Of a stretch of 32,000 bases of DNA, positions 1 to 32,000 are shown one piece after another. Position 1 is the first letter of the stretch. Each line of letters opens with the position of its first letter. Source of the DNA: Telmatocola sphagniphila (GTDB taxonomy: Bacteria > Planctomycetota > Planctomycetia > Gemmatales > Gemmataceae); contig NZ_CP074694.1 of NCBI RefSeq assembly GCF_018398935.1, positions 3,660,001-3,692,000 on the forward strand, written 5' to 3'. Made by a program: the position numbers and the translations under genes. The notes beneath the pieces are model-generated. The model was not told the origin of the DNA. It saw only the letters and a program-made list of their open reading frames with translations, and did not search any database.

Positions 1-279
<279 letters not shown>

Positions 280-375
280 GCAGTCCGCGGACAGCATAGG
301 TCGATGCACTTACCCGAATGGAGTCGGGCGGATAGGCAATATAGCTAAACGGCTGATCGCCAACCGCTGCCTGCT

Positions 376-1815
376 ATGTACAAGTTCATTCTCTGTTGCC
401 GGTATCTACGAACTCGCTTTCTGGCGCTGGTTTGCATCGTCAGCGTGATGCTCGGCGTCGCCACCCTGATCGTCGTCAATTCGGTCATGAGCGGCTTCAG
501 CACGAAGCTACGCGATCGCCTTCACAAAATGATTTCCGATGTGGTCATCGAATCGCCCAATGTCCAGGGCTTTCCCATGTCGGTCGAGCGAATGCTGAAG
601 AAGATTCAGGAATCGCCGATCGGCCCCGAAATCGAAGCGATGGCACCCACCATCGAAACCGTCGCCATGGTGCAGTTTCGCTATCCCAATGGCGAGAACG
701 GACTTCGACCGGTCCACATCATCGGCTGCAATCCTAAACAGCTTTCGGCCGTGGGAGGATTCGGGCAATATCTGGTGCAGCCGGAACGGCGAATCGATCC
801 CAGTTTCGAACTTACTGAAGAAGCCAAAAAACGCTACGACTTCCTCTATCCGCCGGCTCACAAGCTGCCGGATTTGCAAAAACCGCCACTGGGCGCCCCA
901 CAGGCTAATGGCGATCCACCGTTGCCGCCGGTGATGCCGCCGCCGGAATTAGACCGTTCGCTGCCCGGCATCATTGTCGGTTATGCGATGGCCAGCTATC
1001 GGGACACCGATCCGGACACCGGCATCCTTCAGGAAAATTTTGTCATCCATCCCGGCGATGTGATGCAAATCATGACCATGGGTGTGGGTAAAGAGAATCC
1101 GGAGCCGGTCTATTCCAGTTTCATTGTCTGCGACTATATGAAGACGGAACTGGGCGATCAGGATTCCAATTTCGTGTTCGTGGATATCGACTACCTGGCC
1201 CGACTGCGGGGAATGGATGGCTCGGCAAGCACCATTCAAATCAAGTTGAAGAATTACGAACACGCCTCGCATGTGGTGGCAGAACTCGAAAGATTGTTCC
1301 CGAAGAGTGCCGGCTATTTCATCAACCGCTGGGAAGACAAACAATCGGCATTGCTTTCGGCGATCGATGTGGAGCGTGGCATTCTCAACATCCTGCTGTT
1401 TATGATCGTCGGGGTGGCCGGGTTCGGTATTCTGGCGATCTTCTCCATGATCGTCGTCGAGAAGACCCGCGACATCGGCATCATGAAATCTCTGGGGGCT
1501 TCGAACCGGGGCATCATGTGTATCTTCCTCAGCTATGGGTTCTTACTCGGTTTAGTGGGCAGCGTGCTGGGAAGTACTCTCGGCGTGCTGATCACCCGAA
1601 ACATCAATGTGATCGAGCATAAAATCAGCGAGATTACGCATCGCGAAATTTTCCCGCGCAGCGTCTACTATTTCGATGAGATCCCTACGAATATTCAGAT
1701 GACGAATGTCGGGTTGATCGACATCGGGGCGATCGCCATCGCCGTGTTCTTCAGTATTCTGCCGGCATTGCGTGCCGCCTGGTTGAATCCGGTGAAGGCG
1801 CTGCGATTCGAGTAA
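376..1815 (+). CDS. LolC/LolE-family ABC transporter permease (MacB-like periplasmic domain plus FtsX-type C-terminal 4-TM domain)
   Basis: N-terminus is CCRYLRTRFLALVCIVSVMLGVATLIVVNSVMSGF, the typical LolC/E start. There is a large central soluble domain. The C-terminal FtsX-like region is EKTRDIGIMKSLGASNRGIMCIFLSYGF, ending in NPVKALRFE. It sits directly upstream of a LolD-like ATPase. Confidence 0.85.
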   Translation: MYKFILCCRYLRTRFLALVCIVSVMLGVATLIVVNSVMSGFSTKLRDRLHKMISDVVIESPNVQGFPMSVERMLKKIQESPIGPEIEAMAPTIETVAMVQFRYPNGENGLRPVHIIGCNPKQLSAVGGFGQYLVQPERRIDPSFELTEEAKKRYDFLYPPAHKLPDLQKPPLGAPQANGDPPLPPVMPPPELDRSLPGIIVGYAMASYRDTDPDTGILQENFVIHPGDVMQIMTMGVGKENPEPVYSSFIVCDYMKTELGDQDSNFVFVDIDYLARLRGMDGSASTIQIKLKNYEHASHVVAELERLFPKSAGYFINRWEDKQSALLSAIDVERGILNILLFMIVGVAGFGILAIFSMIVVEKTRDIGIMKSLGASNRGIMCIFLSYGFLLGLVGSVLGSTLGVLITRNINVIEHKISEITHREIFPRSVYYFDEIPTNIQMTNVGLIDIGAIAIAVFFSILPALRAAWLNPVKALRFE

Positions 1816-1875
1816 GAGTGGTTTCGGGTCCAAGATGTCGACGGACGTCCCGTGGTTCGAAGAAATGGAATTTCG

Positions 1876-2643
1876 ATGCTAAAAGCAACAGGCCTCTGCA
1901 AAACCTACCACCGGCATGCCGACACCGTGAAGGTTCTGACCGATCTTTCCCTGGAGGTCGCCGACAATGAATTTCTCAGCATTGTTGGGGCCTCCGGCTC
2001 CGGCAAGAGTACGCTACTGCATCTATTAGGAACCTTAGATAAGCCCGATGCGGGAACGATCGAACTGAACCGCAAGCGCATTGACGATTTGAACTCGCGC
2101 GAGCGAGATCTCTTACGCAACAACACTTTCGGTTTCATATTCCAGTTCTACCATCTGCTGCCGGAACTGACGATGCTCGAAAACGTCATGATGCCCGCAT
2201 TAATCAAAGGCAGTATCTTCAACTGGCTCGGACGGCGGAAAGACGCTCGCAGGAAAGCCGAAGCGATCATCGACCGGGTGGGCTTGTCCAGCCGCAAGAA
2301 GCACCGGCCGCGCGAGCTTTCCGGCGGCGAGATGCAGCGCACGGCCATCGCCCGGGCACTCGTCTCGGATCCCCAAGTCCTGTTTGCCGACGAACCAACC
2401 GGGAATCTGGACGAAGACACCGGCAATCAGATTATCGAGCTTTTAAAGAGCATCAATCGCGAACAGGGCGTGACTATTCTCATGGTCACGCATAATCTGG
2501 AATTAGTATCCAAAACAGATCGGGTTGTGAAAATGGCGGGGGGCCATATCGTAAGCGATACCCCTAAATTGACCGACCGATCCTTGAAATTCCAGGGAAC
2601 TAGCGATGAGCAACCGAGTCTATATCAACGGCAAGCTGTATGA
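1876..2643 (+). CDS. lolD: ABC transporter ATP-binding protein, LolD-like
   Basis: Walker [10 protein letters not shown], signature LSGGEMQR, Walker [13 protein letters not shown]-loop MVTHN. The track ORF starts at GTG 1852; ATG 1876 ([11 protein letters not shown]) is the more typical LolD start. The 3' end overlaps ilvE by 38 nt. Confidence 0.9.
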
Positions 2644-3460
2644 CAAAGCCGACGCGAAAATCAGCGTCTACGATCACGGTTTGCTCTACGGCGATGGCGT
2701 TTTCGAAGGCATCCGCATCTACAACGGGAAAGTTTTCAAAAACAAGGAGCACATCGCCCGTCTCTACGAATCGGCCAAGTCGATCCACCTCGAAATTCCC
2801 ATTCCTCCCGATGGCATGCTGGCCGATGTGGAAGAGACCGTAAAAGTCAATCAGAAGGTCGATGGCTACATCCGCCTCATTGTCACTCGCGGCGTCGGCA
2901 ATCTGGGACTCGACCCGCGCAAGTGTGAACCGAACATCATCATTATCGTCGACGATATCAGTCTCTATCCCGCCGAACTGTACGAAAACGGCCTGGAAAT
3001 CATCACGGCTTCCACCACACGGAATCTTTCGAACGCCGTGAATCCGCGCGTCAAATCATTGAACTATCTGAACAACATCCTGGCCAAGATTGAAGCGATT
3101 CGGGCCGGCTGTCTCGAAGCGATCATGCTGAATCACAAGGGGGAAGTGGCGGAATGCACCGGCGACAACATCTTCCTCATCAAGAACGGCGTTCTGAGAA
3201 CACCGACGGTAGATGCTGGTATCCTGGAAGGAATTACTCGCAACACAGTGATTGATTTAGCAAAGGATGCCCATATCCCGGTAAGCGAATGCACGCTGAC
3301 CAAACATGATGTGTATACGGCTGATGAGTGCTTCCTGACGGGTTCGGCCGCGGAAATCATCGCCGTAACCAAGGTCGATGGTCGGATTATCGGTTCGGGC
3401 AAACAGGGGCCGATCACTCGCAAACTGCGCGATTATTTCACCAAGTTCGTTCGCTCGTAA
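2606..3460 (+). CDS. ilvE: Branched-chain amino acid aminotransferase (fold-type IV PLP enzyme)
   Basis: Family hallmarks: [84 protein letters not shown]. An AGGGAA Shine-Dalgarno-like box lies upstream of ATG 2606. Confidence 0.9.
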   Translation: MSNRVYINGKLYDKADAKISVYDHGLLYGDGVFEGIRIYNGKVFKNKEHIARLYESAKSIHLEIPIPPDGMLADVEETVKVNQKVDGYIRLIVTRGVGNLGLDPRKCEPNIIIIVDDISLYPAELYENGLEIITASTTRNLSNAVNPRVKSLNYLNNILAKIEAIRAGCLEAIMLNHKGEVAECTGDNIFLIKNGVLRTPTVDAGILEGITRNTVIDLAKDAHIPVSECTLTKHDVYTADECFLTGSAAEIIAVTKVDGRIIGSGKQGPITRKLRDYFTKFVRS

Positions 3461-3477
3461 TCTTCCGAGCCAGCCGC

Positions 3478-3504
3478 GATGCCGGGAACCTTTCGCCCGG
3501 CATC
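3478..3504. terminator. Stem-loop between convergent genes (ilvE / DUF4214 gene)
   Basis: A perfect 9-bp stem, GATGCCGGG (3478-3486) / CCCGGCATC (3496-3504), with a 9-nt loop. It lies in the 64-bp gap between two stop codons. There is no clear U-tract. Confidence 0.45.
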
Positions 3505-3524
3505 TACTCCTTGCCAAAATGCTT

Positions 3525-4355
3525 TTAGCGATTCGCCAGCGCATCCTGGGAATATTCCTGGGAAGCCAGCAGCGAAGCCATTAAACCGCTATAGGTCAGG
3601 CTGCCGCTCTGGAGTTGCGGCAACAGTGATATAGTGTCCGCCGCTGCGGGAGCCCGCTCCAGAATCGCCGAATAATCCAGATTGATGGTATCCAAAACCG
3701 CTTCATTCGAATTGACAATTCCCACAACCAGTTGTGCACGGCTTAATGTGCCCGCGTTCAGAGCCGCGATCCAATTGGCGGCGCTCGCCGGATCAGGCTG
3801 ACGGTTCAGTACGACCTGATAAAGGGCCGTAACGAAGTCGCTGTTATCGCGAATACCCGAGAATTCGGCGGAATCCAGAAACGCTTCGAAGACCGACGTT
3901 TCACTGGCCCCATTCTGCAGATCGGCCACCCAACCCGTTACCTCCGCAGCCGCGGGCGTTCGCCCCAGGATATCCTGATAGAAGCGAACGACTTCTTTTG
4001 TTCGAGCTTCCGTGGAATTGAGCAACCCAGTTGCGAGTTGAGAGGGAGTAAGACCGTTATTCAGCGAATTGTACCAGGTCAGCAATTCTGTCGGCGAAGG
4101 TGCGCGACCGAGGATCGTATTGTAATACCCTTTAATGAGTGAACTGTTCATATCCGCACTGGGTTGCGGCGAAAACATCGCCACAAAATTGGTAGGAACT
4201 CCGGATGGGAATAATGGGTTCATCAGATTGGCGGTGGAGACGCCTGCCGGGACACTCCGGTCTTCGAGCGACTGCACATTCAAATTCAGAGCAGGAGTTC
4301 GCATCGTGCGGCAGGCCGGCATGCGACTCATCCAGGATCGCAGGAAATTGAACAT
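3525..4355 (-). CDS. DUF4214-repeat protein with a planctomycete-style 'LEDR' N-terminal leader
   Basis: Four tandem ~50-aa repeats of the DUF4214 pattern: YNTILGRAPSPTELLTWYNSLNNG, YQDILGRTPAAAEVTGWVADLQNG, YQVVLNRQPDPASAANWIAALNAG, YSAILERAPAAADTISLLPQLQSG. The N-terminus is ...RTPALNLNVQSLEDRSVPAG. ATG start at 4355. Confidence 0.75.
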   Translation of the reverse strand: MFNFLRSWMSRMPACRTMRTPALNLNVQSLEDRSVPAGVSTANLMNPLFPSGVPTNFVAMFSPQPSADMNSSLIKGYYNTILGRAPSPTELLTWYNSLNNGLTPSQLATGLLNSTEARTKEVVRFYQDILGRTPAAAEVTGWVADLQNGASETSVFEAFLDSAEFSGIRDNSDFVTALYQVVLNRQPDPASAANWIAALNAGTLSRAQLVVGIVNSNEAVLDTINLDYSAILERAPAAADTISLLPQLQSGSLTYSGLMASLLASQEYSQDALANR

Positions 4356-4637
4356 AGTGTTGTTTCTCTCTCTTTTTCCGGTGAAAATCCGTTTCGAGTT
4401 GCGATTCTACTAGAGGGGAAAAAATGAGACAACACGAGTCGTAAAGGATGAGAAGTAAAGCGGTTAGATTGACCAAGCTGGGCAACTAAAAAACGCGACC
4501 AGGATAAATTTCCGCTTATCATTTCCGCAATTTGCAGGTTATTAAATAATCTTGAAACTCCTCCCACCTATTTGAAGACTGGAAGAGTTTAGAAATCTCC
4601 GGACACTAATCCCCCAAACGATCCCTAATTTAAATAA

Positions 4638-6404
4638 ATGCATGATATCGAACTCATCCTCACGCTCACCTACGGCCTGACCGCGGCCGTCATCCTCGGA
4701 TATATTTCTCACCGGATTGGACTTTCGCCCATTGTCGGCTATCTGGTGGCCGGTGTGGTAGTCGGCCCGAATACGCCGGGTTTCGTCGCCGATCGGGCTC
4801 TGGCGGAACAACTGGCTGAAATCGGTGTGATCCTATTGATGTTCGGCGTTGGTCTGCACTTTCGCATCGAAGAGTTGCTGGCCGTGCGACGGATCGCGTT
4901 ACCCGGGGCAATCTTTCAAAGTTTATTGGCCACGGCATTGGGTACGATCGTGGCTCTCGGATTGGGATGGGGTTGGTCAGGGGGCCTGGTGTTCGGGTTG
5001 GCTCTCTCGGTGGCCAGCACAGTCGTGTTGACGCGAGTCCTCTCCGATTTCAATGAATTGCATACCCCGGTGGGTCACATCGCCGTCGGTTGGTTGGTCG
5101 TGGAAGACCTGTTTACCGTGCTGGTCCTGGTACTTCTGCCGCCTTTGGTCAGCCATTCGGGAGGATTAGGCTGGTCCATTCTGTTCGCGGTTTTAAAAAT
5201 TTTGGGACTAGTCGTTCTGGGTGTACCCATCGGTGGCCAAGTCATTCCCTGGATTTTGAAGAAGGTGACGGATACCGGTTCCCGCGAACTTTTCACGCTC
5301 ACTGTGCTGGTAATAGCCTTGGGAATTGCAGTCGGTTCATCACTTCTCTTCGGCGTCTCGATGGCCCTGGGTGCCTTTCTGGCGGGAACCATCGTCGGGA
5401 GATCCGATTTCTCATTGCGGGCCGCTACGGATGCTCTCCCGATGCGGGACGCCTTTGCAGTGCTGTTCTTCGTCTCCGTCGGCATGCTCTTCGATCCGGG
5501 CTACTTGCTGCAAGCGCCGGGGATCTTGCTGCTGACACTGGCCGTAGTGCTTCTGGGCAAACCGCTCGCCGCCATCACTATCGTACTGCTACTCGGATAT
5601 CCGGTGCGGGTGGCTTTTGCAGTGGCCGTGGCACTCGCTCAGATTGGCGAATTCTCGTTCATTCTTGCCTCGTTGGGCACGTCTTTAAAGGTTCTACCGC
5701 CGGGAGCAAATAACGCTCTGGTGGCTGCTTCGATTGTTTCCATTGCATTGAATCCCCTGCTCTATCGATTGGTTACACCCGCCGAAAAATGGGCGGCGCG
5801 GAAGCCAAAGGTTTGGAAATTCCTCACTTCGAAAGCTCGAAAACCGGAGGGCAACAATCCGCCGCAGGAGGAAGAGGTCGATGCCCGATATCGCGCCGTG
5901 GTGGTGGGTTATGGACCTGTCGGCCGAACGCTCGTGGATCTTTTGAAGGATAACGGCATCGTCGCGACAGTTATCGAAATGAATCTCGAAACGGTCCAGA
6001 AGCTTCGCAACGCCGGTATACAAGCGGTCTATGGCGATGCGAACCATATTCAGACACTGAAGGAAGCGGGAGTGGACCGCGCCGCGAACATCATCCTGAG
6101 TTCCTCCGGTCTCACGGGTGCGGAAGAAGTGGTTAGACTGGCCCGTCAGTTGAATCCGGAAATTCGCGTTTTAGCACGATCGGCTTATTTGCGCGAACGG
6201 CCGGGATTACTGAAAGCGGGCGCCGATGAAGTTTATGCCGGAGAAGGGGAAGTCGCCCTGGCCATGACTGAATCCGTGTTGAGGGATTTAGGCGTCGGGC
6301 CCGAGTACATCGATCGGGAAAGAAATCGCGTGCGAACTGAGTTGATCGGCGAAAGCCCTTCGGAGATTCCAGTCGAGAAGAAGGATTTCGCAGCCGGTAA
6401 ATAG
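4638..6404 (+). CDS. CPA2-family cation:proton antiporter with C-terminal TrkA-N (NAD-binding) domain (KefB/KefC/YbaL-like)
   Basis: About 12 TM helices, with the typical start LTAAVILGYISHRIGLSPIVGYLVAGVVVGPNTPGF. The C-terminal Rossmann motif is VVVGYGPVGRTLVDLLKDNG. Confidence 0.9.
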   Translation: MHDIELILTLTYGLTAAVILGYISHRIGLSPIVGYLVAGVVVGPNTPGFVADRALAEQLAEIGVILLMFGVGLHFRIEELLAVRRIALPGAIFQSLLATALGTIVALGLGWGWSGGLVFGLALSVASTVVLTRVLSDFNELHTPVGHIAVGWLVVEDLFTVLVLVLLPPLVSHSGGLGWSILFAVLKILGLVVLGVPIGGQVIPWILKKVTDTGSRELFTLTVLVIALGIAVGSSLLFGVSMALGAFLAGTIVGRSDFSLRAATDALPMRDAFAVLFFVSVGMLFDPGYLLQAPGILLLTLAVVLLGKPLAAITIVLLLGYPVRVAFAVAVALAQIGEFSFILASLGTSLKVLPPGANNALVAASIVSIALNPLLYRLVTPAEKWAARKPKVWKFLTSKARKPEGNNPPQEEEVDARYRAVVVGYGPVGRTLVDLLKDNGIVATVIEMNLETVQKLRNAGIQAVYGDANHIQTLKEAGVDRAANIILSSSGLTGAEEVVRLARQLNPEIRVLARSAYLRERPGLLKAGADEVYAGEGEVALAMTESVLRDLGVGPEYIDRERNRVRTELIGESPSEIPVEKKDFAAGK

Positions 6405-6488
6405 AAAAGAGTCGAATCTACTTGGCGCCCGACCGGCATAAGTTGTAAACCCTTCAAAATCTTCGAGAATCGGGGCCCTCCCGGCTAA

Positions 6489-8186
6489 TCAATTCTTCGA
6501 ATAAATCGTCTTTCCCTCCTTGATCGTCTCCAAGACCTTGATGTCTTTGATAGCCTTCGGATCCACCTTCAATGGATTCTTGTCGAGGATCACCAGATCG
6601 GCCAGCTTCCCCACTTCCAGGGAGCCTTTGATTTTCTCTTCCTTATACATGTAGGCGCCGTCGATGGTAATTGTCTTGAGCGCCTGCAGAGGCGAGACCC
6701 GTTCGTCGGGACCAATGATCGTGCCTTCCCGGGAAAGCCGATTCACGGCCGACCAGACCACGAACAGTTGATCGATCGGCGAGACGTTGAAGTCGGTGTG
6801 ATTGGCACAATGGATTCCCAATTTCTGAGCCGTCTTGAGCGGGCTGAGGAAGAAGGTCTGCTCCTGGCCGCGATTTTTCAAATGGGTTTCCCCAAAATAG
6901 AAGCAATGTTCTGTGAAAAAAGAAGGAACAATTTTGTAATCGACATATTTCTGAATCTGATCCTTGCGAACAAACTGCGAGTGAATGACGACACTGCGGA
7001 GATCGGCGAAACGATCCTTGGCCGATTTTTCATGAGCTTCCAGAAACCAGTCAATCGCCGCATCGCCATTACAGTGGATGATCAGTTGCAGATTCTTTTC
7101 GTAAACGAAGCGGACCATTTCGTCGAATATCGCCTTCGGAAACAGCGGTTCTCCCTTCCATTCCTTCTCGCCGTTCGGGCCACCGGTCAGGTAAGGTGTC
7201 GTAAAGAAGGCTGTCCGGCCCTGTGGGGAGCCATCTGTCGTGATTTTGATGCCGCCCAACTTTAAATGGTGTTGGTATTTGCCGAAGGTCTCGGGAGGAT
7301 TCTTTTCCAAAACTTTTTTGGCTTCCGTGATAAACGGATAAGAGACGACATCTATAAAGAGTTCTCCCTTCTTAGCCGCTTTTTGCAGTAATGCCACATC
7401 GGCCGGAAAGGTGGCGCCTTCCTGGGCCGTGGTGATGCCTGCGGCCGCATAAATCATCTGGCCTTCCTTGAAACGGGTCAGAAGTTCGGATTCACTGGGT
7501 TTCGGTAGGTTTTCAAATATCGGCATCCAGGCCGCTTCCATCAGCAGTCCGGCCGGTTCCGTCGAATTCGGTTTACGGACGATCACACCACCCGGAGGCG
7601 TTTTCGTATCCTGGGTGACGTTGAATTTTTTCAGAGCCAGCGAATTACAGACGGCCCCGTGCAGAGAGACATGCTGGACGAAAACCGGATTGTCCGGGAA
7701 CGCCGCATCCAGATCGGCCGCCGTCATTTCCCGACCATCGCTGATAGCGTTGCCATCGTAGCCGTAGCCAATGATGAAGTCGCCTTTGGAAATTTGAAAC
7801 TGCTTCTGAGTCGCCTTCAGAGCCGCAATGATCGCGGCGATCGATTTGCCGGGTCCGGAAGGAGGTGCAAAGCAATTGGCCTGCCGGGACACAGACAGAC
7901 TATTTATGAAGTGGCTATGACCATCGATGAATCCGGGCAGAAGCGTTTTCCCTTGAAGGTCCACCAGTTGAGTGGTTTCGCCTTTCAATTTCAGCAGATC
8001 TGCCTTGGAGCCGACCGCTAGAATTTTTCCCGCTCGAATCGCCACGGCTTCAGCGGAGGGATACTTATCATCCACGGTAACAATGTCGCCACCATGGTAA
8101 ATCTTGTCTGCTATTTCCTGCCCTCGAACTAGAGTCGGCAGCAAGCCTGCGAGAATAATAAGACCATGTAATTGGGTAATTCTCAT
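6489..8186 (-). CDS. Secreted metal-dependent amidohydrolase (Amidohydro_3 / YtcJ-like family)
   Basis: N-terminal signal-like segment (MRITQLHGLIILAGLLPTLVRGQ). Metal-binding motif PGFIDGHSHF, then IIHCNGDAAID, VIHSQF and ANHTDF. The C-terminal GSLEVGKLADLVILDKNP is typical of this family. The track start 8192 is TTG; ATG 8186 is preferred. Confidence 0.85.
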   Translation of the reverse strand: MRITQLHGLIILAGLLPTLVRGQEIADKIYHGGDIVTVDDKYPSAEAVAIRAGKILAVGSKADLLKLKGETTQLVDLQGKTLLPGFIDGHSHFINSLSVSRQANCFAPPSGPGKSIAAIIAALKATQKQFQISKGDFIIGYGYDGNAISDGREMTAADLDAAFPDNPVFVQHVSLHGAVCNSLALKKFNVTQDTKTPPGGVIVRKPNSTEPAGLLMEAAWMPIFENLPKPSESELLTRFKEGQMIYAAAGITTAQEGATFPADVALLQKAAKKGELFIDVVSYPFITEAKKVLEKNPPETFGKYQHHLKLGGIKITTDGSPQGRTAFFTTPYLTGGPNGEKEWKGEPLFPKAIFDEMVRFVYEKNLQLIIHCNGDAAIDWFLEAHEKSAKDRFADLRSVVIHSQFVRKDQIQKYVDYKIVPSFFTEHCFYFGETHLKNRGQEQTFFLSPLKTAQKLGIHCANHTDFNVSPIDQLFVVWSAVNRLSREGTIIGPDERVSPLQALKTITIDGAYMYKEEKIKGSLEVGKLADLVILDKNPLKVDPKAIKDIKVLETIKEGKTIYSKN

Positions 8187-8318
8187 ATTCAAATTTTCTG
8201 TTGGAAACCGAGGGAAACCGGGAAATCTCCTGACATTTTATTTGGCTTAAACTTCAAAGCCGAATGAATTAATCCGTATTTCGCATGGAATTGGAGTGAC
8301 GGAGTGACTTGATAATTA

Positions 8319-8338
8319 ACAGACAGGTCTGTATAGTT
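8319..8338 (+). promoter_or_regulatory. Candidate TetR operator, copy 1 (ACAGACAGGTCTGTATAGTT)
   Basis: Inverted arms ACAGAC/GTCTGT (8319-8324 / 8327-8332) with a 2-nt spacer, 6 nt upstream of the tetR ATG. It lies just downstream of a -10-like GATAAT (8311-8316) in the divergent amidohydrolase/tetR intergenic region. A near-identical box recurs at 8965-8984 in the opposite orientation. Confidence 0.55.
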
Positions 8339-8343
8339 CTTAT

Positions 8344-8919
8344 ATGGTGCGACAAGACAAAGTTTCTGAAACCCGCGAACGCATTCTTGAGACGGCCGAT
8401 CGGTTGTTCTACGAACACGGGATGCGGACCGTCGGTATTGACCGGATTGTGGCCGAGGCCGATGTCGCTAAGATGAGCCTTTACAAGTATTTCCCTTCCA
8501 AAGACGATTTGATTCTGGCCTGTTTGCAGCACCGCGAAGAAACCGTCCAAAAGTTCTTCACCGAGGCACTCGCCCGGCATGAGAAACGAGGCCAGGACAA
8601 GTTACGGGCTCTCTTCTCCTCTCTAAAGGAATGGTTCAGCAGCGACTCCTTTCGCGGCTGTGCATTTCAAAACGCCGTCGTGGAATTGGCCGATCCCAGT
8701 CATCCCGGAACGGAATTTGCTCGAAGCTACAAGAAGCGATTCCAGGATTTTCTGGTAGAACTTGTAAAGGGTTCTGTGGGCAATTCTGCCGCGAAGAACG
8801 TCCCAGCCATAAATCTCTTAATCGAAGGGGCGATTGTGACGGCGGTGATCCAGAACAATGCGAGCGTCCTAGACGTCGCTCGGGAAGCCGCCTTGAAACT
8901 GCTTAACCTCGATAAATAA
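8344..8919 (+). CDS. TetR/AcrR-family transcriptional regulator
   Basis: N-terminal HTH: TRERILETADRLFYEHGMRTVGIDRIVAEADVAKMSLYKYFPSKDDLILACL. Size and all-helical C-terminal domain are typical of the family. Confidence 0.9.
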   Translation: MVRQDKVSETRERILETADRLFYEHGMRTVGIDRIVAEADVAKMSLYKYFPSKDDLILACLQHREETVQKFFTEALARHEKRGQDKLRALFSSLKEWFSSDSFRGCAFQNAVVELADPSHPGTEFARSYKKRFQDFLVELVKGSVGNSAAKNVPAINLLIEGAIVTAVIQNNASVLDVAREAALKLLNLDK

Positions 8920-8964
8920 TTGCTGTCCGACGCTCCACCCAAATTTTTTTTCGATTTCCCGTAA

Positions 8965-8984
8965 TACTATACTGACCTGTCTGT
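8965..8984 (-). promoter_or_regulatory. Candidate TetR operator, copy 2 (reverse complement reads ACAGACAGGTCAGTATAGTA)
   Basis: 18 of 20 positions are identical to the box at 8319-8338, in inverted orientation. It overlaps -10-like hexamers TATACT (8968-8973) and TATACA (8984-8989), upstream of the AhpD-like gene. Confidence 0.55.
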
Positions 8985-9036
8985 ATACATAAGCGTGATG
9001 ATTAACCTCAAAAAACTGGAAATGGGAGAAACGATC

Positions 9037-9579
9037 ATGCCTCGAATCAATGCACTGGCCCCCGAAAGCGCCACCGGCCACACTCAGGAGCTGTTCACCT
9101 CGATCAAGAGCAAATTGGGCGTAGTCCCTAATCTGATGAAGACGATGGGGCATTCCCCCGCTTTGTTAGAGGCCTACCTTCAGTTCAGCGGCAAGCTGGG
9201 AGGTGGTGTTCTGCCCGCTAAGGTTCGGGAGCAGATCTCGCTCGCCGTGGGACAGAAAAACGACTGCGACTACTGCGTATCGGCCCATTCCGCAATTGGT
9301 AAAAAACTTGGGCTTTCGACTGAACAGATCCTAGATAGCCGACATGGCATCTCTCAAGATCCTAAAACAGCCGCGATTCTCACTTTCAGTCAGCGGATCA
9401 TCGAAAAGCAGGGACATGTCTCCGATGCCGATGTCCAGGACGTCCGCACGGCCGGCGTGACTGATGCGGAAATTGTTGAAATTGTCGGGAATGTCGCCCT
9501 GAATATCTTCACGAACTATTTCAACCACATTTCCGATACGGAAATCGACTTCCCTCGCGCGGAAGCACTGAAGGCTTAA
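9037..9579 (+). CDS. Carboxymuconolactone decarboxylase / AhpD-like alkylhydroperoxidase family protein
   Basis: The AhpD-core CxxC motif sits in the right context (KNDCDYCVSAHSAIG). A second half-domain follows (DAEIVEIVGNVALNIFTNYFN). ATG 9037 has a GGGAGAA Shine-Dalgarno box 6 nt upstream. The track ORF begins at 8995 without one. Confidence 0.85.
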   Translation: MPRINALAPESATGHTQELFTSIKSKLGVVPNLMKTMGHSPALLEAYLQFSGKLGGGVLPAKVREQISLAVGQKNDCDYCVSAHSAIGKKLGLSTEQILDSRHGISQDPKTAAILTFSQRIIEKQGHVSDADVQDVRTAGVTDAEIVEIVGNVALNIFTNYFNHISDTEIDFPRAEALKA

Positions 9580-9606
9580 GGATCTATCTGCAAGTAAAGA
9601 AGTGAG

Positions 9607-9636
9607 ACTGTCCACGACAATGGACAGTTCCTTTTG
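9607..9636 (+). terminator. Rho-independent terminator after the AhpD-like gene
   Basis: An 8-bp perfect stem ACTGTCCA (9607-9614) / TGGACAGT (9621-9628) with a 6-nt loop, followed by TCCTTTTG. It lies between convergent stops (9579 and 9642). Confidence 0.7.
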
Positions 9637-9641
9637 AAAAA

Positions 9642-10304
9642 TCAATTTCGTAGACCGAGAACAACTCGCCCGAGCTGAATCGCCCCTTTTTCGCCCGCTT
9701 TTTCATGCAGCAGATGCATCGCGCGAAGTGTCTGCAGGCGAGCTTCGTAGTGAGGGGCAGTAATTCCGATGGTTTGGCCTTCCGGCAGTTGGGGCGCAAA
9801 CCAAGTTTTCAATTCTCTTTCTTCCACGAGCAACACCCGCAATTTCAGCGTGCGAATATCGTCGTAACGTTCCATGGTGATCGCAAAAAAATACGTGGCG
9901 GAAGTAATGGGCAAACCGAGCTGCTGGGCGAGGTAGGTTTCCGCAAACTTTTCAGAGAGCACGTTCAAAACGGCCCGATAAATGAATCCCATATCCTCGG
10001 GATCGTCGAGTTTGATGAAAGGTTGGCTTGCCGTAGTGACCCTTGCTGCCTTGATGACCTGTCGAACGCCCAGATCGTTGATCCAGACGTTTCGAGCATG
10101 CATCTCGGCGAGAGTTCGCATCACGAGCTTTCCCTCGGATACGTAGTTCAACGAGAAGTTGACTTGCTCGACAAATTCCTTCTGCAACCAGTTCCGCCGT
10201 TTATTCCAGTAGACCCAGGCAATGGTCACCCAGGTCAACAGCAGTGCGAACGTACTGCCATAGTACCGGACGAATTCGAGGATGTTGCGAAGAACTTCGT
10301 TCAC
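9642..10304 (-). CDS. Hypothetical N-terminally membrane-anchored protein (220 aa)
   Basis: One predicted TM helix (STFALLLTWVTIAWVYW) and no family recognised. The GTG start at 10304 lies 1 nt after the stop of the upstream Gfo/Idh/MocA gene (TAA at 10306-10308). Codon usage resembles the neighbouring genes. Confidence 0.6.
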   Translation of the reverse strand: MNEVLRNILEFVRYYGSTFALLLTWVTIAWVYWNKRRNWLQKEFVEQVNFSLNYVSEGKLVMRTLAEMHARNVWINDLGVRQVIKAARVTTASQPFIKLDDPEDMGFIYRAVLNVLSEKFAETYLAQQLGLPITSATYFFAITMERYDDIRTLKLRVLLVEERELKTWFAPQLPEGQTIGITAPHYEARLQTLRAMHLLHEKAGEKGAIQLGRVVLGLRN

Positions 10305-10305
10305 G

Positions 10306-11580
10306 TTAAATCTTCCACTGGGCGCGCGGTTCCCGGCTGATCAATTTGTTCGCCTCCGCATCGTCGAATCGCTCGGCGACCGGATCCCAGGTCAGATTTT
10401 TATGCAGCTGATAGCCGATATTCACCAAGTGGCAGATGGTGGCCGTGCGATGGCCGACTTCGGCCGGGCAGATCGTCGGCTTGCGGCTGCGGATACAATC
10501 CACCCAGTTCCCGATATGACTCTTGGACGGGTAAACGTGGTATTCCTTTTCCCCAATTGGCGTTTTGACAATCTCTTCCGGGTCGCTGGAGATTCCGGCG
10601 CGGGAAACGTAAATGGTCCCTTTTTCGCCGATGAACACGCAGTCTTTGTGGGGCGCCTTATCCTGATATTCGTGAATCATTTCGACGCCGTTGGAATAGA
10701 CCAGTTTCAAACCCATCAAAGCATTGTTGGCCGGGGGTAGGATTTTGGTCGGCCCGGAGTTATCCATGTCGAGCGCCCACTGGGCGATATCGAAATGGTG
10801 AGCTCCCATATCGGCTACGCCGCCACCCGCGAATTCGCGATAATTTCGCCAGGCCGGGTAATGGTTGTGAATGCCTTCGGGACAGAGGATTTTGTTGTAG
10901 CCTCGTTCGGGTGCTGGCCCGAGCCAGAATTCCCAATCGGTTCCTTCGGGAATTTTCTCGGTTGCGAGATCGCAGGGTTTATTCGGGGCTCCGACACCAA
11001 TTTTGATCGTCTTTACTTTGCCAATCCGGCCATTGCGAACCAGTTCCACGGCTTTGCGGAAGTGGCCACCGAATTCGCTGCGCTGCTGGCTGCCGGTTTG
11101 AAAAATCACCTGCGTTTTCGCTGCTTCTTCGACGATACGGCGTCCTTCGGCGATGTCGTGCGTCAGCGGTTTTTCGCAATAAATATCTTTCTTGGCCCGG
11201 GCAGCGAGGATACAGGGAATTGCATGCCAGTGGTCGGGCGTGCAGATCACCACGGCATCGATGTCCTTGCGGTCGATGATTTCGCGGAAATCGTTAACTG
11301 CCGCGCAGCCTTTGTAAGTGCCTTTGGCTTTCTTCTCGTAATGGGCGTTTACTTTCTTCTGGGCATCCTCCCGGCGAGCTACGACCACATCCGACACCGC
11401 GACCACCTGAACGTTTTCCGCGTTCAGCAAGCCATACATGTGGCCGCGCGATTGCACGCCCATGCCGATGAAGCCGACGTTGATTCGTTCGTTCGCGGAA
11501 GCGCGAGTCACCTGCGGCAGATAAACACTGGGGACAGCGACCGCGGAAGCCTGCAGAAAAGTCCGACGATTGAAGTGCAT
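10306..11580 (-). CDS. Gfo/Idh/MocA-family oxidoreductase with twin-arginine (Tat) leader
   Basis: Tat leader MHFNRRTFLQASAVAVPS. Rossmann start INVGFIGMGVQSRGH. Conserved DIYCEKPLTH motif (family EKP motif). The C-terminal domain is typical of planctomycetal 'inositol dehydrogenase-like' proteins. Confidence 0.9.
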   Translation of the reverse strand: MHFNRRTFLQASAVAVPSVYLPQVTRASANERINVGFIGMGVQSRGHMYGLLNAENVQVVAVSDVVVARREDAQKKVNAHYEKKAKGTYKGCAAVNDFREIIDRKDIDAVVICTPDHWHAIPCILAARAKKDIYCEKPLTHDIAEGRRIVEEAAKTQVIFQTGSQQRSEFGGHFRKAVELVRNGRIGKVKTIKIGVGAPNKPCDLATEKIPEGTDWEFWLGPAPERGYNKILCPEGIHNHYPAWRNYREFAGGGVADMGAHHFDIAQWALDMDNSGPTKILPPANNALMGLKLVYSNGVEMIHEYQDKAPHKDCVFIGEKGTIYVSRAGISSDPEEIVKTPIGEKEYHVYPSKSHIGNWVDCIRSRKPTICPAEVGHRTATICHLVNIGYQLHKNLTWDPVAERFDDAEANKLISREPRAQWKI

Positions 11581-11724
11581 TTTCGATTCTCTCTAGGAGG
11601 AAAGAGACGGAGGGTTTCGACAGAGAATACTTTACAGGAGAACCCGGAAGCTGCCATGCGAGGGGAGATAAATGTGCAATTTCAAAATGCTGGAACTTTG
11701 GCCGTCGCTAGAATCTTGGGAACG

Positions 11725-11748
11725 AAAAAACCCCTATCGAAATAGGGG
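11725..11748 (-). terminator. Rho-independent terminator of the 498-aa zinc-ribbon membrane protein gene
   Basis: On the minus strand the stem is CCCCTAT/ATAGGGG (11731-11737 / 11742-11748) with a 4-nt loop. It is followed by TTTTTT (complement of the A-run 11725-11730), 31 nt after the stop. Confidence 0.75.
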
Positions 11749-11778
11749 TATGGGAAATTTTTTAAGCACAGTGTCGGT

Positions 11779-13260
11779 TCAGGCGGGATTGAGAGAAGCC
11801 CACTTGCGGATGACGGTGCGGGTGCTGCTTGCAACGCTCTCGAGTGCCAGTACGAAGACGATGCCAAACAGATAGAGTGCGAGCATGGGTAGGTGCTTGC
11901 GATTGGAGAGGAACTTGGAGGCCTCCTGTTCCATTTCCCAGGCTTTCACCACGGCCTTGTCTTTGAGAACCTTCGCTTTATCCTTCAGTTCCGCGGCCCG
12001 GTCCTTCAAAGTCTTATCGTCCTTGCCGGAATCGCCTTTTTTCGGCTCGTCCTTTTTGGTTTCCTCTTTTTTGGCTTCGTCTTTCTTCGATTCAGCCAGT
12101 TTCTTCTCGTCTTCCGCCTTCTGCTCGGCCATCCGGGTTTCCAGAGCGGCCTTCTCCTCATCCGATATGTCGACCAGAATTTCCTTGAGCTGTTTGGCTT
12201 GAGCTTCCTTGGCATCGACATTCAGGAAGGGGTAGAAAGCATCGGCCGCCAGAATCCCGAATCCCGTGAGTGCGACCAGCATGGCCGCGATACCGACCTG
12301 CCGTTGCACGGCCGGGTAGCCGAGAACGAAACCGACCTGGCCCTGGAAGAGACTGAACCATACTTCGGAGAGCAGACCGAAAACCAGGCCGAGACCGGCC
12401 CCTAACCATTTGATTTCGGGCATCGGCTCGCTTTTTCCAAGCATCGGCATCAGGAAAGCATAGCTGCACAGCGCGATGCCACCGATGCTCAGGAGGGTGC
12501 ATAAAAGCGAGGCAAAGGCCAGTCGTGCCGTCCGGGAACTTGCGGGCGATGAAAGGCAGAGTAATCGACCCAGAAGGATAAACAAAAAGCCGATCACTAC
12601 CGGACCGGCCACATAGAGAAGTCGGACATTCTGCCAGAAATTCATATTCCCCAAGCCGAGAAAACCGGGCTTATTCGGGTCCAGCTTCTCCGGGTTACTA
12701 TCCATGACGTACATGCGGGCGATTTCGGCAATGGCCGGCAGCAGGAGCAGTATCATACCGAACTTCACATAGCCCAGGCCCGCGCGAACACGCGACCAGG
12801 CGTGCGACGTATTTCGATCCCCACCATAGCTCACGTTCGTATTCGACGGAGGGGCGTTGACCGGCAGATACTGACGGGTTCCGCCCGGTTGCTGGGAAGG
12901 CAAAGCGACCTGTCCCATCTGTGGCATGGTCTGGTGTCGGGGCGGTTCGTTCGTGTGGCTATCGAAGGTTGTGCGGACATCCTCTTCCGGAGAGGTCAAT
13001 TTTGGGGCACCGGTGAGATTCGGCCGGTTTCCAGGAATCATAGGCCGGCCGGTAGGGGCGTTGAGCAGCGAGGGTTGATGCGGCGGTTCCTCGGACATCG
13101 GTTCCGGGGGTAAATCGCTGAGTAAAAGCGATGCCGGCGACAAAGCCGCCGGTACCTGCAAGATGGCCGAACAATTCGGACATTTCACCCGCATACCGAT
13201 GACATCATCGCGCACGCGAAAGGGTTTACTGCATTTGGGGCAATTGAGTGTAATCGCCAT
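11779..13260 (-). CDS. Zinc-ribbon / polytopic membrane protein with Pro-rich linker and Lys/Glu-rich helical segment
   Basis: N-terminal double CxxC (CPKCSKPFRVRDDVIGMRVKCPNCSAIL). A ~130-aa P/S/T-rich linker, about 6 TM helices, a ~90-aa KE-rich stretch (EEKAALETRMAEQKAEDEKKLAESKKDEAKKEETKKDEPKK...) and a final TM. ATG 13260 is preferred over the track's TTG 13275. Confidence 0.7.
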   Translation of the reverse strand: MAITLNCPKCSKPFRVRDDVIGMRVKCPNCSAILQVPAALSPASLLLSDLPPEPMSEEPPHQPSLLNAPTGRPMIPGNRPNLTGAPKLTSPEEDVRTTFDSHTNEPPRHQTMPQMGQVALPSQQPGGTRQYLPVNAPPSNTNVSYGGDRNTSHAWSRVRAGLGYVKFGMILLLLPAIAEIARMYVMDSNPEKLDPNKPGFLGLGNMNFWQNVRLLYVAGPVVIGFLFILLGRLLCLSSPASSRTARLAFASLLCTLLSIGGIALCSYAFLMPMLGKSEPMPEIKWLGAGLGLVFGLLSEVWFSLFQGQVGFVLGYPAVQRQVGIAAMLVALTGFGILAADAFYPFLNVDAKEAQAKQLKEILVDISDEEKAALETRMAEQKAEDEKKLAESKKDEAKKEETKKDEPKKGDSGKDDKTLKDRAAELKDKAKVLKDKAVVKAWEMEQEASKFLSNRKHLPMLALYLFGIVFVLALESVASSTRTVIRKWASLNPA

Positions 13261-13596
13261 AAATAGGGATTCCAATTAAACTTGGGTGCGAGTCAGCGGT
13301 AATGCAAAATCGTAGTAATTATGCTTAAAGTAGGGTACGAAAACAATTAAAACCCGTCATTTTATCCATCTTCACGAAAATTCCCGTTTCCCGACCCGTT
13401 CTGATGGTAACTGAAATTATTTTCCGCAGGAGTGTAAAATTTTCCCAACTCAATTCGATTTGGGATAGACGCCCGATGTTGTTCGCGTTATACGAACCCA
13501 AATTCGATTCTATCTGTCCAAATTTGAGATGGGACAGAAATTTTCCAGGCGGCTCCGAATTAGGGTGATCCGCCGGCGATTTCAGGGAGGAGCGAC

Positions 13597-15111
13597 ATGC
13601 GCGGCAGCCTGGTATTGGCGATTAGCCTCTGGGCAATCGTTCCGGCTGTTTCTGCACAGAACGCCCGGCCGGACGATCCTGGGGCGAACAATTCCCCTGC
13701 GCCTCAAATCGGCCGGGTGAACCAGAATTCGAAACCGACCCCGAGTGACGACCCGCCACCCGCCGTAGCGACCCCCGCCCCGGAGCCGAAGAAAAGTGGA
13801 CCGATTCGCGGCGTCAATCTGACTGACAATGACACCAAAATTCAAGCGACCAAATATCAGGGCGATCCGCCGAGCGGTAATGATATTCACCGGCCAAGCG
13901 ACATCGGCGGTTCCAGCAACTCTTCCAACAATCAGAATAATTCAGGCAGTTCGGGAGCCTCATTGGGGGTGCCGCGCAGTGGGGGCATCGGTCAGTCGAG
14001 TGACGATGACAACCCGGAAGAAAAATACAACTGGGGAGCGCCCGGGAGCAATAATGGCTCCCCCAAGTCCTCGCCGAGCCGACAAAGTAATGGAGACAAT
14101 CCGAAATCTACTACTCCTGGAAAGCTGACCAAGCAGGAAAAAGGATACGACGATTTCGACAAACTGCCTTCTGAGAATCGCGGCGTGGGACCACCCCCGG
14201 TTGGCGGTTCTGGCCCCAGTTCGAACAATGACTGGCAGTTCGGGGATAACATGAAGGGTTGCTACAACTACGTCCGCAAAAACGTCTTTCAAAGCGACCA
14301 CGATTTCGATGACTTCATGTCGATCACCAGCAACCCGCTCTATGGGGAAGATCCTCGAACGCTGACGGAATTACGGCCGATTTTCATGTATCAAACCATC
14401 CCGGGAAGTAACTTTTTCTACCGGGGCGGCAATATCGAAACGCTGGTTTTGCAGGGACGCTTGGCTTTCGGAGATCGCTTTTCGGTGGTCGTCAACCAAG
14501 TCGGTTGGACCTTCTTGAACCCCTCCAGTAATTCGCCACTTCATAGCGAAACGGGTTTCATGGAAATGCACTTTGGAGCAAAATATACCTGGTTGCGCGA
14601 TCGCGATTCGAACTGGATCAGCGCCGTGGGTATGAACGTGGAGTTACCGACCGGACCGGGAAACGTTTATCAGAATACCGGGACTCTGGGCCTGCAACCC
14701 TATCTAAGCTTTGCTCACAAGTTCGGGAAAACGTCTTATGGGACCTGGGGGCTCGCTGACACGTTCGGCGTGGACTTCAGCGTCGACAAGGATCGCACGG
14801 AATTCTTCTACAACACGATCCATCTCGATTACGACATCGCGAACATGAAGCGGTTCTACCCGTTCATCGAATTGAATTGGTTCAACTACTTCCAAAAAGG
14901 GGCCGCCAACCCGTTCCTGAATTTCCAGGGGGGCGATATCGCCAACACGGGAGCCTCGTACGGCGGGACGAATTACATGGATCTGGCTTTTGGTAGCCGG
15001 TTCCGAATTACCGAAGCCTGGGAAGCGGGTTTGGGACTCCAATTCCCGATTTCCAGCACTAAAGACCTGAACAACTTCCGACTGACCGTCGATGTCATCT
15101 GGCGCTACTAA
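13597..15111 (+). CDS. Putative outer-membrane beta-barrel protein with long low-complexity N-terminal region
   Basis: Strong Shine-Dalgarno box GGGAGGAG. Sec signal MRGSLVLAISLWAIVPAVSAQ. About 200 aa of P/S/N/G-rich low complexity. The C-terminal ~280 aa has alternating aromatic/hydrophilic patterns and ends in an aromatic terminal motif (LTVDVIWRY), typical of OM barrels. Confidence 0.6.
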   Translation: MRGSLVLAISLWAIVPAVSAQNARPDDPGANNSPAPQIGRVNQNSKPTPSDDPPPAVATPAPEPKKSGPIRGVNLTDNDTKIQATKYQGDPPSGNDIHRPSDIGGSSNSSNNQNNSGSSGASLGVPRSGGIGQSSDDDNPEEKYNWGAPGSNNGSPKSSPSRQSNGDNPKSTTPGKLTKQEKGYDDFDKLPSENRGVGPPPVGGSGPSSNNDWQFGDNMKGCYNYVRKNVFQSDHDFDDFMSITSNPLYGEDPRTLTELRPIFMYQTIPGSNFFYRGGNIETLVLQGRLAFGDRFSVVVNQVGWTFLNPSSNSPLHSETGFMEMHFGAKYTWLRDRDSNWISAVGMNVELPTGPGNVYQNTGTLGLQPYLSFAHKFGKTSYGTWGLADTFGVDFSVDKDRTEFFYNTIHLDYDIANMKRFYPFIELNWFNYFQKGAANPFLNFQGGDIANTGASYGGTNYMDLAFGSRFRITEAWEAGLGLQFPISSTKDLNNFRLTVDVIWRY

Positions 15112-15132
15112 AACACCTGAGTGAACCGTCAA

Positions 15133-16158
<1,026 letters not shown>

Positions 16159-16298
16159 GGTTGGTCCCTTACTTCATCCGATACTGTCGAATTAATTTAT
16201 GGAAAATGGAGGAAATGAGCCCCTGGGGGGAAGTTCCGAGTAGGAAAAATCCGCCGCGGAAGCCTGCAGCCAACCCGATCTGACAACTTATAATCCGG

Positions 16299-17225
16299 CT
16301 ATTCCGCTTTGATGCCCTTCTTGGCCAGCAGTTTCCCCAAGGATTCAATGCCCAGACGGGGTTCGTCTATCAATACGCCGGCCATTTCCGTCAGGATGTA
16401 TTCTTCCAGGTCGTCGCCATTCCAGCCTTGCGAAGTCAGTTCCTTGCCGATTTTTTCCAGACAGTGATCGCGCAGTTTATCGGTTTGCCGCGAAATCGTG
16501 CCTTCGTGGACTTTCAACCGGCTGGCGATATCGCGCTGCGAAAAACGGTAGCGCCAGCGCAGGCCCAGTAGCAGAAGTTCCTGTTCATCCAGTTCATCCA
16601 GCCAGGCACGGGCAGCCGTTATGAAAGCTTCGTGCCAGCGGGTTTCGGTTCGCGGCGGGATAGGTAGCGATATATCGTCATCGGGCAAGGCCTGGGTGTG
16701 GCCGTGCGATCGAAGCTTCGAGACGTGCCAGTTCTGAAAAATGCGAATCAACCAGGGCGTCAGTGGCCGCTGGCCGTCGTAGCGAGCCAGAATGGGGATG
16801 GAGCGTTCGGATTCGGGCACCAGCAGCATCGAGTAGAATTCGTGCACCGCGTTTTCCTGGCGTTCCTCATCGCGCGGATAAAGCCGATGAGCCCGGGTTC
16901 GCAGAGCATCCATTAACAAGGCATCGCTTCGACCGGCCTTGACGGTAAAGAGACGTTCCCAGGCCCACTTCTGCCGCTCCAGGCAGCCGATGCACAAATA
17001 CCAGTCTTGGGCGTACATGGTTTCGAGATAAGTGGAAAAGGGCATACTGTTGGGCTGTTTTTCGACGAAAACCTGGTAAGTTCGCTGAATATGCGTGGAG
17101 AAACCCTCCAGGGTCAGCTCGATGCGGGGCATCTGCATCCGGCAGAAGTAGTAGAGCATCGCTACGCGGGGATTCACTTCCATGTCGGCATTATACGAAC
17201 CGGAAAATAGGGGCGTGCGATTCAT
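16299..17225 (-). CDS. Sigma-70-family (ECF-like) RNA polymerase sigma factor with extended N-terminus
   Basis: A region-2-like segment (YDGQRPLTPWLIRIFQNWHVSKLR) and a region-4 HTH (ELLLLGLRWRYRFSQRDIASRLKVHEGTISRQTDKLRDHCLEKI). Start is ambiguous: TTG 17246 or ATG 17225. Confidence 0.55.
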   Translation of the reverse strand: MNRTPLFSGSYNADMEVNPRVAMLYYFCRMQMPRIELTLEGFSTHIQRTYQVFVEKQPNSMPFSTYLETMYAQDWYLCIGCLERQKWAWERLFTVKAGRSDALLMDALRTRAHRLYPRDEERQENAVHEFYSMLLVPESERSIPILARYDGQRPLTPWLIRIFQNWHVSKLRSHGHTQALPDDDISLPIPPRTETRWHEAFITAARAWLDELDEQELLLLGLRWRYRFSQRDIASRLKVHEGTISRQTDKLRDHCLEKIGKELTSQGWNGDDLEEYILTEMAGVLIDEPRLGIESLGKLLAKKGIKAE

Positions 17226-17307
17226 TTTTTTCAGATCTTCAAGCAATCTACTTTCATCACTTGTAAACTAGCCAAAATTTTAAAATGGGAATCCAAACGG
17301 GCATCAA

Positions 17308-18453
17308 ATGGCCAAGTCTTTTGATTGCGTAGTCATCGGTGCGGGGGTGCTCGGATTGGCGCACGCCTACCACCTCGCCCGGCGAGGGAAAAAGGTTGCC
17401 GTTCTCGAACGGCATCCGCAGGCCGTGGGCGCTTCGATCCGGAATTTCGGCATGCTCTGGCCCATCGGTCAGCCGGGGGGCGATCTTACAGATTTGGCCA
17501 TGCGTTCCGTCGATATCTGGAAAGAAGTGCTCGATGAAGCGGGGATCTGGTACAACCCGTATGGCTCCCTGCATCTGGCCTACGAAGAGGATGAAGCCCA
17601 GGTTCTGAAGGAGTTCTGCGGATTACCGGAAGCCCGAGGACGGCGGCTGGAACTTTTGGACCCCAGCCAACTCACTCGCCGGTTCAGTTCGGTCCGGGCC
17701 GAGGGATTAAAACTCGGCCTTTTCAGCCCTTCGGAAGTCTGCGTCGATCCACGGGAAACCATCGCCCGGCTACCGGAATATTTGCACAAAAAATATCACG
17801 TTCAATTCTTCTGGAATACTCCCGTTCAAGCGATCGATTCGCCCAAAATCCACACGAATCACTGCGAATTTCACGCAGATAAAATACTACTCTGTACCGG
17901 CTCGGACTATCAACAGCTTTATCCCGAAGCCTTCGCCAGCGAAGGCATCCGGCAGTGCAAGCTTCAGATGTTGCGAACGCCGCCGCTGCCCAATTTCAAA
18001 TTAGGCGCCCACCTCGCCGCGGGTTTGACGCTGCGGCACTACAAAGCTTTCACCAAGTGCCCTACCCTGAAAGAGCTGATCGCGCGCTTCGATCGCGATC
18101 TGCCGGAGTATCATCATTATGGCATTCACGTGATGGCCTCGCAAAACGGGCTCGGGGAACTGGTGCTGGGGGATTCGCACGAATACGGCGATTCCATTGA
18201 GCCCTTCAACAAGGAACTCATCGACGAGTTGATCATCAAATACCTGAAGAAATTTCTCAACCTCGACCCGATCATCATCGCCAGTCGATGGCACGGCGTT
18301 TATGCCAAACATCCCACAGAAGCTTATCTGATTCGAAATCCCGCACCCGGCGTAACCGCGGTGAATATGGTGGGGGGAGCGGGTATGACACTTTCATTCG
18401 GACTCGCGGAACGAGCCGTTAAAGCCTTATTGGGAGAGAGCTATGCCGATTGA
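17308..18453 (+). CDS. FAD-dependent oxidoreductase (DAO-type; resembles the family found next to phosphonatase-like hydrolases)
   Basis: N-terminal dinucleotide-binding motif FDCVVIGAGVLGLAHAYHLARRGKKVAVLER and C-terminal GGAGMTLSFGLAE. It overlaps the downstream PhnX-like HAD gene by 11 nt. Confidence 0.8.
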   Translation: MAKSFDCVVIGAGVLGLAHAYHLARRGKKVAVLERHPQAVGASIRNFGMLWPIGQPGGDLTDLAMRSVDIWKEVLDEAGIWYNPYGSLHLAYEEDEAQVLKEFCGLPEARGRRLELLDPSQLTRRFSSVRAEGLKLGLFSPSEVCVDPRETIARLPEYLHKKYHVQFFWNTPVQAIDSPKIHTNHCEFHADKILLCTGSDYQQLYPEAFASEGIRQCKLQMLRTPPLPNFKLGAHLAAGLTLRHYKAFTKCPTLKELIARFDRDLPEYHHYGIHVMASQNGLGELVLGDSHEYGDSIEPFNKELIDELIIKYLKKFLNLDPIIIASRWHGVYAKHPTEAYLIRNPAPGVTAVNMVGGAGMTLSFGLAERAVKALLGESYAD

Positions 18454-19126
18454 ACTGGTGGTATGCGATATCGCGGGGACCAGTCTGGAAGACAACGATG
18501 CTGTCAGCCACTGCTTCCGAGAGGCACTTTCGGAGGCTGGCTTGCAGGCCCCTTCCACCTTGATCAACAGCGTTATGGGAATTCACAAGCCACTGGCCAT
18601 CAGGCAGATTATCTCCGAAATTGGTGGAACCCATAAAGAAGCGTTTCTGGCTCAGGCCGATGTCATCCATCACGATTTTGTGAAACGCATGATCGACTAT
18701 TACACCCACGATCCCGAAGTCCGGGAAGTTCCCGGGGCTTCCCGAGTCTTCGCCGAACTCCGCGCGGCCGGGATCAAAATCGCCCTGGATACGGGCTTCG
18801 GTCGTAAAATTACCAATGTGATCATTGAGCGCCTGGCCTGGAAAAATTCAATAGATGCCTCCCTATGCAGTGATGAAGTCCTGCGCGGCCGACCTCATCC
18901 GGATCTGATCCTGCAACTTATGGGTATTCTCGGCGTCAGCGATCCCAAAAAAGTCTGCAAGATCGGGGACACGCCGAGTGATTTGCAGCAGGGAACCAAG
19001 GCTGGCTGCGGCTACGTGGTAGGTGTTACCCAGGGTTCACACACTCGCGAGCAGCTTATGAAAGAACCGCATACCCATTTAATTGGGACAATTGCCGAGC
19101 TTCCAAAGCTTCTAGGCATTGCCTAG
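18443..19126 (+). CDS. Phosphonatase-like HAD-superfamily hydrolase (PhnX-like)
   Basis: HAD motif I is D-I-A-G-T (18467-18481), with Ala replacing the second Asp as in phosphonoacetaldehyde hydrolase (DxAGT). Motif II ALDTG and motif [10 protein letters not shown] are present. Confidence 0.75.
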
Positions 19127-19220
19127 AGCCTGCGGTTTTCCCAAAAGGACTCCGAGGAATTCAATTGCCGGAGGAAGCAAAACTATTGCTTCCTCCCGGT
19201 CGAGCGGTTACTTTGGTATC

Positions 19221-20669
19221 ATGCTCCCCGATACGTCTTCTCTATGGCCTCAAACCCGCGCACAGAACCGTCGGCAGTTTTTATGCGAGGCGGGCGGCGG
19301 TCTCGGAGCAATAGCTTTAAATTGGTTGATGGCCCAGGACTCCGCAGCGGCTGAGCAAAAGCTCAGTACGAATCCCTTAGCAGCTCGAAAACCACATTTC
19401 TCCCCCAAAGCAAAGCAGGTAATATTCCTGTTCATGGTCGGCGGTCCGAGCCAGATCGATCTATTCGATCCCAAACCCGCTTTGGAAAAATATGCCGGGA
19501 AGCCTCTCCCCGAATCGACCGGCCGTCCGAAAAGCCAGTTTACCGATGGCCAATCTCCACTGCTTCCCAGCACTCGAAAATTCAAACGCCAAGGCAAGAG
19601 CGGGCTTTGGCTCTCCGATTTGATGCCTCACCTGGCCAATTGCGTGGATGACATTTGCTATTTGAACAGCTGCTGGTGCACCAATACGATCCACGCCCCG
19701 GCCATGTACGAACTGCACACCGGCCGCACGCTCATGGGCTACCCCAGTCTGGGTTCGTGGGTCACGTACGGTTTGGGATCGGTGAGCGACAACTTACCCG
19801 CTTATTGCGTCTTGACTCAGCCCGAGGGGGTTCTCGAAGGCGGCGCCCCCTGTTGGGGATCCGGTTTTCTGCCGGCTTTGTATCAGGGGACGGTTTTCCG
19901 GAAAGGCAGTACGCCGATACTGAATCTTCGACCGCCGAATACCATCGGCGAAGAACAGCATAAGCAAACGTTCGATTTCGTAAAGAAATTGAACGAGCGG
20001 CATCCGGACGCCCAGGATTCCGAACTGGCGGCCCGGATCGCCAGCTATGAACTGGCATTTCGGATGCAGCAGCACGCTCCGGAAGCGGTCGACCTCAATC
20101 GCGAATCGGCCAAAACCAAGGAAATGTACGGCCTGAATCGCAAAGAAACCGCCGATTTCGGAACCCGGCTGCTGCTCACACGCCGTTTGATCGAGCGGGG
20201 AGTGCGATTCGTGCAGGTCTACTCCGGGGGCGGTCCGCTGGTGACACAATGGGATGCCCACGACGACCTGAATAGTAATCATGAAAACATGTGTGCCCGC
20301 GTCGATCAGCCGATTGCAGCACTGCTGACCGATCTGAAACAGCGCGATCTGCTGAAAGATACCCTGGTCGTCTGGTGTAGTGAATTTGGACGAACCCCGA
20401 ATACGCAAGGGGGGCGCGGTCGAGATCACAACCCGCTGGGTTATACAATGTGGTTTGCCGGCGGCGGTGTTAAAGGGGGCCAGGCCATCGGAGAAACCGA
20501 TGAATTCGGCCTCAAAGCGGTGAAAGACCGAATTTCAGTCAATGATTTTCATGCCACCCTCTTGCACCTGCTCGGATTGGACCATGAGAAGTTAACTTTC
20601 CGTCATAATAGTCGCGACGAACGCCTGACAGATGTGGCCGGGGAAGTCGTCCAGAAAGTATTCGAATAA
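19221..20669 (+). CDS. DUF1501-domain protein (sulfatase-like fold) with Tat leader
   Basis: Tat motif [18 protein letters not shown]. Characteristic DUF1501 blocks are [33 protein letters not shown] and [19 protein letters not shown]. The track ORF begins at TTG 19119; ATG 19221 is preferred. Confidence 0.9.
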
Positions 20670-20697
20670 ACCGCGCGAGCTGTTCGAAAAGAATCAG

Positions 20698-21225
20698 ATG
20701 CCTGAAGCCAAGCTAAATGAAAGTGAATTGCGAAACCTCATCGAACGGTTGCTCGTTCGCTTTGGGGATTCGATTGAGTTTTGGACTATTGCCTGCTTGA
20801 CACAACAAGATCTGGGCAATCCCCGTCAGTTCATTGCGGAACAATGGGATAGCCTTTCGCGAACCGTGCAGGAGTTGCGTAATCAGATCGCGACATTGAA
20901 CAGTTCGGCTCACCCCGCTCTCAACGAACAGCTGGCGAAACTTGGCATGGCAACGGCGGACTTGCAAAACATTTTCGACGTGCTGGCCAACTATCGCGAG
21001 GTTCCCATTCAGGAACTGGAAGCCGTCATTCATAAATTGAACATCCTGTGGTCGGACTGGAAGAACCGCTTAACGCTGATCTCGGCACTGGTCCCCCTTC
21101 GCGCGCCGCTTCCCGGACTCAGTAGCGAACAGGAAGTTTTTTACCAGCATGCCCTCGACTCGCTGTTTGACCGCTTCTATAGTTCCCGTCAAACCCACGC
21201 GCCCTCCCAGATTTATCGCTCGTAA
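20698..21225 (+). CDS. Hypothetical helical protein (175 aa)
   Basis: An open frame with neighbour-like codon usage and no motif recognised. An alternative ATG at 20632 would overlap the DUF1501 gene by 38 nt. Confidence 0.5.
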   Translation: MPEAKLNESELRNLIERLLVRFGDSIEFWTIACLTQQDLGNPRQFIAEQWDSLSRTVQELRNQIATLNSSAHPALNEQLAKLGMATADLQNIFDVLANYREVPIQELEAVIHKLNILWSDWKNRLTLISALVPLRAPLPGLSSEQEVFYQHALDSLFDRFYSSRQTHAPSQIYRS

Positions 21226-21249
21226 GAACAGCCCATCGAAAGGATTTCC

Positions 21250-22116
21250 ATGCGATACATCCTCCTGAGTCTGCTCCTTTTCGCGGTCCCGGTAACCGCC
21301 CAGGAAACTCCGGCGCGCGAAGTACCCTGCAAGTTGATTCCCGATATCGTCTACGAAAAGGTCAAGGATAAAGAGATCAAAATCGACCTGGCAATCCCAG
21401 CTAAGGGCGAAGGGCCCTTCCCCACGGTGCTCTGCGTGCATGGCGGGGCCTGGCGGCTGGGAAGTCGCAAGGAATTGACGGGGCTGATCAAACTGCTGGC
21501 TTCACAGGGGTATGTGGCCGCCGCGGTGCAGTACCGGCTGGTGCCGGACGTCATGTTTCAGGATCAGATCGAGGATGTAAAAACCTCGGTTCGCTGGTTG
21601 CGAGAAAATGCCAAGCAATATTCCATCGACCCAGATCGGCTCGGCTGCATGGGCTTCTCGGCCGGCGGCCATCTGGTCTGTCTGCTGGGGCTGACCGGTC
21701 CGGATAATGGCTTCGAAGGCAAGCTGTTTCCGAAACAGTCTTCTCGAGTCAAATGCGTTGTGGATTACTTTGGTCCGACCGATCTGAGCGCCTACGGAAA
21801 CGATGAAACGGCCCAAAATAGTGTCTTCGAACCAATGCTCGGCGGACGATTCAAGGACAAGCCAGAACTCTATAAAAAAGCTTCACCGCTGACTTACGTC
21901 CATAAGGATGCGCCGCCCTTTTTGATTATCCATGGAACCAAGGATCATCTGGTGCCGTATAACCAATCGGTTCAACTCGAAGACAAGCTCAAGCAGGTCG
22001 GCGGGAAAGTCAAACTGGTTACCGTCGAAGGGGCCGATCATGGTTTCTTCGGCGAAGATCAGCGGCGAACGACACGGGAAACACTCAAATTCCTCGAAGA
22101 GAATTTGAAAAAATGA
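21250..22116 (+). CDS. Secreted alpha/beta hydrolase (esterase/lipase-like)
   Basis: Signal peptide MRYILLSLLLFAVPVTAQE. Oxyanion-hole motif VHGGAW, nucleophile elbow GFSAGG (GxSxG) and C-terminal HGTKDHLVP with ADHGF (catalytic Asp/His region). Confidence 0.85.
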   Translation: MRYILLSLLLFAVPVTAQETPAREVPCKLIPDIVYEKVKDKEIKIDLAIPAKGEGPFPTVLCVHGGAWRLGSRKELTGLIKLLASQGYVAAAVQYRLVPDVMFQDQIEDVKTSVRWLRENAKQYSIDPDRLGCMGFSAGGHLVCLLGLTGPDNGFEGKLFPKQSSRVKCVVDYFGPTDLSAYGNDETAQNSVFEPMLGGRFKDKPELYKKASPLTYVHKDAPPFLIIHGTKDHLVPYNQSVQLEDKLKQVGGKVKLVTVEGADHGFFGEDQRRTTRETLKFLEENLKK

Positions 22117-22343
22117 AGTTGCTCTTCCAAGTAGCGAATGGACGTCGTACCCAACGGCTCTCAACTTCCCTTCGGGAATCCGCCGTCACTCAGCGCTTTG
22201 CTTTTCGTCGCTCCTACGGTTGGCTGACGGGCCTGATTGTGTTGCCGATAATCGCCCACGGCTGCCATAAAGAGGAAGATCACGAACTCTCGATTGCGCC
22301 GCCAATCGTGAAGAAGCCGCAAAAGATCTTGTCAACCGAGTAG
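22113..22343 (+). CDS. Possible small membrane protein (76 aa), weakly supported
   Basis: Its ATG overlaps the hydrolase stop (ATGA at 22113-22116). There is one hydrophobic segment (WLTGLIVLPIIAHG). No homology was recognised. Confidence 0.25.
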   Translation: MKLLFQVANGRRTQRLSTSLRESAVTQRFAFRRSYGWLTGLIVLPIIAHGCHKEEDHELSIAPPIVKKPQKILSTE

Positions 22344-22451
22344 ACGAGTCTACAATTCAATTTCGTAAAGCCACCTCGAATCGCAATGGCGGGTAAATGT
22401 TTACTCCGTAGCGATCCGTGGTGGTTTTATTTTTTTCATGGAGACAACACC

Positions 22452-23504
22452 ATGCCGACCAAAGCCGACTACCTCAAAGACCCGATCGAACACATCGACA
22501 TTACCAAGTTCAATCCGGTGCCCCTGGTGAACTCCATGAAGAACATGGCGTTTACTGCGCGGGATCTGGCTCGCGCCGCGGATATCACCGATCGCATGCT
22601 CCGCGATGAGGAGTGCGGGGTGATCCTCTGTCTGGCCGGCTCGCTCATCAGTGCCGGTCTGAAAAAAGTCTTCGCCGACGCCATCAAATACAAGATGGTC
22701 GATGCGATTGTCAGCACCGGAGCCAATATCGTCGATCAGGATTTCTTCGAAGCACTCGGCTTCAAGCACTACGTCGGCGAAGAGAAATTACGCAGCGGCA
22801 TGTTCGATGCCGAGCTTCGGGAGCTGGAAATCGACCGCATTTACGACACCCTCATTGACGAAGAACAATTGCGGGTTTGCGACGATGTGATGCACGAAAT
22901 TTCCGATCACCTCGATAGCGGCGTCTATTCTTCCCGCGAATTCATCCGGGCCATGGGCCAGTATCTGGAAACCAAAGGTTGCAAGACCGACAGTTCCATC
23001 GTGTACGAAGCCTACAAGAACGAAGTCCCCATTTTCTGCCCGGCCTTCAGCGATTGCTCGGCCGGCTTCGGTCTGGTCGCTCACCTGCACGCTCGGGGCG
23101 ATGCTCCGAAGATCGCCATCGACAGCGGCAAGGATTTTTACGAACTGACTCGCTGCAAGATGGCCAACCCGACGACGGGTCTGTTCATGGTCGGAGGGGG
23201 AGTTCCAAAGAACTTCGCCCAGGATATCGTGGTGGCCGCCGATGTGCTCGGGCATGACGCCCCGATGCACAAGTATGCCATTCAGATTACCGTAGCCGAC
23301 GTCCGCGATGGCGCTCTGTCGGGCAGTACACTCAAAGAAGCGAGCAGTTGGGGTAAAGTCGATTTGGCTTATGAACAGATGGTCTTCAGCGAAGCGACTT
23401 TGGCAGTGCCCTTGATCATGGGCTATGCCTTCCATCAGGGCGGCTGGAAGAATCGCAAAGGCAAACGATGGGCGGAGATGCTGGAAGGCGTCACCGCAGA
23501 GTAA
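22452..23504 (+). CDS. Deoxyhypusine synthase-like protein (DHS / homospermidine-synthase-related family)
   Basis: DHS-family blocks: ILCLAGSLISAGLKK, VDAIVSTGANIVDQDFFEALG, FMVGGGVPKNFAQD, SGSTLKEASSWGK. ATG 22452 has GGAGA 7 nt upstream; the track start 22386 lacks it. Confidence 0.9.
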   Translation: MPTKADYLKDPIEHIDITKFNPVPLVNSMKNMAFTARDLARAADITDRMLRDEECGVILCLAGSLISAGLKKVFADAIKYKMVDAIVSTGANIVDQDFFEALGFKHYVGEEKLRSGMFDAELRELEIDRIYDTLIDEEQLRVCDDVMHEISDHLDSGVYSSREFIRAMGQYLETKGCKTDSSIVYEAYKNEVPIFCPAFSDCSAGFGLVAHLHARGDAPKIAIDSGKDFYELTRCKMANPTTGLFMVGGGVPKNFAQDIVVAADVLGHDAPMHKYAIQITVADVRDGALSGSTLKEASSWGKVDLAYEQMVFSEATLAVPLIMGYAFHQGGWKNRKGKRWAEMLEGVTAE

Positions 23505-23518
23505 TGTTTTTTGCCCCT

Positions 23519-23546
23519 CGAGGTTCTCGACTTCAGTCGAGAACCT
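23519..23546. terminator. Perfect 12-bp hairpin between convergent DHS-like and MFS/spermidine-synthase genes
   Basis: GAGGTTCTCGAC (23519-23530) / GTCGAGAACCTC (23535-23546) with loop TTCA. It lies in the 54-bp gap between the two stops. A T-run (23505-23511) sits on the upstream + side only. Confidence 0.55.
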
Positions 23547-23558
23547 CCGGTCTTGATC

Positions 23559-26249
23559 TCAATCCCGTTCGGGTTCTTCGCGATCCCGAAACACGCCGCT
23601 CATCAAGTTATCAACGGGAGCGTACTGGTCTCGCAGAAGGATCGGAATGTTTCCAAAAGCCGCTTTCTTCACGGGGGTTGTCATCGCGGCTTCCAGCTTA
23701 TCCGAATCCAGTACGTAGGTGAAGGAAGGATACGCCAGAGCTCCGACGCCCATGGCCGTTTGTCCTCCAAGACGCGACGCGACCTTTTTCCGCAACACGG
23801 CGTGCAGCCCATTCAAATCGATCGGTTGATCGGCCCCGTAAACGATCAAAACGTGTCGGCCGTTAGCCATAATATGCTCACCCCGATCATTGTAGAACGG
23901 CACAGAATCAATGAGGTAAACGTACTTGTAGGTTTCCCGCATGGTTCGCACGGCGGCCCGCCAGAGCACACCATCCCGCACCGAGTCAATCAAGGTTAAG
24001 AGGTACACTCCGTCGGGTGCCAGAATTTTCTTCAAGGCATCGTTATACTCGCGGGTCATCAAGTGGTACGGCACCGAGAGATCGTTCACGGCATCCTGCA
24101 TAATTAAGTGATAATACCCCTTTTGTGCTTTCTCGCTGACGTACTGCCGGCCATCCATGTGAATGGGTGTAATCTGGCTCGGTCGCCGCAGTTTCATTTG
24201 TTCGGAGAGGACGACTCCGACGCTCCCCAGAAGGTAGCCGACTTCGATGCGTCGGCTGGATAAAGCCAGTTTTTCGTAAGCGATCCGGGTTACCCCGGGA
24301 TCGATTTCCACGACATCGGTATGTACTTCGGGCAGAGTGTAATCGACCCAGCGCGGGAATGTGTAACCGCCGCCGCCGATGACGAGGCATTTCGTATCGG
24401 GGTGATGATCCAAAGCCAAGCGGAGCAATTCCCCTTGAATCTCCTCGTGCGTGTAACCCAGAAACGAAGGATCGTCGATATCCACAAACGAATGCGACAA
24501 GTGATCCAAAGAAAGCGAGGCGACGGCTCGCCCGTGATATTCGGAATTGTAATTGACCCGAATCGCATAATAGCGGGTTTCCAGGTCGAAGCGATTCGAA
24601 ATGCTGGGAACCAACATCATGCCGAAGCAAGCCGCCCCGATCACAATGCTGCCAACGAACAACAACACGCTGTTCTTCCAGAGCTTACCCACGAGCGCGG
24701 CCAGTACGCTGAGCACTAAAGCGATGAGAAGAATCATGCTCCAGGTGCCGAGAGAGGCAATCAGGAAATAGCCGGTGACGAAAGTTCCGACGATAGCCCC
24801 GAAGGTACTCACCGCGTAGACCGAACCGGCCACTCGCCCGACGTGGGAGATATCGGGAACGCTCATTCGAATGACTTGCGGGGAAATCATGCCCAGCAGG
24901 AACATGGGAATGAAGAACAGAGCGAAGGTCCAACCCACGATCTGGCGGACGAGATCGTGCCCGACCAGTTGAGTGATGGTTTCGACGTAGCCGTAAGTGA
25001 CATAAAAGGGCTTACCGAAGGGGGGCTCCACCAGCTGATTTTCGTAGATGGTCATCTGCTGGAGTATCGCCGTGATGGCCAGAATGCAGATTGTCGCCAA
25101 ACCGGCACAGAGCAATGTGGTGGAGAGAATATGCGTGCGAGCGATGCCGTTTTTGAGCATTCGAATTTTCTCTTCGGTCGTCGGCAACAGGAGCATGGTG
25201 AGCAGCAGTCCACCGCAACCGGCGCAGATGAGATTGATCCGATAGCCCATGGGTATCTGGATATTTGCCATTTTCTGGATGCGTTCGACCGCGAGCGGGG
25301 CAATTGCCAAACCAATGATCGCACCTAGGGAGAAAAGCAGGATACTGGTAATTAGCCGGTTTCCGATCGCAAGCTGGGCCAAACGCGTGAGCAATTTGCC
25401 CCGGTCGGCGATAATCCCTCCACAGAAATTCCCGAGGGCGGTCCCGGCCAGCATCACACCGATGATTCCAGTCCAGGAATAGAGCGAAACACCCAGAATC
25501 GGGGCCAGATAGCGCGAGGCGGTCAGTTCCAGGGACATGCCGCAGAAGCTGGCGGTAAACACGATGGCATAGGCCCGCCAGAGCTGATTTTTCATCGAAT
25601 CTTCCATCTTCTCCGGCAGTTGATCCGATTTTTCCTCGCGAGGGGCATGGTAACCGATCAGCAGTGTCAAAAATCCCAATACAGCCAGTGAGGCCGCTAC
25701 CCCGAGGCTGATCTGATCGAGCGTGTAGTCGGCCATGAAGTAAAAGCCGGTGAGGTAGTTGCCCAGCAGACAACCGAGCGTACTCAGCGCGAAAATCAAC
25801 CCGGTAATCCGCCCGGCATTGCGAACATCGGAGATCATCAGTTTGATTGTCAGTGGGGTGATGAGGCTCAGGATAAATGCGGGCGCCAGGCAGAAGGCGA
25901 AGGCCAGGGCTGGAATTCGAATCCAGAGCGGCAGGTTCTGGTGGATGTCGGTCGCATTACAAATCCGCATTCCCAACAGCATTGTCAGCGAACAGATAGC
26001 TCCGAGGATCAGCATCCCGGCCAGTGTGCGCGTCGAAGGATATTTATCGGCAATGCGACCGCCCACGGCATTTCCCAGGGCGATGCCGGTGAGAAAGACG
26101 CCGATGACGCTAGTCCAGGTTTCAACGGAAGAACCGATGAAGGGTGCCAGATAACGCCCGGCCAGAAGCTGCAAAACCAAAGAGCCCGCATTGGCCAGAA
26201 AAATGATCAAGGCGGCGACGACCATCATGAATGCCGGAACACGAACCAT
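23559..26249 (-). CDS. Fused MFS-type membrane domain / spermidine synthase-like protein
   Basis: The N-terminal ~560 aa holds about 14-16 TM helices with repeated GxxLGNxxGG(R)IADK motifs. The C-terminal ~330 aa is a spermidine-synthase-like SAM-fold (VIGGGGYTFPRW..., DVVEIDPGV, HLIMQDAVNDLSVPYHLMTREY). The track start is TTG 26369; ATG 26249 (MVRVPAFMM) directly precedes TM1. Confidence 0.85.
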   Translation of the reverse strand: MVRVPAFMMVVAALIIFLANAGSLVLQLLAGRYLAPFIGSSVETWTSVIGVFLTGIALGNAVGGRIADKYPSTRTLAGMLILGAICSLTMLLGMRICNATDIHQNLPLWIRIPALAFAFCLAPAFILSLITPLTIKLMISDVRNAGRITGLIFALSTLGCLLGNYLTGFYFMADYTLDQISLGVAASLAVLGFLTLLIGYHAPREEKSDQLPEKMEDSMKNQLWRAYAIVFTASFCGMSLELTASRYLAPILGVSLYSWTGIIGVMLAGTALGNFCGGIIADRGKLLTRLAQLAIGNRLITSILLFSLGAIIGLAIAPLAVERIQKMANIQIPMGYRINLICAGCGGLLLTMLLLPTTEEKIRMLKNGIARTHILSTTLLCAGLATICILAITAILQQMTIYENQLVEPPFGKPFYVTYGYVETITQLVGHDLVRQIVGWTFALFFIPMFLLGMISPQVIRMSVPDISHVGRVAGSVYAVSTFGAIVGTFVTGYFLIASLGTWSMILLIALVLSVLAALVGKLWKNSVLLFVGSIVIGAACFGMMLVPSISNRFDLETRYYAIRVNYNSEYHGRAVASLSLDHLSHSFVDIDDPSFLGYTHEEIQGELLRLALDHHPDTKCLVIGGGGYTFPRWVDYTLPEVHTDVVEIDPGVTRIAYEKLALSSRRIEVGYLLGSVGVVLSEQMKLRRPSQITPIHMDGRQYVSEKAQKGYYHLIMQDAVNDLSVPYHLMTREYNDALKKILAPDGVYLLTLIDSVRDGVLWRAAVRTMRETYKYVYLIDSVPFYNDRGEHIMANGRHVLIVYGADQPIDLNGLHAVLRKKVASRLGGQTAMGVGALAYPSFTYVLDSDKLEAAMTTPVKKAAFGNIPILLRDQYAPVDNLMSGVFRDREEPERD

Positions 26250-26552
26250 GACAAATCCAGTTGAAGTGGAAGGATATTCGGTTAGTTCTAGGAAATGTGC
26301 GAATGAAAACGAATCGGGGAAGAGGCTCTTTCCAAATTCCTTAATCGATACAACCCCACTCCCAGCCAACGCCCGCCAAAAGACTTTCCCGATAAAATAT
26401 AAATGAGAGAGCGGCGGGACTCCTTTAACTGGAAATCTTCCGCGCGACTTTTCGAGCAGTTAGGGATTTCTTGACAGGGCACCGGCCAAGTCCCTTGCTT
26501 CTCCGTGACTACTATGAGAAGATAAAAAGAGACTCGCGCGGAGGAATCTTTT

Positions 26553-26825
26553 ATGGCTCAAGCTGTCGTCGACCCCAATGAGCTGCGCCGTTTTGCGTCG
26601 GGATTGAAACGATTCAACAACGATTTGCAGGCCAATCTCGCGTCCGTGCACGGTCAACTCCTCGCTCTGGGCGACACCTGGCGCGATCAGGAACATGAGA
26701 AATTCCGGCAGGAATTCGAGGAAACCATTCGCGTCGTCGAACGCTTCATCGACATCGCCAACGAGCACATCCCGTTCCTCATGCGAAAAGCCGAACGCAT
26801 CGAAGAATACCTGCAACAGCGCTAG
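26553..26825 (+). CDS. WXG100/ESAT-6-like small helical protein (90 aa) with W-R-D in place of W-x-G
   Basis: GGAGGA Shine-Dalgarno box 7 nt upstream. Length is 90 aa. N-terminus VVDPNELRRFAS (compare I-x-V-x-P-E-E-L in YukE/EsxA). The central motif W43-R-D-QEHEK-F51-RQE-F55 matches the W-x-G-x5-F-x3-F spacing I recall for EsxA/YukE. Helical heptad character throughout. Confidence 0.7.
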   Translation: MAQAVVDPNELRRFASGLKRFNNDLQANLASVHGQLLALGDTWRDQEHEKFRQEFEETIRVVERFIDIANEHIPFLMRKAERIEEYLQQR

Positions 26826-26840
26826 GCGGGGACTTCAATA

Positions 26841-27359
26841 ATGGCTGCCGACGTTAAATCGATTGCGGCTCTGGAAGACTGGAAAGTCCATCTGGTGAAT
26901 TTCCGAACCGATGGGCTGGAAAGCATTACCGCGCTGCATCTGGAAGTTCAAAAAGCCCTCTCCTGGCTCGAAGATACAGAAGCCTACTGGAAGCGGATGG
27001 TCCGCCAGACGGAAGAGGAACTCGTCGAGGCCAAAGCCGAGTTGGCCCGGCGGGAAATGCCCGATTTCTCTGGAAAAACACCCGATACCACGCTTCACAA
27101 AAAAGCGGTCCAGAAGTGTAAAGCCAAGCTGGAATATTGCCACGATCAGATCGATCTTTGCCGGTCCTGGCGGACGAAACTGCCGCGCATGGTCGGCGAG
27201 GAATTCGAAGGCCCTGCCCGCCGGTTCACTAATTTTATCGAAACTGAACTGGCGCGGGGCATCACTGTTCTCGACAAACAGATCTCCGCACTCGAGAGTT
27301 ATGCCAATATGGGCCAGGTGCCTGCAGCCGCGCCGGCCGCGAAACCGGAGGGGACATGA
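26841..27359 (+). CDS. Helical protein (172 aa) with WXG100-like N-terminal half (W42-L-E ... W50) and coiled-coil extension
   Basis: It starts 15 nt after the upstream stop. Motif SWLEDTEAYW (26964-). It is charged and helical (EEELVEAKAELARRE), with an Ala/Pro tail. Its stop overlaps the next start (ATGA at 27356-27359). Confidence 0.55.
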   Translation: MAADVKSIAALEDWKVHLVNFRTDGLESITALHLEVQKALSWLEDTEAYWKRMVRQTEEELVEAKAELARREMPDFSGKTPDTTLHKKAVQKCKAKLEYCHDQIDLCRSWRTKLPRMVGEEFEGPARRFTNFIETELARGITVLDKQISALESYANMGQVPAAAPAAKPEGT

Positions 27360-27595
27360 AAGTCGATGCGGCCCGGGGTCGACTGTACGACTCCCACAAA
27401 ACTTTGCGACTGCATTGGGAGGACCTTCAGGAGGTCTGGCTCGATGTCGTCAAACAGGAATTCGAAGAGAATCTCTGGGAGCCGATGAATCTTCTGACCC
27501 TCGAAGCTCTGCGAGGGATCGACCGACTGGGACAGATTTTCGCGCAAATGAAGCAGGAATGCGAAGGCGGCGAAAACGTTATGTCCATTTCCTGA
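27356..27595 (+). CDS. Small WXG100-like helical protein (79 aa), likely paralogue of the 90-aa protein
   Basis: W28-L-D-VVKQE-F36 has the same W-x-D-x5-F spacing as ORF 26553. Both share the QEFEE pentapeptide, encoded by near-identical CAGGAATTCGA(G/A)GA. Translationally coupled to the upstream ORF. Confidence 0.55.
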   Translation: MKVDAARGRLYDSHKTLRLHWEDLQEVWLDVVKQEFEENLWEPMNLLTLEALRGIDRLGQIFAQMKQECEGGENVMSIS

Positions 27596-27667
27596 CAGAG
27601 ACAGCCGCCCATTAGCTACCGTTATTTGTTCTCTACAAGCCGACTCGCTGAAAGCACGGTAACATTC

Positions 27668-30600
27668 ATGTCAAATCGAAATCTTTTCGACCGCGAAGAG
27701 CATGCTTTGCGGGAACTGGTCACTGGCATTGCGGAACGTTCCGCCGCGGAAAGTGAACTCAATGCGACTTTCGAAAGCGTCAGCGCCACGGCCAACAAAG
27801 AGTTCACCCGCGAAAAGAAAAAAATTCAGTCGCACCGGGAACAGGAAATCGAGCAACTGACTCAGACGCATACCACCCGGATGACCGAGTTGCAGGAGCA
27901 ACTCGCCACGAAGCTCGAAGATCTGGAGCGCGAAAAGAGCGACAGACTCTCGAAAATCGCCCAGCAGTGCAATACCGCAAAGGAAAAAGCCGAGACCGAA
28001 TACAAGGAAGCCTACTGGGCGGCCGACTCCATTCACGAGGCGGCCGAGACGGAAGCAAAAAGTGCCCGCACGGAACTGCATCGCAAAGTGGCCGGCGCTC
28101 GGGAACGCATCGATACGCTCTGGAAGCATTCCGATGAGATTTTCGGGCAGTGGAAAGTCTCCCGGGAGAGTCTGGCCGAGTTTGAAAAACAGGCCAAAAA
28201 ACCGACCGAATTTCCTCTCACTGCCCTCCGAGAATCTTTCGACAACGCCGACAAATCGCTCGATGCCATCGAGCATTCCCAACTGGTGAAATGGTCGCGC
28301 GGCCTTGGAGCTGGTGCCGTTTTTCTCCTGGTGGCTGGCCTCGGAGTCGGCTTGGGAGTGTCCCAGAACGATCTGAACACCTTTGGCATCGCCGGCGGAG
28401 TAGGCGGCCTCGTTCTGGGAATTGTCACTTTCCTTCTTCTGAAGGGAAAAGCCAAAAAATTCGTTGCCGTCAAGAGCCAGGCGTTCGCTTTGCACATGGG
28501 TGAGGCCGCGCTGGGAAGCGATGCCCTATACGAATTGAGTGAGAGCGATTTCAAGAAGGCCATTCGCACAGCCGAGGATGTTCGCAAGACCAGCAAAACC
28601 AAGGCGGATGACAAATTCAAACCGCATCTGGCGAAAATCGAAGAGAAGCGGGAATCGGAAAACAGCCGTACTGTCGAACGCCACGCCAAAGATCAGGAAT
28701 CGACTGAAACCACTTACACTCAGGCCATGGAGCAGGAAGAGGGATCGTTCAATCAGTCAATCAAGGACTGCAATGCCACCCACGATAAGCAGTTAGCGGA
28801 GGCCGAGGCCGCATTGCAAAAAAAGATCGCAACCGCCACCCGCGAAAAAGAAGCCTCCTGGAATGGCATGAATGACATCTGGCAAAAGCGGTTGAACATT
28901 CTCAAAGTGACTTATCAGCAAGTTCAGGAACTGAATAGCGAACGGTTCCTGCCCTGGTCGGCCGAGAACTGGCAGCAACCTCCCCTGCACAAAACCGTCC
29001 CGGCCGGGATTCGTATCGGGGAACTCAACGTCAACATTGCCGAGATTCCCGATGGGATTTCGCCTGATGACCGTCTGAAGCCCTCGATACCGACCGAAAC
29101 CACCTGGCCTTTCTATCTACCTTTTCCCGAGCGCGGGGCGCTGATTCTGAAGGCTCGCGAACAGGGCAAACAGCCAGCCATCGCGGCCTTGCAATCCTTA
29201 ATTCTGCGTTTCCTGACCTCGGTTCCGCCGGGCAAGGTTCGCTTGACCATCATGGACCCCGTCGGCCTCGGCGAGAACTTCGCCGCCTATATGAATCTGG
29301 CCGATTACGATGAAAATCTGATCGGTTCGCGGATTTGGACCGAACCGGGACAGATCGAAAAACGCCTGGCGGATTTAACCAGTCACATGGAAAATGTGAT
29401 TCAAAAATATCTTCGCAATCAGTACAAATCGATTGAAGAATACAACGCCCAGGCCGGGGAAGTGGCCGAGCCGTTCCGGGTGCTGGTGGTTGCCAATTTC
29501 CCGACCAATTTCAATCTGGATGCCGCAAAACGACTAGTTAGCATTGCCACCAGTGGGGCCAGCTGCGGTATCTATACTTTGGTTTCCGTGGATAGCAAAG
29601 CCCCCATGCCGCAGGGCTTTCAGCTGGCCGATCTGGAGAATGCCGGCATCATCCTCGAATACGACAGTGGACGATTCAACTGGAAAGATCCGGTGCTGAA
29701 GCGCTTCCCGTTGACCACCGAAACGCCACCGGTGCAGGAAGAATTGACTCGCCTTGTGAAATGGGTGGGTGAGCGCAGCCGGGATGCCAACCGCGTGGAA
29801 GTGCCTTTCGAATTCGTGGCGCCCAAGCCCGAAGAAGTCTGGCAGAGCAATTCCGCCAAGAGCATCAAGGTTCCCATCGGCCGGGCGGGGGCTACCAAAC
29901 GGCAGTTCATGGAACTGGGTCTGGGCACCGCACAACATGCCCTGGTCGCTGGGAAAACCGGCTCCGGGAAATCGACTTTGATGCATGCTTTGATCACGAA
30001 TCTGGCTCTTTGCTACGATCCGGATCAAGTCGAGTTGTATTTGATCGACTTCAAGAAAGGCGTCGAATTCAAAGTTTATGCCACCGAAGGGCTGCCGCAC
30101 GCCCGAGTTGTGGCTGTGGAGAGCGAACGAGAGTTCGGCCTCAGCGTGTTACAGCGATTGGACGCGATCCTCCGCGAGCGCGGGGAACAGTACCGCGAAG
30201 CGGGCTGTAACGACCTGGCCGGTTTCCGGGAAGCTCGGCCCGATTTGCCCTCACCGCGAATTATGCTGATCGTCGATGAGTTTCAGGAATTTTTCGTCGA
30301 AGACGACAAGATTTCGCAGGAAGTCGCCCTGCTCCTGGATCGTCTGGTTCGTCAGGGTCGTGCCTTCGGTTTGCATGTCCTAATGGGATCGCAAACGCTC
30401 GGCGGGGCTTTCTCTCTGGCCCGCAGCACGATCGATCAGATGGCGGTGCGTATCGCCCTTCAATGTTCGGAAGCCGATGCTCAGTTGATTCTCAGCAAGG
30501 ACAACGTCGCCGCTCGACTTCTCTCGCGACCAGGGGAAGCCATTTACAACGATCAGAACGGTCTGGTCGAAGGGAACGATCCCTTCCAGGTCGTCTGGCT

Positions 30601-31582
30601 ACCCGAAGAGAAACGAGAAAATTATCTTCACGAAATGCGCCAGCGGGCCGGTACGAAGCATACCCGCGAACCGCTGGTATTCGAAGGCTCGGCCTCGGCG
30701 GAAGTGCAGAAGAATGAAAAGCTGGCGAACCTAATTGCCGCAAGAAGCTACCCCGAAAAAGTGCGAGCAACGTACGGCTGGCTGGGAGAAGCCATCGCCA
30801 TCAAAGACCCGACGGCGGCCGTGTTCCGTAATCAGGGCGGCGCCAATCTGATGATTCTGGGGCAGAATGAGGAAAATTCGTTCTCGATCGCTGGTTCGGT
30901 GCTGGTCAGTCTGGCTTTGCAGCACTCACCAGATAAACTTCGGGTCGACATTCTGGATAGCACTCAGGAAGACGATCCCCGGCATGGCCGGATGGAGAAG
31001 ATGACCAAGCAATTGCCTCATTCGATTAAGTTCGGCGATGTGAATGCGATTGGGCCCATCTTCCAGGAATATGCCAGCGAGGTCAGCAAACGTCAGAAAG
31101 GGGAATCGGAAAAGACACCGATGTTCCTGTACATTCAGGGTCTGCAGCGATTCCGAGATTTGCGTAAATCGGACGATGATTTCGGCTTTGGCCGCCGTGG
31201 AGCGGACAAGCAGGCCAGCCCGGCCGAGAATTTTGCCACCATCCTGCGGGAAGGTCCGCCTATGGGCGTTCACGTGATTTTCTGGTGCGATTCGCTGACG
31301 AACCTGAACCGTTCGATCGACCGCCAGGGAATGCGCGAGCTCGGCATGCGTGTGCTATTCCAGATGAGCCAGAACGATTCCAGTGCGTTAATCGACAGCC
31401 CAGCCGCTTCCCGGCTGGGTCGATATCGCGGCCTGTTCGTTTCGGAAGACCTGACCTTCCCTGAAAAGTTCCGGCCTTATAACTTCCCGAGCGACGAATG
31501 GCTATCGGGTATCAGTAAGAGTTTGAGCGAAAGAGTGGCCGAGATCCCCCAAAGCGATGCGACGCTCTCGCCGGTGGGGTGA
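27668..31582 (+). CDS. Membrane-anchored FtsK/SpoIIIE-family ATPase, EssC/EccC-like (three tandem P-loop modules, one catalytic)
   Basis: Canonical Walker A GKTGSGKST (29951-29977), Walker B IMLIVDE (30260-30280) and the FtsK-family block MAVRIALQCSEADAQLIL. A TM hairpin lies at about 28301-28360 and 28382-28441. Flanking modules have degenerate P-loops (AREQGKQPA / VLVVANF and GQNEENSF / LYIQGLQ). Start is either ATG 27668 or the track's TTG 27626. Confidence 0.9.
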   Translation: MSNRNLFDREEHALRELVTGIAERSAAESELNATFESVSATANKEFTREKKKIQSHREQEIEQLTQTHTTRMTELQEQLATKLEDLEREKSDRLSKIAQQCNTAKEKAETEYKEAYWAADSIHEAAETEAKSARTELHRKVAGARERIDTLWKHSDEIFGQWKVSRESLAEFEKQAKKPTEFPLTALRESFDNADKSLDAIEHSQLVKWSRGLGAGAVFLLVAGLGVGLGVSQNDLNTFGIAGGVGGLVLGIVTFLLLKGKAKKFVAVKSQAFALHMGEAALGSDALYELSESDFKKAIRTAEDVRKTSKTKADDKFKPHLAKIEEKRESENSRTVERHAKDQESTETTYTQAMEQEEGSFNQSIKDCNATHDKQLAEAEAALQKKIATATREKEASWNGMNDIWQKRLNILKVTYQQVQELNSERFLPWSAENWQQPPLHKTVPAGIRIGELNVNIAEIPDGISPDDRLKPSIPTETTWPFYLPFPERGALILKAREQGKQPAIAALQSLILRFLTSVPPGKVRLTIMDPVGLGENFAAYMNLADYDENLIGSRIWTEPGQIEKRLADLTSHMENVIQKYLRNQYKSIEEYNAQAGEVAEPFRVLVVANFPTNFNLDAAKRLVSIATSGASCGIYTLVSVDSKAPMPQGFQLADLENAGIILEYDSGRFNWKDPVLKRFPLTTETPPVQEELTRLVKWVGERSRDANRVEVPFEFVAPKPEEVWQSNSAKSIKVPIGRAGATKRQFMELGLGTAQHALVAGKTGSGKSTLMHALITNLALCYDPDQVELYLIDFKKGVEFKVYATEGLPHARVVAVESEREFGLSVLQRLDAILRERGEQYREAGCNDLAGFREARPDLPSPRIMLIVDEFQEFFVEDDKISQEVALLLDRLVRQGRAFGLHVLMGSQTLGGAFSLARSTIDQMAVRIALQCSEADAQLILSKDNVAARLLSRPGEAIYNDQNGLVEGNDPFQVVWLPEEKRENYLHEMRQRAGTKHTREPLVFEGSASAEVQKNEKLANLIAARSYPEKVRATYGWLGEAIAIKDPTAAVFRNQGGANLMILGQNEENSFSIAGSVLVSLALQHSPDKLRVDILDSTQEDDPRHGRMEKMTKQLPHSIKFGDVNAIGPIFQEYASEVSKRQKGESEKTPMFLYIQGLQRFRDLRKSDDDFGFGRRGADKQASPAENFATILREGPPMGVHVIFWCDSLTNLNRSIDRQGMRELGMRVLFQMSQNDSSALIDSPAASRLGRYRGLFVSEDLTFPEKFRPYNFPSDEWLSGISKSLSERVAEIPQSDATLSPVG

Positions 31583-31610
31583 GGCTATCGTATTTCGGTT
31601 GACCCGAAAC

Positions 31611-31661
31611 GTTCCTTAGCCCAAAATGTTCGTTAGCTCAAAATGTTCGTTAGCCCGACAC
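31611..31661. repeat. Three tandem 17-bp direct repeats (GTTC[CG]TTAGC[CT]C[AG]A[AC]A[TC]) leading into the 113-bp array
   Basis: GTTCCTTAGCCCAAAAT (31611-31627), GTTCGTTAGCTCAAAAT (31628-31644) and GTTCGTTAGCCCGACAC (31645-31661). The third copy is the 5' end of the first 113-bp unit. Confidence 0.8.
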
Positions 31662-32000
31662 GTAAGTGAGGGCAACAATATACGACTCCACAGCCATTCA
31701 CGGAATACAGCGGGCGATTGTTTTGAAACGGGACTTTTTCCCGTCTTAATTTCCGGTTCCGGTTAGCCCGACACGTAAGTGAGGGCAATAATATACGACT
31801 CCACAGCCATTCACGGAATATAGCGGGCGATTGTTTTGAAACGGGACTTTTTCCCGTCTTAATTTCCGGTTCCGGTTAGCCCGACACGTAAGTGAGGGCA
31901 ACAATTTACGACTCCGAAGCCATTCTCTGAATATAGCGGGTGATTGTTTTGCAACGGGACTTTTTCCCGTCTTAATTTCCGGTTCCGGTTAGCCCGACAC
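31649..32000. repeat. 113-bp tandem repeat, 3 full copies plus the start of a fourth; truncated by the window end
   Basis: Units start at 31649, 31762, 31875 and 31988 with an exact 113-nt period. Copy 2 differs from copy 1 at 2 positions and copy 3 at about 8, with no indels. Each unit has a hairpin ACGGGA-CTTTT-TCCCGT (e.g. 31728-31744). No ORF of 60 aa or more is present, and 113 is not a multiple of 3. Confidence 0.95.

What the first reader, a model, noticed from the sequence alone, without database searches (positions are those of the whole stretch)
26553..31582. Minimal type VII secretion-like (WXG100-like + EssC/EccC-like ATPase) operon in a probable diderm planctomycete
Four same-strand genes have gaps of 15 nt and 72 nt and one 4-nt overlap. 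They are a 90-aa WXG100-like protein, a 172-aa helical protein, a 79-aa WXG100-like protein and a ~1300-aa membrane-anchored FtsK/SpoIIIE ATPase with tandem P-loop modules. A WXG100 gene next to a multi-domain FtsK/SpoIIIE ATPase is the defining signature of T7SS loci in Actinobacteria and Firmicutes. Here no EssA/EssB/EsaA or EccB/D/E/MycP-like components are visible. The host context (LolCDE, an OM barrel, Tat periplasmic enzymes) implies two membranes. Either this is a stripped-down or divergent ESX-like export system with an unknown outer-membrane route, or the module has been repurposed. I know of no experimental characterisation of such a locus in Planctomycetota.
Basis: partly seen in the sequence, partly recalled or inferred. 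Interest (0 to 1): 0.85.

Follow-up and report, generated by a model that had tools for sequence, protein, structure and literature searches.

The report
Minimal type VII-like operon in planctomycetes
This is a real four-gene operon (three small helical proteins plus a membrane ATPase related to type VII secretion motors) that is conserved across the phylum Planctomycetota; the type was noted in a 2012 comparative-genomics paper, but nobody has shown what it does.

Summary
Four co-directional genes sit at 26553-31582 with gaps of 15, -4 and 72 nt. P1 (90 aa) passes Pfam's WXG100 threshold. Its closest solved relative is Helicobacter pylori HP0062, with the same W-R-D bend motif. P3 (79 aa) is a divergent WXG100-like hairpin. 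P2 (172 aa) models as one long helical hairpin with a disordered tail. The 1304-aa ATPase has a cytoplasmic coiled coil, a two-helix membrane hairpin, a second coiled coil and three FtsK-like domains. Only the middle domain keeps Walker A and B, so "tandem P-loop modules" is only half right.

The organism is Telmatocola sphagniphila (Gemmataceae). The same cassette, in the same order, recurs in about 60 related loci across Gemmatales, Isosphaerales, Pirellulales, Planctomycetales and Phycisphaerae. No other neighbour is conserved, and no Ecc/Ess accessory gene or outer-membrane gene accompanies it.

Zhang et al. 2012 already described this class in a table footnote, and named planctomycetes among its hosts: a solo WXG gene with a YueA-like ATPase whose three domains include only one active, the middle one. 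It is therefore a new member of a known but uncharacterised kind.

The most likely function is ATP-driven export of the helical proteins across the inner membrane. That is inferred, not shown.

The parts
26540..26544 (+). GGAGG ribosome-binding site 8 nt upstream of the P1 start, inside a 183-nt intergenic region shared with the divergent upstream gene
   Evidence: Read directly from the sequence. The consensus scan found no sigma-70-like promoter here.
26553..26825 (+). P1: 90-aa WXG100-family protein of the HP0062-like subtype, with W43-R-D45 at the hairpin bend and a very conserved C-terminal tail (HIPFLLRKAERIEEYLQQR)
   Evidence: Pfam WXG100 36.2 bits against a cut-off of 27.3. The family profile matches H. 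pylori HP0062 (3fx7) at 2.8e-11, and also matches EsxB and EsxA proteins. P1 is exactly 90 aa in 60 of 61 loci. Mean pairwise identity is 62%, the highest in the cassette. NCBI names it 'WXG100 family type VII secretion target [Telmatocola sphagniphila]'.
26841..27359 (+). P2: 172-aa protein with no family assignment, predicted as one long antiparallel helical hairpin (helices 5-71 and 84-157) followed by a disordered Pro/Ala-rich tail. Locus tag KIH39_14595.
   Evidence: AlphaFold2 mean pLDDT 87.5. No Pfam or NCBIfam hit. Conserved in 63 loci at 160-356 aa with a variable tail, and four Phycisphaerae-type versions carry a C-terminal Imm33-like domain. Foldseek matches are non-specific coiled coils.
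27356..27595 (+). P3: 79-aa divergent WXG100-like helical hairpin with invariant W21, W28 and D30. Its start overlaps the P2 stop (ATGA).
   Evidence: hhalign against the P1 family gives probability 66% and E 5.6e-5 over the W-x-D-x5-F region. Four of 30 orthologues weakly hit Pfam WXG100 (best 8.8e-4). The single-sequence AlphaFold2 model has helices 2-38 and 46-75 at pLDDT 76. Esx proteins are among the best TM-scores, but no match is significant. The 4-nt overlap with P2 is kept in 37 of 59 loci.
27668..31582 (+). P4: 1304-aa membrane-anchored ATPase of the EssC/EccC/YueA type (whole gene; start taken as the ATG at 27668)
   Evidence: FtsK_SpoIIIE 1.4e-36. EssC, EccCa and EccCb about 1e-32 against FtsK 1e-4. 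Best solved relatives are EccC 4nh0 (4e-35), EccC5 and YukB, while FtsK scores only 5e-10. At least 150 clusters at 50% identity give full-length matches.
27668..28282 (+). P4 aa 1-205: N-terminal cytoplasmic coiled-coil region, poorly conserved in sequence
   Evidence: No Pfam domain. Column conservation is 0.2-0.3. It resembles the second coiled coil (hhalign probability 93.8%), which may be compositional.
28298..28447 (+). P4 aa 211-260: two hydrophobic helices joined by an 8-residue loop (a membrane hairpin; both ends predicted cytoplasmic)
   Evidence: Hydropathy peaks of 2.19 and 2.22. Translation checked. All 48 family members sampled have a hydrophobic stretch within about aa 186-340.
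28460..28987 (+). P4 aa 265-440: second coiled-coil (stalk-like) region
   Evidence: Sequence and conservation profile.
29075..29812 (+). P4 aa 470-715: first FtsK-like domain, degenerate (no Walker A), well conserved. It occupies the position of the DUF domain of EccC.
   Evidence: hhalign against aa 1001-1304 gives probability 96.1% and E 3e-9. Conservation is about 0.7.
29813..30667 (+). P4 aa 716-1000: the only catalytically competent FtsK/SpoIIIE domain, with Walker A GKTGSGKS (29951-29974) and Walker B MLIVDE (30263-30280)
   Evidence: Of 152 relatives, 147 have exactly one Walker A match; the extra match in the other five lies outside the ATPase domains. The motif is G[KR]TG[SA]GKS.
30668..31579 (+). 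P4 aa 1001-1304: C-terminal FtsK-like domain with Walker A replaced (LMILGQNEENS). It is the candidate substrate-docking domain.
   Evidence: hhalign against the active domain gives probability 96.8% and E 2.9e-10. The degenerate G-Q-x-[DE]-[DE] motif is seen in most relatives examined. The docking role is inferred by analogy with EccC D3.

Best explanation
This is a 'solo-WXG' minimal type VII-like module, the class noted by Zhang et al. 2012. In Planctomycetota it appears as a conserved four-gene operon.

**Shown here.**
- P1 is a WXG100-family hairpin protein of the H. pylori HP0062 subtype (W-R-D bend).
- P3 is a divergent paralogue-like hairpin.
- P2 is a long helical hairpin with a variable C-terminal tail.
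- P4 is an inner-membrane-anchored EssC/EccC-type ATPase. It has three FtsK-like domains, and only the middle one can hydrolyse ATP.

**Inferred mechanism.**
- P1 forms a four-helix bundle, as a homodimer like HP0062 or with P3.
- The translationally coupled P2 and P3 probably join it in an elongated helical complex.
- The complex docks on the degenerate C-terminal domain of P4.
- P4 oligomerises, probably as a hexamer, so that its 12 membrane helices form the channel, as EccC5 helices do in ESX-5.
- ATP hydrolysis in the middle domain drives the folded helical proteins across the cytoplasmic membrane into the periplasm.

No outer-membrane step is encoded in the cassette. The endpoint may therefore be the periplasm or the envelope rather than the medium.
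For: **Family assignments.**
- P1 passes Pfam WXG100. Its profile matches HP0062, EsxB and EsxA structures.
- HP0062 is a WRD-bend antiparallel dimer whose gene clusters with an FtsK/SpoIIIE-domain gene (PMC3397514).
- P4 is closest to EssC, EccC and YukB by NCBIfam and by PDB sequence search.

**Architecture.**
- Three FtsK-like domains, with only the middle one active. This is exactly the architecture Zhang et al. describe for planctomycetes and other Gram-negative lineages (PMC3482391).
- A membrane hairpin is conserved family-wide.
- In ESX-5 the EccC5 membrane helices of six protomers contribute to the central pore (PMC8232910).

**Operon coherence.**
- Same gene order in about 60 loci. 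The ATGA coupling of P2 and P3 is kept in 37 of 59 loci.
- P2 and P3 model as helical hairpins.
- P2 has a conserved helical N-terminal part and a variable C-terminal part. From general knowledge, that is the layout of T7SS substrates.
Against: - No secretion has been shown for any member of this class (PMC10765036).
- None of the accessory membrane proteins of T7SSa (EccB, EccD, EccE, MycP) or T7SSb (EssA, EssB, EsaA, YukD) is present or conserved nearby. In ESX-5 the EccC pore helices are scaffolded by EccB and EccD.
- P4 falls far below the NCBIfam EssC and EccC cut-offs (113 against 778 bits). It has one active domain instead of three nucleotide-binding ones.
- P1 lacks the canonical G of WXG. 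It also lacks recognisable YxxxD/E or HxxxD/ExxhxxxH export motifs.
- P1 is far more conserved (62% mean pairwise identity) than P2 or P3 (about 34-35%). That looks more like a core structural part than a typical effector.
- P4 carries about 380 residues of cytoplasmic coiled coil, and no Pfam or NCBIfam domain, FHA included, was detected in that region.
Confidence: 0.55

Rival explanations
1. A non-secretory housekeeping machine. The ATPase with its long cytoplasmic coiled-coil arms acts at the inner face of the membrane, for example in envelope or membrane remodelling or in cell division, in a phylum that lacks FtsZ (general knowledge). The WXG100-like proteins serve as adaptors or regulators rather than as cargo.
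For: - Phylum-wide presence, with a tree that largely follows taxonomy.
- P1 is under very strong constraint: exactly 90 aa in 60 of 61 loci, and 62% mean pairwise identity.
- About 380 residues of cytoplasmic coiled coil flank a minimal membrane hairpin whose periplasmic loop is only 8 residues.
- No channel-scaffold or outer-membrane partner is conserved.
- No toxin or effector gene is nearby.
- The authors of the HP0062 structure also considered a chaperone or adaptor role (PMC3397514).
Against: - Among the characterised relatives of both P1 and P4 recovered here (Esx proteins; EccC, EssC, YukB), all belong to protein-export systems.
- No domain suggests another substrate. There is no FtsK gamma domain and no other DNA-binding or peptidoglycan-binding domain.
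- A membrane hairpin conserved across the family is what a translocon needs.
Confidence: 0.27
2. A mobile inter-bacterial conflict or defence-associated module, as Zhang et al. suggested ('mobile versions of T7SS'). It would export or deploy an effector encoded elsewhere, or be linked to immunity functions.
For: - The statement in Zhang et al. 2012.
- WxG plus FtsK pairs sit beside TerY-P and DNA-processing genes in some proteobacteria (PMC4978471).
- The genes flanking the cassette differ between loci.
- P2 carries a C-terminal Imm33-like 'immunity' domain in four Phycisphaerae-type loci.
- The active domain resembles the FtsK-like domains of SspH and mad8 defence proteins.
Against: - G+C content is uniform across the cassette and its flanks.
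- No integrase, transposase or toxin gene is nearby.
- A crude NJ tree of the ATPase groups sequences by family: Gemmataceae, Isosphaeraceae, Pirellulaceae, Phycisphaerales.
- Among the best 80 loci, each assembly contributes one locus.
- The small proteins give no PADLOC hit, and the ATPase hits are generic to the domain.
Confidence: 0.12
3. A DNA translocase of the FtsK, SpoIIIE or TraB type, used for chromosome segregation or conjugative transfer.
For: P4 has a Pfam FtsK_SpoIIIE domain. Taken alone, the active domain scores only moderately higher against EssC-like proteins (77 bits) than against true FtsK (45-54 bits).
Against: - No FtsK gamma or winged-helix DNA-binding domain.
- The three-domain architecture with degenerate flanking domains is that of T7SS ATPases, not of FtsK.
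- NCBIfam gives FtsK 1e-4 against EssC 1e-32.
- The gene is obligately linked to WXG100-like genes.
Confidence: 0.04

Closest known systems
[quoted passage not shown]
   Same: A solo WXG100 gene beside an ATPase with three FtsK-like domains, only the middle one active. Planctomycetes are explicitly listed as hosts.
   Different: - That note does not mention the two further conserved helical proteins (P2, P3), the N-terminal coiled coil or the internal membrane hairpin.
- It calls these systems mobile. Here the cassette looks vertically inherited across the phylum.
- No function is known for the class.
Helicobacter pylori HP0062 (PDB 3FX7, 2GTS) with the FtsK/SpoIIIE protein HP0066
   Same: HP0062 is the best solved relative of P1 (E 2.8e-11). 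It has the same W-R-D bend motif and a similar 'EE.YL' C-terminal end. It is a helical hairpin forming an antiparallel four-helix-bundle dimer, it has no signal peptide, and its gene clusters with an FtsK/SpoIIIE-domain gene. The pair has been called a minimal T7SS set.
   Different: A different phylum (Epsilonproteobacteria). Whether its locus has P2- or P3-like genes, or the same ATPase layout, was not examined here. Its function is also unknown.
T7SSb (Ess/Yuk) of Bacillota: EsxA/YukE plus EssC/YukB
   Same: A homodimer-type WXG100 protein beside a membrane ATPase with tandem FtsK domains. YukB is among the best solved matches, and EsxA and EsxB structures match the P1 profile. From general knowledge, LXG substrates use a long helical domain plus two small helical partners. 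P2 with P1 and P3 resembles that arrangement, but this is inference.
   Different: - No EssA, EssB, EsaA or YukD.
- No FHA domains.
- One active ATPase domain instead of several.
- A diderm host.
T7SSa (ESX) of Actinomycetota: EsxA/EsxB plus EccC with EccB, EccD, EccE and MycP
   Same: EccC is the best solved relative of P4 (4nh0, 4e-35; EccC5 7np7). The layout is the same: two membrane helices, then a degenerate ATPase-like domain, then a catalytic D1. In ESX-5 the EccC helices line the pore.
   Different: - One FtsK-like domain fewer, and the last domain has no Walker A.
- The membrane hairpin follows a 210-aa coiled coil.
- No EccB, EccD, EccE or MycP.
- The WXG100 genes are not a CFP-10/ESAT-6-type pair.

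Membership tests
WXG100 superfamily (P1) | Sequence match to Pfam PF06013 above the gathering score | tested here: met
   36.2 bits against a cut-off of 27.3. The stricter NCBIfam TIGR03930 is below its cut-off (28.7 against 44.85).
WXG100 superfamily (P1) | About 100 residues, a helix-turn-helix hairpin, no signal peptide | tested here: met
   90 aa and no hydrophobic segment. End-to-end profile match to the hairpin crystal structures of HP0062, EsxB and EsxA. P1's own structure was not modelled.
WXG100 superfamily (P1) | W-x-G motif at the bend | tested here: not met
   The motif is W43-R-D45; W43 and D45 are invariant and R44 nearly so across 30 orthologues. HP0062 has the same WRD variant and is accepted as ESAT-6-like.
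WXG100 superfamily (P1) | C-terminal export motif (YxxxD/E, or HxxxD/ExxhxxxH as in PMC3935865) | tested here: not met
   The tail is HIPFLLRKAERIEEYLQQR. Y86 is invariant, but position +4 is the terminal R. H72 at +4 is L.
WXG100 superfamily (P1) | Dimerises into a four-helix bundle and is secreted | not testable with these tools
   No multimer prediction or experiment was available.
WXG100 superfamily (P3) | Detectable homology to WXG100 and a hairpin fold | tested here: inconclusive
   No Pfam hit for the window protein. Four of 30 orthologues hit WXG100 weakly (8.8e-4). hhalign to P1 gives 66% probability. The single-sequence AlphaFold2 hairpin has pLDDT 76, and it places the bend at residues 39-45 rather than at W28-x-D30.
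T7SS ATPase (EssC/EccC/YukB, 'YueA-like' clade) | Tandem FtsK/SpoIIIE-type domains behind two membrane helices | tested here: met
   Three homologous domains and a membrane hairpin at aa 211-260. The best solved relatives are EccC and YukB.
T7SS ATPase (EssC/EccC/YukB, 'YueA-like' clade) | Full-length equivalog score (NCBIfam TIGR03928 EssC, TIGR03924/5 EccC) | tested here: not met
   112.7 against 778.4 bits, 110.2 against 509, and 98.7 against 346.6.
T7SS ATPase (EssC/EccC/YukB, 'YueA-like' clade) | Three nucleotide-binding domains D1-D3 with Walker A motifs (general knowledge; the EccC-like comparators P0003, P0006 and P0007 carry two or three matches to the looser Walker A pattern, while P0004 and P0005 have one) | tested here: not met
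   A single Walker A in the window protein and in 147 of 152 relatives.
T7SSa (ESX) system | EccB, EccD, EccE and MycP encoded with EccC | tested here: not met
   Upstream window genes are unrelated. No further gene family is conserved within 10 kb in 80 loci. The rest of this genome could not be searched.
T7SSb (Ess/Yuk) system | EssA, EssB, EsaA and EsaB/YukD encoded with EssC; FHA domains on EssC | tested here: not met
   Same neighbourhood evidence. No FHA domain in P4.
Solo-WXG minimal T7SS-like class (Zhang et al. 2012) | A stand-alone WXG domain protein next to the ATPase | tested here: met
   P1 is a 90-aa stand-alone WXG100 protein, linked to the ATPase in about 60 loci.
Solo-WXG minimal T7SS-like class (Zhang et al. 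2012) | An ATPase with three HerA/FtsK domains, only the middle one active | tested here: met
   hhalign probabilities of 96-97% between domains. Walker A and B occur only in aa 716-1000.
Solo-WXG minimal T7SS-like class (Zhang et al. 2012) | Mobile distribution | tested here: inconclusive
   Flanking genes vary. The NJ tree follows taxonomy, G+C is uniform and no mobility genes are nearby. The tree has no support values.
FtsK/SpoIIIE DNA translocases | A single motor domain plus a gamma (KOPS-binding) domain | tested here: not met
   No PF09397 hit, unlike the true FtsK comparators P0009 and P0010. NCBIfam FtsK scores only 1e-4.

The most novel reading that the evidence does not exclude
The cassette is an ancient, vertically inherited core machine of Planctomycetota rather than a mobile add-on. 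In it, an EssC-like ATPase alone, as a hexamer with a 12-helix pore, is sufficient to move a P1/P2/P3 helical bundle across the inner membrane. That would be a natural 'minimal type VII secretion system' in a bacterium with an outer membrane. The extremely conserved P1 would then act as a structural or envelope component, possibly even as the outer-membrane conduit, as pore-forming Esx proteins do in mycobacteria.
Probability: 0.22. Interest if true: 0.75.

Novelty: new member of a known kind. Interest (0 to 1): 0.45.

Why it matters
Type VII secretion is understood almost only from Actinomycetota and Bacillota. In both, the ATPase works inside a large multi-protein membrane complex.

A version with just the ATPase and three small helical proteins, conserved across a whole diderm phylum, would bear on two open questions:
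- What is the minimal machinery needed to translocate folded WXG100 bundles?
- What do the 'orphan' WXG100 plus FtsK pairs of Gram-negative bacteria do?

Some members of the phylum are reported to be genetically tractable (general knowledge). Cultured species carrying the cassette include Singulisphaera acidiphila and Limnoglobus roseus. The question is therefore directly testable.

If the cassette turns out to be non-secretory, it would be a new cell-biological role for WXG100 proteins in a phylum with unusual envelope and division biology.

Tried and rejected

- Foldseek of the P2 and P3 models against the PDB gave no match with E <= 0.001. Helical hairpins match generic coiled coils, so fold search cannot classify them.
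- hhalign of P2 against P1 and against P3 gave no support for homology (probability 5% and 0.2%). The idea that P2 is a tandem WXG100 was dropped, because AlphaFold2 shows one long hairpin.
- PDB profile searches with P2 and P3 gave nothing meaningful.
- Rfam found no RNA family across 26300-32000.
- The promoter and terminator scan found nothing above shuffle expectation, apart from the hairpins in the downstream repeat.
- PADLOC gave only generic FtsK/HerA-domain similarity, so the defence-system reading is not supported.

P2 was therefore modelled with 7 sequences and P3 with one.
- The 1304-aa ATPase was too long for the representatives search, so aa 105-1304 were used.
- Sutcliffe 2011 could not be read. 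Its content is cited second-hand.

**Sequence beyond the window.** This could not be obtained for this organism, because the only long contig on record ends at the same repeat. Complete genomes of relatives were used instead.

**Other.** Recurrent neighbour families (Ser/Thr kinase-WD40, DUF1501, GFO/IDH/MocA, ABC) are families that recur as multiple copies in these loci, not partners of the cassette. The alternative TTG start at 27626 was rejected because orthologues begin at the ATG-equivalent position.

Full report
**1. Observation**

The four ORFs exist at the stated coordinates on the + strand: 26553-26825 (90 aa, P1), 26841-27359 (172 aa, P2), 27356-27595 (79 aa, P3) and a long ORF ending at 31582. 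The mechanical ORF starts at a TTG at 27626. Orthologues begin at the position of the ATG at 27668, which gives 1304 aa (P4).

GGAGG-type ribosome-binding sites precede P1 and P3. G+C content is uniform across the cassette and its flanks.

**2. What the proteins are**

*P1.* It passes the Pfam WXG100 gathering score (36.2 against 27.3 bits). A profile of 30 orthologues finds H. pylori HP0062 (3fx7, 2gts) as the best solved relative, at E 2.8e-11 over the full length. HP0062 has the same W-R-D motif where other family members have W-x-G. Bacillus EsxB, Streptococcus SAG1039 and S. aureus EsxA follow. HP0062 is a helical hairpin that forms an antiparallel four-helix-bundle dimer, and its gene clusters with an FtsK/SpoIIIE-domain gene. 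Its function is unknown (PMC3397514).

*P3.* It has no family hit of its own. Three lines of indirect evidence point to a divergent WXG100-like protein:
- It shares the W-x-D-x5-F spacing with P1.
- It aligns to the P1 family with hhalign probability 66% and E 5.6e-5.
- Four of 30 orthologues weakly hit Pfam WXG100.

Its single-sequence AlphaFold2 model is a two-helix hairpin at pLDDT 76. Fold search is not diagnostic, although Esx proteins are among the best TM-scores.

*P2.* It has no family. It models with high confidence (pLDDT 87.5) as one long antiparallel hairpin, with helices 5-71 and 84-157, followed by a disordered Pro/Ala-rich tail. Across orthologues the helical part is conserved. 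The tail varies from a few residues to about 180 residues.

*P4.* It matches FtsK_SpoIIIE at 1.4e-36. Its best curated families are EssC, EccCa and EccCb at about 1e-32, against 1e-4 for FtsK. Its best solved relatives are EccC of Thermomonospora (4nh0, 4e-35), EccC5 and B. subtilis YukB. FtsK scores only 5e-10.

**3. Anatomy of the ATPase**

From N- to C-terminus, P4 comprises:
- A 205-aa cytoplasmic coiled coil.
- Two hydrophobic helices at aa 211-260, joined by an 8-residue loop. This hydrophobic stretch is present in all 48 relatives sampled.
- A second coiled coil, to about aa 440.
- Three FtsK-like domains.

Profile-profile comparison of family sub-alignments shows that aa 1001-1304 is homologous to the active domain aa 716-1000 (probability 96.8%, E 2.9e-10). 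It also shows that aa 470-715 is homologous to aa 1001-1304 (probability 96.1%, E 3e-9).

Only the middle domain has Walker A (GKTGSGKS) and Walker B (MLIVDE). Of 152 relatives, 147 have exactly one Walker A match. In the other five, the extra match lies outside the ATPase domains.

There is no FHA domain and no FtsK gamma domain.

**4. Distribution**

P1 is 100% identical to a protein that NCBI names 'WXG100 family type VII secretion target [Telmatocola sphagniphila]'. P2 is KIH39_14595. The organism belongs to Gemmataceae, Planctomycetota.

A scan of one genome per species found more than 556 relatives of P4. The best 80 are nearly all labelled Planctomycetota, at 40-62% identity (best aligned segment), most of them matching nearly the full length. 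Two are labelled 'uncultured Alcaligenaceae' and are probably mislabelled bins. The 80 include:
- Gemmataceae, among them Limnoglobus roseus.
- Isosphaeraceae, among them Singulisphaera acidiphila DSM 18658.
- Pirellulales and Planctomycetales.
- Phycisphaerales.

An exhaustive search found at least 150 clusters at 50% identity with full-length matches.

In essentially every locus with enough upstream sequence, the order P1-P2-P3-P4 is kept. P1 is exactly 90 aa in 60 of 61 loci. The P2/P3 ATGA overlap is kept in 37 of 59 loci.

Mean pairwise identities are 62% for P1, 48% for P4, 35% for P2 and 34% for P3. Two related loci (L047, L063) have the ATPase without the small genes nearby.

No other gene family is conserved within 10 kb. 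The recurrent neighbours belong to families that recur as multiple copies in these loci. In the window, the surrounding genes are unrelated metabolic and transport genes.

A crude neighbour-joining tree of the ATPase groups sequences largely by taxonomic family. It has no support values.

**5. What is already known**

Zhang et al. [quoted passage not shown] That is precisely this architecture.

Other relevant statements:
- Uchiyama et al. [quoted passage not shown] I found no paper on this system in Planctomycetota. I also found no published mention of the conserved P2 and P3 partners, the coiled-coil N-terminus or the phylum-wide vertical pattern.

**6. Mechanism**

The family assignments, domain architecture, membrane hairpin and operon conservation are shown. 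The rest is inferred by analogy.

The inferred steps are these:
- P1 forms a four-helix bundle, as HP0062 does.
- P2 and P3 are translationally coupled and probably join P1 in an elongated helical complex.
- The complex docks on the degenerate C-terminal domain of P4. In EccC the last domain binds the substrate signal (general knowledge).
- P4 oligomerises so that its membrane hairpins form the channel. In ESX-5 the EccC5 helices of six protomers contribute to the central pore, although there they are scaffolded by EccB and EccD (PMC8232910).
- ATP hydrolysis in the middle domain drives export to the periplasm.

Several points count against this:
- No accessory or outer-membrane component is present.
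- No canonical export motif occurs in P1.
- P1 is unusually conserved.
- P4 has long cytoplasmic coiled coils.

These keep a non-secretory housekeeping role alive as a serious rival. A mobile conflict role is weaker, and a DNA-translocase role is unlikely.

**7. Verdict**

It belongs to a class already recorded in the comparative-genomics literature and already annotated as WXG100/T7SS-related, but never characterised. The added value here is fourfold:
- The precise anatomy of the ATPase.
- The two extra conserved partners, P2 and P3.
- The link between P1 and HP0062.
- The phylum-wide, apparently vertical distribution.

Interest is moderate.

Noticed in passing
window 31603-32000 (runs off the window end): Directly after the ATPase stop there is a 17-bp x3.2 repeat. 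It is followed by a 113-bp tandem repeat of at least 3.1 copies with 95% matches. Each unit carries the hairpin ACGGGAC-TTTTT-CCCGT and a T-rich tail. The repeat occurs nowhere else in the window and has no Rfam match. It is absent downstream of the 74%-identical cassette in L003. The only long public contig of this organism ends here, so it probably breaks assemblies.
   Followed up: partly
L058 8523-9590, L072 8575-9636, L075 1191-2222, L080 1486-2517: In these loci (L072 and L075 are labelled Phycisphaerales; L058 and L080 only Planctomycetota), the P2 orthologue is twice as long (344-356 aa). It ends in an Imm33-like domain (PF24719, best E 1.4e-14, DSGW motif). This domain is otherwise known from immunity proteins of polymorphic toxin systems.
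   Followed up: partly
L047 10001-13942 and L063 9071-13042: Two related planctomycete loci carry the ATPase orthologue without P1, P2 or P3 within 10 kb. A roughly 2300-aa polyketide/PUFA-synthase-like ORF lies upstream instead.
   Followed up: no
window 27668-28282 and 28460-28987: The two coiled-coil regions that flank the membrane hairpin of the ATPase resemble each other (hhalign probability 93.8%, E 1.7e-7). This could be an internal duplication or only shared coiled-coil composition.
   Followed up: no
window 23559-26369 (- strand): The divergently transcribed upstream gene encodes a 936-aa protein. It has an MFS-like membrane region at the N-terminus and a long C-terminal extension with no Pfam assignment.
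   Followed up: no
L085 661-3942: A distant relative (P0008, 1093 aa, 24% identity) also has an N-terminal coiled coil and a single Walker A. Here the small ORFs (84 and 102 aa) lie downstream, next to PqqD and radical-SAM genes. This suggests further variants of the architecture outside the planctomycete family.
   Followed up: partly
window 376-2643: An FtsX/MacB-type permease and an ABC ATPase sit at the start of the window.
   Followed up: partly
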